Shown: positions 1-64,000 of the stretch, one piece after another
Layout of the letters: the number at the start of each line of letters is the position of its first letter
How positions within the stretch are numbered: position 1 is the stretch's first letter
NCBI GenBank assembly: GCA_050298595.1
Contig: JBNKUM010000085.1
Coordinates: 32,001-96,000, forward strand
Source of the DNA: Gammaproteobacteria bacterium
GTDB taxonomy: Bacteria > Pseudomonadota > Gammaproteobacteria > GCA-001735895
Direction: 5' to 3'
DNA: 64,000 nucleotides
Notes under the pieces: model-generated
Told to the model about the DNA's origin: nothing
Database searches by the model: none
What the model saw: only the letters and a program-made list of their open reading frames with translations
Translations under genes and position numbers: made by a program

Positions 1-2240
1 TGTTTTATTTTTAGTGCGCGCAATCCATCGCTGAACTCGGCTACCACCCAGTTACCGGTTTTGATTCTATCTGGGGTGCTATCGAACATATAAACAGGGT
101 CTGCAGTCACAACCTTTGCGATTCTTTCTGCGCCTTTAGCAAGCGCCAGCAATGGTCCATTTTGTTCAATTTCCTGTTTTACCTGCTGAAACATTGGAGT
201 ATCGCCAGTCGCTATATTTTCAAGCACTGCCTGCAGTTGCGCTACGGATTCTGCCGCGCTACCTACCCAGTCAACCATCTTAACCCCACCGGAGTCAGGG
301 ACCTCAAGTTTATCCATCATGTCGTAAAGCGCCTGCGCTGCATCGCCGAAATTATCGATACCTCCTAACAAGCCCTCCATAGGTAACCCTTTAATCACAA
401 TCTCACCGGTACTGGGGATAATCATGACACCCAGATTAAGCATTAGCTCAACTGCAGCCTTGACCAGATCTATAGGCAGAAAAGGGGTAGGAAAGAGAAA
501 ACTACCAATTCCAGGTAAAGCTCCCGGAGGCAATAAGTCTGGTAATGTCACCGGCGATGGGGTGCTACTCAGGTCTTTGATAGTAAAGATATGATCAAGT
601 CCCGGGCTGGCGGGTACAGTCAATGGCACATCTTCCACCGCATCCATATTATCGCCAGCAGTTCCAGCTTCATCCAGCAGAACAACCACTTCCAGGTTAG
701 TCCCGGCAATATTACCTTGTATGGGACGGAGCTGATAAAGGTCACTACCCGGTAATGGCATCGCCCCCTTATGATCCAGCCGTAAGTCCCTCTTATCAGC
801 CTCAATCACCTCGGCATAATGCCATATACCGCCAACCTTCCAGCCGACATAAGATTCCGCAGTTAGACCATGAGCCTTCTCTGTACGCACTACATTGACC
901 CCATTCAACCAGCATTTCTTATACCAGCGCGGTGCGTAGTGCAGCATAGCATCGCCTTTAGTCCATTCGCTCCAGCTGTTTTGCACAGGACTGGGCAGTA
1001 AATCCAGTTCCAGATACGCAGGCTCTGCTTCTATTTCTTCTACCTGATTGATCGTGACGGCTTCAGCACGGTCATGGCTTTCATCCACTATAATCGCAAC
1101 CTCAGCGGGTTCAACCTCCGGTTTGACTGGCAGGTACCAGCTTGTAGTCACGAAGCTTGATTCACTTCCCTCGTCTACCACCAGATCCCGGTAGTACAGA
1201 TCTACAAAACGAATGTGGTCGAGACATACCTCTACCATTTCCAGCTTTTGTTTCAAAACAGTAGCCATTTCCAAAGAGTTACCAGATAACAGAGCCAGGG
1301 CTTCTGCAGTGCTGGATGTAATCTCGGGTAAGCGGCTATCTTTGATCTTTGACCAGTCACCCTCAACTGAAAACTGAAATAGATACAAAGCTTTAGCCTT
1401 CCATTCCAACAAACTGGTGTTATCAATATCCAGCACAACTTCATCTGGATTCAACTCCAGAAAATCTATAATTTTGAAACCAGCTCCCGGTTTCAACGTA
1501 TCCAGTTTAGCGGACTGGATCGGCCCTATTCCCTGCAAATAGATGGCAGGTTTCTGCATGATTTCAGCCACATCGCCGGATATCGCTGATCCAGTCGCTG
1601 TTGTTGAAGCCAGGGCTTGCTCGGATTTATCCCACCCCAGGGGGCGTAATTCGTTAAATGCTGCATCTATGGTTATATCCTGCAGAGTTTCAAAGATAAC
1701 CTTGTCAGCACCGGCGAGAGGACTATTCTTGATCTGGAAACCACTGGCAATGGTTCCGCTCTTACCGGCTTTGGCCTGAATACTGATCCAGGCTGAAGCA
1801 GAAGCCGGCGGTGCGGGATGGTAATCCAGCATTTCCACCAGCCTGCGCACATGTTCCCACTGGGTTGCTGTACCCAGAAATCCTTCATTAGCATAGGCAT
1901 TCGCATGCTCGGTCAGCATGTGACAGCAACGCGCAAAACTGCGGCTGATCTCCCAGGCCCAGTCACGCCTGTCCTGCTGATAGGTTTCCAGTAGTCGTCG
2001 ATTGCGGATACTCAATCGTTGTCCGCGCTGTACCAGAGTTTCACCCTCTAGCTCGACTTCGTTGGCTGGTACCTTTTGTGATGGATTAATCCACTCGCAC
2101 TCTACTGTCTCGGGGTCAGCGAAATGCCTGACCAGTTGCTGACGCAATATCTCCAGATACTCGACGGCATTGCCATCCACGTAATCAAAACGGCTTAGCC
2201 CTGCACGATTCCAGCGTGTCAGATCATTTCTCTGGGTCAT
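1..2240 (-). CDS. Large baseplate J-like (Afp11/12-type) protein, 3' end beyond the window
   Basis: ATG at 2240 overlaps the TGA of the previous gene (ATGA); MTQRNDLTRWNRAGLSRFDYVDG...ANEGFLGTATQWEHVRRLVEMLDYHPAPPASA...VIFETLQD; absent from the ORF track, consistent with no stop before position 1 (frame spot-checked by eye). Confidence 0.85.
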   Translation of the reverse strand, partial: MTQRNDLTRWNRAGLSRFDYVDGNAVEYLEILRQQLVRHFADPETVECEWINPSQKVPANEVELEGETLVQRGQRLSIRNRRLLETYQQDRRDWAWEISRSFARCCHMLTEHANAYANEGFLGTATQWEHVRRLVEMLDYHPAPPASASAWISIQAKAGKSGTIASGFQIKNSPLAGADKVIFETLQDITIDAAFNELRPLGWDKSEQALASTTATGSAISGDVAEIMQKPAIYLQGIGPIQSAKLDTLKPGAGFKIIDFLELNPDEVVLDIDNTSLLEWKAKALYLFQFSVEGDWSKIKDSRLPEITSSTAEALALLSGNSLEMATVLKQKLEMVEVCLDHIRFVDLYYRDLVVDEGSESSFVTTSWYLPVKPEVEPAEVAIIVDESHDRAEAVTINQVEEIEAEPAYLELDLLPSPVQNSWSEWTKGDAMLHYAPRWYKKCWLNGVNVVRTEKAHGLTAESYVGWKVGGIWHYAEVIEADKRDLRLDHKGAMPLPGSDLYQLRPIQGNIAGTNLEVVVLLDEAGTAGDNMDAVEDVPLTVPASPGLDHIFTIKDLSSTPSPVTLPDLLPPGALPGIGSFLFPTPFLPIDLVKAAVELMLNLGVMIIPSTGEIVIKGLPMEGLLGGIDNFGDAAQALYDMMDKLEVPDSGGVKMVDWVGSAAESVAQLQAVLENIATGDTPMFQQVKQEIEQNGPLLALAKGAERIAKVVTADPVYMFDSTPDRIKTGNWVVAEFSDGLRALKIK

Positions 2241-3421
2241 CCCTTACGCCCTCCGTGTAAGGTTAGACGGTAATAGCCACGTGCTGTATCAGCAGGGTTG
2301 TTATCACAGGCTGCAACCTCCAGCCCGTCCAGTGCAATAAACCCGGCCTCCACTCTATCTGCGAACTGACTGCCGATGCGTTTGAATCGATTCAGGCAGA
2401 TGTGCTCTATGCCATCCAGCGCCATTAGTGCCTGTACCACATCACTACTGTAAATATCCTCACCAAAGCCATGCCTGCCAGGCGCAAAGAAACCATCAGG
2501 GCCATGCCCCAGTGCCTGTGCTATCGCATGACGGATTTCAGACTGAAAATGGTTGGGACCAATCTTGACTGAAATCGCCATATAGATGCCGATATACACC
2601 GGATCCTGCAGAATGACTTCCTGACCGACCATACGAAATGCATCGATATAGGGCCGCAATATCATGCGTGCAGTCGGTGCAGGTGTAGTGTCCAGATTGG
2701 GTGCGAGTAATCCCACCGATTCGTGAAAATTGATAATGCTTTCCTTTAGCTCTGCGCCATAACCTGTACTGGTCATAGCTGTATCCAGTTGTAGCCCAGC
2801 TTCAGCAATTACAGCCAGGTAAAGGGTGAACCAGGAGCCACTCCATTCGGTCCAGGCGTAGGCATTGGCAACCAGCGGATGCTCACGCAGACGCAGGGCA
2901 TAATCCTCGGTAGTGACCATGCGCTTCTGAGTCTGTATCTCACGTGGACCAGCTCGTTTGGCCTGTTGCATGGCATGCGGATGACTGCGCCAGTAATCTT
3001 CCAGCGCCTTAATGGCATCTTCATCAAACACATCGCTGGCTATCTGGTCCTTACTGCGCGCTGCGGCGATGGCATCGTAACCGATAAAATTTAACAGGCT
3101 GCGCACATGCTCAGGACGTCTCGCGGTTTCCAGAAAGGCTTCGGCAGCCACTCGGTCCAGCATGTCAGACAGTTGATCCAGCACAGTGGCGAATGCCTCT
3201 ACCAGCACCACTTCCAGGTCGGCGGGCGTCCAGCGTTTACGTTCGGGAAAGCGCGCAGCCAGTTCTTCCAGCATGAACAGGCGAAAGTCATCGTAGTCGC
3301 GTACGCGCCAGTCAAAATCATCGCCTGCATCAGGCAGAGCAGCAGGCAGATGCACCTCACGAACCCCGCAGTCGGGACAGCTACCCTCAAAACGCAGTGC
3401 CATCAACGGTGCATCAGCCAT
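2237..3421 (-). CDS. Baseplate J/gp47-like wedge protein
   Basis: RDYDDFR, WTPADLEVVLVE, EAFLETARR and RMVTTEDY motifs. Confidence 0.85.
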   Translation of the reverse strand: MADAPLMALRFEGSCPDCGVREVHLPAALPDAGDDFDWRVRDYDDFRLFMLEELAARFPERKRWTPADLEVVLVEAFATVLDQLSDMLDRVAAEAFLETARRPEHVRSLLNFIGYDAIAAARSKDQIASDVFDEDAIKALEDYWRSHPHAMQQAKRAGPREIQTQKRMVTTEDYALRLREHPLVANAYAWTEWSGSWFTLYLAVIAEAGLQLDTAMTSTGYGAELKESIINFHESVGLLAPNLDTTPAPTARMILRPYIDAFRMVGQEVILQDPVYIGIYMAISVKIGPNHFQSEIRHAIAQALGHGPDGFFAPGRHGFGEDIYSSDVVQALMALDGIEHICLNRFKRIGSQFADRVEAGFIALDGLEVAACDNNPADTARGYYRLTLHGGRKG

Positions 3422-3806
3422 GACTATCCTCCGCGATGGTAAACGCCTGTGTCTCCTGACGATTGATTGCAGCCAGTTTGTACGAAATCAGGATGATCAG
3501 TTTGCTGTCCTGCTGTTCCAGCTGGACATCCAGGGTTTTGGCTTCAACCTCGCCGTGTAAGGCTTCAGCCAGTGAAGACAATAACTGTTTATGCGTGATA
3601 TTCCACAACGCGGTACTATTCGGCTCAAACACCAGGCGACGGATACCAGCACCGAATTCGGGACGGAATACACGTTCTTTGGGGCTGGTGAACAATAGCT
3701 GCTCTATCTGTTCGCGCACATGATCGATACGCGAACTGGTTTGTGGACCATCGGGTTTGATGGTAAATGGAAACTTCAGATATTGTGTTTCGCTCAGGCC
3801 TGGCAT
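3414..3806 (-). CDS. GPW/gp25 family baseplate protein
   Basis: IEQLLFTSPKERVFRPEFGAGIRRLVFEPN. Confidence 0.92.
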   Translation of the reverse strand: MPGLSETQYLKFPFTIKPDGPQTSSRIDHVREQIEQLLFTSPKERVFRPEFGAGIRRLVFEPNSTALWNITHKQLLSSLAEALHGEVEAKTLDVQLEQQDSKLIILISYKLAAINRQETQAFTIAEDSHG

Positions 3807-3816
3807 GGGTAGATAC

Positions 3817-4638
3817 TCATATGGTTTTCACCGTGGTCGACAGCGTACTCATTTCGCCCTGTGGAATAGGCGGTGAAGTAGGCCCGCCCACGACCGGTGC
3901 CGAGGTATGGATATGGGTAGCAAACAATGATAGAAAGCTCTGACCCTTGATGACCGGCTCACCACCTTCATCACCCAGGTGAACCTGAGAACCCTTAAGC
4001 ACAATCTTGGGTGCTTCAGCAGTAATACCTGCAGCCGCCATTTCAATCACATTGCCGTTGGAATCTTCAACTTTGGTGCCAGAACTATTCATCGTCATAA
4101 TATTTCCATTGGCATCCTCAACAATTATTTCATTGCCTGGCGCATCCATTTTCAGTGTGGCGCCCGAGGAATCAGTGAGAGAAATGCTGCCATCCTTGTC
4201 AATTATCATCTCTGCTTCCGCCGGGTGGTACAGGCGAAACTGTTCCTCGCCTTCTTCATCATCAAATTGCAGAATATGTCCGGAGCTGGTCTGGATCATG
4301 CGCGTGGTAGGTTCGTCTTTAGATGCATCCTCAGGAGTATCGCTTTGTTGTTGCCAGAAGGTTCCCACCCAGATCGGTCGGCTGATATCGCCCTCTTCGA
4401 ATTCGACCCACAGCTGTGCATCCACATCGGGCACGAAGAACATACCTTGCTGATCCAGGCCACCATAAGGCAGACAGGGCAATGCCCAGTCCGAATCCTG
4501 CTCCGCCAGCACTGAGGGAATACGCAACTTCAGTCGACCACGCTTCTGTGGATCCTGGTTATCTATCACTGTGGCACGATATTTACCAAATCGTTTTTGA
4601 TCGACATAACGCGCTATACGAGCAACCGTTTCTTCCAT
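3817..4638 (-). CDS. Baseplate assembly protein V / VgrG C-terminal (gp5 OB-fold spike)
   Basis: GKYRATVIDNQDPQKRGRLKLRIP, WVEFEEGDISRPIWVG, C-terminal HIH. Confidence 0.9.
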   Translation of the reverse strand: MEETVARIARYVDQKRFGKYRATVIDNQDPQKRGRLKLRIPSVLAEQDSDWALPCLPYGGLDQQGMFFVPDVDAQLWVEFEEGDISRPIWVGTFWQQQSDTPEDASKDEPTTRMIQTSSGHILQFDDEEGEEQFRLYHPAEAEMIIDKDGSISLTDSSGATLKMDAPGNEIIVEDANGNIMTMNSSGTKVEDSNGNVIEMAAAGITAEAPKIVLKGSQVHLGDEGGEPVIKGQSFLSLFATHIHTSAPVVGGPTSPPIPQGEMSTLSTTVKTI

Positions 4639-4640
4639 AG

Positions 4641-5759
4641 CTACCTCACCGCTGCCAGCGCGTCACTGGACTCAGGCTCGGTATTTTGTCCAGTGGCATT
4701 ACGTAATAATCGGAACGACTGCCGATACCCCGTCTGAGCAAATATATGCGTGACCTTGTCGACGTAGTAGAGGCCACCATAGGTATCGCCGATGCCATAA
4801 ACCCCAACAGGTTTATGCGTCAACAGCACATGACCGTACAGCGAACCATCAAGCTCACCTTCGGCGATAACTTTCCAGGCATTTTCATTGGCCTTTGCCT
4901 GCGCGCGTGCACGCGCTTCTTCCAGCGAACTACCAGCAGGACGAGGCATTTGCCAGTTAAACGGGCTTAGCCCCATGCTGTCGCTGCTGGCAGCTGTACT
5001 ACCGAGTAAAGTCAGATTAGGGGTAAAGCTTTCCTGTTCCAGCTCGGTTCCGCTGTCGGCAGCACGTACCAGTGATATCTCATCGGGTTTATGCCCATCA
5101 TGTTGAATACTGATACGCGTACAGTTACTGCGCTCACCTTTGTACACCATGATGTCAGCCTGCGGATCTTCGTCTAGTTGCGGGGGCTTGAAGAAAATCG
5201 TACCTTCGCGAAAGTAAAGTTCGTAGCCATTAGCTTCGGCTCGATCACGCATAAACTGGATACTGGTACCATCCTGATTCAGGCTGATATTGCTCAAGCC
5301 ATCATCAGTTTCTACCTGGAACTGGCTACCTGCTATCTCGCTGAGGATATCGCCATCGCTCATCGCTTCTTCTTCGGTGGACCACACGCGGCGGATATGC
5401 TCCCGATCCAGTAGCAGGCTTTCATCCTGGCACAGCACGATAACTCTGGACTTACCCATTTGCTCAGGGGTATCCGACCACACTTCCTTAACATAGCCGC
5501 GCATGACTTCTTCGGAATAATCTCCAAAGTGGGCTTCCAGTCGAAATGGCTTCCACGGCAGAAATATACCGGCATCCTGTATCTGCCAGCTTTCATCTTC
5601 CAGACGCATGTTATCAAACTCCAGCGTACACACTGTAGCTGCTGATCGACTGCACTCAACACTGGCCTCGATCAGGCTGGGCATCAAGTCGATGATCTCT
5701 TCATCGTCTACAAACAGCTTGCAACGAGCAGGTTGACGAAAATCCTGTTCAGAGCTCAT
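4641..5759 (-). CDS. Late control D / gp27-like hub (VgrG N-terminal part)
   Basis: QDGTSIQFMRDRAEANGYE, GGLYYVDKVTH; lies directly before the spike gene. Confidence 0.85.
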   Translation of the reverse strand: MSSEQDFRQPARCKLFVDDEEIIDLMPSLIEASVECSRSAATVCTLEFDNMRLEDESWQIQDAGIFLPWKPFRLEAHFGDYSEEVMRGYVKEVWSDTPEQMGKSRVIVLCQDESLLLDREHIRRVWSTEEEAMSDGDILSEIAGSQFQVETDDGLSNISLNQDGTSIQFMRDRAEANGYELYFREGTIFFKPPQLDEDPQADIMVYKGERSNCTRISIQHDGHKPDEISLVRAADSGTELEQESFTPNLTLLGSTAASSDSMGLSPFNWQMPRPAGSSLEEARARAQAKANENAWKVIAEGELDGSLYGHVLLTHKPVGVYGIGDTYGGLYYVDKVTHIFAQTGYRQSFRLLRNATGQNTEPESSDALAAVR

Positions 5760-6061
5760 CCCCTATTACCTCCTTCTGATGCACGCGGTATCAAAATAGT
5801 GCTACCGATATTGTCATCCAGTGTCAGATCTGGACCAAACACGATTTCAGGATTAGCATCCAGAATGCGCCACCACTTGCGACTGTCGACATAAAAATAC
5901 TGTGCCAGCAAATCCAGTCGATCATCGGCCTTGACGATATACTCAATCACACCTGTTGCCTGACCTATTTCACGCGCTCTGCCTCCTTTAAATACAGGTT
6001 CCTGGCCATCCAGCCCGTTAAATGGTCTGACATTTTGATAGCGGTAACCTTTGCCAGCCAT
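5756..6061 (-). CDS. LysM / tail protein X-like baseplate protein
   Basis: YIVKADDRLDLLAQYFYVDSRKWWRILDANP. Confidence 0.85.
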   Translation of the reverse strand: MAGKGYRYQNVRPFNGLDGQEPVFKGGRAREIGQATGVIEYIVKADDRLDLLAQYFYVDSRKWWRILDANPEIVFGPDLTLDDNIGSTILIPRASEGGNRG

Positions 6062-6089
6062 CAGATTTCTCTCACCAGTCTAGATCGAT

Positions 6090-6767
6090 TCATGATCCTG
6101 CACCTCCTGTCGACTGATAGCCCTGTAATGAGCCTATCGCAGCCTGAGCCGAGTTAAACATGCGCTCGACCTCGGGGGTGTAAAAATCATTGCGACTCTG
6201 GATGACCTGCAGCGTCAAAGTCGCTTCAGTGCGATATGGCACCAGCGTGGGCAAATATTCTTTAACTTCAAACTGCACCTGAGTCATAAACACGGGCAGC
6301 ACCTGCGCACCCCAGGAGAATAGCAATACCGAAGGATAAGGCTGGGCATCTCCACCTTCGTCTGACAATGCTGCCAGTGTGGTTGCACCGTTCGGTGCCT
6401 GCAATTTGGGCTCTACCATGCTGTACAGAATATCCATCTCGGGTTGCACTCCTTTACTACTGGCATTCTGGTCACTGGAATTCATGCGATCAGTGGCATC
6501 CAGTAATATCTTCAGGGTAAAGCTTTCTGCCTTCACACTAGCACCCTGCGCCACGCGTGCGATTTCACTGGTACCACTAAAATCGCGCCCTCCAGCGTTT
6601 GCCTGACCTTCGCCGAACTCAATTTCGATAGCTCGAGTACGGGTGATGGTGGAAGGATTAAATTCAAAATGCAGCTCCAGAGGATTGTCACCACCGGTAT
6701 GCTCTTTCAATACCCCGCGTGTTACCTTGAGACTGGACTGATTACCGGTTGCCAGAGGTGTACTCAT
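6090..6767 (-). CDS. CIS tube-initiator protein (Afp7-like)
   Basis: FEFNPSTITRT, ILLDATD, VLLFSWG, LVPYRTEATLTLQV. Confidence 0.8.
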   Translation of the reverse strand: MSTPLATGNQSSLKVTRGVLKEHTGGDNPLELHFEFNPSTITRTRAIEIEFGEGQANAGGRDFSGTSEIARVAQGASVKAESFTLKILLDATDRMNSSDQNASSKGVQPEMDILYSMVEPKLQAPNGATTLAALSDEGGDAQPYPSVLLFSWGAQVLPVFMTQVQFEVKEYLPTLVPYRTEATLTLQVIQSRNDFYTPEVERMFNSAQAAIGSLQGYQSTGGAGS

Positions 6768-6997
6768 CGGCTTACTCCTGCTTGCGTGGTGATTAACTGG
6801 TTAACAATCATTTGTGCGATTTCATCGTCTGAAGTACTGGCCCGAATGTTTTGTGCAGAGATATTGACCACATCATTCGATACCTGACGAGATGGCGCCT
6901 GTTTTGCCAGTACCTTGCCCACCATGTGCGCGATACTGGCAGCACGGTGTTCAAAACCAGCAGGAAGTCGCATACGCAAACGATCAATCTGAATCAT
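6764..6997 (-). CDS. Small eCIS-associated hypothetical protein
   Basis: Overlaps both neighbours (ATGA); N-terminus IQIDRLRMRLP. Confidence 0.65.
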   Translation of the reverse strand: MIQIDRLRMRLPAGFEHRAASIAHMVGKVLAKQAPSRQVSNDVVNISAQNIRASTSDDEIAQMIVNQLITTQAGVSR

Positions 6998-8313
6998 TCC
7001 TTAAGCTCCCGCTTGAGAAAACTGGCAAACTTGCCCATACCGGCAGATGACTGCTCGCCTCCCTTTTTGCAGAATTCACTCCACACCGCATTCGCAATAT
7101 GGCTGTTGCCGATGGGTTTTGAATCACCTGCTGCTAGAAAAGCCGCATGCAGGGCAGCGTTACGAATCTGCCCGCCAGTGAGATTGAATTCATTGCCCAG
7201 CAATCTGGTATCGATATCACTGTCGCGCGGCGCAGCTGGTGGAATATGCAACTCCCATAGGCGTGACCGTGCATCCACTTCTGGCTTTGGAAAATCAATC
7301 ACCATTTGAAAACGTCGGGTAAAGGCCGTGTCGATATGTTTGCGCAGATTGGTAGTTAGAATACAGGGTCCCTTATGACGCTCGACACGTGACAACAGGT
7401 GACTCACTTCCATATTGGCATAGCGATCACGCGCTTCCTTAACCTCGCCACGCTTGCTAAACAGACTATCAGCTTCATCGAATAACAATACCAGTTGCTG
7501 ACCGTCAGCGGCCTCGAACAGTGCATTCAGATTCTTTTCGGTTTCCCCGATATACTTGCTCACCAGCAGACCCAGATCGACCCGAAACAAAGGCCAGCCC
7601 AACGCATTCGCCACTACCTCGGCAGCAAAGGTTTTACCGGTACCCGATGAGCCGGAGAATAACGCTACCGGACCACCAGTGACCCTGGCGCCCCATTGCT
7701 GCTCTACCTGTTGGCGATGCGTAACCCAGAGGATAAATTCGCGCAACTTGCGCAAGCAGGATTCGGGCAACACCAGTTCATCCCAGCTCGCCTCACAAGC
7801 TACCTGTACCGCACCGGGTACACTCACCTTGCTGTTTAGCTGCCAACCTAGCAATTGTTGACAGGCCAGCGTTGAGGGACGTATGGGTTGAAACAATCCC
7901 GGCTCTCCCGTCTCTAGCAGACCGCTGCGAATCAGTGTTGAATCCTGCGACAGCTTGTGGTTAAATTTCTGCGATTCCTCGTGGTTTAACACGAACATTT
8001 CTCGAATCAGTGCCGGAGTCGGATAAGGCGTGGTCATGCCGTTTTGCAATTCCTGATACATCCAGCCCAGTCGCGGCTCTGCCTCAGGTGCCAGACAGCA
8101 GGCGATAATATCCTGATCCAGCGTATCCAGTCCGTAGTTGCGCTGTAACGAGTTCCACGGATCCTGAGCACGTAAGGCATTCACATCGCTTTGTACTTGC
8201 TCCAGACGTGCGCCGACCTCATCAGGCAGCTCTGCACCTCGGCGATAAGCACCAAGACAGGCACCCAGTAAATCAATACGTTCCCATTCAGCAGCTAGCG
8301 GCATAACATTCAT
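6994..8313 (-). CDS. AAA+ ATPase (Afp15-like)
   Basis: Walker A GSSGTGKT, SKYIGETEKNL, Walker B LLFDEAD, DRYANMEVSHLL. Confidence 0.93.
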   Translation of the reverse strand: MNVMPLAAEWERIDLLGACLGAYRRGAELPDEVGARLEQVQSDVNALRAQDPWNSLQRNYGLDTLDQDIIACCLAPEAEPRLGWMYQELQNGMTTPYPTPALIREMFVLNHEESQKFNHKLSQDSTLIRSGLLETGEPGLFQPIRPSTLACQQLLGWQLNSKVSVPGAVQVACEASWDELVLPESCLRKLREFILWVTHRQQVEQQWGARVTGGPVALFSGSSGTGKTFAAEVVANALGWPLFRVDLGLLVSKYIGETEKNLNALFEAADGQQLVLLFDEADSLFSKRGEVKEARDRYANMEVSHLLSRVERHKGPCILTTNLRKHIDTAFTRRFQMVIDFPKPEVDARSRLWELHIPPAAPRDSDIDTRLLGNEFNLTGGQIRNAALHAAFLAAGDSKPIGNSHIANAVWSEFCKKGGEQSSAGMGKFASFLKRELKE

Positions 8314-9455
8314 GAACTACCTCCGTAAAACAGCAAGCTATTGCTCTGGATTGAGCTGGTGATATTGAGCGTGGGGTCAATAGGGTCAGCATGGGTCCAT
8401 TCCTGCACGGCATACAGCACTGCCTGCCAGGTTTTGGTATTGACAGCTTTGACATCATCCGGCAACAACACCTGAAACAGGCTTTGATTGTGGATATTAG
8501 CGGGGTCTACTGTTGCTGGGTCAAATCCTGTTGTCGCTGCATTGATCACTTTATCTAACGGTGTCTTAGTGTCGGCGATAGCCTCTTTCCAGGCTACTAT
8601 GCTGTTATCAGTTTTCTTGAGCCATACATTCCACAATAGCTTAACCGTTCCTCCTGACTTGCCTGCAATCAGGATATCGACAGCCGCATTCAAATCCCCC
8701 TCCAGCCTGAACACATAATGCAATTGTTTTGAGCTGTCTGGCAGGGTTTGCACGGCACAGATATGCGGTATCCAGCTATCAACTGAGGTATCCACCTGCA
8801 GGTATTCAACCTGTGGTTTCAGGCTAATTTCACCCTCTCTTTCACTACCCGGTGCACGCGACATTGCGCCCCATACCACCATTCGAGAATCCCCAACCAG
8901 CGGAACAGGATCGACGGCAAGCGAATAAGGAACTGGCGCTAATGCCATTTCGTAAGCCACCGATAATCGATAAGAGATATCGTTCTGGGTCGACCAGATA
9001 TGATTCAGGTTATCCAGATTCAGGGCATTTGGAACCACCTGTAACATAGCCACGGGCTGTCCAGCTGGATCGCTAATCGATAACAACGGTTGCTGGTGTA
9101 GAATGCGCATCACTTCACCGATCAGACGCAGTTCATTCTCACCCTTACTGACATCGCGTTCACTGCTACTACCTGGCGACTCAGGCTCGGTAGTTTGAAA
9201 ACTGACCGCAGTGATCAGGCAATGCAAACGCACAAAAAAGGGATTGTCGCTACTACCATCCGCAGGATAGCCATCGTAGGCAACATCGTAAAAAAACAGA
9301 TTCAGGCAATGGTCGTCCAGATCAACCAGTTCCTTGACATTGTCGGCCGGGTGGCCAATGCGAATATTATCAAGCGCTGAAATATCGGCGATATTATCCA
9401 GAAACAGATTTCGTAATCCATGTGCGGCGGATGATAGTGAACTCGCCGGTAGCAT
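8310..9455 (-). CDS. DUF4255 / Pvc16-like tail terminator (cap) protein with C-terminal extension
   Basis: LNLFFYDV, LHCLITA, LIGEVMRILHQQP, IWSTQNDISYRLSVAYE. Confidence 0.8.
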   Translation of the reverse strand: MLPASSLSSAAHGLRNLFLDNIADISALDNIRIGHPADNVKELVDLDDHCLNLFFYDVAYDGYPADGSSDNPFFVRLHCLITAVSFQTTEPESPGSSSERDVSKGENELRLIGEVMRILHQQPLLSISDPAGQPVAMLQVVPNALNLDNLNHIWSTQNDISYRLSVAYEMALAPVPYSLAVDPVPLVGDSRMVVWGAMSRAPGSEREGEISLKPQVEYLQVDTSVDSWIPHICAVQTLPDSSKQLHYVFRLEGDLNAAVDILIAGKSGGTVKLLWNVWLKKTDNSIVAWKEAIADTKTPLDKVINAATTGFDPATVDPANIHNQSLFQVLLPDDVKAVNTKTWQAVLYAVQEWTHADPIDPTLNITSSIQSNSLLFYGGSS

Positions 9456-10765
9456 TACAGCCTCCTCAGGTATTGACGGCTCGCCATTGAAATGGATGGA
9501 CGAATCGATCTACCTGCTGACGTAGATACAGCCACTGGTTTTTCGATAAACACATCCACCTGACCAATCCTGACTTCTGCTGAACCCTGACTGATCCGCA
9601 CAGGGTTTCCTGGAGACTGTAAATCGGCATGTTGACTGGCCAGTTGATTAGCAACCATATTGGTGGTCTGGGCTGCCATCACCTGCATACCTGCTGTTTT
9701 ATCCGTTTGCTGTTGAACCTGTGAATCGAGATTATGTAGTCGTGCTTCGGTCACAGACTGCCTGGTTTCAGCTGACGGCATTTCTGATTGTGCTTTTTCC
9801 GCTAAGTGAAGATCAGGATTGCTCTGCACCTGCTGAGAGTCATGGTTACCAGTTTCTGTATACAGGGCTGTTGCGATATCTGGTGATACATTTTGCGCTG
9901 AGGTATCGGTCTCTTGCCCGCGACTGGAGTTCGTTTGCTGAGGATTGCTAGCTTCTGTATTAAGCCGACTATGCTTGAATTCAACTTCATTGAAGCTTTT
10001 GACAACAGAGTCCGTCGCCTTTAACTGGCTTTCATTCGACCCTGATGAAGTTACCTTTTCATCCGTGACCGACATTTTTGAAAATCCTGTATCGCTAGTA
10101 TCAAATGCTGACTCTCTAACCTCAGGCTGAATCGGGGTTTGTGTATTGCTGGACTGCTTAAGCTTTTTATCCTGCTTCTCCTGAATATATTTCCTGGCCC
10201 TGGCTGCTGGCATTTTTTGTGTAGGGAAATCAGTGGCTGGATCAGATGATAAATTCTTTTCTAATGACTGAGTCCGGACGCTGGATAAATCTGATGAATC
10301 CGCATTTATTTCACCCGGCTTCATTGAGACGCTGGGCAAATATGATTTAGATTGCGGAAAATCCTGATTGCGCTGAACCGGGGATGTGAGTGAGACCGGT
10401 TTAGCTGCTTTTTCACTCTGCCTGGTAATCTGCTGAGGTAAAACATGTTTGGCCTGATAAACATGACTGTTGTTTTTTTCTGGCCGTGAAAGTCGCTCCG
10501 ATTTAATGGCTTGAGTATCCCGTAAGTTGCTTAATTGAGATGACCGATGATGTCTGTCCAGAACTGGAGTATTCGAAACAATTGGGCCGGTTTGACTCTG
10601 CCTGGGCAACAGGCTATCGCTCTGTCTGCCTGAAGATTTCGCTAACATGTTGTCAGACGAACTGGTGACTGGCATTGGTACAGAAACACTGGCTGGGCTC
10701 GTATACGAACGTTGTAGGGACTTTGCAGGGCGGGCATCAGCTATTACAGACTTCAGAAAACCCAT
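9455..10765 (-). CDS. Low-complexity S/Q/T-rich eCIS accessory protein
   Basis: 436 aa, disorder-like composition, short structured-looking C-terminus VRIGQVDVFIE...SRQYLRRL. Confidence 0.7.
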   Translation of the reverse strand: MGFLKSVIADARPAKSLQRSYTSPASVSVPMPVTSSSDNMLAKSSGRQSDSLLPRQSQTGPIVSNTPVLDRHHRSSQLSNLRDTQAIKSERLSRPEKNNSHVYQAKHVLPQQITRQSEKAAKPVSLTSPVQRNQDFPQSKSYLPSVSMKPGEINADSSDLSSVRTQSLEKNLSSDPATDFPTQKMPAARARKYIQEKQDKKLKQSSNTQTPIQPEVRESAFDTSDTGFSKMSVTDEKVTSSGSNESQLKATDSVVKSFNEVEFKHSRLNTEASNPQQTNSSRGQETDTSAQNVSPDIATALYTETGNHDSQQVQSNPDLHLAEKAQSEMPSAETRQSVTEARLHNLDSQVQQQTDKTAGMQVMAAQTTNMVANQLASQHADLQSPGNPVRISQGSAEVRIGQVDVFIEKPVAVSTSAGRSIRPSISMASRQYLRRL

Positions 10766-10769
10766 TGTA

Positions 10770-11594
10770 CTAACCTGCGCTACCGCTGTGCGAAGAGCGG
10801 CTTATCAGTTGCAAATAGCGTCGGCGTTTTGTACGCGGCAAATCGAGGATTTCAGCTTCACTCCAGTGGTAGTGACTGGCCAGGGTATGAATCTCGTCGT
10901 AAAAAAAGTATTCATCCAGACCAATATTGGCGTAGTGATCCAGTAAGGCGCTTTGTTCGGTATGACACTCAGGGCAGCTAACCAGCAGACGATCACAAAC
11001 TGCGGGGGCAACCTCATCCAGCGCTTCGTCAATGGCCTCGATTTCAGCCTCGTTCAGCAAGCGAGAAAAGTCTGCATGCGGTGACTCGCCATTTACCGAA
11101 CAGATACATTGCTGCAACAGGGTGAGTAAAGCTTCATCCTCTGATATTTGTGAGATAGCCTGCTGATCCTGTCCATTGGGCACCCTGGCTTTTATATCCC
11201 AGTTTTCCAGATGTAATGAAACCTCAGGAAAGCTGTCACCAGCCGCTTTAACAGGTAACTCACAACGCTGTAATTCGACATCAAACGGCTCTCCACAATG
11301 ACCACAATCTACCTTCAGCCACATTTGCTCCCCGCCGAGTAAGGCAGCTAGCCGTAGCATTAGATACTGGCGGTCAGCCACAGTTAGACGAGATACGATA
11401 TCGGCATCCACTGCTGATTCACCAATTGCATCCAGCACCTGAGAGAGCACGGCTGTTACATAGGCAGGTCGATCCAGATTCGCTGCGGACTCAATCAGCG
11501 ATTGCTCAATACGTCCAGTCAAAGGCCGAAATCTGGCATTACGTTGAATGCATCCACCCTGTAGCAGGCCACCGGGAAGCTGTACTTCCATCAT
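10770..11594 (-). CDS. Baseplate hub / tail assembly chaperone-like protein
   Basis: LTVADRQYLMLRL, two CxxC motifs (CGHC, CPEC), EIHTLASHYHWSEAEILDLP. Confidence 0.75.
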   Translation of the reverse strand: MMEVQLPGGLLQGGCIQRNARFRPLTGRIEQSLIESAANLDRPAYVTAVLSQVLDAIGESAVDADIVSRLTVADRQYLMLRLAALLGGEQMWLKVDCGHCGEPFDVELQRCELPVKAAGDSFPEVSLHLENWDIKARVPNGQDQQAISQISEDEALLTLLQQCICSVNGESPHADFSRLLNEAEIEAIDEALDEVAPAVCDRLLVSCPECHTEQSALLDHYANIGLDEYFFYDEIHTLASHYHWSEAEILDLPRTKRRRYLQLISRSSHSGSAG

Positions 11595-11612
11595 TTTCAG
11601 TGACTCCTGTCA

Positions 11613-12122
11613 TCAGGATTCACTGGGTTCAGAGACTGCTTCATCACGGTCCCAGCCTTCATGCTCTAGCTTGATGGTCTGTATACCAACAGTATTGGTG
11701 GTGCCTGCATCGAATTCCGGCAAGGCCTGATACTCTGACACCCAGGCACGTTTCACCTGATAACTCATCGCCACCACACCCTGCAAATTCAACACATTGA
11801 TAACAATATCCTTACGGAAATTAACCAGCGACATGGCAGCATCGCCGTCTATGTTGTTGACCAGATTGGCCCATTGCTCGAATACTGGGTCATGGGTGAG
11901 TCCCTGCTCCAGTGTAATGGCTTCGTATTTGGTACCACCAGGCAGTTTACGCACATGGGTGGGATCACCTCCGGTACGCCAGTCGACGGCTTCGGTGGTT
12001 TTTTTCAATGCGCCCATTTTCCTCAGGCCTGCCACGGGCTGACCATCAATAAGAACCTGGAATTTAAACGTGCGATAGGGATCGTGACGATGCGCATTCG
12101 CGGGAAAGAGTGGTGCAGCCAT
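11613..12122 (-). CDS. Phage tail tube protein (T4 gp19-like)
   Basis: DPYRTFKFQV, KLPGGTKYEAITLEQG, IKLEHEGW. Confidence 0.95.
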   Translation of the reverse strand: MAAPLFPANAHRHDPYRTFKFQVLIDGQPVAGLRKMGALKKTTEAVDWRTGGDPTHVRKLPGGTKYEAITLEQGLTHDPVFEQWANLVNNIDGDAAMSLVNFRKDIVINVLNLQGVVAMSYQVKRAWVSEYQALPEFDAGTTNTVGIQTIKLEHEGWDRDEAVSEPSES

Positions 12123-12134
12123 ATCAATTCTCCT

Positions 12135-14516
12135 TTATTGCAGGTTGACTTTTTGCTGTATACGGACGATGACGAATTCAGCGGGTTTGAGTGGCGCAAA
12201 GCCGACTATGACAATGACCTGGCCTGCATCTATGTCACCCTGTGTCATGGTGTCTCCAAGACCGCAGCGTACAAAATAGGCATCTGATGCCTTCTCCCCC
12301 TGAAATGCACCGGCACGAAAAAGGCCATTCATAAAATTGCCAATATTGGCTCGCAGAGAAGACCATAGCCGATGATCATTCGGTTCGAAAACGGCCCACT
12401 GAATACCATTGAAGATACTTTGCTCAATCATAATTGCGGTACGACGTACAGGAACATAACGCCATTCGGGATCGGCTTTGGTAGCCAGTGTACGTGCACC
12501 CCAGATCACCCTGCCACCGCCTGGCATATTCCTGAAACAGTTTACGCCCAATGGATTGAGCTGGTCCTGCTCTCCATCTTCCACCTTATATTTGAAATCA
12601 GCGACTCCGAGCAGGCCGGTACCCATCCCAGCTGGCGCCTTCCACACACCTCGCTTACCATCTATGCGTGACCACATACCTGCGGCAAATGATGAAGGTG
12701 CGACATCAATGGTCTTATCGGCCGTTGGATTTTTTTCAGCATGGTATAAGGGATTGGCAACCTTGACCCAGGGGTAGTACAACACCGAGTAGGTAGATGA
12801 TGGCAGGGCCAGTCCATTCACCGTTGCCGCCTGATCCAGTTCCAGTGATGGCGGTGGGTCAACGATTAGGACACGACTCTTAACCGCCTGACAATGAGCC
12901 AGTGACGCACTCAGAATAGCATTGCCACTACCATCAGAAGCCCAGTATTCGCCAGGATTTAGCAAGATACTGACGTCACGAACCTTGCGTAAAACACTGT
13001 CGTAAAAATCGGTAAAATCATTGGCTGTGGCATCATTTTCCTTGCCATCCAGTAATGCCACACCCTGCTCGTTGAGACCCAGTGTCTGTAGCGGTATTAC
13101 CCGGTAAGTACCCTGCGAGATAGAACGCCCCACCGTTGTTGCTGCACCGCTTGTAGTATCCAGTTTTAACACGCCCCCCAGTGATGCAGCATCTACCGAC
13201 AGATCTGACGTGCGAGCAGAAGCATTTCCGGATGTCATCCTGAACTTGCGATTCGCCAGTGTGCTATCGTACAGGTATTCACATTTGAAATCCTTGTAAG
13301 CAGCTATTGCAGGATTCAATGCCTGTACTGCATTCTGGATCGCTGCAGCAATATTTTCTCCGTCACTTTTATTATCACCAGAGAGATCGATATTCGTTGT
13401 ATCCAGAGTGATTGTTTCCGACCCATGCTTATCTATTTCGAACGTTAGTGTCATCTGGCCGGTTATATTGGTATCAAAATAGCTAGCATTAAAAGAACCT
13501 CCATGACCCAATAGCACCGCAGGTTGTTTTGAATCCATTCGTAATAAAGCTGCTAGCGTGCCATCGCTCACCTCTATCGAGGCCGTTGACTTTTCATCTT
13601 CATCGGATGGTTCAGCAGAACTCAACACAAACTTGTCTGTACTGAAAACACAGCTAAAGCCCTGATAAGCATCTTCGGTGCTCAGAGCTCGTACTGCCTT
13701 CTGGATTTCAGCTGCCAGAGAGGCTGCATCATCGGCATGGGCGGTACCGAGGAGAGGAGTTGTGAAATTTGATGGCGTTAGCGTTATAAGCTTTGCCCCC
13801 AGGCTATTGATATTCAGGGTCAGGGTAACAGGTCCAGTTATCGCTGCAGAATAATAGGTATTATCAGTAGCATCCAAAGCACCACCGCTCAAGCTAGCTG
13901 CCTGATATTGTTCATCCACAGAATCAGCAGGATCGGCAGATTCCTCCAGTGAAAGCTCTACATAACTGGAGTTACCGTTCACACGATCCAGCGCATAGTT
14001 ATCATCTCCAGCCCTCATGGTCAGCCCAGCAAAGCTTTCGTCACTGATAAACTGTCCTTTTTCCATATGACCAATTTCGAGATCGAAACTGAGTGAATCC
14101 TGATCCGCTTTAACGATTCGGTAGTACAGCTTATTGCCCCAGTCGCCTTTACTGGATGCAGAAATTCTGAGTACTGATTTTGCAGTCTGTGCTCCAGTTG
14201 TCCCCTGCAGGGTTCCCTGACCTTTAACCGCTGAGCTAGCTGCTGCTGATCCAGCACCGGCCAGCCGACAGATATAAGCAGTTTTACCACCATTCAGGTA
14301 AAATGCCTGCACGGCCAGACCCATAGCATCTTTTTCTGAAGCTATGTCGCCATATTCATTATTGTAATCATCGAAACTCTGGATCAGTCTGGCTTCACCA
14401 ACCGGTCCCTTAGTTGCCTTGCCAACAAAAGCTGCGACCGATGTCGCCACACCCTCTATTGGCCTTGACCCACTTGGAATTTCTTCTATATAAACACCAG
14501 GATGTAAATATGCCAT
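12135..14516 (-). CDS. Contractile tail sheath protein
   Basis: YLHPGVYIEE, RGVWKAPAG, WGARTL, YVPVRR, WAVFEPN, APLKPAEFV. Confidence 0.97.
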   Translation of the reverse strand: MAYLHPGVYIEEIPSGSRPIEGVATSVAAFVGKATKGPVGEARLIQSFDDYNNEYGDIASEKDAMGLAVQAFYLNGGKTAYICRLAGAGSAAASSAVKGQGTLQGTTGAQTAKSVLRISASSKGDWGNKLYYRIVKADQDSLSFDLEIGHMEKGQFISDESFAGLTMRAGDDNYALDRVNGNSSYVELSLEESADPADSVDEQYQAASLSGGALDATDNTYYSAAITGPVTLTLNINSLGAKLITLTPSNFTTPLLGTAHADDAASLAAEIQKAVRALSTEDAYQGFSCVFSTDKFVLSSAEPSDEDEKSTASIEVSDGTLAALLRMDSKQPAVLLGHGGSFNASYFDTNITGQMTLTFEIDKHGSETITLDTTNIDLSGDNKSDGENIAAAIQNAVQALNPAIAAYKDFKCEYLYDSTLANRKFRMTSGNASARTSDLSVDAASLGGVLKLDTTSGAATTVGRSISQGTYRVIPLQTLGLNEQGVALLDGKENDATANDFTDFYDSVLRKVRDVSILLNPGEYWASDGSGNAILSASLAHCQAVKSRVLIVDPPPSLELDQAATVNGLALPSSTYSVLYYPWVKVANPLYHAEKNPTADKTIDVAPSSFAAGMWSRIDGKRGVWKAPAGMGTGLLGVADFKYKVEDGEQDQLNPLGVNCFRNMPGGGRVIWGARTLATKADPEWRYVPVRRTAIMIEQSIFNGIQWAVFEPNDHRLWSSLRANIGNFMNGLFRAGAFQGEKASDAYFVRCGLGDTMTQGDIDAGQVIVIVGFAPLKPAEFVIVRIQQKVNLQ

Positions 14517-14636
14517 TTTGATCCTCCAGACCAGATCTAGTTATTTAGCTAACAAAAATTCATTTATTCCATACTTGTTTCAAAGTGATCCGTCACATGT
14601 AATACAACATACTCCTGTTCGATTTACTCTTTACTC

Positions 14637-14885
14637 TTAACCCTTTTCCGGTTTCAATGCCTCTTTCAGGCTATAAAAAGTCTCCCGGTTTGGATTAATA
14701 TTTTTTGAAACCTTACCTTGCTCGGCCAGTTGTTCGAGTGCCTGTTCTACCAGGTTTTTATTTTTCATAATCGATTGCTGCATCAGCCACCAATGCATAA
14801 CGCCTTCCAGTGAGTCAGACGCCATGGGTCGCTTTTGTAGATACTCCATTATTTCTGCAGCGATTGTGTTTACATCATCATCCAT
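14637..14885 (-). CDS. Small winged-helix-like protein heading the eCIS operon
   Basis: IMEYLQKRPMASDSLEGVMHWW...ALEQLAEQGKV; first ORF after the sigma54 promoter. Confidence 0.7.
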   Translation of the reverse strand: MDDDVNTIAAEIMEYLQKRPMASDSLEGVMHWWLMQQSIMKNKNLVEQALEQLAEQGKVSKNINPNRETFYSLKEALKPEKG

Positions 14886-14925
14886 AAACTCGACACATAA
14901 CCTTTAGTTAACAGGGTCTCTACAA

Positions 14926-14941
14926 TGCATCAGATGTGCCA
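14926..14941 (-). promoter_or_regulatory. sigma54 (-24/-12) promoter of the eCIS operon
   Basis: Minus strand TGGCACATCTGATGCA = GG-N10-GC, 40 bp upstream of the first ORF. Confidence 0.78.
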
Positions 14942-15028
14942 TATTCCATATTTTTAAATAAATGGTTTAAAACACATTGATAAAGGGGTTCCTGTAGTCA
15001 TAGTGAACTCAAAGAAGAATCCTTAATC

Positions 15029-15046
15029 TGAGGCAAAAAAGCCTCA
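15029..15046. promoter_or_regulatory. Putative upstream activator sequence 1
   Basis: Palindrome TGAGGC-AAAAAA-GCCTCA about 90-105 bp upstream of the -24 box. Confidence 0.6.
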
Positions 15047-15114
15047 CTATAAATTGAAGTACGAGTTAACAGGCTGATGGAGCGAGTTTTATTGCTACCG
15101 ATATTTATTCTTGT

Positions 15115-15132
15115 TAGGGCAAAATAACCTCA
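15115..15132. promoter_or_regulatory. Putative upstream activator sequence 2
   Basis: TAGGGC-AAAATA-ACCTCA, a degenerate copy of UAS1. Confidence 0.5.
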
Positions 15133-15151
15133 CCACCCGGCACCAAAGTGC

Positions 15152-15176
15152 AAAAAAAATCGGCGTAACGCCGATT
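15152..15176 (-). terminator. Intrinsic terminator of the sigma54 activator gene
   Basis: Minus strand AATCGGCG-TTA-CGCCGATT followed by a T run. Confidence 0.75.
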
Positions 15177-15201
15177 GATATCCAGAACATGGAAAGTTAG
15201 T

Positions 15202-16614
15202 TTATTTTGATATTTCTACATGACCAACATGAGCCTTAGCAGCTGTTAATAACCCATATTTTTCCATCAGCCGAGTAAACGATCTACGCTCTTTACCGGC
15301 AATACGAGCGGCTTCAGAGATGTTACCCTTAGCCTTATCCAATACACTAACCAGATAACGTTGTTCAAAATCTTCGATAACACAGGACTTGGCCTCTACC
15401 ATAGGTTGAGACATCAATCTATGCAGACGGCGGTCTCCATTAAAAGCTCGTCTTTCACGCTTTCTGGTTTCCAGCTCATCAATATAGATATATTTCCCTT
15501 CCGCCATCAAAAACTCTCGATGTAGCGTATTCTCAAGCTCTCTTACATTGCCTGGCCAGTCATGGTATCTAAGTGCCTCCAGCGAACCAGGGTGTAGTGT
15601 TCTCTCTGGCTGATCATACTGAAACTGCAATTGACGAATAAAATGTTCTGCCAGTAACTGGATATCCCCACTGCGCTCTCTTAGCGGTGGTAACAGAATA
15701 TTAATCAGGTTGATTCGATAGAAAAGGTCTTTACGGAACTCACCTTGTTCAACCATCTCTGCAATGTTTTCATTGGTTGCCGTAATAATCCGTACATTGG
15801 CTTTTTTAGCGGCTTTACTACCCAGGGGGCGGTATATCAGGTTTTCCAGAAATCGTAACAATACTACCTGCCCTCTAGCTGACAGGGTTTCAATTTCATC
15901 CAGGAATAAGGTGCCGCCATCGGCCTGACATATTAAACCGTTGCTACTTGCTGACGCATCGGTAAAAGCACCCTTCTCATGTCCAAACAACTCATTTTCA
16001 ATTAACTGGTCGGGTAATGCGCCACAGTTAGTAGCAATAAAGGGCTGATCTTTTCTGGTGCCCAGATAATGAATCGCACGCGCAACTAGCTCCTTACCGG
16101 TTCCAGTTTCACCATCGATATAAACAGGTGCATCACAGTGCATAATTTTATGTATTTTTTTAAGTACCTGCTGGAACCCTGGTGAATTTCCGATCAGTTT
16201 CATTTGTCTGAAAATATTGACATCAACTGCTTCGCTGGAAAAATCTCGATATATCAATTTACCCAGCCGATAATCCAGTTCGTTGGTTTCACAGGGAAAG
16301 GTCTCGATTTCATTACAGGCTTTGACTATTTCAGGAATGAACAGCGGGGTTTTCTCTGCAAATAACCCTAATACTGGTATGGCAGGATCCAGTTTTAAAA
16401 TATCAATAGTGTCTGATTTACACTGGTTTTTTTCAGTAAAGAGCAGTATAAGCGCTATTATGCTACCTTCACTCATTAACTTATCCAGTAGTATGCGATT
16501 TTTTACAAGATGAATATTCAGGTATCCGGCATGCTCCAGCATCAAAGAGAGTTGCTTGTCGTCTGCTGAGCTGGCGTTTGAATAAATGATTATTTTTTCT
16601 GCCTGACTTTCCAT
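15202..16614 (-). CDS. sigma54-dependent enhancer-binding protein (Fis family) with degenerate receiver-like N-terminus
   Basis: GETGTGKE, ELFGHEKGAFTDA, TLFLDEI, FRKDLFYR, WPGNVRELEN, C-terminal GNISEAARIAG HTH. Confidence 0.93.
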   Translation of the reverse strand: MESQAEKIIIYSNASSADDKQLSLMLEHAGYLNIHLVKNRILLDKLMSEGSIIALILLFTEKNQCKSDTIDILKLDPAIPVLGLFAEKTPLFIPEIVKACNEIETFPCETNELDYRLGKLIYRDFSSEAVDVNIFRQMKLIGNSPGFQQVLKKIHKIMHCDAPVYIDGETGTGKELVARAIHYLGTRKDQPFIATNCGALPDQLIENELFGHEKGAFTDASASSNGLICQADGGTLFLDEIETLSARGQVVLLRFLENLIYRPLGSKAAKKANVRIITATNENIAEMVEQGEFRKDLFYRINLINILLPPLRERSGDIQLLAEHFIRQLQFQYDQPERTLHPGSLEALRYHDWPGNVRELENTLHREFLMAEGKYIYIDELETRKRERRAFNGDRRLHRLMSQPMVEAKSCVIEDFEQRYLVSVLDKAKGNISEAARIAGKERRSFTRLMEKYGLLTAAKAHVGHVEISK

Positions 16615-17114
16615 AGTACTTCTCCGTTTTTATATAATAAATACTATGTGCCTTATCTCTCCTTTAAAACGACCTCTCTGGAACAAGCGAAATGTATGCA
16701 CAGACTATTGAGTCTAATCAAAATATATTTCTATTCAATTAAATTATGTATATTAAAACAACCTGGCTCATCAAAGCATTTTATAGACCCCAGTTTAAAC
16801 AGTATTTATTACCAGTTTTTTTCCCGATTAATAAAAGTACTCAAGTCAAAGAATTAATGAGCAAGGATTCACTAACAAGATCTATTAACCCGTCACAAGC
16901 TGAAATATTTCCCATTTAGTACAACCTTAATATCAGAGGTTCCGCTTAGATTTGGAGCCGCAGTAAGCAGACAGACAAATGATTTTTTATCTTGTACACA
17001 TGCTGACCAGTTTCGGATTAAAAACCAATTATCTCACACGCAACATTAATAAAGTAATAATGAAGAGCAGCAGAAAGACCAGGCATTTGATCAATATTAG
17101 AAATTGCTAAATCA

Positions 17115-17412
17115 AAGGTATCTGACCTGAAGGGTAAAGCGGTGGGTTACCCTGCCCCCACAGCACTGGCAGCGCCCCTGATGCCCCAATATTATCTTCA
17201 GACTCATGGTATTAACGTGATAGCCGAGCTGGGCAATAAATACATAGGCTCTAAGGAATCGTCAGTGATGAATGTTTTTTCTGGTAAATCTGCAGCTTCG
17301 GCTACCTGGCCACCACCCTGGAAAGCTCTGAGTAAAAAGCGCCCTGAACTGGCTGAGCAACTCCATGACTCCATGTGATCTGGCAAACAGAACCTTTGCT
17401 AAACAATGGCTT
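17115..17412 (+). pseudogene. Fragment of PhnD-like periplasmic binding protein
   Basis: SDLKGKAVGYPAPTALAA...ATWPPPW; 8-bp duplication at 17361-17376 shifts the frame before IWQTEPLLNNGL; no N-terminus. Confidence 0.7.
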
Positions 17413-17416
17413 AAAG

Positions 17417-18258
17417 GAAGGGTACTGGGCTATAGCGACAGGTCTTAAGTTGGTCACTATGTCAATGACGACATCAGCAAAAGCCTGTATAGCAAATCTT
17501 TTACCGAGCTACAGCCCGCGCACATCCTTATTAATGACGTGAGCATGATTGATGTTGCTGCCCCAGTTGTTTCTGGAGAAGAATTGATTGGCTGGGTACG
17601 AGTCGGGATCAGCCGCTCTGAAATGTCCAACAACCTTCAATACGTCACCATCAAAGGCTTGCTATATACCTTGATAGCGATATTGGTCGGAGCAGCCTTC
17701 GCCTGGGTGATTGCAAGAGGGTTAATCTCGTGTATCCAGCACATCATCAATCTCATGAAGTCACTCAAGCAGGGGGCAACGTGAAGTTAACTTCACGCTA
17801 AATAGACACGATGAGCTCGGCATTCTGAGCAGAGATATGACGGACGCTATTATTAAAGTAAATGCGCTGGATAAAGAGCTAAGCAATCTTTACGAGCGTA
17901 CACGAGTTACCTTACGTTCAACCTGAGGACAGCGTTTAATTTTATGGATCGACTGTTAAAGCTCAGCATGAGTTTCTCGCTGGATGATTTTGGTAGTGGC
18001 CTGTCTTCCTTCGCCTATCTTAAAAACATGCCGGTCTCGAGACTTAAGATAGATGGTAGTTTTGTGAGAGACATTACTACCGACTCAGTAGATGCAGCTA
18101 TGGTGCTGGCAATTGCACAGGTTAGCCAGAAAACTGGCATAAAAACCTTCGCTGAGTTTGTAGAAAATGAAGAGACATTACAATTACTGGAGGGCTATGA
18201 AGTGGACTTTGCTCAGGGTTATTATATTGAAAAACTGCACCCACTTAGTGATCTCTAA
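17417..18258 (+). pseudogene. Decayed membrane HAMP...EAL c-di-GMP signalling gene
   Basis: In-frame stop, frameshifted HAMP (RHDELGILSRD), then only the EAL C-terminal half (SLDDFGSGLSSFAYLK, LKIDGSFV, AEFVE, AQGY). Confidence 0.75.
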
Positions 18259-18380
18259 CCCATATAGCTATAAAATAAAACAACTGTTTTTAGTCTATAA
18301 ATCACGCTAGAATAAACTGCAGTCATTAATAGAACTATGGATCTGAAGTTGTATCAACACATCAATGATTATATTTTTAT

Positions 18381-18456
<76 letters not shown>

Positions 18457-18566
18457 TCTTTTCCCTGCCGTCGTAAACATCCGACATAAACAACACAAAC
18501 ACCCAGCCAAGCTCAAAGGCCGATCAATGTTGGAAGACGTCGTTCCTCCTTTTCCAACCGACAATT

Positions 18567-19241
18567 CTACTCAACATCGGTTTTTCTACATAACTTCACT
18601 GAGATTGAAATCAAATAAATCGTGAGCCCAAAAGCAGGGAATAATGCCGTCATGCTATCCATAGCAATATAAGTCAACATACTGAACAACAACCACAGTG
18701 CTGATAGCAGGGAAAACAATGCTGGCAGACCTAATAGCAACATAAAAGCAATTGTCATAAACGCTAAAGAATCTGGCGTAGCTGCAAACACGGATAGCTG
18801 ACTCCAGATGCGTCCGCTTAATAATTCAGTGCCGGGCTGAACTATTAGAGTCATCATCCATAATAAAACCCCCAGATAGAAAAAAACAGCATCCGTTTGG
18901 GTTTTATTCTCTGGGTAAGAAAACAGGCCTGCCCATAGAATGAGTAGCACCTGAATAAAAATTATCACAATAAAATAATCAACTAACCAGTTGATCGCTG
19001 AGTAAAACTGCCACATAAATCCGTAACTACAGATCAGCCATAAAGGCACTGTGCTAAGAAATAGAATACGGATTAAAGAGCTTTGTGGTCTTAACAGAGA
19101 ATATAAAAAAATTATACCGTACAGATAAAACAACCACTGCCATGGTGATAACCATTGATTGTAAAGTTCAAACTGGCGCAGATAACTCTGTTCAGAAAAC
19201 AATAACAGGTCAGACAGTCGGTAAGATAACCAGTCCTGCAT
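18567..19241 (-). CDS. Integral membrane protein (DUF6064-like)
   Basis: WLSYRLSDLLLFS..YLRQFELYN N-terminus, several TM segments; coupled to the AKR gene. Confidence 0.65.
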   Translation of the reverse strand: MQDWLSYRLSDLLLFSEQSYLRQFELYNQWLSPWQWLFYLYGIIFLYSLLRPQSSLIRILFLSTVPLWLICSYGFMWQFYSAINWLVDYFIVIIFIQVLLILWAGLFSYPENKTQTDAVFFYLGVLLWMMTLIVQPGTELLSGRIWSQLSVFAATPDSLAFMTIAFMLLLGLPALFSLLSALWLLFSMLTYIAMDSMTALFPAFGLTIYLISISVKLCRKTDVE

Positions 19242-20176
19242 TACAACGACTGCACATAACTTAGCATACGTTGCCGCATCTCGGGATCAGGTAGTCGGCC
19301 ATAGCAGGCATCCATGTTTTCCAGCATGTGATCGACGCGAGATGTCGCTGGAATTGCACAGGTTATAGCTGGGTGAGAAACGATGAATTTAAGAAAAAAC
19401 TGCGCCCAGTTATGACAGTCAAAGTCCTTTGTCCAGGCAGGTAATGGATACCCCTGATACCTATCGAACAGCCCTCCCCTTCTAAAAGGTCGGTTCGCAA
19501 TCACTGCGACACCTTTTTCAAGCGCCAATGGCAGCAGGCGATGCTCAGCATCTCGGTTATCGATGTGATAGGTCAGTTGTACAAAGTCCAGCGGCAGGCT
19601 GTTCATAATATTTTCCACATCACGATGGCGTCGTCCATGCGAGGTGGTGATACCCACATATTGCAGTCTACCGTCTGCTTTCATCTGCAACAATGTATCC
19701 AGGTGTTCACGCCAGTTAACAAGGTTATGCACCTGATTCAAATTCAGTTTATCAACACCCCACAGCCTTTGAGAATCAGCAATCTGCTGTTTACCGTCCT
19801 GTTTACTTGAGGTCCACACTTTAGTCGCTGAAAATAATGGGGATGAGGTGCTACCGAGTTTGTTTATACAGTAACCCAGTACGGACTCTGCTGATCCATA
19901 CATCGGTGAAGAATCAACCAACCGTCCACCACGTTCAAAAAAGGTTTTCAACACCTCTACACGCTGGTTCCTCACCTGAGGGTCATTGCCCACATTAAAG
20001 GTAATATGTGAGCCCATACCAATAACAGGTAAACGCTGACCTGTAGAGGGAATAACTCGCGTAATCAGCGACTGTTCAGACTGCGCAAAGCCTGAGCGAT
20101 AAAAACTGGAAGCAAATCCCAGCAGAGCAATTTTTTTAATCCAGTCTCGACGTGATGTGGAAATTAAATCGCTCAT
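19241..20176 (-). CDS. Aldo/keto reductase with Tat-like signal peptide
   Basis: SRRDWIK leader; DSSPMYG, ATKVW, QVHNL, IPATS. Confidence 0.88.
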   Translation of the reverse strand: MSDLISTSRRDWIKKIALLGFASSFYRSGFAQSEQSLITRVIPSTGQRLPVIGMGSHITFNVGNDPQVRNQRVEVLKTFFERGGRLVDSSPMYGSAESVLGYCINKLGSTSSPLFSATKVWTSSKQDGKQQIADSQRLWGVDKLNLNQVHNLVNWREHLDTLLQMKADGRLQYVGITTSHGRRHRDVENIMNSLPLDFVQLTYHIDNRDAEHRLLPLALEKGVAVIANRPFRRGGLFDRYQGYPLPAWTKDFDCHNWAQFFLKFIVSHPAITCAIPATSRVDHMLENMDACYGRLPDPEMRQRMLSYVQSL

Positions 20177-20194
20177 AGCACGCTCTCACTCCAT

Positions 20195-21250
20195 CTAAAA
20201 TGGTATCGGGTAGCGTTTAATCACTGCATTGATATCGTCCATCACCTGCTCAGACAAGACCAGTTCATAGGCATCAATATCCTCCTTGAGCTGTTCCATG
20301 GAGGTCGCACCTATAATCGTAGAGGTGACACCCTTGTACTGGTATATATAAGCGAGTGACATTTGCGTCAGAGACAATTGATGGCGCTGTGCAACTTCAT
20401 AATAGGCCTCAATGGCAGCGTGCGTACCCTCGGTATCTCGAAATAGACCGTTACGCTGCGACATGCTCCAGCGACTGCCTTCAGGCCTGGCACCATTGCG
20501 ATATTTTCCTGACAGGGCTCCGCCCGCTAAAGGTGACCATGGCAAATAAGCCACTTCATTCATCACACAGGTTTCAATCAGGTGTGGTGCATCCAGCATC
20601 AGGTGTATCAGATTAAATTCATTTTGAATAGAAACCATCTTTGGCAGGTTATGAATTTCAGCCAGCCGCAGATACTCATTAATGCCCCATGGCGTATCAT
20701 CAGAAAGTCCGCCGTGGCGGATCTTTCCAGCCTTAATGCAGTCATCAATAGCTGTTAGTATATCCAGATGTTCCGCTCGCTCTTTTTCTACATCGACTTT
20801 TTCGTAGTCCAGATGCTGTGGCCAGTGCTTGGAAAAATGAGGGCTAGTACGGTTAGGCCAGTGCAACTGATACACATCGATATAATCCGTCTGTAAACGC
20901 TTAAGCGAATCATCCACAGCCTGTTTAATGGTTTTACTGCTGATATTAGAGCCTCCACGTATCCATGGCAGGCCAGCACCAGCAATCTTGCTGGCAATCA
21001 CCACATCCTGACGTTTTGTGGGGTTTTTAGAGATCCAGCTACCGATACAGGTTTCGGTGGTGCCGTAGCTATCCGCTGTTGGAGGTACTGCGTACATCTC
21101 TGCAGTATCGATAAAGTTAATACCCTGCTCTAACGCATAATCAATCTGCTCACAAGCATCCTCAACGGTATTCTGGCTACCCCAGGTCATAGACCCAAGA
21201 CATACCTCTGAAACCTGTAAATCACTGCTACCCAGTTTTGTGTATTTCAT
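20195..21250 (-). CDS. Tas-like NADP(H) aldo/keto reductase
   Basis: CLGSMTWG, DTAEMY, YQLHWPNR, WSPLAGG. Confidence 0.92.
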   Translation of the reverse strand: MKYTKLGSSDLQVSEVCLGSMTWGSQNTVEDACEQIDYALEQGINFIDTAEMYAVPPTADSYGTTETCIGSWISKNPTKRQDVVIASKIAGAGLPWIRGGSNISSKTIKQAVDDSLKRLQTDYIDVYQLHWPNRTSPHFSKHWPQHLDYEKVDVEKERAEHLDILTAIDDCIKAGKIRHGGLSDDTPWGINEYLRLAEIHNLPKMVSIQNEFNLIHLMLDAPHLIETCVMNEVAYLPWSPLAGGALSGKYRNGARPEGSRWSMSQRNGLFRDTEGTHAAIEAYYEVAQRHQLSLTQMSLAYIYQYKGVTSTIIGATSMEQLKEDIDAYELVLSEQVMDDINAVIKRYPIPF

Positions 21251-21370
21251 ATCTGTTTAACCTAGATAAATTTATCTGTGCAATCCTGACAGTCTAGAAT
21301 AAAGGCAAACTAATGAAAAATACACCCACAGAAAGAAGTAGCACTAATTTCAGGTTGATATAACAAAGCT

Positions 21371-21871
21371 TCAGTTAAATACTCCGTCATCCAGTTTATC
21401 AGTGATCTCGGTGTTCACCTCTTCAAATCGAAGAATTTTGACACCCTTATGATCTTTCAGGAGTTCCTTTGCATCATCAAGCGTTTCCAGTGGGATTAAT
21501 TCATGTCCCATTGGCCCAAGCACGTCGGAACCAATCACATAATAGGCTTTATGAGCATCGATGAGTGACACGCTATAGTATTCGGTAACACCTATTGAAG
21601 CTATATTCTTTAACTCGTGTCCTGGCGCCCATTTAGGCAAATCATTTAAATACTTAAATAGATCTTTGGCACCATCAAAATGATGAGCATGACCATTTTT
21701 ATACAGCACTGTAGCAACCCAGTCAGGATATTTTGCCACAAACATGCCACACACTGGACAGGTGTCCTTGATACCGGGCTTTGGTAAATCTATCGGTTCA
21801 GACCTCACCGAAAATGATACCGTGAACAGTAAACAAATAAATAGCCAGGATATTTTTTGAGATTCAATCAT
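21371..21871 (-). CDS. NosL-family metal-binding protein
   Basis: CPVCGM, FDGAKD, GSDVLGPMG; likely start ATG 21871. Confidence 0.85.
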   Translation of the reverse strand: MIESQKISWLFICLLFTVSFSVRSEPIDLPKPGIKDTCPVCGMFVAKYPDWVATVLYKNGHAHHFDGAKDLFKYLNDLPKWAPGHELKNIASIGVTEYYSVSLIDAHKAYYVIGSDVLGPMGHELIPLETLDDAKELLKDHKGVKILRFEEVNTEITDKLDDGVFN

Positions 21872-21938
21872 ATTTCTTTCAGCTTTAAGTTGAGAGAACA
21901 CAGAGGGACATATCCCCTCTGTGTCAGTCAGCTATTAA

Positions 21939-22622
21939 TTAACCACTCTTCTTCATTTTCATTTGCATCATTTTTTTGCGCTTTTCAGCACGGTTTTTTC
22001 TGATCATCATAGTATTGCTTGCCATGCCCAGATAGGCCTGTGTCAGCGCTTCATTAAAATCACCCAGTTCGCCACCTTTGTCGGCTTGTACTGCCTTAGC
22101 AGTATCCAGGGATGCAAATGCCATGCTGCTCTTCTTACTCATGGTGCCTTTGAGTTTTGAGCCAATCAGATAGGTGACCTTATCAACATTCACAAGCGGT
22201 TTGACTTTCTCACTGGAACCAAAGTCTGGTGCATAGATCGCCCTGGGGCCACGATCAATATTCAGAGATAGACTAATAGCCATACAATGAAGTGAACAGG
22301 TTCCATCAGCCAGTCCATCATCGTAGTGCACCAGATGGCGGCTATGATTAAACATGGTACGGTTCATACCGCAATAGGGGCAGGTAGGGTATTTTTTGAG
22401 CTCATTCGCAAGTGGGTTATCGTCTGGGGCAGTCTTAGGGATAAACTGCAAAGGTGTTCCATCTCCTTCACATGACTTACCCGATGCCTTCACCCATCCT
22501 TTTCCAGGAATCATGGCTCCAACATTACTATCAGCCATAGCGGTAAAAGTAAAACCACCCAGGCCAATAGCGGCAATGGCTTTCATCATGTCTCTACGAT
22601 CATTACTGTGTTTTTCACTCAT
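21939..22622 (-). CDS. Tat-exported NosL-family protein
   Basis: DRRDMMK Tat motif; CPYCGM, CSLHC, GTM; M/K-rich tail. Confidence 0.82.
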   Translation of the reverse strand: MSEKHSNDRRDMMKAIAAIGLGGFTFTAMADSNVGAMIPGKGWVKASGKSCEGDGTPLQFIPKTAPDDNPLANELKKYPTCPYCGMNRTMFNHSRHLVHYDDGLADGTCSLHCMAISLSLNIDRGPRAIYAPDFGSSEKVKPLVNVDKVTYLIGSKLKGTMSKKSSMAFASLDTAKAVQADKGGELGDFNEALTQAYLGMASNTMMIRKNRAEKRKKMMQMKMKKSG

Positions 22623-22684
22623 ATGAGTTTCTCCTTTTTTGATTTAAAAAATAAATACAACCTGGTTGTCGGTAGTAAATGGTT

Positions 22685-23197
22685 TCATAACAATGAGGTG
22701 ATTATCTGTTCAAATACTTCGGCCGGTGTTTCTCCTAACAAACGGGTGTGCAGGTTTCCATCTCTATCAACGATTAAAGCCGAAGGTAATGTTGTGGTCG
22801 CATAGTTCTTTGCTACGCCCCCTTTATCATCCAGCAAAACTTCATAGGTAAGATTCAGGCCATCGATAAAAGCCATCGCTGTCTGTTTATCCTGATCAAT
22901 ATTAAGTGCAAGTACGGCTAAGCCCTGCCCTCGATATTTTTGATAGATTGTCTCGAAGTCACGCAACTCCTTTTTACAACTGGGACACCAGTCCGCCCAG
23001 AAACTTATTAACACCACCTTGTTATTAAAGCCATCAGGAAAATCAACGCTTTGCTGCTGCAAGTTTTTTAAACTAAATGGTGGTGCTGGCTGCCCTTTTA
23101 CCAGAGATGCTTCATTATTACTACAGGCTGTCATCAGCAGTGAAGCAAAAAATATTATTAAAAATGGAAGCTTAATGACTTGCATTGCTACCACCAT
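22685..23197 (-). CDS. TlpA-family thiol:disulfide oxidoreductase lipoprotein
   Basis: Lipobox-like MTAC; FWADWCPSC. Confidence 0.88.
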   Translation of the reverse strand: MVVAMQVIKLPFLIIFFASLLMTACSNNEASLVKGQPAPPFSLKNLQQQSVDFPDGFNNKVVLISFWADWCPSCKKELRDFETIYQKYRGQGLAVLALNIDQDKQTAMAFIDGLNLTYEVLLDDKGGVAKNYATTTLPSALIVDRDGNLHTRLLGETPAEVFEQIITSLL

Positions 23198-24195
23198 ACC
23201 GACTGCATGGTCAACGACGACTGCAAGACCCAGTAGGTAGACATGGCGTAGAAAACCACAAAAAGAATAAGCGATATATAGGTAATGCGAGAGCTATCTA
23301 CTGCTACCGCCTGCTTGAGACTAGGGATGTTGCCCCAGGGCGAAATTACCCCTGCCGCCAGCGCCATAGAGGCGGCCAAAAACAGAGGGATATATAAAGT
23401 GTAACCTGCGTAGTCATGCCCTGATTTCAAGATACAAAATGGGCAATGATGATGAGGGTGCTCATAGATATATAGTGAGATATAAGAGACTATTGCAACC
23501 AGTGCTGCAACAAAAGCAGCCAAAGCTGATAGCGCAAACATCAAGCCGCCTTTGTTTCGAAAAAGAAATAAAGTACCCGTTAGCATGACCACCAGCCCGG
23601 ATCCATACAATGCAACAATAGCCTGACCTGGTGATAAGCTGGAAACCTCTGCTGCTACACCTTTAGCATCTGCTGAAAATAAGGAGCCACAGCAAGAGGT
23701 GATGACGTCAGGATCCATTTCCAGGAAATAGCGTGCCTGTACATAAAACTCAGCCATCACTAGCGGGAGGATGAGAAGCAATAGCCAGTACTTAACCCTG
23801 ACTAATGGATAGTCATACCCCTGATTATCCAGGTAGTTAAGTGCCAGCCAGATGCTACCGATGAAGAATATCCCTATTTTCAGAAACAATGTCGGCCAGC
23901 CCCAGACATTCACATTCAGTACACCGGTGGCGCACATGGCTCCAACAAACTGCCCCGACATGGATTCAGCGTTATAAACAAACAGTAGCAACGAAATCAG
24001 TTCAGAGATAAACACCATCGCTAGCAATGTGGATATCAAATAGGTACGTCGCTCCAGACGCAACTGTAATTCACTACCACTATTGATATCCCATGACCTT
24101 AATATCCGAATAGCAAACATAGAGGCTAATACCAGCATTAAACTGATCACAGCAGAGACGATGAATAATGCAATAATGGCCGGATTAAGTAGCAT
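23188..24195 (-). CDS. Polytopic membrane protein with Cys/His motifs, function unknown
   Basis: GAMCATG, ITSCCGSLF, YEHPHHHCPFC. Confidence 0.8.
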   Translation of the reverse strand: MLLNPAIIALFIVSAVISLMLVLASMFAIRILRSWDINSGSELQLRLERRTYLISTLLAMVFISELISLLLFVYNAESMSGQFVGAMCATGVLNVNVWGWPTLFLKIGIFFIGSIWLALNYLDNQGYDYPLVRVKYWLLLLILPLVMAEFYVQARYFLEMDPDVITSCCGSLFSADAKGVAAEVSSLSPGQAIVALYGSGLVVMLTGTLFLFRNKGGLMFALSALAAFVAALVAIVSYISLYIYEHPHHHCPFCILKSGHDYAGYTLYIPLFLAASMALAAGVISPWGNIPSLKQAVAVDSSRITYISLILFVVFYAMSTYWVLQSSLTMQSVWW

Positions 24196-24874
24196 GATCA
24201 GTGTCTACTATCTCGCCATCGCGCATTTCAATCACCGTATCAACTACCGGCGAATCAAACACATCCGAATCGTGACTGGTCATCAAAATCGTTTTTCCTG
24301 ACTGTCTTAACTCGTCCATTAACCCCATCAATTCCTGCGACAGTTTTGAATCCAGGTTTGCCGTAGGTTCGTCGGCAATAACTATCTGAGGATTATTGAT
24401 TAAGGCTCTACAGATGGCTACCCGTTGCGACTCTCCACCTGATAGCCATTCAACCGGATTATCCTGCACGCGCTGCAAACCAAAGTGCGAAATAAGTGCT
24501 TCGGCTGATTTTTTAAGTTCACTGTGTTTCAACCCCAGCGGGTATGCTGGTAGCATGATATTCTCCTGCACACTCAGTCCCTGAATCAGGTTAAATTTCT
24601 GAAAGATAAAACCAAAGGTATGACGTCTGATATCAGTAAGAAAACGCTCGGGCAGCCCCGATAGAATCTTATCCTCCAGCATGATACGTCCTGAAGTAGG
24701 ACGCGACAGACAACCGATCATTGATAACAGCGTGGTTTTTCCTGAACCACTGGCACCTTTCAGGCAGCTGACTTTACCGGCTTCCAGTTGCAGAGAAACA
24801 TCCCTGATTGCACGGAACTCATTATGCCTGCCCTGATTAAATATCTTGTTGATATCGGTTAAAGTAATCAGCAT
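24185..24874 (-). CDS. ABC transporter ATP-binding protein (LolD/MacB-like)
   Basis: GASGSGKT, LSGGESQR, ADEPTANLD; likely start ATG 24874. Confidence 0.93.
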   Translation of the reverse strand: MLITLTDINKIFNQGRHNEFRAIRDVSLQLEAGKVSCLKGASGSGKTTLLSMIGCLSRPTSGRIMLEDKILSGLPERFLTDIRRHTFGFIFQKFNLIQGLSVQENIMLPAYPLGLKHSELKKSAEALISHFGLQRVQDNPVEWLSGGESQRVAICRALINNPQIVIADEPTANLDSKLSQELMGLMDELRQSGKTILMTSHDSDVFDSPVVDTVIEMRDGEIVDTDHAT

Positions 24875-24878
24875 GGTA

Positions 24879-26009
24879 CTAGCGCATGATCGCATCAGGG
24901 TCGGTGACCGATGCCTGCCAGATTGGAATGATAGTCGCTACGACATACGGAAAAACTGTAAAGAAGAATAACGTTGCTATCTGTAAACCATCAATAAAGG
25001 GGACCAGCTTGAACTGAGGATACAAGGTAGCCCAACCTTTAAGCACAGGTTCGAACAATACAGTAGTGCTATAAAAGACATGCAGATAAGCTAGCAGATA
25101 ACCGATGATGAAAGCCGTTAACGAAATAATAATACCCTCCCAGAATTTCATCCGAAGGATATCCCCTGACTCCCAACCAACGGCTTTTAAAATTCCAATC
25201 TCTCGTTTCTCTTCAGCTGATAATCCAGAAGCTTTATCCCAGGCAAAAATCACAAAAGCAAGAATTGAACCCATAAGTAATACAAATACAATACCCTGGC
25301 GCCAGGAGAAAACACTGTCATAGGTACGCAGTATCTCTTCGCGCAAAACCGGGCGCACATCAGGCAGTTTTTCAATCAGTTTCTCTGCCACTTTTCGTAT
25401 TTCACGTGGGTTACGAACTGATAATACGATATCGGTAAACTGACCCTCAGCTATTCCACTGATCACACGAAATGCTTTACTCGAAATCAATACCATATCA
25501 GTTGTGATCAGCTCAGATTGCTGACTAAAAAGCTCTTTAATCTGAAACGAGTAGGTATTGTTATTCGAACGAATGGTAAAATAATCACCGACATCCACAG
25601 TGAGCGCACGAGCAATACCCGCACCAAGAACCGCCTGAGTGGTATCTAGCTCCCGATCATCGGCAGCCATCACGGTATAGTTTGCCTTTACTACCGGATT
25701 GTAGAAGTAGCCCCATAGGCGACCTTTTTTGGAAGTTACACCTCGCAACTGACCTATTTTTTCAATATAGCTAGCGGGTATCAACGCCTGACGTCCAGCC
25801 TCAAGGCGCTGCACAATGATTTCTGGTGACTGCTGCAGGATAATGCCGGCCTCTTTCTTTAACGCATGAGTAAACAACATGGCCATAGCCAGCATGAAGA
25901 CGATTAATGTGTAAACCAGTAGTAGACCGAAATTCTTACCTTTCCTACGCAACAGAGAAGAAAGCGTAAAATCGATCAGGTAAGCCTGCTTACGCAAAAA
26001 AACCATCAT
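24879..26009 (-). CDS. FtsX/MacB-like ABC permease
   Basis: KREIGILKAVGW; one plus three TM topology. Confidence 0.88.
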   Translation of the reverse strand: MMVFLRKQAYLIDFTLSSLLRRKGKNFGLLLVYTLIVFMLAMAMLFTHALKKEAGIILQQSPEIIVQRLEAGRQALIPASYIEKIGQLRGVTSKKGRLWGYFYNPVVKANYTVMAADDRELDTTQAVLGAGIARALTVDVGDYFTIRSNNNTYSFQIKELFSQQSELITTDMVLISSKAFRVISGIAEGQFTDIVLSVRNPREIRKVAEKLIEKLPDVRPVLREEILRTYDSVFSWRQGIVFVLLMGSILAFVIFAWDKASGLSAEEKREIGILKAVGWESGDILRMKFWEGIIISLTAFIIGYLLAYLHVFYSTTVLFEPVLKGWATLYPQFKLVPFIDGLQIATLFFFTVFPYVVATIIPIWQASVTDPDAIMR

Positions 26010-26296
26010 GGTGTTAACTGCGCAGGCGGTTGATAGAGAGACCCTGTAGGAAAATGATCAAAAGAAGCAGGAGAATTTTGAAAAGCTGAATGTCGATCTG
26101 ACAAAGACAGGTGGCGGGTATAACGAGCTTCAGTAAATAGAGCCAGATCGGATACCCCTAACTCGCTAACCAGCTTCGCACGTCGGTTCAACAACTCCAT
26201 AGATCTATGCTGGCGAATATTGGCATCTATAGCGGTCAGAAGAATTGCCACGAAACCTGTCAGGAAAAAAAGCGCAACAAAGGTGGGCTTACGCAT
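26006..26296 (-). CDS. Small membrane-anchored hypothetical protein, first gene of the NosL/ABC cluster
   Basis: N-terminal TM; LGVSDLALFTEARYTRH...DHFPTGS; overlaps the permease start. Confidence 0.7.
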   Translation of the reverse strand: MRKPTFVALFFLTGFVAILLTAIDANIRQHRSMELLNRRAKLVSELGVSDLALFTEARYTRHLSLSDRHSAFQNSPASFDHFPTGSLYQPPAQLTP

Positions 26297-26367
26297 AGCA
26301 GGATTTTGCTCTTTCGCTAGTGACTACTCAGAAGGCAGAATTATACCTATCAACAAAAAAATATAGA

Positions 26368-26383
26368 GTGACAAATTGTCGCA
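26368..26383. promoter_or_regulatory. Possible RegA/PrrA-type redox regulator box
   Basis: GTGAC-AAATT-GTCGCA, about 70 bp upstream of the cluster. Confidence 0.4.
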
Positions 26384-26810
26384 GGGAGTGCGTATCATCA
26401 CTGGCATGCTGCTACCCTGGAATTTGTTTGAGTATTACCTGAACCCATAGCTTCATGTCGGTTGCTGAAGTTAATCAAGCCACTTTCACAGATTACCCTT
26501 GTTCGTTATGCAGCAAACCAACTTGAGCACAGCATAAGGATTGCCTGACATCCTCATCCTTATTTGTGAAATAGCTACTTTACCTGAACAAACGGGTCGT
26601 ACATCCTGTGAAAACAGTGCTTTCTTGAGCTATGCTAATAAGTTAGAGGATAGTTAAAATTGATACAGGCAAGATTTGATTATGCTCTAAATTATCGACA
26701 TTCCAGCCCTGGCCGCAGGTTTTTCGATAACTGGCAGGCCCCTGAGGAAACATCTGCTTCCTTGATAACACTGTCACAACCCAAACGATATCTACAAAGA
26801 GGGTAAAGGT

Positions 26811-28271
26811 ATGAATCATCTCGACGAGTGGGTTCATTTAATCGCCAAACAACTTAAGTCCGAAGCCGAGCTGATTGGCGTACAAGCTAAAAGTGAGCTA
26901 TACGAGGATGCCGCACGGGATACCTTTGTGCGCATGGTATTAGATCCATTTCTACCTGCCAGCTATACGGTCGGATCGGGCAAGGTCATCGACGCTGCCG
27001 GTAATATATCCCAGCCTCAGGATATCGTCATTTATCGTAGCGACTTTCCTCAGTTCAATATGCCGGGCAGCCATGACGTATTCATCTACGAGAGTGTGCT
27101 GGCAACTATTCAGGTGCGCTCAAAGCTGGTTCGTAAATCGTTTTTCAGCGCCATGGATCAATGCGCCTCACTAGGTACTCTCACCCCTGCCATTGATCAC
27201 GCGACCAGACGAGCAATCGCCGAAAAAATGAAAATGCGAGCTGATGCGAAGCACCAATACATTCACCCCGACCCGCTACATACCGGCCGCTTTAACTTGA
27301 TCGCTCGGCCACATTGTTTCATTTATGCCTTTACAGGATATCAAACCAGTGAACATCAACTGGCCGAAAACCTCACCAAATGGATCGATTTTTACCACCA
27401 GGATCAGGATCACGCTGCCCTGCAAATGAAATCCCTGCCCTCGGTGATCGCAACACAGGGCTGTTTTGCCTGGCGAAATGCCGCACCGTTTACCATCAAG
27501 CAACGCGCTTTGATGGGTGTCGGTAACGATCCTGCACCCTTGCGCCTGATCATTCTGCAATTAATGCACGCTCTCAATCGGCGCCTGCTAAACACCAGTG
27601 ATGGCTACGGCATTAAATCGACTATTGCGCCCTACATTGCTCACTTTGAAGCACCCAAAATTACTCAAATGGTTGGCACTGCCTTAAACCCAGGGGATGA
27701 AAAGCCTGCTCCGATCAATAGACCTGTTCCACAACAGCTAGCAGCAAAAGTCCAGCCACCCTCAGCCGAGAAGATACAAGCCACGGTGGGAAAACCTGTT
27801 CAAGCTGCAAAGCAAGCCGCCACAGCAGACAGTGATCAGAACAAAAGCCAACCCCAGATCAAGGATTTCTCTGCCCTCAGATCCAGTATAGCGACTGCCG
27901 GTTCTAATCAGCCGCAGGTAACTAGCACCATTGCTAAATCCACTAACCCTCTCTCCACATTCAGTAGTGGCGACGAAAAAGAGGAAGTTGAAGAGTATCA
28001 GTTTGATCCCATTGATCACCTCAAGCCTGAACCTGAAGAGAAGGCTGAACAATCGGGCGATAACCCCCAACCTGTTCGTCACCATAACAAAGTTGATAAA
28101 GATTTTGAAAGAACTCAAAAACTTCCAGATAAGCTAACCAGTCTGAAAAAAGCTAAGGATTCGAAAGATCCTTTTACAAAAACCTTGATAGAAGCACCGG
28201 AATCTAAGGACAAGGTAACGCCCAATTCTCCTGCAAAAAAATCAGCATACATTTCCGAATCATTGATATAA
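26811..28271 (+). CDS. DUF6602-like (restriction-nuclease fold) protein with long disordered C-terminus
   Basis: GSGKVIDAAGNISQPQDIVIY...ESVLATIQVRSKL; P/Q/E/K-rich last ~190 aa. Confidence 0.65.
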   Translation: MNHLDEWVHLIAKQLKSEAELIGVQAKSELYEDAARDTFVRMVLDPFLPASYTVGSGKVIDAAGNISQPQDIVIYRSDFPQFNMPGSHDVFIYESVLATIQVRSKLVRKSFFSAMDQCASLGTLTPAIDHATRRAIAEKMKMRADAKHQYIHPDPLHTGRFNLIARPHCFIYAFTGYQTSEHQLAENLTKWIDFYHQDQDHAALQMKSLPSVIATQGCFAWRNAAPFTIKQRALMGVGNDPAPLRLIILQLMHALNRRLLNTSDGYGIKSTIAPYIAHFEAPKITQMVGTALNPGDEKPAPINRPVPQQLAAKVQPPSAEKIQATVGKPVQAAKQAATADSDQNKSQPQIKDFSALRSSIATAGSNQPQVTSTIAKSTNPLSTFSSGDEKEEVEEYQFDPIDHLKPEPEEKAEQSGDNPQPVRHHNKVDKDFERTQKLPDKLTSLKKAKDSKDPFTKTLIEAPESKDKVTPNSPAKKSAYISESLI

Positions 28272-28337
28272 CGGGAGTTCCCTGGACCAGCTGCGGAACT
28301 CCCCTCGTTGCTTTGGGCTATTTCACCTTTGGCTCTG

Positions 28338-28361
28338 AGCGGTGCAGCATGACTGCACCGC
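28338..28361. terminator. Hairpin between convergent genes
   Basis: GCGGTGCAG-CATGA-CTGCACCGC. Confidence 0.5.
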
Positions 28362-28389
28362 CTTAGTTTCATGGACAAAGCCTCCTGAT

Positions 28390-28821
28390 CTAATTTCGAC
28401 CACCAGAACCAGATCCTGAACCTCCTCCTGTGCCACCTGAGCCACCTGATCCGCCTGATCCGCCTGATCCGCCAGAGCCAGAACCTGAACTACCACCCAT
28501 TCCAGATTGACTCATGCCATTAGCGCTGTTGCGAGAGCGTAGCTGCTCCTTATTCTTACTTTCTTCCTGTAACTTAATTCTGAGCTGCTCGCGCTCGCGT
28601 AGCGCTTCAAGGTCGGCACTTTGCTGTTCATCGCGGAGTTGTTTTCTAACCTGATCCCGCTGCTGAACAGGCTCACCCTGAGCATCTTTCTCAGTCAATC
28701 GATATTGATGAGTATTCTGGTATTGAAACTGCGCTTCTACCGGTTCATCAACTGCAAATACCGAAGAGGTAAACACCGCAACAGCGGCCAAAGTGGCAAT
28801 TGTAAGTAATTTCGTTTTCAT
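28390..28821 (-). CDS. Secreted Q/E/R-rich protein with Gly/Ser tail
   Basis: AAGGAG RBS before ATG 28821; signal peptide MKTKLLTIATLAAVAVFTSSVFA; GGS repeats. Confidence 0.8.
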   Translation of the reverse strand: MKTKLLTIATLAAVAVFTSSVFAVDEPVEAQFQYQNTHQYRLTEKDAQGEPVQQRDQVRKQLRDEQQSADLEALREREQLRIKLQEESKNKEQLRSRNSANGMSQSGMGGSSGSGSGGSGGSGGSGGSGGTGGGSGSGSGGRN

Positions 28822-28846
28822 GACAGTCTCCTTCATGTTTCTAGAC

Positions 28847-28900
28847 GTGGGAACATTTCCCACATAACATAAATATATGTGGTATTTTTTCCCACGTCAA
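28847..28900 (-). promoter_or_regulatory. sigma70 promoter overlapped by two 17-bp operators
   Basis: Minus strand TTGACG-N17-TATATT; operators GTGGGAACATTTCCCAC (28847-28863) and GTGGTATTTTTTCCCAC (28879-28895). Confidence 0.75.
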
Positions 28901-29012
28901 GCTAATATTAGTATCAGAGCACATTGTTTTTTCAACATTTTCTAATTGAAAAAAATATTCCTTTTAATTCAATTAGTTGAACAGATACCCAGTCATTGCC
29001 CGAACATGAAAT

Positions 29013-29834
29013 ATGAATAAAGTCACACAACAGAAAACACGGCAAACCTTAATCAGGGCGTTAAAGGGCATTCTGCGGCCATTGGTCAGGCTGCTGATTC
29101 AGCATCAAATTACCTTCCCGGCTCTGCGTGAATTGCTTAAGGAGGTATATGTTGAAGTGGCGAATGAAATCATTCAGCGTGATGGTGACGCAGCCAATAA
29201 CAGTCGCATCTATATCCTCACCGGTGTGCACCGCAAAGACATCAAGCGTATCTTCGAACAGCAACCAGAAGATAACGCTCCACCTGCAGATCTGTCTCTC
29301 GGTGGCGCCGTGATTTCCAGCTGGACCGCAAAGGACGAATACATTGATGAACAGGGAATGCCACGAGCATTGAAAAAAAGTGGTAATGACGATGAGCCTG
29401 GTTTTGAGCAACTGGTCGCCAGTGTCAGTAAGGATGTTCGCCCTCGCGCCCTGCTCGATGAATGGCTACGTCAGGGCCTGATCAGCCTTCAACAGGATCA
29501 GCTTGTACTTAACGAAAAAGCCTTCATCCCTTCAGAAGATTTCGAAAAACTATGCTTTTATCTGGAAAGAAATATCCGTGATCACCTCGCCAGCGCGACT
29601 CATAACCTGTTGAAAGAAGGCGAGCCGATGCTAGAACGCAGTGTTTACTACGGCAAGCTGACAGCAGAATCAGTACAACAGTTACGCGAACAGGCCAATG
29701 CAATGGCTATGAATATGCTCAGCGAAATTAACCAGCAAGCTATGCAACGACTACAGGCAGATAGCGATAAGCCTAATACCAACTCTCGCTTCACGCTCGG
29801 CTGTTACTGGCACGAACAGGAAAAATCATCATGA
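29013..29834 (+). CDS. DUF6502 family protein
   Basis: LRPLVRLLI, SRIYILTGVHRKDI, SVSKDVRPRALLDEW, DHLASATHNL, LERSVYY. Confidence 0.8.
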   Translation: MNKVTQQKTRQTLIRALKGILRPLVRLLIQHQITFPALRELLKEVYVEVANEIIQRDGDAANNSRIYILTGVHRKDIKRIFEQQPEDNAPPADLSLGGAVISSWTAKDEYIDEQGMPRALKKSGNDDEPGFEQLVASVSKDVRPRALLDEWLRQGLISLQQDQLVLNEKAFIPSEDFEKLCFYLERNIRDHLASATHNLLKEGEPMLERSVYYGKLTAESVQQLREQANAMAMNMLSEINQQAMQRLQADSDKPNTNSRFTLGCYWHEQEKSS

Positions 29835-30706
29835 AGACCCTTTCAACATTACTAACAATTTTAGCCATTCTATTCATTGCAGCCTGTGCTAATAAGCAAA
29901 CGATGCAACTGACAGAAAATGAGGCTGAGGATTTCGGTATCGGCGGTACCGGAATTATGGCAGGAAATCAGCAGGGAACCGGAATCATCGGCATGATTAC
30001 CGGCTATGGCTCTATTTTTGTGAACGGCATAGAAATAGAAACCGAGAATAATGCCACGATCAGTATTGATGGCATGGTCGTTAAAGCGCATGATTTTGAG
30101 ATCGGTGAAGTCGTTGAAGTACTTACCCTGGACACAAACACCCACACTCAGGCGCAACACATCAATATTCGTCATGAAATCATAGGTCCTGTTTCCCACT
30201 ATGATTATGACCAGTCAACTGCAGTCATTCTGGGTCATACCATTCAACTGACTAATACAATCAACACAGCTGTTGAATTAGGAGATACGCTTGCCGTTTC
30301 TGGATTTACAAATCCCTCAGGCCTGATTCATGCTACTCATATCAGGCATACAACAGACAAGCAGATACTTCTGCGTGGTGTAATTAATCCTGAAGAGCAC
30401 ACCTTACCATTTATTAAGGTGTCAAAGTGGGTAATCCAGGGTTATCCCGCAAGCTACGCATCACAATGGAACATCGACTCTACGAATATTCGCAGCACAG
30501 GAAACAATGAACCTATTGTGTTTGAGGTAATAAAACCTAACTCTGATTCAGCAACTATTAACGTGCTTTCTCAGCAGATGTTACCGAGAGGATCAGCAAA
30601 CAAATCATTTCTTCAACAGCAGCGTATACCCAGTAGATCATTACAACCTGGTCGACAATCCGGATCAGGCGGAGGCGGAGGCGGAGGCGGACGCGGACGA
30701 AGATGA
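29831..30706 (+). CDS. DUF5666-domain lipoprotein
   Basis: Lipobox IAAC; GIGGTG, GMITGYGSIFVNG; Gly-rich tail. Confidence 0.78.
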   Translation: MKTLSTLLTILAILFIAACANKQTMQLTENEAEDFGIGGTGIMAGNQQGTGIIGMITGYGSIFVNGIEIETENNATISIDGMVVKAHDFEIGEVVEVLTLDTNTHTQAQHINIRHEIIGPVSHYDYDQSTAVILGHTIQLTNTINTAVELGDTLAVSGFTNPSGLIHATHIRHTTDKQILLRGVINPEEHTLPFIKVSKWVIQGYPASYASQWNIDSTNIRSTGNNEPIVFEVIKPNSDSATINVLSQQMLPRGSANKSFLQQQRIPSRSLQPGRQSGSGGGGGGGGRGRR

Positions 30707-30803
30707 TAGCAAGCTGAAAAACCCCAATTAAATTCCAGTATCAAAAATGAAGCGCTTAAAAACTTTTCATTTTTTGTTCGCATTAAATTTCAAAATATTT
30801 TTA

Positions 30804-30840
30804 TTGACATAAAAATTTCACAGGCGTAAAGTCGCGCCCC
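30804..30840 (+). promoter_or_regulatory. sigma70 promoter with GC-rich discriminator upstream of rtcB
   Basis: TTGACA-N17-TAAAGT-CGCGCCCC, with an AT-rich upstream tract. Confidence 0.75.
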
Positions 30841-30862
30841 TGATTTTTCAACTTCAACTTTA

Positions 30863-31031
30863 CGGAGGCAATGAATGGTTTTACCAAAAATTCAACTGAG
30901 CCTCGCGTCCTTTACCTTCCGGTAATTTCTTCCGGTCGTCTGGACCGGGCTCCGAATATATCTTAATTTTTATTAGGCCGATTATTGGCTATGGACTATT
31001 GCGTCTATATGCCACTGCTTTTATCGGCCTA
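30863..31031 (+). ncRNA. Candidate structured leader or ncRNA
   Basis: Multibranch fold at 30863-30954 and long hairpin at 30974-31031, found by eye. Confidence 0.4.
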
Positions 31032-31149
31032 TGGAGCAGGAAATGAAACGGGACTACTTATACTCAACCATTAATCGTTCAAAACAACAAAAACACGTAC
31101 CAGCCTTAGATTATAAGTTCGTGCTGGCACAAAACTAAGGAGAATAGCT

Positions 31150-32346
31150 ATGCCTATTCAAAAAATAATCAGTAAAGGAAAAGTACCAGTCAAGATTTAT
31201 ACCGACGAGGTCGAATCTGGTGCCATGCAGCAACTGTATAACATGGCTCAGCTACCTTTTATCCATAGCCATATTGCTGCAATGCCGGATGTTCATATGG
31301 GTAAAGGTGCTACGGTAGGATCAGTCATACCGACCAAAGGCGCCATTATTCCTGCGGCTGTGGGTGTGGATATCGGCTGCGGCATGAATGCAATACGCCT
31401 GACAATAAAAGCTAACGATCTGCCGGATAACTTGCGTGCTGTTCGCCTGGCGATTGAAGAAGCAATCCCAGTGGGTTTTAACATGCACACAACTGATCGT
31501 GCTCGGCGTTCAACTATACAGGCATTATCTGGAGGACTGGATCAAATTATCGGTAAGCACAAAAAGATTTACTCGATGCAGAAAAAGCCCTATCAGACCT
31601 GGATACGCCAGATTGGCACACTGGGTGGTGGCAATCATTTCATCGAGTTATGTCTTGATGAGAATAACGATGTCTGGGTGATGCTGCACTCAGGTAGTCG
31701 CGGCGTGGGTAATGTGATTGGACAGTATTTTATCAGCCTGGCGAAAAAGGATATGGGCCAGCACCTGATCAATCTACCAGATAAGGATCTGGCTTACTTT
31801 AACGAAGGCTGCAAATATTTTGATGATTATATTCAGGCCGTGCAATGGGCTCAGGATTACGCAATGGCTAATCGTCGAGAAATGATGCATCTGATTTTAA
31901 AAGCATTGAGAAAGAAGCTGCCGAAATTCGGCATTACCAAAGAAGCGATTAACTGCCATCACAATTATGTGTCTCGGGAATTTCACTTTGGTGAAAATGT
32001 TTATGTCACTCGCAAGGGTGCCATCAGCGCAGGTCTGGATGAGCTCGGTATTATCCCTGGCAGCATGGGTGCCAAATCCTACATTGTGCGCGGCAAAGGT
32101 AATCCGCAATCATTCTGTTCCTGTGCGCATGGAGCAGGTAGAAAAATGAGCCGCAGTGCGGCCAAACGTCAGTTCAGCGAACAGGATGTAGAGAAACAGA
32201 CTGCAGGGATTGAGTGCCGTAAGGATAAGGGTGTGATAGATGAAATTCCATCCGCTTATAAGGATATTGATCAGGTGATGCAGAATCAATCTGATCTTAT
32301 TGAAGTAGTACATACCCTGAAACAGGTAATCTGCGTTAAGGGTTAG
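31150..32346 (+). CDS. rtcB: RtcB RNA ligase
   Basis: MPDVH, VGVDIGCG, GTLGGGNHF, HSGSRG, HHNY, PGSMG, HGAGR, YKDI. Confidence 0.96.
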   Translation: MPIQKIISKGKVPVKIYTDEVESGAMQQLYNMAQLPFIHSHIAAMPDVHMGKGATVGSVIPTKGAIIPAAVGVDIGCGMNAIRLTIKANDLPDNLRAVRLAIEEAIPVGFNMHTTDRARRSTIQALSGGLDQIIGKHKKIYSMQKKPYQTWIRQIGTLGGGNHFIELCLDENNDVWVMLHSGSRGVGNVIGQYFISLAKKDMGQHLINLPDKDLAYFNEGCKYFDDYIQAVQWAQDYAMANRREMMHLILKALRKKLPKFGITKEAINCHHNYVSREFHFGENVYVTRKGAISAGLDELGIIPGSMGAKSYIVRGKGNPQSFCSCAHGAGRKMSRSAAKRQFSEQDVEKQTAGIECRKDKGVIDEIPSAYKDIDQVMQNQSDLIEVVHTLKQVICVKG

Positions 32347-32508
32347 GGAACCTCTGATTAATTCTGGTTCGATGGTGTGGTGAGATGAAATAGTTCGGAT
32401 CAAGGCGAAAAGTGCACGTAATAGCAAGCTATTGCGAAACTTTTCAACGCTGAGCCGGATTATTTCAGCCACGACACACCGATCCACGAATTGATCAGAG
32501 GTTACTTA
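32344..32508. mobile_element. MITE-like palindromic element
   Basis: TIR AACCTCTGATTAATTC / GAATTGATCAGAGGTT (15/16), TA at both ends, central AATAGCAAGCTATT. Confidence 0.75.
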
Positions 32509-32601
32509 GTTAATTACAACTGGAGAAAAGCATGTTCAATAAACAGCCAAATGAAAAGAGATATCGATTAATGAAGCACCGATTTATCAAGAGAAAAGAT
32601 T

Positions 32602-33540
32602 ATGAAGAAAGAGATTTTAGATGAGGTAATTGCCTGCTTACCAGAAGAGCGAACCTTGTTTCACTACTTTAAAGGGCAATATGCCTATCAACTGCTGTCT
32701 TATGCCAGTAGAAAACAATCCAGTGTAAAAGCAATGAAGCAATCCGTTTATCAAAGGCTACTGAACCAGCAGGACATAAAGCTGTTATTAGCACAGTTGG
32801 GTAATGGAACACTTAATCCTGAATTATTTCAACATGTGTGGAATGATAACAGCCAGCCATTTGTACTGACTGTAGATCGCTGGGGTAACAACAACCAGTG
32901 GAATTGCCAGACTACTCGTAAAGGCTGCAATCTGGTACTGCAATTGAATTTTTCAGAAATGCATAACCGTACTTATCAGCGCCTGGTTAAACCAGAAGAT
33001 GATTATATTTTTAACTATTCAGGTCATCCCGTGATGGATCGTAATAAGAGTGAGCGCTATCGAGATACGCTAGCCTGGTCACGTATAGACCTTGATCTGG
33101 ATAGCGGTGAAGCATTGATAGAAGAAATTCAAAGCGACTGGGTTCGGCGTGTAAAGCGCTGTTTACAGGCAATAAAAAAGGGTTCTACTCCCTGGTTTCT
33201 GGACTGGTGCAAATGCAGTAGCGATGATTTTATTATGTATGCTGAAAATGTGCTGGCTCCTTTTTATACCCTATGGGCTGAAGCTATGCTGTCATCCAGT
33301 ATCCATTTTATATTCAGAGAGCTGGGTATAGATAAAATTTATTATCACACCCACGAAACCGGACAAAAGATAAAGCAGGTCTATGGAGGTGCCCCACCAC
33401 GCTCTCTGTATTCCGATTTACCCAGAAAATTCTGTTTTCAAATTACTGATGAAGAGCCTGAGTTTATGAAAAATGACCGGAGCTTCAAACGTAAAAAGCG
33501 CAGCCTTAAACAGCTTGCATGGTACAAACTGGAACTTTAG
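32602..33540 (+). CDS. Hypothetical protein in the rtcB operon
   Basis: 312-aa ORF; NLVLQLNF, TLAWSRIDLD, LIEEIQSDW, PPRSLYSDLPRKFCF. Confidence 0.8.
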   Translation: MKKEILDEVIACLPEERTLFHYFKGQYAYQLLSYASRKQSSVKAMKQSVYQRLLNQQDIKLLLAQLGNGTLNPELFQHVWNDNSQPFVLTVDRWGNNNQWNCQTTRKGCNLVLQLNFSEMHNRTYQRLVKPEDDYIFNYSGHPVMDRNKSERYRDTLAWSRIDLDLDSGEALIEEIQSDWVRRVKRCLQAIKKGSTPWFLDWCKCSSDDFIMYAENVLAPFYTLWAEAMLSSSIHFIFRELGIDKIYYHTHETGQKIKQVYGGAPPRSLYSDLPRKFCFQITDEEPEFMKNDRSFKRKKRSLKQLAWYKLEL

Positions 33541-33549
33541 GAGAAAAAT

Positions 33550-33768
33550 ATGCCAAGACGAAATCGAGCTATTAGAAACCCTGTTGCTCGCTCCCCACTA
33601 CTCAGAAAAGGTGGAGTTCATAGCCAGACAACAACTGGACAACGGGTTCGCAACCGACTTCAAACTCAATCAGCTATCAATGAATGGCTGGAGGAGATTG
33701 AAGACGAAGCAATAACTCAAACTAAGGTTAAGGGGAGCAATAGCTCCCCTTATTGCTTTCAGCTGTAA
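33550..33768 (+). CDS. Small basic protein (candidate ribosome rescue factor)
   Basis: AGGAG RBS; RNPVARSPLLRKGGVH. Confidence 0.75.
   Translation: MPRRNRAIRNPVARSPLLRKGGVHSQTTTGQRVRNRLQTQSAINEWLEEIEDEAITQTKVKGSNSSPYCFQL
33729..33759 (+). terminator. Intrinsic terminator inside the 72-aa ORF
   Basis: GGGGAGC-AATA-GCTCCCC then TTATTGCTTT; the stop codon is at 33766. Confidence 0.65.
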
Positions 33769-33789
33769 AAAGGAGGAACCTAAGCGTAA

Positions 33790-34353
33790 ATGAAGATTCT
33801 AAAGATCATGAACCTACTTAAACTCATATTAATATCAGCAATGATAACAACCACAGTATCGTCCTGCAGCTCAAATATTCCTCTGGATATTTCTCAGGAA
33901 GTACAGGGAGCCCCCAGTTTTACACAGATTCAGAAACAACCTGAGGCCTACCAGGACCAACCACTACGCTGGGGTGGCACGATCCTGAAAACTGACAATA
34001 AACAAGGCTCCAGCTGGATAACCATTGTCGCCTTTCCATTAAACAATAATGGACGACCTATGGAGTCAGATCAGAGCCCAGGACGCTTTATCGCTGTCAT
34101 CGATGAATTTCTCGAGCCCTTAGTCTTCACTCGAGATCGTGAAATTACCGTTCGCGGTAGACTGATCAAAACTGAAACTATCAAGGTTGGCGATTTTCCA
34201 TATCAATACCCTTTACTACAGGTAGACAGTTATCACCTGTGGGCTCCGAAGCCCGAAATAAACGAAATGAATTCGCCCCATTTCTGGCCATATTCCTGGC
34301 CTTATTATCCCTACTACCCCGACCCTTACTTTAATCGTCGACTCTATTACTAA
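33790..34353 (+). CDS. Slp-family outer-membrane lipoprotein
   Basis: VSSC lipobox, RWGG, GRFIA, FLEP, YQYP. Confidence 0.88.
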   Translation: MKILKIMNLLKLILISAMITTTVSSCSSNIPLDISQEVQGAPSFTQIQKQPEAYQDQPLRWGGTILKTDNKQGSSWITIVAFPLNNNGRPMESDQSPGRFIAVIDEFLEPLVFTRDREITVRGRLIKTETIKVGDFPYQYPLLQVDSYHLWAPKPEINEMNSPHFWPYSWPYYPYYPDPYFNRRLYY

Positions 34354-34853
34354 TGAACGAAATGAAAAAACCGATACGCAAAAGTATTTTTCTTCTGCCC
34401 CTGATCAGCCTGCTTGCGGGCTGTGCCAGTACACCTACATTTGATGTCACTCAGGTAGACAATACACTTATACCGCAGAATGTTGCCGCCGAACCCTCTG
34501 CCTATCTGGGTAAAACGGTTCTATGGGGCGGCATTATCCTGGACACCAGGAATTTATCCGGTTCTACACAGATAGAATTACTAGCCTATCCGCTAAGCAA
34601 GGATCAGAGGCCCCTGTCGGACAATAGACCATTAGGGCGCTTCCTGATTAATAAAGATGGGTTTCTGGACCCTGCGATTTATTCCCAGGGCCAGAAAGTC
34701 ACCGTACTCGGCAGCGTCGATAAAAACCAACAGGGAAAGGTTGGCGAAAGTAATTACAGCTATCCAGTCATTAATGCCGAGCAACTCCAGCTCTGGTCAC
34801 CACAGAGCGAAAGCCAAACTCGATTTAGTTTTGGGCTCGGGGTTGTCTTTTAA
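34353..34853 (+). CDS. Slp-family outer-membrane lipoprotein (paralog)
   Basis: LAGC lipobox, VLWGG, GRFL, FLDP, YSYP. Confidence 0.88.
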   Translation: MNEMKKPIRKSIFLLPLISLLAGCASTPTFDVTQVDNTLIPQNVAAEPSAYLGKTVLWGGIILDTRNLSGSTQIELLAYPLSKDQRPLSDNRPLGRFLINKDGFLDPAIYSQGQKVTVLGSVDKNQQGKVGESNYSYPVINAEQLQLWSPQSESQTRFSFGLGVVF

Positions 34854-35007
34854 GGCAGCTCTGAAACCAGCCTCTGGTTGAAAAATTTAACCGGCAAAAT
34901 AGTGAAGTGAAAATCCCCGCCTAACCTATGTAGTTACACCGCCATTTGCGGATTGCCATTTTTTACAATCTGTAATTTTTTTGAATAATATTTTAATGTG
35001 CCATAGT

Positions 35008-35085
35008 AAAAAAGACCCGGCAAGGTTCACTGTTTTTTTACTTACAGTTCCGGCCAGGTCCTTTAGAGAGGAACCCCTCTCTTCA
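35008..35085 (-). ncRNA. Candidate ~80-nt sRNA
   Basis: Own promoter (TTGCAG-N17-TATATA at 35119-35091), 5' hairpin, terminator stem plus T6. Confidence 0.45.
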
Positions 35086-35151
35086 CTTATTATATAGCTC
35101 AGATTTTTTTAATCTGCAAACTTAATTCACAATTATTGTAAAAGTAATAAT

Positions 35152-36576
35152 TTAGTCTGCAGTATTACTTTCATCGCTTAGCAACCAAGTCAAAATCATC
35201 TCCTTTATTTTAAGGTACTCGTCATCATCAGGGGTAACATTTTGCCATTGAGGATTCTGCCGCAGGGTCTTTAAAACATCACTCCATTTTTTTGGAAGCG
35301 TACGACCAGTTTCATTGAAAAGCTTTAGCCTGCTTTGCGCCGCATGTCCTCGATGTGTCAGGGTTGTTAATAACCTGCGCTGTCTGAGATAAAGCAGACT
35401 GACTGTTTCATCATCAACACATAGCCATTGGTGACCACGCCAGGCTGCCATCAATTCCTTTTGATATCGTTGAACTGACGCCCATCCTCCACCTATTGCT
35501 GCACCTAGCAGGCTCGCTGCCCCCAGGCTTAAGCCTCCTACCATTAAATCAATGCCTGCACCGACAGCAGCACCGGATAGTGCAGAGGCTCCTACATCCA
35601 GTCCAAATTCTTTTAACATATGCGGTGAAAATATATCCAGCTCCCAACGACCATTGCTCACTGGCAACTGCTGCAGATCGAGGTCCAGTTGAGTAAAAGC
35701 AAAGATTGCCAATAGATCCTTCAAAGCCCTTTGTTCGGCATTACGCACGAAATCCTGCATTGAATTCACGTCGCTATCAGAAATACTTTTACTGGTTTTC
35801 GTTTTATCAGATTTACTACCAGTGACCTCAAGCCGATAACAGGCTACTTCGCAGAGAAGTTGAAAGATACGACGTGCGGCAGCCTGCTTCAGGTTTTGCC
35901 ATACCTGTTGGCGGTAGTCGATTAAATGCTGCAGGGAATCGTAGTAACGCTCCAGCAGGCTTTGCAGTTTTTGGTACAGCCGTTTTTCAGCCTCAAAATC
36001 AAAAGCAACCGTATCAAACTCAAGTGCCGCATGCAGATTAAACAAAGCCATCTGTTCACGCCAGCGCTTCAGCGCTTCATCATTTCCTTCGATAAAATTA
36101 AACACCGGAAGAATCGGTTTACCTGCCTTACTGAGGACTTCTACTTCATCGCGATACTTACCCAGCAACGGTTCGCGTACATCAATAATATATAGCAACA
36201 CATCACTACTTAGTGACTGTCGCAGCACCTTGATCTCCTGATCAAAATCAGCATAACGGTCTTGCCGAGAGATGAAAGCCTTCAGGAGTTCAGCGGGTGA
36301 AGCAGTTTCTATTGATGCTGATAACGCTTCCACTTCCTCCAGTAGTGCGCTGGAATCTTCAAAGCCCGGTGTATCGAACAGGCTTAATACAATCTCATCA
36401 TCTGCATAAATAGACGACTGTTCTACAGAGCGCGTGGTACCCGCAGCATCATCGACATTGCCGAAATGATCGTCGCGTAACAAGGTTCGGATCAATGATG
36501 TTTTACCGGCATTGGTATGACCGACAATGCCAACTTTGATTGCTACTGAAGGATTAGCCTGCATGGAATTGGTCAT
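35152..36576 (-). CDS. GTPase / DUF3482 domain protein
   Basis: GHTNAGKTS, DTPG, YIIDVRE. Confidence 0.85.
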   Translation of the reverse strand: MTNSMQANPSVAIKVGIVGHTNAGKTSLIRTLLRDDHFGNVDDAAGTTRSVEQSSIYADDEIVLSLFDTPGFEDSSALLEEVEALSASIETASPAELLKAFISRQDRYADFDQEIKVLRQSLSSDVLLYIIDVREPLLGKYRDEVEVLSKAGKPILPVFNFIEGNDEALKRWREQMALFNLHAALEFDTVAFDFEAEKRLYQKLQSLLERYYDSLQHLIDYRQQVWQNLKQAAARRIFQLLCEVACYRLEVTGSKSDKTKTSKSISDSDVNSMQDFVRNAEQRALKDLLAIFAFTQLDLDLQQLPVSNGRWELDIFSPHMLKEFGLDVGASALSGAAVGAGIDLMVGGLSLGAASLLGAAIGGGWASVQRYQKELMAAWRGHQWLCVDDETVSLLYLRQRRLLTTLTHRGHAAQSRLKLFNETGRTLPKKWSDVLKTLRQNPQWQNVTPDDDEYLKIKEMILTWLLSDESNTAD

Positions 36577-37988
36577 TTTGAATCTACGGTCATGCTGATG
36601 ACATGATCAGCCGGAATATCGCAGGCTTCTGCCAGGCGATACCAGGCGGCTAGCCGTTTAGTAGAAGCTTTTTCTTCATTGGGTAACTGTAGAAGCACCA
36701 GCCAGCGCTGCAAGCAATTATTCATCAGGCTAGCAATGGTTCGTTGTACACCACGATCTGGTGAACGCTCAGCATCTGCAGCCACCGCAAGATCTGTAGT
36801 CCCAGCAACCTGTAAAAGCCGCAAGGTTGTTGCCAGTGACTCACGATCAATGACCTGCCCAACACTATCTTCTAACTTGATAGATGATATTGGCCAAATG
36901 AAATTATCGCCGAGCTCCACTGCGACCCATTTTGTATTTGCTGGAAGTGAATGGGATACTGGTGCATGAGGGTTTGTCTGTATAGACTCAGGAGGCGAAG
37001 TATCTGCATCAACGATTTGACCGTGAGTTGCCATCGGCATCAATCTCTGACGCAGGCTAATGTAATAAGGCAGGTATAAATCAAGTGCAAACAGGCGACG
37101 CGCTCGCATACTCATCAACGAACTCCAGAGTAGTAACACAAAACGCGGTACGATTCCGAAGCACAGCAAAGATCCCAGTAAAAACTGCGCCCAACTGGAA
37201 CGGTGTTCAGCACTCAACACATGCTCTACGCCTAATCGAGACTCCCTTACCTGATCCACGGTTGGCATCACAAAACCAATAAATTCCAGTGGCCGACTCA
37301 ACATATCCGTTAGTTTGATGAAAATAGAGTCAGATAACAAAGTCGTACCCCAGACAAAATCATACTGCCTGACCATTAATAGCAATACCAGAAACGTCAG
37401 CCCGGACAACAGGTAAACCAGCCACAACTGATGCGTTATCTTGCTAAACTGCCACTTACCAACCGCAGCGGTAAACAAACACTTCAACCAGGCCTTGTCA
37501 GCCAACTTACCAGGCGTCGCAGTGTCTTGTTTACCCGTATTAGTTTTGTTGTCGAACATACCAGGTAACCAGCCAGTTAAACGAGCTAACAGGCCGGAGG
37601 CCAGGCCCTCCATATTCAGGCTAATGCCAATCAACCAGAGCAACATTGAGATAAAATTAAAACCCAGCAACACCAATAACAACCAGTAGATGTTGATGGT
37701 ATTACTATTAGTGATTGCGTATACGGAACCCAGAGCACCCAATAATGCAACCAGAATTAGAGTAAAGATTTTTATATATCGAGATATTTTAGCGGCATGT
37801 GAAAGCGCATCTGACAAATCATACTGCCTGACCAGGCATTGCGCGCGCCGCCAGAGACGTTCGTGGAAATCCTGATGTGCCGATATGTCGGCAAGTTCCT
37901 CCTCATGATCAGAGACAAGCGGGTGCGAGGTTTCAATATATCGTATCTGTTCGATCAGCAAAGACTTGTCGAAATTAGAAATTGTCAC
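36573..37988 (-). CDS. DUF2868 domain membrane protein
   Basis: QYDFVWGTTLL, FGIVPR, PDRG; overlaps the DUF3482 gene. Confidence 0.8.
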   Translation of the reverse strand: MTISNFDKSLLIEQIRYIETSHPLVSDHEEELADISAHQDFHERLWRRAQCLVRQYDLSDALSHAAKISRYIKIFTLILVALLGALGSVYAITNSNTINIYWLLLVLLGFNFISMLLWLIGISLNMEGLASGLLARLTGWLPGMFDNKTNTGKQDTATPGKLADKAWLKCLFTAAVGKWQFSKITHQLWLVYLLSGLTFLVLLLMVRQYDFVWGTTLLSDSIFIKLTDMLSRPLEFIGFVMPTVDQVRESRLGVEHVLSAEHRSSWAQFLLGSLLCFGIVPRFVLLLWSSLMSMRARRLFALDLYLPYYISLRQRLMPMATHGQIVDADTSPPESIQTNPHAPVSHSLPANTKWVAVELGDNFIWPISSIKLEDSVGQVIDRESLATTLRLLQVAGTTDLAVAADAERSPDRGVQRTIASLMNNCLQRWLVLLQLPNEEKASTKRLAAWYRLAEACDIPADHVISMTVDSK

Positions 37989-38027
37989 AATAGAATAAAG
38001 AACCCGAAAATATTGAATCCGGTTATT

Positions 38028-38364
38028 TTAAACTAGAATCCGCAGCTGGACGAGTTGTAGTGCATTTGAGGTGGCGTAGATCAAGGCGTGACGACACGAA
38101 ATAGCAAGCTATTCCAGGGGAGTTACAAGGCTTCCGCGTCCTGCTCTCGCCCCTTACCTATGTCCCTATAGGCAAGGCTTCCGCGTCCTGCTCTCGCCCC
38201 TTACCTATGTCCCTATAGGCAACGCAGTGATACACGCCTCAAACGTGCAATTCAGTTCGTAGCGGGATTTACCGATTGGGTGAAAAGATACATCAACTGT
38301 AATGGTTTATAAAACAGCAGGTTACCCTCTTATGCGAGCGGTCAACTGCGGAATCCAGGTTTAA
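38028..38364. mobile_element. MITE-like element related to the one at 32344
   Basis: Imperfect TIR CTAGAATCCGCAGCTG / CAACTGCGGAATCCAG; shares GATCAAGGCG and AATAGCAAGCTATT. Confidence 0.65.
38126..38219. repeat. Perfect 47-bp tandem duplication
   Basis: CAAGGCTTCCGCGTCCTGCTCTCGCCCCTTACCTATGTCCCTATAGG twice. Confidence 0.92.
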
Positions 38365-38412
38365 CTGGCCCTGGCAGATTTGTAACCCATAACTCCGTTT
38401 AGCTTTATTCCC

Positions 38413-39267
38413 TTACTCGCTGGATCTGTGGTAGTGGTACTTTCTTCCAAAAAACATGTCTTTCAATACCGACAGCGGTCCAGCTTCTGGCAGGTATAGT
38501 TTTTCGCTCAAAGGTAGATGTTTTAGATGTTCATCCAGCCCCTTAGTCCTGGTTTTTAACTGTTCTGCCTGAGATACTAGAACCTTCGTGTTTTCATGTA
38601 CTTCATCCCAACTCCTGGAATGCTGACTGGGAGTTGAAGCATCAGATTCAAGATTGTTTTGTGTATCTTTTGATAAGGCTTCAGCCGTTGAATTTATCTC
38701 CGCCGCCACTGCATTTAACTCATCACTGAACTTCCACATTTCAGCCCTCAGCTCTGTTGAACTAACCAGCATACGTCTGATGGACTCATCTTTTGCATCC
38801 AGATAACAGTTAATGACGAGATCCATATCCAGATAGATAATTTTGCTGATAGCCTGAATGATAGAAACTGCCTCATCAGTTTTATCCGCGTAATGCTTGT
38901 ATATAAGACCAATAAATTCACACAGCATCCTGTTGTAACCCCCTATATACCAGTTAGGGGTCAGACCGATGCGGGCATGAGCACGACCTATTCTGGAGGT
39001 CTTCTCGTAAAACGCATTGTCATACTTACCGATAAAAAGTGACTCTATCCAGTGTTGCTTTTGCGCCGCACGCGCTTTGTCAATTTCTGACTTATCTGCA
39101 AACAGAGGTTGCAGCTCCGGCTCATCCAGGATGTGGGAGTAAAGGTTATTAAGAACCTCATCCATGGCTGGCTCTAAAATATCTTTTGCCTGGCGAATCT
39201 GCTGTATCGTTTTATCATCGATACTCAGAAACCTGAGACGCTCTTCCATTAATTCTTTGTATGACAT
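38413..39267 (-). CDS. Protoglobin / globin-coupled sensor-like protein
   Basis: AQKQHW, IGRAHARIGLTPNWYIGGY, DMDL. Confidence 0.85.
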   Translation of the reverse strand: MSYKELMEERLRFLSIDDKTIQQIRQAKDILEPAMDEVLNNLYSHILDEPELQPLFADKSEIDKARAAQKQHWIESLFIGKYDNAFYEKTSRIGRAHARIGLTPNWYIGGYNRMLCEFIGLIYKHYADKTDEAVSIIQAISKIIYLDMDLVINCYLDAKDESIRRMLVSSTELRAEMWKFSDELNAVAAEINSTAEALSKDTQNNLESDASTPSQHSRSWDEVHENTKVLVSQAEQLKTRTKGLDEHLKHLPLSEKLYLPEAGPLSVLKDMFFGRKYHYHRSSE

Positions 39268-39662
39268 ATGCCCCTCTCTTTATTATTCAATAAATAGAAT
39301 AAGTACAAATCAAATACACTATTACGATTTTCACCCTATCATCTCTATTGAATGACAGCTACACTGTTGCTTGATGAGATCTGAAAGCGCTTGATTTTTT
39401 ATTATTATGTTTCGGTTTTAGCTGCTAATTTTCAAACAAATCATAGATTACCACAATGGAAACAATATATTCATGGACTTAGATTTAAATTTTACATATA
39501 TTTTCACTTTGTACCTTAAAATCATAAATCATATTGAAAATCTTAAGAATTACTTAGCTAGATTATTATAAGTTACCATCTGCTATAGCCTAAAATACTA
39601 TTTTTTCTATGATTTCCACCGCTACATTTGCATCTGCCAATCGAAGTTAAAAGAAGTTTTAA

Positions 39663-40052
39663 ATGAAAACTGTCAGTGACATTATGTCGACCTCAGTCAG
39701 AACGATTCATCGTGACATCTCGGTTTGCGATTTAGAGGAAATCTTTGTTACCTACAAGATCAGCGGAGGCCCTGTTATTGATAACTCAGGGAGTCTGCTG
39801 GGCTTCGTATCAAAGTCAGATGTTACACGTTTTGACTCCACAGGCGAGGACCCGAATTATACAAGTGTGTTTGAAATTGCAAGCCCAATAGTGATCATCA
39901 TTTCACCTGAAGCCACTATTGAAGAGGCGGCTCAAAAGATGCTCGAACAGCAGGTGCATCACCTGATTGTAACAAAGGGCGAGGAACTGGTAGGAATTTT
40001 GTCTTCGCTGGACTTTGTCAAATTTGTTGCATCAAATTTCTGCCATAATTAA
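39663..40052 (+). CDS. CBS domain protein
   Basis: Tandem CBS pattern: VSDIMS, GFVSKSD, GILSSLD. Confidence 0.88.
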   Translation: MKTVSDIMSTSVRTIHRDISVCDLEEIFVTYKISGGPVIDNSGSLLGFVSKSDVTRFDSTGEDPNYTSVFEIASPIVIIISPEATIEEAAQKMLEQQVHHLIVTKGEELVGILSSLDFVKFVASNFCHN

Positions 40053-40090
40053 TCCTTCCTGATTGCCCCTAAGTTTCAGGCCTTAATTAA

Positions 40091-40564
40091 TTACTTTCTA
40101 TCAGCAGGACTACGCTGCTCTGGAAGGACCTTATTGGCGAAATAACGATCGGCATCTTCAATATCAACGGGTTGTTCTTCGATATCTACCAAAGGCAGTT
40201 CATAGTCGCTCCATCCGCGTAGACCTGTCTTCAAGGATATGACATTTTCATAGCCCATCAACTGCATGGTATATGCTGCAAGCGTGGTACGGTTACCAGA
40301 GCGACACACCAGCACGACTGGCCTGTCTCTGGCTTCTACTAACTCAGGTTCGGTTTCTTCGAAATTCCATTCACAGGCATTTTCCAGGATACCGCGTGGC
40401 ACATTCACTGAATCCTCTATATGCATGGTGTCGTATTCGTGGGTCTCACGGATATCGACGATTAGCGTTTCTGGGTGAGCTTCAAGGTATTCTTCCACAT
40501 CCCAGGGCATCATTTCCGTTATCTGAGGTGCAATTTCGGCTGCGATCTGAGCAAAGGTTTTCAT
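40091..40564 (-). CDS. Rhodanese-like sulfurtransferase
   Basis: VDIRE, VPRGILE, CRSGNR. Confidence 0.9.
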   Translation of the reverse strand: MKTFAQIAAEIAPQITEMMPWDVEEYLEAHPETLIVDIRETHEYDTMHIEDSVNVPRGILENACEWNFEETEPELVEARDRPVVLVCRSGNRTTLAAYTMQLMGYENVISLKTGLRGWSDYELPLVDIEEQPVDIEDADRYFANKVLPEQRSPADRK

Positions 40565-40703
40565 AGGTAATCTGCTAGCTTGGTAACGCGAATCAGCTTA
40601 GCTTAAAAGAAACTCAAACTCTATCTCACCCATGAGATATGAAAGATAAGAACATTACCTTCTCTCAACAAAGTCATCGAAGAACATATACCTGCCAGAA
40701 TAT

Positions 40704-41186
40704 CTACAAACTATCCAGTATGGTTTGAGCATCACTAACCTTAAACTCGCCCGCAGCTTCCACATTGAGCAATTCAACAATGCCATTATTCACGATCATC
40801 GCGTAGCGCTGAGACCTTATGCCCATGCCACGAGCTACAGCATCCAGTTCCAGTCCAACCGCCTGGGTAAAAAGTGCACTGCCATCAGCCAACATTAAAA
40901 TTTTATCTTCGACATTCTGGTCAACAGCCCAGGCACCCATAACAAATGCATCATTGACCGAAAGGCATACAATCTGATCCACACCCTTTGCGAACAGTTC
41001 ATCAGATTTCATCAGATATCCCGGTACATGAGCTTGAGAGCAGGTTGGGGTAAAGGCCCCAGGTAAGGCAAAAAGAACCACTTTCTTATTGTTAAAAATC
41101 TCGTCAGTAGTTATTTCAGCCGGACCCTTATCAGTCATATGATACAAAGTCACTGAAGGAATTTTATCGCCAACCTGGATAGTCAT
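40704..41186 (-). CDS. Peroxiredoxin (Prx5 type)
   Basis: PGAFTPTCS, SVNDAFVMGAW. Confidence 0.95.
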   Translation of the reverse strand: MTIQVGDKIPSVTLYHMTDKGPAEITTDEIFNNKKVVLFALPGAFTPTCSQAHVPGYLMKSDELFAKGVDQIVCLSVNDAFVMGAWAVDQNVEDKILMLADGSALFTQAVGLELDAVARGMGIRSQRYAMIVNNGIVELLNVEAAGEFKVSDAQTILDSL

Positions 41187-41460
41187 AACAATTTTCTCTT
41201 TCGTTAGTTTTATTAAAGACTATTATAAATTTGATAGCGATTCTAAAAAACCATAATTTTTTATGTACAGCAGAAAACAGATACAACTTTAATATTGGGT
41301 TGCGCAAACAGGTAATACTCAAAATGCGAGAGCTGAAGCCTGCTCGAACTATGACCTAAGAGGTAATAAGCGTATGCTGTTCTAAGAAATAAAATATCTG
41401 AAGCGGAAAAGCATGAGCTATGGTTGAAATTAATCATTCAAACCCAACCTGCGAAACAAT

Positions 41461-42519
41461 ATGACCTTATTATTAATCTACCTGACCATCGCTATCGGGG
41501 TCTCATTTCTTTGCTCTATTCTCGAGGCTGTGCTGTTATCAATCACGCCAAGCTATGTAGAGAAATTGAGCAATGAGCATCCCAGAACAGGTGCAAGGCT
41601 TACCAAAGTGCGTGACCGGCTGGACGAGTCTCTTTCCAGCATCCTGATCCTTAACACCTTTGCTCACACTATGGGTGCGGCCGGAGTGGGTTCTCAGGCG
41701 CTACAAATATTCGGGGCACGTTGGGAAACACCTATCGCCATAGTTCTCACACTCATTATTCTGTATTTCTCTGAGATCATCCCCAAAACACTGGGGGCCA
41801 ATTTCTGGCGTCAACTGGCGATACCGGCATCATGGATTATTGGCTGGCTGGTTAAACTGGTTTACCCGCTGGTGTGGACAGCCACACGTCTTACTCGTCT
41901 GTTTAATAGCAAACAGAACGATGGTGTAACAAAAGAAGAAATCATTGCCATGGCATCTCTGGGCCATAAAGGGGGGACTCTCGATTCTCAGGAAAATGAA
42001 TATCTCTCGAATGTACTTAGCCTGCGTGAAAAAACTACCGAAGATGTGCTAACTCCTCGCACAGTAGTTCACATGCTGCAACGCAATACGACTGTTAGTA
42101 CAGCGTTGGAAATTTCTGAAACCAAAAAGTTTTCACGCATGCCTGTGTATGGCATAGATATTGATGATATTCGAGGCAAGGTACTGCGTACAGATCTGTA
42201 TGAGGCGGAACGATCAGGCCACGGTTCAGATCCTGTCAGCAACTACACCCGACCAATTTTCCGAATTTCGGAAAAACTCCCTGTGTACCAGTTACTCGAC
42301 CTGTTTATCAAGAAACATGCTCATTTATTCCTCGTAGATGATGAGTTTGGACAAACCTCAGGAGTAGTCACTCTGGAAGATGCCATCGAAACCTTACTGG
42401 GTCGTGAGATTCTTGATGAAAGCGATACAGTGACTGACATGCAGGAACTGGCTCGCGATAAATATCGCGAAAGGCTACGCGAAATCAAGCGGCAAACTGA
42501 GGCCGAAAACGACAGCTAA
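41461..42519 (+). CDS. CNNM/DUF21-CBS membrane protein
   Basis: SFLCSILEA, SEIIPKT, TPR, FSRMPV, VTLEDAIE. Confidence 0.9.
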   Translation: MTLLLIYLTIAIGVSFLCSILEAVLLSITPSYVEKLSNEHPRTGARLTKVRDRLDESLSSILILNTFAHTMGAAGVGSQALQIFGARWETPIAIVLTLIILYFSEIIPKTLGANFWRQLAIPASWIIGWLVKLVYPLVWTATRLTRLFNSKQNDGVTKEEIIAMASLGHKGGTLDSQENEYLSNVLSLREKTTEDVLTPRTVVHMLQRNTTVSTALEISETKKFSRMPVYGIDIDDIRGKVLRTDLYEAERSGHGSDPVSNYTRPIFRISEKLPVYQLLDLFIKKHAHLFLVDDEFGQTSGVVTLEDAIETLLGREILDESDTVTDMQELARDKYRERLREIKRQTEAENDS

Positions 42520-42758
42520 ATATTGGAAAAACATACCCGGTCTATACATTCGATCTTCAGGACGAAACGGGCCTGAGTGACTTAGATCGACCCGAATGAG
42601 CTGAAACCCTAATTAACCACGAAGGGCTCGAAGAGTATTACTCGTTCACATACTCCGCGTGGGAATGCATAAGAAGGGGTTTGACCTCAGCTCCTCTGGA
42701 AACATGAAAGTGAACTGTAATACTACAGTTTAAGTCATAATCACGAGCTAAACCCGGA

Positions 42759-43130
42759 TCAAAAAAATCCAACAGATGCTGAGGTAAAACTCAATGGCAC
42801 CAGTGCCTGAGCTTCAAATTCAATGCCGCTCCATCCCGATTGCATAAACTGGCGAATATTGGCGTGATCATCAGCATCCGGGGTTTCCAGTACAGCTCGA
42901 TATATCTCGCCAAAACAATTTAACGTCTGTAACTCATCCAGCTGATGGATCTGAGCAAAACTGAATATCTTGCAGGATCCGTTATTTTGATCAGCACTGT
43001 TTTGCTGTTCTCCATTACGAAAAGCCGTCGGAGTAAATTTGTATAGAGAATCGATTAACTCTATGCTGTCAGCAAACTGAATCGATTCGGGAATTTGCTG
43101 TAATCGGGTAATAAAGGTTTTTAGATCCAT
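42759..43130 (-). CDS. HopJ-family protein
   Basis: NNGSCKIFSFA, DHANIRQF; likely start ATG 43130. Confidence 0.85.
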   Translation of the reverse strand: MDLKTFITRLQQIPESIQFADSIELIDSLYKFTPTAFRNGEQQNSADQNNGSCKIFSFAQIHQLDELQTLNCFGEIYRAVLETPDADDHANIRQFMQSGWSGIEFEAQALVPLSFTSASVGFF

Positions 43131-43243
43131 AGTTAATGCTCTGTTTATATACAAACGGGTGTCAATCCATTCTACCCCCTCTCAAGCAATCACAACAGCA
43201 TCGTTAAAACCATGAATAACTGACTATTGACCCGGATGAAAGG

Positions 43244-43693
43244 CTAAGGTTGTTTTTCCCCCAGCTTCTCAATCAGTTTATCCATCTTTTCTAATACTGA
43301 TTGATAATGAGTCTGCAGAGCATCGCCATCTGGTAAACTACCGAGATCTACGCTCTCAATCTCCTTAAGTTGTTGCAGCAATTCAGAGATCATTGCACGG
43401 TCCTGCGGATCTACCTCGGCAACAGACTTCATAGCCTCTATCGCGGTTTCAATTTCACGATGTGCCCGCCGTCGCTCCTGAACATAGGCTTTTTCCAGCG
43501 CCAGGGTTTGCTCCAGTTTTACTTTCGCATTCACCAGAGGGGTCCTTCCCGGGGCATAGTAATTGGGCTCATGTTTGCGCATCCACAGTCCTGCCCCAAT
43601 AATACCTGCCAGCACTAATACCAGAGCCAGGATCAAGCCATGTTTTTTTACTGACTGACTTGCGGTACTGGATGTTGTGTTTCCTTTGCTCAT
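43244..43693 (-). CDS. Hypothetical membrane-anchored helical protein
   Basis: One N-terminal TM followed by a helical region. Confidence 0.65.
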   Translation of the reverse strand: MSKGNTTSSTASQSVKKHGLILALVLVLAGIIGAGLWMRKHEPNYYAPGRTPLVNAKVKLEQTLALEKAYVQERRRAHREIETAIEAMKSVAEVDPQDRAMISELLQQLKEIESVDLGSLPDGDALQTHYQSVLEKMDKLIEKLGEKQP

Positions 43694-43976
43694 ACGCCTT
43701 CCATGATTTGTCTGCGATAGATCATTAATTCTCTCGAGTGCCGGGTTATATGTTTTTAGATTAACTGCTCAATCAGTAATGTTTGACCAACCCATTTCTG
43801 CATAGTAGCGGGGCGGTAAACGTCTGATTAATGTTAGCATTAAAGGCTTTGATGCGAAAACTATCTAAAGATTCACTGCCATCTTCATCCGAAGCTCAAA
43901 CAGTTTTTTCATCTCAGCACCGGTAATGAGAAGTCCGCCTTGCGATAATCGCTTACTCTATTTATAGTTAACCTTC

Positions 43977-44061
43977 CTCAACGGGGTGCTCGACAGAGCT
44001 GAGAGGTGGTTACACCAACCCGATGAACCTGATCCAGTTAGCACTGGCGTAGGGATGTGAG
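43977..44061 (+). ncRNA. TPP riboswitch
   Basis: GGGGTGC...GCTGAGA...ACCCG...ACCTGATC...GCGTAGGGA directly upstream of thiB. Confidence 0.93.
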
Positions 44062-44125
44062 TGAATCCTGTTACGATCTCCCCATCTCTCCGATTATTCT
44101 ACATTCATACAATTGGAGTCCATTT

Positions 44126-45145
44126 ATGTTCTCAAGTTTTTCCCGGCCATTGCAGTTATGTCTTGCGGCCATCCTCAGTATTACACTGTCAGGCCAGGCG
44201 CTTGCCGCAAAACCAGCACTTACCGTCTATACCTATGACTCTTTCACCAGCGAATGGGGGCCGGGCCCAAAGGTTAAGCAGGCCTTTGAACAGCAATGCA
44301 ATTGCGAGCTTAAATTCGTCGGTCTGGAAGATGGTGTATCTCTACTGAGTCGATTAAAACTCGAAGGCAGCAATACCAGTGCCGATATTGTATTGGGTCT
44401 GGACACCAACCTGACAGCAGATGCTCGCGCCACCGGCCTGTTTGAAACGCATGGTATGAGCATGACCAACTCAACCTTACCAACCTCATGGAATGATAAA
44501 ACTTTTCTGCCTTATGACTATGGCTATTTCGCCTTTGTTTATAACAAGGAGAAATTAAAGTCTCCACCTACCAGCCTTAAACAGCTGGTAGAAGATCCAC
44601 AGGCACCCAATATTCTGATTCAGGATCCTCGCACCAGTACTCCTGGCCTGGGGCTATTGTTATGGGTGAAAAAGGTATATGGCGATAAAGCTGGCGAAGC
44701 CTGGGCCAAACTGTCTAAAAGGATAGTCACCGTGAGCAAAGGCTGGAGCGAGGCCTATGGCCTGTTTCTGAAGGATGAAGCCCCTATGGTCCTCAGCTAT
44801 ACTACGTCACCCGCTTACCACATCATCGCCGAGAAGGATCAACGCTTCGCTGCTGCACGTTTTTCCGAAGGCCATTACCAGCAAATTGAAGTTGCCGGAC
44901 TGATAAAGTCCAGCACGAACAAAGCCCTGGCACGGGAATTCCTCTCTTTCATGTTGAGTGAAAAATTTCAGGCTATCATTCCCACCACTAACTGGATGTA
45001 TCCTGCACAACTCGACCCCGCCAAATTACCCGAGGCGTTCGGAAGCCTGATCGATCCATCTCCGGCCCTGCTGTTTAACGACGATGAAATCGCTACACAG
45101 CGTAAGCAATGGGTTAACGAGTGGCTTGAGGCCCTGGCTAAATAG
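44126..45145 (+). CDS. thiB: Thiamine ABC transporter binding protein
   Basis: YTYDSFTSEWGPG, DPRTSTPG, SYTTSPAYH; GGAG RBS before ATG 44126. Confidence 0.95.
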   Translation: MFSSFSRPLQLCLAAILSITLSGQALAAKPALTVYTYDSFTSEWGPGPKVKQAFEQQCNCELKFVGLEDGVSLLSRLKLEGSNTSADIVLGLDTNLTADARATGLFETHGMSMTNSTLPTSWNDKTFLPYDYGYFAFVYNKEKLKSPPTSLKQLVEDPQAPNILIQDPRTSTPGLGLLLWVKKVYGDKAGEAWAKLSKRIVTVSKGWSEAYGLFLKDEAPMVLSYTTSPAYHIIAEKDQRFAAARFSEGHYQQIEVAGLIKSSTNKALAREFLSFMLSEKFQAIIPTTNWMYPAQLDPAKLPEAFGSLIDPSPALLFNDDEIATQRKQWVNEWLEALAK

Positions 45146-45161
45146 TTAAGGCTCAATAAAA

Positions 45162-46718
45162 ATGTCGCCTTCGCGCAGCGCCTATCCAGTACTCGGCATT
45201 CTGGCACTCATAGTGCTAGCACCTATGTCGAGTCTGTTGCTGTTAGGTGGCGAGGGTTTTTCGCTCAGCGAAATTATTCACAGCCAGTATATGCGTCGTG
45301 TATTAGGTTTCAGTCTGTGGCAGGCATTCCTCTCCAGTCTGATCAGTGTCAGCCTTGCTATCCTGGTAACACGAGCTCTGGCCCATTTTGGCGAATTCCC
45401 GTTACGCAATGTGTTACTCAAACTGTTTGCACTACCTTTGGTCGTGCCTTCAGTAGTTGTCGTCATGGGTATAGTTTCGGTTTATGGAAGCCATGGCTGG
45501 ATTCCACTGGGACGCGAACTGTATGGCTTGAATGGCATACTGCTTGCGCACGTGTTTTTTAATCTACCACTGGCCGTTCGATTATTACTACCCGCCTGGC
45601 AATCCATTCCCTCCCCACACTGGCGACTGAGTGAACAAATTGGCTTTACTCAATGGCAACAATGGAAATATCTCGAATGGCCTGCCCTGCGTGAAAATCT
45701 GCCTGGCGTGGCACTTCTCGTCTTTATGCTTTGCCTGACCAGTTTTGCTGTGGTACTGACTCTGGGTGGAGGGCCCCGAAGCACTACACTGGAGGTTGCC
45801 ATCTATCAGTCATTACGTTTCGATTTTGATCCGCCCCGGGCAGTATTTCTGGCACTTCTACAACTGGGCCTTTGCTCTGTAGTGGCCTGGCTCAGCTCTC
45901 GTTTCCATAAACTGCCAGACGTAGAAATCACCATAGCTAATACCAGAATGGATACTCGACTGAACCGCAGCTGGATCAACACAGTGACCATAGCACTGGC
46001 CGTATTTTTCATCACGATGCCATTATTGGCAATGGCAATAGATGCCCTTAAAGGTTCTTTGTTTGAAGTATTATCCAGCCAGAGCCTGTGGCAGGCAGCA
46101 ATATTTACTCTTTTTATAGGGCTGAGTGCATCGTTTCTATCAGTGAGTGCTGCAGGATTATTGCTTGCGACCAGCACCGATCTGGCATTGATGGGTAACA
46201 AGCGCAAAGCTTCGTTGATCGAATTTGCCGGATCAATTGTTTATCTGGTGCCGCCTCTGGTGATAGGCACGGGACTTTTTGTATTAATGGCACCTCATTT
46301 GAATGTTTTCGACTGGGCCATCCCAGTAGTGATTCTGATCAACGCCATGATGGGGCTGCCATTTGTAATCCGTACCCTGGGACCCGCCATGCGCCAGAGT
46401 AAAATGCGTTATCAACATCTAAGCCAGAGCCTTGCACTATCTGGCTGGAACCATTTCAAAATTGTTGACTGGCCGTTACTGCGTAAACCGATTGGTCTTT
46501 CCTGTGCGCTGGTTGCAGCCTTATCTATGGGAGACCTCGGTGTCATCGCGTTATTCGGCACACCCGACACCACTACCCTACCTTTATTACTATACCATCA
46601 ACTGGCCGCTTACCTGATTCCACAGGCTGCGGTAACTGCAGCATTTTTGCTGGCTTTCTGTTTACTGGTATTCTGGTTGCTGGAAGCCGGTCTGGGAGGT
46701 GGTAAACAGCATGCTTAG
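45162..46718 (+). CDS. thiP: Thiamine ABC transporter permease
   Basis: LAHVFFNLPL, LGGGPRSTTLEVAIYQ. Confidence 0.92.
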   Translation: MSPSRSAYPVLGILALIVLAPMSSLLLLGGEGFSLSEIIHSQYMRRVLGFSLWQAFLSSLISVSLAILVTRALAHFGEFPLRNVLLKLFALPLVVPSVVVVMGIVSVYGSHGWIPLGRELYGLNGILLAHVFFNLPLAVRLLLPAWQSIPSPHWRLSEQIGFTQWQQWKYLEWPALRENLPGVALLVFMLCLTSFAVVLTLGGGPRSTTLEVAIYQSLRFDFDPPRAVFLALLQLGLCSVVAWLSSRFHKLPDVEITIANTRMDTRLNRSWINTVTIALAVFFITMPLLAMAIDALKGSLFEVLSSQSLWQAAIFTLFIGLSASFLSVSAAGLLLATSTDLALMGNKRKASLIEFAGSIVYLVPPLVIGTGLFVLMAPHLNVFDWAIPVVILINAMMGLPFVIRTLGPAMRQSKMRYQHLSQSLALSGWNHFKIVDWPLLRKPIGLSCALVAALSMGDLGVIALFGTPDTTTLPLLLYHQLAAYLIPQAAVTAAFLLAFCLLVFWLLEAGLGGGKQHA

Positions 46719-47424
46719 CATTAAACAGTTGAAATTTAGCTATGACACGCCTCAACAGGACAACAGCATGTGTTTTGACCTGGAGGTCAATACTGGTGAA
46801 GTGATGAGCCTGATAGGACCGAGTGGCTCGGGTAAAAGTACATTGCTCAATCTGATTGCCGGTTTTCTGACGGCCAGTAGCGGAGTAATACAGGTAGGCG
46901 CAGACCAGATTCAGACACTTGAACCGGGCAAGCGTCCAGTTACCATCGTATTCCAGGAACACAATCTGTTTCCTCATCTTGATGTTTGTACCAATGTTGC
47001 TATCGGTATACAACCGTCATTAAAGCTCACCGCACAACAACAGGATGAAGTCATGCAGGCTTTACAAAAGCTGAGCCTTGAGGGACTGTATAAACGCAAA
47101 CCGGGGCAGCTTTCCGGAGGGCAGAGGCAACGCGTAGCACTCGCGCGCGCATTGGTACGCAAGCACGAAATCCTGTTGCTCGACGAGCCCTTCGCCGCAT
47201 TGGGTCCATCATTACGTGAAGAGATGATAGAACAGGTAAAACAGCTGGTACAGAACCAGAATATGACCGCCCTGCTAGTCAGTCATCAACCGGCAGACGC
47301 TTTACTTGCTTCACAACGCATAGCTTTTATCAACAAGGGTCAGGTAATCGAAGTGGAAGCCACTCAACATCTGCTAAACCATTCCGAGAACGCCGACATC
47401 CGGCAATATCTGGGGACAAAGTGA
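46711..47424 (+). CDS. thiQ: Thiamine ABC transporter ATPase
   Basis: GPSGSGKS, FQEHNLFPHL, LSGGQRQR. Confidence 0.92.
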   Translation: MLSIKQLKFSYDTPQQDNSMCFDLEVNTGEVMSLIGPSGSGKSTLLNLIAGFLTASSGVIQVGADQIQTLEPGKRPVTIVFQEHNLFPHLDVCTNVAIGIQPSLKLTAQQQDEVMQALQKLSLEGLYKRKPGQLSGGQRQRVALARALVRKHEILLLDEPFAALGPSLREEMIEQVKQLVQNQNMTALLVSHQPADALLASQRIAFINKGQVIEVEATQHLLNHSENADIRQYLGTK

Positions 47425-48227
47425 AAGAGCTTAAACACGCTTTTGAACGCATCCCCTTACTGAAAGACTACCAGCCAGCCGATTTTAAAATCCAGCGCCT
47501 GCCTGGATTAACCAACCATAGTTTTCATTTAAAAAACCTCGAAAACGACTGGGTGTTGCGTATCCCCAAAATGGATACCAATTGCTACATAGACCGCAAG
47601 GCCGAAGCCATCAACAACAATATTGCGATACAGCTAAAACTCGCACCAAGCTGCCTTTGGCGTGATGACAGCGGACTAAGCCTGACAACGACATTATGTC
47701 ATACACAATCACCCACAGCACAGGATTTAAGCAACCCGGAAATACTCAGCTCGGTACTGAAGAAACTGAAAATTTTGCACACTAGCAAACAGAATTTTCA
47801 CGGTCGCGTCAATATCAGGGCATTAATTAAACGTTACTTTTCCTTAATTCCTTCTCAGCAACAACCATTAATATCTCACGATTTCTCAAACGCTCTGGAA
47901 CGTCTGATCAGCATCGAAAAAAAGGATCTCACTCTGACCCCTTCACATAATGATCTCATACTCCAGAATCTGCTAATCAATGCGAACAGTCAGATCTGGT
48001 TTATAGACTGGGAATATTCATCAATGGCATCACCCTACTGGGATCTTGCCACCCTGTGCAATGCCGCAGATTTCGATCTTGAGCAATCATTCAATTTACT
48101 GAATATTTACCACAACCAGCAGAACATTTCGGATATTGATCTACTCATGGATTACCGTTATGTACTACAGGTTTTGAGCCAGTGCTGGATGATGGCTTTT
48201 AACAAGAATGCAGCTGTCCAAACTTAA
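47421..48227 (+). CDS. Choline/thiamine kinase-like phosphotransferase
   Basis: GLTN, HNDL...N, IDWEYS; coupled to thiQ. Confidence 0.8.
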   Translation: MKELKHAFERIPLLKDYQPADFKIQRLPGLTNHSFHLKNLENDWVLRIPKMDTNCYIDRKAEAINNNIAIQLKLAPSCLWRDDSGLSLTTTLCHTQSPTAQDLSNPEILSSVLKKLKILHTSKQNFHGRVNIRALIKRYFSLIPSQQQPLISHDFSNALERLISIEKKDLTLTPSHNDLILQNLLINANSQIWFIDWEYSSMASPYWDLATLCNAADFDLEQSFNLLNIYHNQQNISDIDLLMDYRYVLQVLSQCWMMAFNKNAAVQT

Positions 48228-48860
48228 CAGCCTTACCCCTGTACCCCATGCAACTGGAGCTATTGCTCAGCTCGTATCAAATATCCAGGCCAACCCAACT
48301 CAGGATAGCGCTGTACTTTGCCAATTTCCTGAGCTTGAATCTCAAGTTTTTTTTCGTATCTCCGAGAGCGAGCAGGATACTTCAGCGGTAGAGATAGCTG
48401 ATTGACTGGAGGTTACAGATCACTCCTGGGCCTTGCTATTGAAGCTCCCCAGCAGTCGGTCAATTGTTGCCAGTTGCTGTATTTTGGCATTGGGGTTTTC
48501 CAGCAACTCGGCTAGCATATAGGCGAGCAAAGAAAAGGCTGTAAATATGATTAGCGCAGACGTGGTCAGCTCGAATATCCTGTAGCCTGCCAAATTGTGT
48601 AACAGCAGAGTTAGACCCCTTATAACGAAAGGTTTGATAATATTATTCACCTGATACCCCCTTTTTTGTTTTTTTGAATGAGCATTCATTCTCTTTCCAG
48701 AGATACTAATTCAACCTTTTATATATCCAGGGTCGTTAGAACATTTTATATGAGACACAATGATTCTGCCGTTTATCCCAACTTCTCATGATGTCCGGGT
48801 ATCGTATTTATGGCCTGTAGTGTTAAACTTTCTAAATCATTTAACACATAGAGAATAATA

Positions 48861-49727
48861 ATGAGCAAAGCTAAAGCTTCCTTTATCGGTCTTGGTGTTA
48901 TGGGTTACCCCATGGCTGGACATCTGGCCAATGCCGGCTATCCAACCTGCGTTTATAACCGTACTACCTCGAAAGCTGAGCAATGGTGTCAGGATTACAG
49001 CGGCAGCTTTGCGGTTACACCGCGCGAAGCTGTAAAAGATGCCGATTTTGTTTTTGTCTGTGTCGGTAACGATGACGATCTGCGATCGGTTGTTTATGGT
49101 GACGATGGGGTTCTTGCCGGTGTGAAAGATACTGCGATTCTGGTAGATCATACAACCGCTTCGGCCAATGTCGCGCGTGAAATTGCACAAAAAGCATCGG
49201 TGGCATTTCTTGATGCACCAGTATCCGGTGGACAGGCCGGTGCCGAAAATGGTGTACTAACGGTCATGATCGGTGGGGATCCGGCAGCGTACGATGCAGC
49301 AAAACCAGTGATCTTGAGTTATGCACGCGCTGCTGAACTGATGGGTCCGGTTGGTTCGGGTCAGCTTACCAAAATGGTGAACCAGATATGCATCGCCAGT
49401 CTGGTTCAGGGTCTGTCCGAAGGTTTGAATTTTGCTCAGAAAGCCGGGCTCGATGGTGCAAAAGTCGTCGAGGTTATTTCAAAAGGTGCCGCAGGCTCCT
49501 GGCAGATGGAAAACCGCGGCTTAACCATGTTAAAAGACGAATTCGATTTTGGCTTTGCAGTCGACTGGATGCGTAAGGATCTGGATATCTGTCTGGCAGA
49601 AAGCAAAAAGAATGGCGCTCAGTTACCGGTCACAAAAATCGTCAATGATTATTATGCCGAAATTCAGGCCATGGGCGGTGGTCGCTGGGACACTTCCAGT
49701 CTGATTCGCCGTTTGACATCCTCATGA
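48861..49727 (+). CDS. 3-hydroxyisobutyrate dehydrogenase-family oxidoreductase
   Basis: GLGVMGYPMA, DAPVSGG, KMVNQ. Confidence 0.92.
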   Translation: MSKAKASFIGLGVMGYPMAGHLANAGYPTCVYNRTTSKAEQWCQDYSGSFAVTPREAVKDADFVFVCVGNDDDLRSVVYGDDGVLAGVKDTAILVDHTTASANVAREIAQKASVAFLDAPVSGGQAGAENGVLTVMIGGDPAAYDAAKPVILSYARAAELMGPVGSGQLTKMVNQICIASLVQGLSEGLNFAQKAGLDGAKVVEVISKGAAGSWQMENRGLTMLKDEFDFGFAVDWMRKDLDICLAESKKNGAQLPVTKIVNDYYAEIQAMGGGRWDTSSLIRRLTSS

Positions 49728-49730
49728 GTC

Positions 49731-51326
49731 TTAGTTGTCGCGTAACAGCCGCCGAAGCATCTTGCCCACCGCAGATTTAGGGACTTCATCAATAAAGACT
49801 ACTGACTTCGGCACCTTATAAGCTGTAAGGTACTCCTTGCAGTGCGAAATGACATCGGCTTCTGTGATTGTACTCTCTGCAGCCTTGACGACAAATAACT
49901 TCACCGCTTCACCTGTTCTTTCATCTGGCACACCCAGGCAGGCGCATTCAGCAACACCTTCGCATTTGCAGGCAACCTGCTCCACATCGTTGGGATAAAC
50001 GTTAAACCCGGATACGATCACCATATCCTTCTTACGATCAACAATCTGATAGTTGCCCTCGGTATCTACAATCGCAATATCACCTGTCCGAAAGTATCCA
50101 TCCAAGGTGAAAGCCTCAGCAGTTACTTCTGGCTTTTGATAATAGCCTTGCGTAACCTGAGGCCCCCTGGCAACCAGCTCACCGCGCTCGCCGACAGCAA
50201 CCTCATTATCTTCACTATCAACAAGCTTAATATGGGTTTGTGGTAGCGCCTTACCGATTTTGCCGGTAAATATACGCTCACTGGGTGATGCTAAGGTTAA
50301 CACCGGAGAGGTTTCGGATAACCCGTAACCCTGAATTAAAGGCAGGCCTGTGAAGCTTTGCCATTTATCGGAGGTACTCTCCATGGCTGCGGTGCCACCG
50401 TTAATGCAGGCCTTGAGTCTGGAAAAATCTACCTGAGCGAACTCGGGATGCATCATCAACCCTGCAAAAAGTGAGTTCACGCCATTGATGACGGTAAAGC
50501 CGCTTTGCTTGATAGCGTTTATGAAACTATCCATGTCGCGAGGATTAGTGATCAACACATTGTGAGAGCCACAGCCCGCATAGCTTAAGAAATTCATCAT
50601 TAGCGCGAAGATGTGGTAAAGGGGTAAAGCCGTGACGATGACCTCTTCATTTTCACGCGTTATCTCTGGACACATTTCGTATAACTGGGCAATGTTGGAC
50701 AATAGATTGCCGTGGGAAAGCATCGCGCCTTTGGATGGCCCCGTGGTGCCGCCGGTATATTGCAGAAAAGCAAGGTCATCGCGGGTAATGGCTACGGACT
50801 GAAATTCAAGTCCAGCACCCATGCTTATGGCATCAGAAAAATACACAAAATCCGTGATTGAAGTATCTACGGCGGGTGATGCCACTTCCATCCCGCTGCC
50901 ATCCCCTATATTGACGACGATCACATGCTTTATCGGGCAGATGTCCTTGATTGCCGCAAAAGATGCACTGCTTCCACTAAAGATCACTATGGTTTCAGCA
51001 CCTGAGTCATTCAGCTGATACTCTAATTCTGATGCGGTATATAGCGGGTTAATATTAACCTGTATAGCACCTGCTTTGAGAATACCCAGGGTGGCAATGG
51101 TAAACGCGGGCAAATTGGGGGTCATGATAGCCACCCGGTCTCCTTTGCTTACCCCTACGCTCTGCAAATAGGCTGCAAAAGCTTTTCCTTGCCGGGCAAG
51201 CTCAGAATATGAAAGCCTCATCTGGCCACAGGAAAAAGCATCTTTACCGGCATAAAGCGCTGTCGCCTCATCCAGAAACTGCCCTAAAGATTCACTTTGA
51301 CGACTACGCTCCAACGGTGTTGACAT
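49731..51326 (-). CDS. Long-chain fatty acid-CoA ligase (FadD-like)
   Basis: YTGGTTGPSKG, GYGLSETSP, TGDI, RKKDM. Confidence 0.92.
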   Translation of the reverse strand: MSTPLERSRQSESLGQFLDEATALYAGKDAFSCGQMRLSYSELARQGKAFAAYLQSVGVSKGDRVAIMTPNLPAFTIATLGILKAGAIQVNINPLYTASELEYQLNDSGAETIVIFSGSSASFAAIKDICPIKHVIVVNIGDGSGMEVASPAVDTSITDFVYFSDAISMGAGLEFQSVAITRDDLAFLQYTGGTTGPSKGAMLSHGNLLSNIAQLYEMCPEITRENEEVIVTALPLYHIFALMMNFLSYAGCGSHNVLITNPRDMDSFINAIKQSGFTVINGVNSLFAGLMMHPEFAQVDFSRLKACINGGTAAMESTSDKWQSFTGLPLIQGYGLSETSPVLTLASPSERIFTGKIGKALPQTHIKLVDSEDNEVAVGERGELVARGPQVTQGYYQKPEVTAEAFTLDGYFRTGDIAIVDTEGNYQIVDRKKDMVIVSGFNVYPNDVEQVACKCEGVAECACLGVPDERTGEAVKLFVVKAAESTITEADVISHCKEYLTAYKVPKSVVFIDEVPKSAVGKMLRRLLRDN

Positions 51327-51518
51327 GATAATACCTTCCAGTAATTCAACTTATTTAGCCATTATTAAATGCCAAAATCAGCTTGCTGTCGATGTCTGTT
51401 ACTGAATTAACTCCCGCTAAAGGCAGAAAACACGCCTGAGTATTACAATTGCTACAGCATCAATGCAGATTGCCTTACACTATTAACCTGATACTCACAT
51501 ACTACGAAGGGCATCTAA

Positions 51519-52175
51519 ATGCAGCTAATTATCGGCAATAAAAACTATTCATCCTGGTCTCTTCGACCCTGGTTATTACTCAGCCACTTCAATCTTGAAT
51601 TTGAAGAAATTCGTATACCGCTTGATAGCCCTGAATTTACGATCACTCTCTCTCAATATAGTGCTGCAGGCAAGGTACCGGTTTTGCAGGATAAAGGCGT
51701 AGAGATTTGGGACTCACTGGCAATCTGTGAATATATTTCCGAACAATATCTGGGTGGAAAAGGCTGGCCGGTCGACCCATTAGCCAGAGCGCAGGCTCGT
51801 TCGGCAAGTGCAGAAATGCATTCCAGTTTCATGGCTATCCGCAGTAGCATGCCGATGAATTGCCGTAGTTCCCGAGTGATTACTATCAGCCCAGAGATGC
51901 ACATGGAAATAGACAGAGTTGACCAGTTATGGAGTCAGCTACGTAATAACTATGGAACAAATGGGGATTTTCTGTTTGGTGAATTTAGCATCGCAGATTG
52001 CATGTTCGCCCCAATGGCCTCTCGCTTTAATACTTACCGACCTGAACTCAGTGAGACCAGTCAAAACTACGTCAAATCCGTAATTAATAATCCCGCTATG
52101 CAACAATGGTACGCACAGGCTGCTCAGGAAACAGAGGTACTAGAGAAAGAAGAAGCCGGTCAACCTCGAATCTAA
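51519..52175 (+). CDS. Glutathione S-transferase family protein
   Basis: NYSSWSLRPW, GKVP, DSLAICEY. Confidence 0.92.
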   Translation: MQLIIGNKNYSSWSLRPWLLLSHFNLEFEEIRIPLDSPEFTITLSQYSAAGKVPVLQDKGVEIWDSLAICEYISEQYLGGKGWPVDPLARAQARSASAEMHSSFMAIRSSMPMNCRSSRVITISPEMHMEIDRVDQLWSQLRNNYGTNGDFLFGEFSIADCMFAPMASRFNTYRPELSETSQNYVKSVINNPAMQQWYAQAAQETEVLEKEEAGQPRI

Positions 52176-52185
52176 CCTGGCCTGT

Positions 52186-53982
52186 ATGTCAGTCAGAAAA
52201 TCTTCCAAAATCATTACCCTGACCGGGGTTCTACTGATGTTATCGGTAGCTTCCTGGGTCAGCTATGTGCTGAGCTGGCGCAGTGGAATTGATCAACTAA
52301 GCGCGCATAATCAGCAGCAACTGGAACAATTTGTAGGCCACCTTGAATCCCAACTGGCGCGCTTTCAATTTATCCCCGAGTTGATTGCCAAAAACCAGCT
52401 GCTAATTGAAGCGCTCAACGACCCTGGAAATAGCGCGCGCATGAATCTGGTGAATCACTTTCTCGAGGAAGTAAATATCATAACCGGCGCATCAGATACT
52501 TATCTTATGGATAAAGGGGGCATGACCCTGGCTGCCAGCAACTGGCAGGAAAAACCCACTTTTGTCGGACGCAATTTCAGTTTCCGTCCTTACTTCATCG
52601 AAGCTATGCAAGGTAAGCGAGGGCATTACTTCGCACTCGGCACTACCTCTGGTGAACGTGGATATTATTTTGCATACCCGCTGGTTTATGCCGCTGAAGT
52701 GATTGGCGTCATCGTGCTTAAAATGGATCTTACTCATATCGAACAACGCTGGTCAAATCGTGAAACTCAATTCATGGTAGTAGATGATGATGGCATCATA
52801 TTTATAACCACTCAGCCAGACTGGCTGTATCACAGCATTCATCCTTTATCACAGCAAAAAGTAGAACAGATCTTATCCAGTCGTCGCTATGGCGATATCC
52901 GCATCAAACCAATGAGCTATCAAACCAGCCCCTTATCTTTTGAGCAAAACATCATCACCCAGATAGTCAGCCCAGCAACTGAAAAACCACAACAGTACCT
53001 GACACACAGCTACGCTATGCCAAAAGCTGGCTGGACCGTCTACATTCTGGCACCTTTAGATAAAACCAATCAGGGCAGTGTCATTGCCATGATTATCATA
53101 CTGTTAATTGGAATACTAATGATACTGACCGCGGCACTGACCTGGCAAAGACGCCGCAGACGACAGGAGCGTGATCGTTTTCAACTTGAATCTCAGAAAA
53201 AACTGGAGCAGGAAGTCAGCATACGCACAGCCGATCTGGTGAATGAAATCGAGGAGCATAAGCATACCGAACAAATTCTACGCGACACTCAGCATGAATT
53301 AATCCAGACTGCTAAACTTGCGGTTCTAGGTCAGATGTCAGCCAGCATTAGTCATGAATTGAATAACCCCCTGGCTGCCATTCGCAGCTATGCCGATAAT
53401 GCACGACAATTCCTCAACCTGAATAAAATCACTCAGGCCGATGAAAACCTGTCACGCATTGCTGATCTCACTGAACGCATGGGAAAAATCAGTTCACAGC
53501 TAAAATTCTTTGCGCGCAAATCTAGTGGCAACCTGGAAACTGTGTTCATCGAATATGTCATTCAGAGCTCTATCGATATTACTTCGCCACAACGAAAAAA
53601 TTCCAGTATCAAATTTTTTACCGATAATATTCAAGCTGGATTGAGCGTACGAGCAGATCATATTCAACTGGAACAGGTACTGGTCAACCTGATCAATAAT
53701 GCAGTAAATGCATTAAGCAATCAGCAGCAGGGAGAAGTTCATATCTCTACCGAGAAAATGAATACTCAGGTGATGATACATGTGGCAGATAATGGTCCTG
53801 GCATCGATGAAGACAATCTTGAATGCATCTTTGACCCGTTTTTTACCACACGCAAGTCCGGCCTTGGTCTTGGCCTGTCTATTTCCTCCAGAATTATCGA
53901 CAGTATGAATGGTAAACTATCAGCAGTTAATCAAAAACAGGGCGGCGCATGTTTTAGCATTGCCTTACCCAGCGCGGAGTAA
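52186..53982 (+). CDS. dctB: DctB-like sensor histidine kinase
   Basis: FRPYF Cache sensor, SHELNNPL H-box, DPFFTT. Confidence 0.85.
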
Positions 53983-53986
53983 AAAG

Positions 53987-55336
53987 ATGTCACAGCAGGC
54001 AGAAGTATTCTTTATCGACGATGAACAGGATTTGCGCCTGGCCAATGAGCAGACCCTGCAACTGGCAGGCCTGTCGGTTGAGTTGTTTGAAAAAGCCGAA
54101 GATGCCTTACCCTTACTGGATAAAAACTGGACTGGCGTAGTCGTCTGCGATATACGCTTACCCGGCATGGATGGCCTGAGTCTGCTCAATCAAACCCAGC
54201 TGATGGACAAAGATTTACCGGTGATCTTAATCACTGGACACGGCGATATATCGATGGCAGTAGATGCCATGCAAAAGGGTGCCTACGACTTTATCGAAAA
54301 GCCATTTTCTGCTGAACGCTTACTGGATACGGTTCGCCGCGCACTGGAAAAGCGCCGTCTGACTCTGGAGAACCGAAAACTCAAAAGCGAATTACAGGTT
54401 CAGGATGTACTCGGCCCCAGGATTATTGGTAAAACTCCTGTGATTCAGGCACTTCGGGACACCATCAATCAACTTGCGGATACCCGTGCAGATATTCTGT
54501 TATTGGGCGAAACCGGTACTGGCAAGGAATTAGTAGCGCGCTCCTTACACGAACAAAGCAGTCGGCGTGATAAAAACTTCGTTGCGGTCAATTGTGGCGC
54601 GATCCCCGAAAACCTGATCGAAAGCGAATTATTCGGCCACCAGAAAGGTGCCTTTACCGGCGCGGAAACCGAGCGTATTGGCAAGTTTGAATACGCCGAA
54701 GGCGGCACAGTTTTTCTGGATGAAATTGAATCCATGCCCTTACCCGCTCAGGTACGCCTGTTAAGGGTATTACAGGAACGAGCGCTAGAAAGGCTAGGCT
54801 CTAATGAATCCATTCAGCTGGATATTCGAATCATTGCAGCCAGTAAGGTCGATCTTCGCCAGGCTTCAGATGCAGGAACCTTTCGTGAAGATCTGTATTA
54901 CCGTTTGAATGTAGTCACCCTCGAACTACCCCCATTACGCGAGCGGCGCGAAGATATTCCCCGATTATTCCAGCACTTCCTGTTAGTTGCCTCTGCCCGT
55001 TACGGTAAAGAAGCACCTGCCATGCCACCCCAGATTAGCCAGAAACTAATGGCATTCAACTGGCCTGGCAATGTGCGTGAACTGCGTAATACCGCCGAGC
55101 GCTATGTATTACTTGGGGACGGATGTGGCTTAAAACTGGATGACTCGTCGCAGGCACCCTTTTCCGCTATGACCCTGCCCGAACATGTTGAGGCCTTTGA
55201 ACGAGCGCTGATAGAACAGGCTCTGTCTGAAAGTGGAGGCATTATCAAAAACACCATGGAATTACTCGGACTGGCACGCAAGACCCTGTACGACAAAATG
55301 CAGAAATATGGGCTGGATAAAACCGCGTATAAATGA
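53987..55336 (+). CDS. dctD: DctD-like sigma54 response regulator
   Basis: Receiver domain (IDDE, CDIRLP), GETGTGKE, GAFTGA; likely start ATG 53987. Confidence 0.88.
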   Translation: MSQQAEVFFIDDEQDLRLANEQTLQLAGLSVELFEKAEDALPLLDKNWTGVVVCDIRLPGMDGLSLLNQTQLMDKDLPVILITGHGDISMAVDAMQKGAYDFIEKPFSAERLLDTVRRALEKRRLTLENRKLKSELQVQDVLGPRIIGKTPVIQALRDTINQLADTRADILLLGETGTGKELVARSLHEQSSRRDKNFVAVNCGAIPENLIESELFGHQKGAFTGAETERIGKFEYAEGGTVFLDEIESMPLPAQVRLLRVLQERALERLGSNESIQLDIRIIAASKVDLRQASDAGTFREDLYYRLNVVTLELPPLRERREDIPRLFQHFLLVASARYGKEAPAMPPQISQKLMAFNWPGNVRELRNTAERYVLLGDGCGLKLDDSSQAPFSAMTLPEHVEAFERALIEQALSESGGIIKNTMELLGLARKTLYDKMQKYGLDKTAYK

Positions 55337-55340
55337 GCCG

Positions 55341-55976
55341 TCAGCTAGCTGTGTGTGCGGCAACCCATAGTTGAATCAGACGCATGCCAGAGTGCTGTAT
55401 ACTATCACCAAACAGGATTACCCCGTCCTCATGGCCGCCCATTATTAGCGTGTCACATTCAATGAGTTTGCTGTGCTGATACAGACGCTGCACTTCCTGA
55501 GCCATTTTTACTGTACCATATTCCACATCGGCTGCAGTTGTCGGATAGCCATGTTGTAACCCGAATTGCCACAACAACGGATCATGAATATGGAACACGC
55601 TCTGGATAGCAGGGTTTAGTTGATAAATCATTGCGTGACTTAACGCCTCAGAAGAAGGTGGTAAACAACCCAACGCCTGTATTCGATTGCTAGCAATATC
55701 AAAAGCTTCAACCAGAGTGTAATGCGAGGCATCCAGCTTTGGCACAGACCCGGTCTGCGATGCCGAAATGATAAATTGTTCTGTTTTCTCAACACATCTC
55801 TGGCTGAGATTTCCGAATCCATAGCCCAGATAACGGTCTTCCTGCTGTCCAATCAAACCCAGACCATACATTATTGAGCGCCAGTAATTTAGCTCACTAA
55901 GGTCCTGCTGTACAGGCTCTGATGCCTTAAAATCAAGCCGATACTTAATGACGCCTTCTGATTCCTGCACAGACAA
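55341..55976 (-). CDS. Class II aldolase/adducin family protein
   Basis: GNLS, PSSEALSH, HIH, GHEDG. Confidence 0.82.
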   Translation of the reverse strand: MSVQESEGVIKYRLDFKASEPVQQDLSELNYWRSIMYGLGLIGQQEDRYLGYGFGNLSQRCVEKTEQFIISASQTGSVPKLDASHYTLVEAFDIASNRIQALGCLPPSSEALSHAMIYQLNPAIQSVFHIHDPLLWQFGLQHGYPTTAADVEYGTVKMAQEVQRLYQHSKLIECDTLIMGGHEDGVILFGDSIQHSGMRLIQLWVAAHTAS

Positions 55977-56140
55977 ACACCTCGGATATTAGTAAACTAT
56001 TTCAAAAAAACCACATTATTTGTCTGAGAACTGACATAGGTCAATTAAATTATTTTAAGGGGTCGGAACCCTTAATTGCCGAGTGTGACCACTTGATATA
56101 CACTATAGCATCATTTACATATCAGCAAGAGGATTACGCG

Positions 56141-56833
56141 ATGCCGAGAAAACCGAGATTTTATCTTCCGAATTACCCAGTGCATATCGTTCAACGTGGA
56201 CATAACAAGAACAATGTATTTTTTGAACCTGATGATTACAAAGTATACCTTGACTGGTTACAGGAAGGTTCAGAATGGTACGAAGTTCCAATTCATGCCT
56301 ATGCTTTACTTCCCAATGAGATTCATATTCTGGCCTCTCCAGGCGATAAAGAATCTGCCAGCCGCATGATGCAATACCAGGGGCGTAGATACGTTCCATA
56401 CATCAATAGCACCTATGACAAGACAGGCACTATCTGGCAAGGCCGCTACAAGGCCAGCCTGATCGACCCTGATACTTATCTGGTTAACTGCATGCTACAT
56501 ATTGAAAGCCTGCCAGTTAAAGAAGGGTTAGCTAAATCACCTGCGCCTTACAAATGGTCTAGTCACAAAGCTAATGCTCAGGGTAAAAAGAATGCATTGA
56601 TCACCCCTCATGCTGCTTTTAAGGCTCTAGCCAAAGGTGATGCCAAGCGCATGGAAAAATATACGGCCATGGCCAAGACCGGATTGTCAGATGAAATCAA
56701 TACCAATATTCAGGATGCCTGGCAAACTGGCACGCCATTGGGTTCTGATAAATTCAAAGCCATGGTAGAGCAAAAGCTGAATATCAAAGTGGGCCACTCT
56801 AAACGCGGTCGCCCACGTAAAAGCGCAGCCTGA
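56141..56833 (+). CDS. RAYT/Y1 transposase homologue with substituted catalytic residues
   Basis: MPRKPR, HIVQRGHNK, WQGRYKA; HUH position reads NEIH and the Tyr motif reads LHIESLP. Confidence 0.85.
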   Translation: MPRKPRFYLPNYPVHIVQRGHNKNNVFFEPDDYKVYLDWLQEGSEWYEVPIHAYALLPNEIHILASPGDKESASRMMQYQGRRYVPYINSTYDKTGTIWQGRYKASLIDPDTYLVNCMLHIESLPVKEGLAKSPAPYKWSSHKANAQGKKNALITPHAAFKALAKGDAKRMEKYTAMAKTGLSDEINTNIQDAWQTGTPLGSDKFKAMVEQKLNIKVGHSKRGRPRKSAA

Positions 56834-56853
56834 TATTGTACTATCAGCACCAC

Positions 56854-56888
56854 AAAAAAGGCGCCGCTCGATTGACCGGCGCCTTTTA
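56854..56888. terminator. Bidirectional terminator
   Basis: AAAAAAGGCGCCG...CGGCGCCTTTT between convergent genes. Confidence 0.75.
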
Positions 56889-56910
56889 ATGTCAGTTATA
56901 AGAAGTGTCG

Positions 56911-57963
56911 TTAGAGCATAGGGGGCTCTTCATTAATATCATCATCATACTGGGGGTTATGCTCTTCCTGAAACACCTCGACCATTTCTGCAGCACTATC
57001 CGGCTCACTAAAAATGGCTATATGAAATAGAGCCTCTCCTTCGTTCACCAATGGCAGGTTAGTTCGACCAATCACTATACCGGATGCAGTCGCCAGCACT
57101 GCTTGCTCATGTTTTCCCAATGGGTCAGATACCCAGCCGATAACTGCTTTCTTCCTTACCTGGGTACCAAGTGCAACTATAGATCGTAAGATACCGCTTT
57201 GAGGCGCTCGTACCCATAAAGTATTGTTCGCAATCAGCGGCTCTGACATAGCCGTTCGTTTTTTCCTGGATGCTGGCAGCATGCCTAAATATCGCATCAC
57301 ACGGGTAATACCTGTAACTCCGGCACGAATGGATAGCTCATTGAATCTCAGCGCTTCACCTGCTTCATAAAGTAAAACAGGGATACCATCCTCAGCCACA
57401 GCTTCACGTAATGAACCATCGCGTAACTCAGCATTAATGATCACTGGCGCACCGAATGCCCGGGCCATTTCTTCAGTTTGTATAGAGTTATGTACCTTAG
57501 CCCTTACTTGCGGCAGATTTTCGCGCCCCTGAGCACCGGTATGGAGGTCAATCCCGTGGGTACATTGCCTGACTACTTCATGCATAAAGGTATACGCCAG
57601 GCGGGCAGCCATCGACCCCTTTTCTGAGCCTGGAAATGAACGGTTTAGATCACGACGATCTGGAAGATATCTCGATCGCGTAATGAACCCATACACATTC
57701 ACCACCGGCACCACAATGAGTGCGCCCTTAATCTTATAGATATTTTTTTTCAGCAGTAACCTGCGAATAATTTCAACACCATTAATTTCATCACCGTGAA
57801 TGGCGGCACTTACAAAAAGTACTGATCCATTACGCTTTCCGTTGATGACATACACCGGCATAGAAACGGGTGAATGCGAATACAGCTCAGGTAAGGGAAT
57901 TTCGATAGATTGATGCTGCCCGGGTTCAACCTTTATACCACCCAGAATGATGGTGCCTGGCAT
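56911..57963 (-). CDS. Succinylglutamate desuccinylase/aspartoacylase family peptidase
   Basis: HGDEING, DLNRSFPG, IDLHTG. Confidence 0.9.
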   Translation of the reverse strand: MPGTIILGGIKVEPGQHQSIEIPLPELYSHSPVSMPVYVINGKRNGSVLFVSAAIHGDEINGVEIIRRLLLKKNIYKIKGALIVVPVVNVYGFITRSRYLPDRRDLNRSFPGSEKGSMAARLAYTFMHEVVRQCTHGIDLHTGAQGRENLPQVRAKVHNSIQTEEMARAFGAPVIINAELRDGSLREAVAEDGIPVLLYEAGEALRFNELSIRAGVTGITRVMRYLGMLPASRKKRTAMSEPLIANNTLWVRAPQSGILRSIVALGTQVRKKAVIGWVSDPLGKHEQAVLATASGIVIGRTNLPLVNEGEALFHIAIFSEPDSAAEMVEVFQEEHNPQYDDDINEEPPML

Positions 57964-57966
57964 GGC

Positions 57967-58872
57967 TCACCCCTTACCCTTGGTTGCAGTTCGTCCCTGT
58001 TTGCTGTTAGTTTCGAGAAATCCAATAATCATCCCGGCAACATCCTTGCCAGTAGCTTCTTCAATGCCCTGTAGTCCAGGAGATGAATTTACTTCCATCA
58101 CCACTGGACCGTGATTCGAGCGTAATAAGTCAACACCGGCGACATTCAATCCCATGATTTTGGCTGCGCGTACTGCTGTTGAGCGCTCTTCGGGTGTAAT
58201 GCGAATCAGTGTCGCAGAACCACCTCTATGCAGGTTAGAGCGGAATTCACCCGCCACCGCCTGTCGTTTCATTGCAGCGACTACCTTTCCGCCAATGATA
58301 AAACAACGAATATCTGCACCGCCGGCTTCCTTGATATATTCCTGCACCAGAATATCCGCCTTCACGCCCATAAAACCTTCGATCACACTTTCGGCTGCTT
58401 TCTGGGTTTCTGCCAGCACCACACCTATACCTTGAGTACCCTGCAATAATTTAATCACCAGCGGTGCACCACCAACCATTTTAATAAGATCTTTAATATC
58501 GTCTGGCTTGTTTGCAAAACCGGTAACTGGCATGCCGATACCGCGTCTCGACAGTAACTGCATGGAACGTAATTTATCTCTGGAACGGGTAATCGCAACT
58601 GATTCATTCAAAGGATATACCCCTCCCATTTCAAACTGCCGTACTACTGAAGTACCATAGAAAGTCACTGATGCACCAATACGTGGAATTACTGCATCAA
58701 ACCCTGTTAATTCTTCGCTTCGATAATGAATGGTGGGCTTATGCGAGGCGATATTCATATAGCATCGTAATACATCGATGGTTTGAATTTCATGACCTCG
58801 TGCCTTTGCCGCCTCTACCAGACGACGGGTCGAGTAGAGATTCTTATTTCTCGATAATAGTGCAATTTTCAT
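57967..58872 (-). CDS. rimK: Ribosomal protein S6 glutamate ligase
   Basis: [32 protein letters not shown]; start ATG 58872. Confidence 0.95.
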
Positions 58873-58909
58873 AGTACTTATTCCGCAATATGCGTTGAAT
58901 TTTGAATTT

Positions 58910-59368
58910 CTAGATGCTGTACAAAGCAACTGCGTCCACTCTGCCACATAAGAAAGAGGCCGCTGGATCTACCACAATATTTTTCTCCATCGCCTCGCGC
59001 CCCAAAAGCATACGAAAGCGCATACTGTCACGGTTGGTGAGTGTTAGCTGTATAGGTATTTTTAGTTCAGCAAGTTGCATATGTGTTTCTATCACATAGC
59101 GCATTTCCCTATGTCCACCCGAATCGGTAACCTGACGCTGATCCAGTAACGGGGCTTCACACTCTACGACTAATGAATTGTTTTTCTGCAAAGGATGCAT
59201 CTTAAAACGCACATAATCCTTACCTGATCTCTGGAAAGGATCAACCTGAAACGCATGCAAAGCTGAAGTTTTTGCGCCAGTATCCACCTTGGCCTTTATC
59301 GCGGGCAAGCCCAAATCAGGTAATGCCAGCCATTCGCGCCAGCCCACAGTAAGTAGACTATTCATCAA
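58910..59368 (-). CDS. RimB-like retropepsin-fold protease
   Basis: [22 protein letters not shown]. Confidence 0.88.
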
Positions 59369-59405
59369 TATTTACCAGGTTTAAATGCGTTTTTTAGCGC
59401 TCAGG

Positions 59406-60326
59406 TTATTCCCATTCCAGTTCAGTATACACCTTCAAGGCGTTACGACCGGCTAAGGTATCGAAGTTTGATAAATAGCTGAATTCACTGAAATCCAGCT
59501 GTGCAATATCGCTAGCATCACCACCCTCCTGCATAAAAGCAGAGACTTTATCTCGTAGTGCTAACAGATAAAGATAGGTGTCTTTTTTGGCTACCGCGAG
59601 AGCAACAGGGTGTCCATGGCCGGGTACTACATGCTCGGGTTTATAGGCTGCCATCGATTCAAATACCTGCACCCAGCTCTTGCTATTAGACTGCTCGCCT
59701 ACACCCAGCATGCGTTCGACATAAACAATATCACCACTAAACATGACCGATCGATCAGCTAGCCAGATATAAGCATCGCCCGGGGTATGTGCCTGTCCTA
59801 CATGATGAATCTCGAACTTAACTCCACCCAGAATCAGTTCATAATCTTTTTCAAACAGGATATCGGCAAACTTTTCCTCAGTGCCTATGAATTTCTCATC
59901 GCCAATAAGAGAGGTCAGGTAACTTATCTGGTTACTCACTCGCTGCTGGTGATCAGCTCGCGCATCTTTACTGGAAATAATTTTGGCACCCTGAGCGCTG
60001 AAATAACTATTACCGAACCAGCGATGATCCTGACCGCCGCTATTGATGACATAGCGCACAGGTTTATCGGTGACTTTTTTTATCGCCTGATGGATTCTTT
60101 GAGCGCCCAGAAAGCTACCGCCAGAATCGATTAATACTACACCCTCGCTAGTGACAACAAAACCAAAGGTGGCATTATTACCCAGATTCTGTGGTGTTCG
60201 ATTAGTAATCGGACCCACCAGGGCATACACATTTTTTGCGACCTTAACCAGTTCCAGGTCATCGGCCTGAGCGACTGAAACAGTCATCAGCGCCAGGAAC
60301 AAAATACATTGAATGAAAAACCTCAT
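59406..60326 (-). CDS. Secreted MBL-fold protein (SoxH-like)
   Basis: Signal peptide; SGGQDHRWFGN, AHTPGD, GDIV, PGHG. Confidence 0.82.
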   Translation of the reverse strand: MRFFIQCILFLALMTVSVAQADDLELVKVAKNVYALVGPITNRTPQNLGNNATFGFVVTSEGVVLIDSGGSFLGAQRIHQAIKKVTDKPVRYVINSGGQDHRWFGNSYFSAQGAKIISSKDARADHQQRVSNQISYLTSLIGDEKFIGTEEKFADILFEKDYELILGGVKFEIHHVGQAHTPGDAYIWLADRSVMFSGDIVYVERMLGVGEQSNSKSWVQVFESMAAYKPEHVVPGHGHPVALAVAKKDTYLYLLALRDKVSAFMQEGGDASDIAQLDFSEFSYLSNFDTLAGRNALKVYTELEWE

Positions 60327-60432
60327 CTTTAAATACCTTTATTTTTCTAGTTAAAAGATTGTAAGCTATTTTTCAATTGCTGGCAGAATCACTCTACCTG
60401 CTTTTATGGGTGTGACAATATTTTTTCTGAGC

Positions 60433-60461
60433 AAAAAAAAACCGGGCTTCAAGCCCGGCTT
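60433..60461 (-). terminator. rpsT terminator
   Basis: CCGGGCT-TGA-AGCCCGG followed by a T run on the minus strand. Confidence 0.8.
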
Positions 60462-60483
60462 CTTCGAGATTAAATCTGTTAGC

Positions 60484-60744
60484 TTACATTGCCTTGATCT
60501 GAGCATTTAGACGGCTCTTATGACGAGCTGCCTTGTTCTTATCGATCAAACCATGTTGCGCTGAGCGATCCAGTACAGGAACCGCTTTCTTATAAGCAGA
60601 TTCAGCGGCAGTTTTGTCGCTGCTGGCAATCGCGTTAACTACAGCCTTAAGATAGGTACGCATCATTGAACGACGACTAGCGTTGTTTTTACGACGGACT
60701 TCTGCCTGACGGGCGCGTTTTTTAGCTGATTGGATGTTGGCCAA
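60484..60744 (-). CDS. rpsT: 30S ribosomal protein S20
   Basis: TTG start at 60744; [12 protein letters not shown]...[10 protein letters not shown]. Confidence 0.96.
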
Positions 60745-60895
60745 GAGTATCTCCTGAATTCTGCTGTGCAAAAATAAGGCGCGCATTATCTTTACCTGCG
60801 AGCCTGTTGTCAACCGTAAAAAACTAATACGGCGTTAAATTCGGTGATAAAATGCCGCGTTTTTATCTATTCCATGCAATTTACCGAGTAAAAGA

Positions 60896-62446
60896 TTGAG
60901 CGGGCTAATCAAATCTACCTTTTCTGTGGGCTCCATGACCCTGTTATCCAGAGTACTGGGGCTGGCCAGGGATATTATCATTGCGCGCTTTTATTCGGCT
61001 GGGCTGGAGGCTGACGCCTTCTTTGTCGCGTTTAAAATCCCTAACTTCATGCGTCGCCTGTTCGCTGAAGGGGCTTTCTCGCTGGCCTTCGTGCCGGTAC
61101 TCACCGAGTATAAAAACACCCGTACATTAGATGAATGTCGAAACCTGATAAATCAGATCAGCGGCACCCTGGGTTTATTACTGATTGCGATTATGACCAT
61201 AGGGGTTGTGGCTTCTCCCGCTCTGGTTTACGTGGTTGCCGCTGGTTTTGTCAAACAGCCAGAGAAGTTCCAGCTTACCGCTGATCTGCTGCGCATGACC
61301 TTTCCTTATATATTTCTGATCTCCATGACTGCAATGGCCGGTGGCATTTTGAATACCTGGAAAAAGTTTGCTGCACCCGCGTTTACTCCGGTATTACTCA
61401 ATCTAAGCCTGATTGGCTGTACGCTATGGCTGGCACCTGTTATGGATATTCCGGTACACGCCTTGGGCTGGGGAGTGTTAATCGCCGGTGTTGTTCAGCT
61501 CAGCTTCCAGTTGCCTTTCTTATATAAGCTCGAACTACTACCCAGGCCCGTATGGGCATGGCATCAGCCCGGCGTTCAAAAGGTCATCAAACTGATGATT
61601 CCCGCACTATTCGGCTCATCGGTAGCGCAGATAAATTTATTGTTCGATACCTTTATTGCTTCCTTTCTGGTCACCGGCTCAGTGTCCTGGCTGTATTACT
61701 CGGACCGCCTACTGGAATTCCCATTGGGTGTGTTTGGTATCGCTCTGGCAACCGTGGTGTTACCCAATCTGTCTGAATCGCACTTTAGTCAGGGCAAGGA
61801 TCATTTCAACGGCATTCTGAACTGGGCGGCTCAGCTTTCGCTGATGATCTCCTTGCCCGCCGCAATCGGACTGATGTTACTCGCGCAACCTATCCTTGCC
61901 ACACTATTCCAGTATGGAGCATTCGATGAATCAGATACCTTAATGTCGAGCATGAGTCTGATGGCCTACAGCCTTGGCCTGCCGGCATTTATTCTGATCA
62001 AGATTCTGGCGAATGCCTTTTACTCACGGCAGGATAGCAAAACACCGGTTCGCATAGGTATTTTTGCCATGCTGGTGAATATGGTGCTGAACGTCATCTT
62101 CGTGCTGTTACTGATGAACTACAGCGAGATACCTGCACATGTCGGGCTGGCACTTGCCACCACCGGTTCAGCCTACTGTAATGCCGGGCTACTAGCCTAT
62201 AGCCTGAGGAAACAGCAATATCTAACCTTAAGTCGAAGCTTTTTGATCACCGTACTGAAGGTTCTGCTTGCTACTGCAGGCATGGCACTGCTACTGTTTT
62301 ACATCGCTGCCGATAGCGCGCAGTGGTCACAGTGGCTGTGGGCTCAAAGGTTGCTACATTTATGCCTGTTGATTATCCCCGCCATCTTGTGCTACACCCT
62401 GCTACTCTGGATAATGGGAATTCGTCGTTCCCATCTAGTACATTAA
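60896..62446 (+). CDS. murJ: Lipid II flippase MurJ
   Basis: SRVLGLARD, PNFMRRLFAEGAF, DRLLEFPLG. Confidence 0.96.
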   Translation: MSGLIKSTFSVGSMTLLSRVLGLARDIIIARFYSAGLEADAFFVAFKIPNFMRRLFAEGAFSLAFVPVLTEYKNTRTLDECRNLINQISGTLGLLLIAIMTIGVVASPALVYVVAAGFVKQPEKFQLTADLLRMTFPYIFLISMTAMAGGILNTWKKFAAPAFTPVLLNLSLIGCTLWLAPVMDIPVHALGWGVLIAGVVQLSFQLPFLYKLELLPRPVWAWHQPGVQKVIKLMIPALFGSSVAQINLLFDTFIASFLVTGSVSWLYYSDRLLEFPLGVFGIALATVVLPNLSESHFSQGKDHFNGILNWAAQLSLMISLPAAIGLMLLAQPILATLFQYGAFDESDTLMSSMSLMAYSLGLPAFILIKILANAFYSRQDSKTPVRIGIFAMLVNMVLNVIFVLLLMNYSEIPAHVGLALATTGSAYCNAGLLAYSLRKQQYLTLSRSFLITVLKVLLATAGMALLLFYIAADSAQWSQWLWAQRLLHLCLLIIPAILCYTLLLWIMGIRRSHLVH

Positions 62447-62465
62447 TTATTAAGCCTTCCAACGC

Positions 62466-63413
62466 ATGAAATTAATTCGAGGATTACATAACCTGACCAA
62501 CCCATTACCGAGCTGCGTAGCCACTATTGGCAATTTTGACGGGCTGCATCTGGGGCATCAGCATGTCATAAACCAGCTTAAAACAGTCGCTGAAATCAAG
62601 AACCTGCCGACCGTAGTGGTGGTGTTTGAACCACAACCGGTTGAGTTTTTTGCCCCTGAGCAGGCACCCTTGCGCCTGGCGCGTTTCCGCGACAAAATCA
62701 TCCGCATGGGAGACATGGGTATAGACTACATGATCTGCCTGCATTTCAATCAGCAACTGGCTAATCTGAGCGCTGAACAATTCGTCAGCGATATTCTGGT
62801 AAAGCGGATGAATATCCGACACCTGGTGATTGGCGATGATTTTCGTTTCGGCAAGGATCGTAGCGGTGACTTTAATTATCTGCGTGAACGCGGTCATCAG
62901 CATCACTATGAAGTAGAAAATACACACACGCTTCTTATGGATGGTGAGCGTGTCAGCAGCACCCGCATTCGAGAATGCCTTGCAAAAGACGATATGTTAT
63001 GTGCTCGCCAGTTACTGGGGCGTCCCTACACCTTATCGGGCAAGGTCGCGCATGGGAAACAGCTCGGACGGCAACTGGGATTTCCAACCATTAATATAAA
63101 AACCGGCAATCGCCCTATCGCCGTGCATGGAATATTTGCGGTCTTGGTCAAAGGGTTGGATAATCGCATACTGCGTGGCGTGGCCAGCATAGGCACACGC
63201 CCCACAGTAAATGGTGTAGGAACCATTCTGGAAGTTCACATCCTGAATTTTTCCGAACAGATATACGGTCGTAGTGTGGATATTGAAATACTGCATAAAC
63301 TACGCAACGAACAGAAATTCGATTCATTAAATGCCCTGACGGTTCAAATCAATCAGGACATCAATGAAGCAAAAACCTTTTTTGAAGATAACGAGATACT
63401 GGAAACAAAGTGA
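62466..63413 (+). CDS. ribF: Riboflavin kinase / FAD synthetase
   Basis: [25 protein letters not shown]. Confidence 0.96.
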
Positions 63414-64000
63414 CTGATTACAAATCGACCCTGAATCTGCCCGATACCGGCTTCCCCATGCGTGGGAACTTGGCCAAGAATGAACCCGCGCGGTTGAAAA
63501 ACTGGCAGGATAAAGGCCTGTATCAGCGAATTAGGGAATCTCGTAAAGGGCAAACGCCCTTTATACTGCACGATGGCCCCCCTTACGCGAATGGTGATAT
63601 CCATATCGGGCATGCAGTCAACAAGATCCTAAAGGATATGATCGTTAAGGCGCGCACGCTAAATGGTAACGATGCACCCTATGTACCCGGTTGGGATTGC
63701 CACGGTCTGCCCATCGAACACGCAGTAGAAAAAGAAATCGGTAAGGCTGGTATTGCAGTCGAGCCCGATCAATTCCGTCAGGCCTGCCGTGACTTTGCTA
63801 AAAAGCAGATTGAAAAGCAGAAAACCGATTTCATCCGCCTGGGCATTCTGGGCGACTGGGATAACCCCTACCTGACCATGAACTTCGCCACCGAAGCCAA
63901 CATTATCCGTTCGTTGGGCAAAATCATCGAAAACGGACATCTGCACAAGGGTGAAAAACCCGTGCACTGGTGTACCGATTGTGGATCTGCACTGGCTGAG
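63410..64000 (+). CDS. ileS: Isoleucyl-tRNA synthetase, 3' end beyond the window
   Basis: GTG overlaps the ribF stop; [32 protein letters not shown]. Confidence 0.96.

Follow-up and report, generated by a model that had tools for sequence, protein, structure and literature searches.

By sequence comparison, the 72-aa protein encoded by the last gene of a conserved rtcB cluster is a member of a large, unnamed protein family of Gamma- and Betaproteobacteria. In the clade to which it belongs, a terminator hairpin inside the open reading frame (ORF) was conserved as an RNA element, and the mRNA of the small gene is probably stop-less. The protein is a strong and testable candidate for a tmRNA-gated ribosome rescue factor tied to RNA repair, a function suggested by its regulatory architecture, its composition and its genomic context. 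The protein family is new, and it uses a mode of regulation already known from other genes in a genomic context that is itself new. The window analysed was a 64,000-nt stretch of a gammaproteobacterial contig (JBNKUM010000085.1), and its features are listed in Table 1. The original prediction, made from the letters of the window, was confirmed in what it observed and strengthened by comparison of homologues; its interpretation found partial support.

Table 1. Coordinates of the features of the rtcB locus, counted from the first nucleotide of the window.
Feature	Position	Strand	Remarks
RbfA-like gene remnant, 31 codons	31043..31138	+	From alignment and translation; intact (141-148 aa) directly 5' of rtcB in relatives
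rtcB, RNA 3'-phosphate/5'-OH ligase, 398 aa	31150..32346	+	Pfam PF01139, 444.2 bits
U312, 312-aa conserved protein, unnamed family	32602..33540	+	Predicted GNAT-like fold, residues ~84-312
Shine-Dalgarno sequence AGGAG	33539..33543	+	6 nt 5' of the small-gene ATG; overlaps the stop of the 312-aa gene; read from the sequence
Small gene	33550..33768	+	ATG start, 72 aa, TAA stop; new family
Codons 9-24, RNPVARSPLLRKGGVH, invariant core of the family	33574..33621	+	Invariant columns in 66 sequences
Terminator hairpin inside the small ORF	33729..33752	+	Stem 33729-33738 / 33743-33752, loop 33739-33742, invariant core 33732-33749
T-rich tract TTGCTTTCAG	33753..33762	+	Directly 3' of the hairpin; predicted transcript ends at ~33757-33761, codons 70-71, before the stop
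TAA stop of the small gene	33766..33768	+	Probably absent from terminated transcripts

The small ORF was found as predicted, with RNPVARSPLLRKGGVH at residues 9-24 as quoted and an Arg/Lys-rich N-terminus; residues 1-38 contained 10 Arg and 1 Lys and were strongly basic. In the AF2 model of the protein, residues 1-27 were extended and residues 28-61 formed a helix (mean pLDDT 76.4). No Pfam or NCBIfam model matched the 72-aa protein at E<=1, no PDB chain was matched when it was used as a single query, and no Rfam match was obtained over positions 28000-36000 at E<=1. The Protein Atlas clusters of the 72-aa protein and of the 312-aa protein encoded upstream were both unnamed. The small gene had been called the last gene of the rtcB cluster, which held for the conserved cluster and not for the strand as a whole, as two Slp lipoprotein genes follow in the same direction from 33790. 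The first of these starts 22 nt past the stop of the small gene, indicating that transcription of the slp genes would have to come from read-through or from their own promoter if the terminator acts.

A GC hairpin with a U-rich tract had been reported ahead of the stop codon, and both were recovered. The hairpin (TAAGGGGAGC-AATA-GCTCCCCTTA) has a perfect 10-bp stem with 6 G-C pairs and a loop of 4 nt, ends 14 nt before the stop codon, and folds at -17.5 kcal/mol when taken alone. The arrangement of an intrinsic (Rho-independent) terminator, a G+C-rich stem-loop followed by a T run, was therefore present in the window. The T tract of the window (TTGCTTTCAG) was imperfect, with 5 T in the 8 nt after the stem; the T runs of homologues (GATTTTTTAA, TTTTTTATTC and GATTTTTTTAG) were cleaner, with 6-7 T of 8. 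In its 91-nt context the hairpin gave z = -2.28, and 4 of 200 shuffled sequences folded as well. A simple scan of positions 30500-35500 returned 10 terminator-like sites versus 4.0 +/- 2.2 in shuffled sequences, showing that the single site was not significant alone and that its significance comes from the comparison of homologues. The 18-nt core GGGGAGCNNNNGCTCCCC occurred once in the 5.49-Mb genome, showing that it is not a dispersed repeat.

The core GGGGAGC-N4-GCTCCCC was invariant in 11 homologues of the window's clade, in an alignment whose mean column identity around it was 51%. It was found in three codon phases in these homologues, read as KGSxxSP in phase 2, GExxLP in phase 0 and GGANAPP in phase 1, showing that selection acted on the nucleic acid and not on the peptide. 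The core started 144-154 nt 3' of the protein motif, and the stop codon followed it after 4, 16, 34, 45, 60, 62, 81, 127 or 262 nt. Past the T run, the homologous sequences ceased to align and differed by indels. Hairpins of unrelated sequence occupied the same place in L028, L035, L162 and L076; a T run stood behind the first three, and the tail was weaker in L076.

The family was then scored with a strict detector, which required a perfect stem of 6 bp or more containing no fewer than 3 G-C pairs, a loop of 3-9 nt, a folding energy of -9 kcal/mol or lower, and 5 or more T among the 8 nt that follow. Of 161 family genes entered, 145 remained after the removal of 14 duplicates and of L214 and L221, which the peptide pattern had missed. 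The terminator lay inside the ORF in 19 of the 145 genes, across the stop in 0 and after the stop (within 160 nt) in 1; the remaining 125 were scored as none, which does not equal the absence of structure because the detector is insensitive (24 ArfA genes used as a control gave 2 inside, 2 after and 20 none). Among 520 control ORFs of at least 150 aa from the same loci, 6 had a terminator inside (last 150 nt), 0 across the stop and 19 after it, and 495 had none. In the family, the distance from an in-ORF terminator to the stop was 2-259 nt.

An ordinary small RNA- or ribosome-binding protein made from a normal mRNA would also carry such a hairpin if an operon terminator or an mRNA-stabilising stem happened to lie over a poorly constrained 3' end of its ORF. 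Several features of individual genes fit this explanation. In the window, only 14 nt separate the stem from the stop, and the T tract is imperfect; the 97%-identical L012 has a TGA just 2 nt beyond its stem, which would fall within the terminated transcript; the stop of L022 is within the hairpin loop, the terminator of L026 is 3' of the stop, and a normal stop ends most family members. The first three of these features also count against stop-less expression as such, as do the slp genes that begin 22 nt past the stop in the window. However, the inside-to-after ratio was 19:1 in the family versus 6:19 in the control ORFs, and a stop upstream of the hairpin was found in none of the terminator-bearing genes, with the downstream stops wandering over 4-262 nt. 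The hairpin kept a steady place, about 143-168 nt past the core protein motif, and the ORF ran on for up to 87 unconserved codons. With these observations against it, we consider accidental overlap quite improbable and favor an RNA element that probably leaves the mRNA without a stop codon.

The 19 terminator-bearing genes were mostly placed in one 37-row clade of the family tree, whose well-supported branches require no more than one origin of the terminator; the tree (145 rows, 55 columns) was a quick version and poorly resolved, and the number of origins is not derivable from it. The 19 in-ORF cases are therefore kin clustered in one part of the tree and not independent of each other. As far as sequence can tell, the stop-less design is a trait of the window's clade and a few other members, not of the whole family. 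The expectation that homologues keep a hairpin before the stop was borne out by the conserved core in 11 homologues and the 19:1 ratio; it did not extend beyond 19 of 145 family genes. No in-ORF terminator was detected in the other 125 genes with no call, indicating that the function of the family does not depend on stop-less expression.

The family profile and its invariant columns were based on an alignment of 66 sequences. Residues M1, N10, P11, V12, A13, S15, P16, L17, L18, K20, G22, H24 and R32 were invariant, giving the core NPVA-SPLL-K-G-H, which was followed in family proteins by an Arg/Lys-rich stretch and then by a long helix. Protein conservation ended at about residue 50, and the C-termini varied in length and sequence, as had been anticipated. 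An exhaustive profile search retrieved 929 clusters (50% identity) at E<=0.001 and 226 at E<=1e-10; the matching proteins were 43-165 aa long, and the match was always N-terminal. Sixteen relatives of 56-95 aa came from a word-based search. In species genomes, 86 of 87 candidate stretches proved to be relatives, as did 371 of 420 in a metagenome scan, and 80 were kept from each. Carriers included Chromatiaceae, Arenicella, Sedimenticolaceae, Methylococcaceae, Nitrosomonas, Casimicrobiaceae and Rariloculaceae. The proteins were labelled 'hypothetical protein' in the databases or had no label, and the 66-sequence profile matched no PDB chain at E<=10. Fused forms were considered for 19 longer proteins, and the nine examined were read-through or mis-called ORFs that ran into neighbours (amidase, ChaC, an RlaP-type PF10127 gene, a solute-binding protein) or into unconserved sequence; no informative domain fusion was obtained. 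No account of the small-protein family or of an rbfA-rtcB operon was found in the literature searched, and published lists of RtcB-linked genes or ArfT relatives could include the family.

In the window, rtcB is followed by the 312-aa gene and, 9 nt later, by the small gene. The RtcB protein scored below the cut-offs of both NF007153, the E. coli-type equivalog (190 vs 407), and TIGR03073, the PrfH-linked type (153.8 vs 271.8). The 312-aa protein had no Pfam (including GNAT) or NCBIfam match above cut-off. Its AF2 model (pLDDT 80.6, pTM 0.86) was compared with representative PDB chains by VIA-align, and all 50 matches listed were GNAT acyltransferases with Z of only 6.0-7.4; the best Foldseek E was 0.13. 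A divergent GNAT-like fold is probable on the basis of this model. An RbfA-like gene was found by tblastn in 9 related loci, and the genes of L012, L013 and L014 matched Pfam PF02033 with 38.8-40.1 bits (cut-off 34.7). The window retained the C-terminal stretch only, which by alignment is the remnant left by an internal deletion. The operon of the clade, as read from sequence, would thus consist of an rbfA-like gene, rtcB, the GNAT-fold gene and the small, putatively stop-less gene.

The proposed link to rtcB recurred in three gene orders, namely rtcB-312aa-small, rtcB-small and small-rtcB (the last in Chromatiaceae). Within the fetched flanks of the 145 family genes, RtcB was present in 37, the 312-aa gene in 21 and both in 18, and RtcB was absent from 108; among the terminator-bearing genes, 14 of 19 were RtcB-adjacent. 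When 50 neighbour proteins from 34 loci without RtcB were scanned, they were products of unrelated housekeeping genes (amidase, HemN-like, PP-loop ATPase), showing that the small protein also works as a stand-alone gene. In genome G291, where no RtcB was found, the 312-aa gene overlapped the small gene by 8 nt. This tight pairing with the 312-aa gene, even without RtcB, would also fit a role other than rescue.

Co-occurrence was scored in 400 genomes drawn evenly from the class. The new family was matched in 38 genomes, ArfA (PF03889) in 5, and RtcB (PF01139) in 143, a tally that includes three genomes flagged unpublished (G141, G308 and G296). Cross-reading of the two tallies showed RtcB in 30 of 38 family-positive versus 113 of 362 family-negative genomes. 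The family and ArfA were never together in any genome searched, which counts in favour of the rescue reading. The numbers are small throughout, and chance alone would predict about 0.5 overlaps. In one genus with 6 genomes, 3 carried ArfA, 1 carried the new family, none carried the two together and 2 lacked both, and tblastx gave no match between an ArfA locus (L096) and a new-family locus (L152) of this genus. The genome from which the window was taken, 98.6% complete, encoded tmRNA, RF1, RF2 with the usual frameshift site, and a 141-aa ArfB-like protein. ArfA was not found in it (PF03889, 0 matches; the E. coli control was positive). The tmRNA and the ArfB-like protein already provided by this genome speak against a need for a further rescue factor.

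The same linkage could be explained if the small protein were tmRNA-gated, did not release peptides and instead assisted the repair module. Possible tasks would be to flag or retain damaged ribosomes, tmRNA or tRNA for RtcB, or to serve the GNAT-fold protein as partner or as substrate; what a failure of trans-translation turned on would then be repair and not rescue. The small gene either lies close to the 312-aa gene (9 nt apart in the window) or overlaps it (by 8 nt in G291), the two are neighbours in 21 of 145 cases, RtcB is adjacent in 37 of 145, and an RbfA-like 30S factor is encoded in the same operon, all consistent with an accessory role. In E. coli, tmRNA is itself a target of RtcB according to the accessible text of the report (PMC9650030). 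However, 108 of the 145 family genes had no RtcB in the fetched flanks, the neighbours in the 34 scanned RtcB-less loci were unrelated housekeeping genes, and no RtcB was found in 8 of 38 family-positive genomes, indicating that a function of the small protein independent of RtcB is required. We regard a purely accessory role, the chief alternative to rescue, as rather unlikely.

The full reading, in which stop-less expression and tmRNA gating are combined with a back-up role in ribosome rescue, has in our judgment about an even chance of being correct. In the window's clade, comparison of homologues suggests that most transcripts would end at the in-ORF terminator, before the stop codon. A ribosome reaching the 3' end of such a stop-less mRNA would normally be resolved by tmRNA, and the product would be tagged and degraded. 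By analogy with ArfA and BrfA, the protein would accumulate only once trans-translation was saturated or tmRNA was damaged. The basic N-terminal half might then bind the vacant mRNA channel or the decoding region of the stalled 30S subunit, and the bound factor could recruit a release factor or ready the ribosome for repair. To our knowledge, gating by tmRNA through a stop-less mRNA is known only for back-up rescue factors (ArfA and BrfA), which makes a rescue role the most economical reading.

Co-expression with RtcB, and in relatives also with the RbfA-like 30S-binding protein and the GNAT-fold protein, would provide a set that may repair cleaved RNA of the translation apparatus; damage to tmRNA would both free the factor from repression and create a need for the ligase. 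We put forward, tentatively and with more doubt than confidence, a joint hypothesis in which the family is at least as widespread as ArfA in Gamma- and Betaproteobacteria and one clade has placed it, tmRNA-gated through a stop-less mRNA, in an operon with RbfA-like, RtcB and GNAT-fold proteins as a rescue-and-repair circuit. In such a circuit, ribotoxins or oxidative damage would cut tmRNA, tRNA or 16S rRNA, the factor would escape tagging and free the stalled ribosomes, and RtcB would religate the broken RNA. The link to RtcB fits two precedents, as far as the accessible parts of the papers describe them: the PrfH-RtcB2 pair (PMC6514570) and tmRNA as an RtcB target (PMC9650030).

The candidate belongs to a family of about 1000 clusters (50% identity) now labelled 'hypothetical protein', and it can be tested with established E. 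coli genetics and with release assays in vitro. The back-up routes known to us for ribosomes on stop-less mRNA are few (ArfA, ArfB, ArfT, BrfA, RqcH and PrfH), and whether there are others is a question raised in reviews. The linkage to RtcB, RbfA-like and GNAT-fold proteins offers a hypothesis for bacterial RtcB operons without RtcR or RtcA, and it builds on the concept of joint rescue and repair proposed for PrfH-RtcB2. If the hypothesis is true, the circuit would be self-sensing, and bacterial RtcB would gain a defined physiological partner. A conserved in-ORF terminator with shifting codon phases and stops that wander beyond it may also serve as a search handle for further tmRNA-gated genes.

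Compared with known rescue factors, the new protein resembles ArfA in being small and basic, in its occurrence in Gamma- and Betaproteobacteria, in the hairpin before the stop and in its variable, unconserved C-terminus. As in ArfA genes, the hairpin was inside the ORF in the window, which is seen at the sequence level from its conservation across codon phases and the variable stops. A fetched ArfA gene (L096) likewise had a hairpin and a T8 run inside its ORF. Unlike ArfA, the new family lacks a KGKGSY motif, has its conserved basic part at the N-terminus, is associated with rtcB, and carries the in-ORF hairpin in a subset of members only. The basic tails of ArfA, ArfB and SmpB are C-terminal, whereas the basic region of the new protein is N-terminal, a difference that speaks against a rescue role. 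Expression of E. coli arfA depends on RNase III cleavage. The hairpins of the new family are canonical intrinsic terminators; in contrast, the strict detector flagged 2 of 24 ArfA genes.

The original prediction had found no alignment to ArfA by eye, and the profiles agreed. When the 66-sequence family was compared by hhalign with 25 ArfA sequences, taken from genomes matching PF03889, the probability was 0.47% (E 0.13) and 6 columns were aligned (SPLLR with DPLFR), so that no sequence relationship was detectable. The family could nevertheless be an extremely diverged branch of ArfA or ArfT and not an independent invention. Those six columns, the only ones aligned, the resemblance of RKGGxH to KGKGS of ArfA and to KKGGSTNKK of ArfT (accessible text of 10.1101/465609), and the similar size and taxon range would be expected from shared ancestry. 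However, besides the hhalign result, PF03889 matched nothing in the genome of the window, and the KGG model (PF10685) matched neither the 66 members at E<=10 nor anything in that genome. We hold such an origin to be highly improbable. It concerns ancestry and would be compatible with a role in rescue. The lack of detectable homology to ArfA, RF2 or any PDB chain is itself a point against that role.

Pfam KGG (PF10685), presumably the model for the GsiB-type family containing ArfT, was matched by 0 of 66 family members at E<=10 and in 1 of 61 genomes of relatives. The comparison with ArfT was made through this model and the published description. In that description, ArfT of Francisella has 40 aa with KKGGSTNKK near the C-terminus, its gene has no in-ORF terminator, and ArfT required its own release factors (10.1101/465609). 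Burroughs and Aravind place ArfT in a broad family, citing literature on GsiB and LEA repeats, in the accessible part of their paper (PMC6514570). The new protein is likewise very small and basic, K-K-G-G-S of ArfT resembles its R-K-G-G-x-H, and most new-family genes share with arfT the lack of a detected in-ORF terminator (10.1101/465609). However, its motif is at residues 19-24 of 72, while that of ArfT is near the C-terminus of 40 aa.

PrfH-RtcB2 is described, in the accessible parts of the sources, as coupling ribosome rescue with RNA repair, with release of the stalled ribosome and religation of the cleaved RNA as the proposed logic (PMC6514570; PMC9223846; PMC12829566). In both systems a rescue gene, here a candidate, is encoded beside an RtcB ligase; the partner here differs in being a 72-aa protein without a GGQ domain. 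No RF-like (PrfH) gene was found in the cluster, and the three RF-1-domain genes of the genome were on contigs C94, C101 and C67, none of them the contig of the window. GGxH..KT was considered as a mimic of the release-factor loop GGQHVNKT and rejected, as hhalign against RF2 aligned nothing there (probability 0.06%). A complex predicted between the RF2 of the same genome (30-row alignment) and residues 1-66 of the small protein scored 0.33, 0.23 and 0.20 against a mark of 0.32, which weighs neither for nor against binding.

The closest regulatory analogue is BrfA. In Bacillus subtilis, BrfA is made from an mRNA truncated by an intrinsic terminator within the ORF, and we know of no linkage of BrfA to RtcB. 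BrfA belongs to another phylum, and the family profile had no PDB match at E<=10, although a BrfA chain is presumably present in the PDB. It is described as an RF-dependent factor of roughly the size of the new protein (accessible text of PMC6881298). In both genes, an intrinsic terminator precedes the stop codon.

The RbfA-like gene, reduced to a remnant in the window, was intact in relatives; at loci L012-L015, all carrying the family of the small gene, it encoded 141-148 aa and matched PF02033 above the cut-off. Further RbfA-like copies were recovered by tblastn at relatives' loci L016, L019, L021, L027 and L153, appearing as two HSPs in L016 and L027. No description of an rbfA-rtcB operon was found in the literature searched. 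The decayed gene makes up part of the long leader of rtcB, which also holds a sigma-70-like site (30804-30832). The predicted fold of this leader was more stable than that of shuffled sequences (z -2.58, 1/100), and an Rfam search with it gave no match.

Features flanking the small gene and rtcB (window coordinates)
Feature	Position	Remarks
DUF6502 gene (96.5 bits) and glycine-rich protein gene (weak DUF5666 match)	29013-30706	5' of the rtcB cluster
Long leader	30707-31150	upstream of rtcB
RbfA-like gene remnant, 31 codons	31043-31138	immediately upstream of rtcB
Conserved 312-aa protein, no named family	32602-33540	GNAT-like fold predicted, Z 6.0-7.4
Two tandem Slp-family lipoprotein genes	33790-34853	strong AAGGAGG site

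The outer neighbors were partly shared with relatives. The DUF6502 and glycine-rich genes were also located upstream in L012, L013 and L015. On the other side, the first Slp gene begins 22 nt past the stop of the small ORF, and the tandem Slp arrangement was kept in L012-L015 and not kept in more distant relatives.

The 312-aa protein encoded between rtcB and the small gene probably adopts a GNAT-like fold, as judged from structure prediction; its invariant residues include H142-P-V and the block TLAW-R-D-D ... EALIEE-Q-D. At another relative's locus, L152, its gene (4162-5136) overlaps the small gene (3957-4169), both on the minus strand, in a genome in which the RtcB search found none. The genome containing the window encodes another RtcB, likewise of the short type, outside the window (446.8 bits; contig C69:3527-4657); a search of the same genome for a second copy of the small gene found none.

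At several Casimicrobiaceae-type loci (L064, 2756-4129; L071; L059), an upstream amidase ORF was in frame with the small gene with no intervening stop, and the resulting gene calls were amidase fusions of 490-594 aa (P0022, P0024 and P0032). These joined ORFs may represent either a real fusion or translational coupling. Another missing-stop case is P0026, a 312-aa metagenome protein in which the first ~50 residues of the small protein continue stop-free into an RlaP-type nucleotidyltransferase (PF10127), which is another RNA-repair neighbor. In an Arenicella relative (L022, ~4150-4180), the small gene ends in a TAG codon that lies within a hairpin loop; the hairpin is G+C-rich and has a T run on its 3' side, an arrangement intermediate between a terminator inside the ORF and one after the stop.
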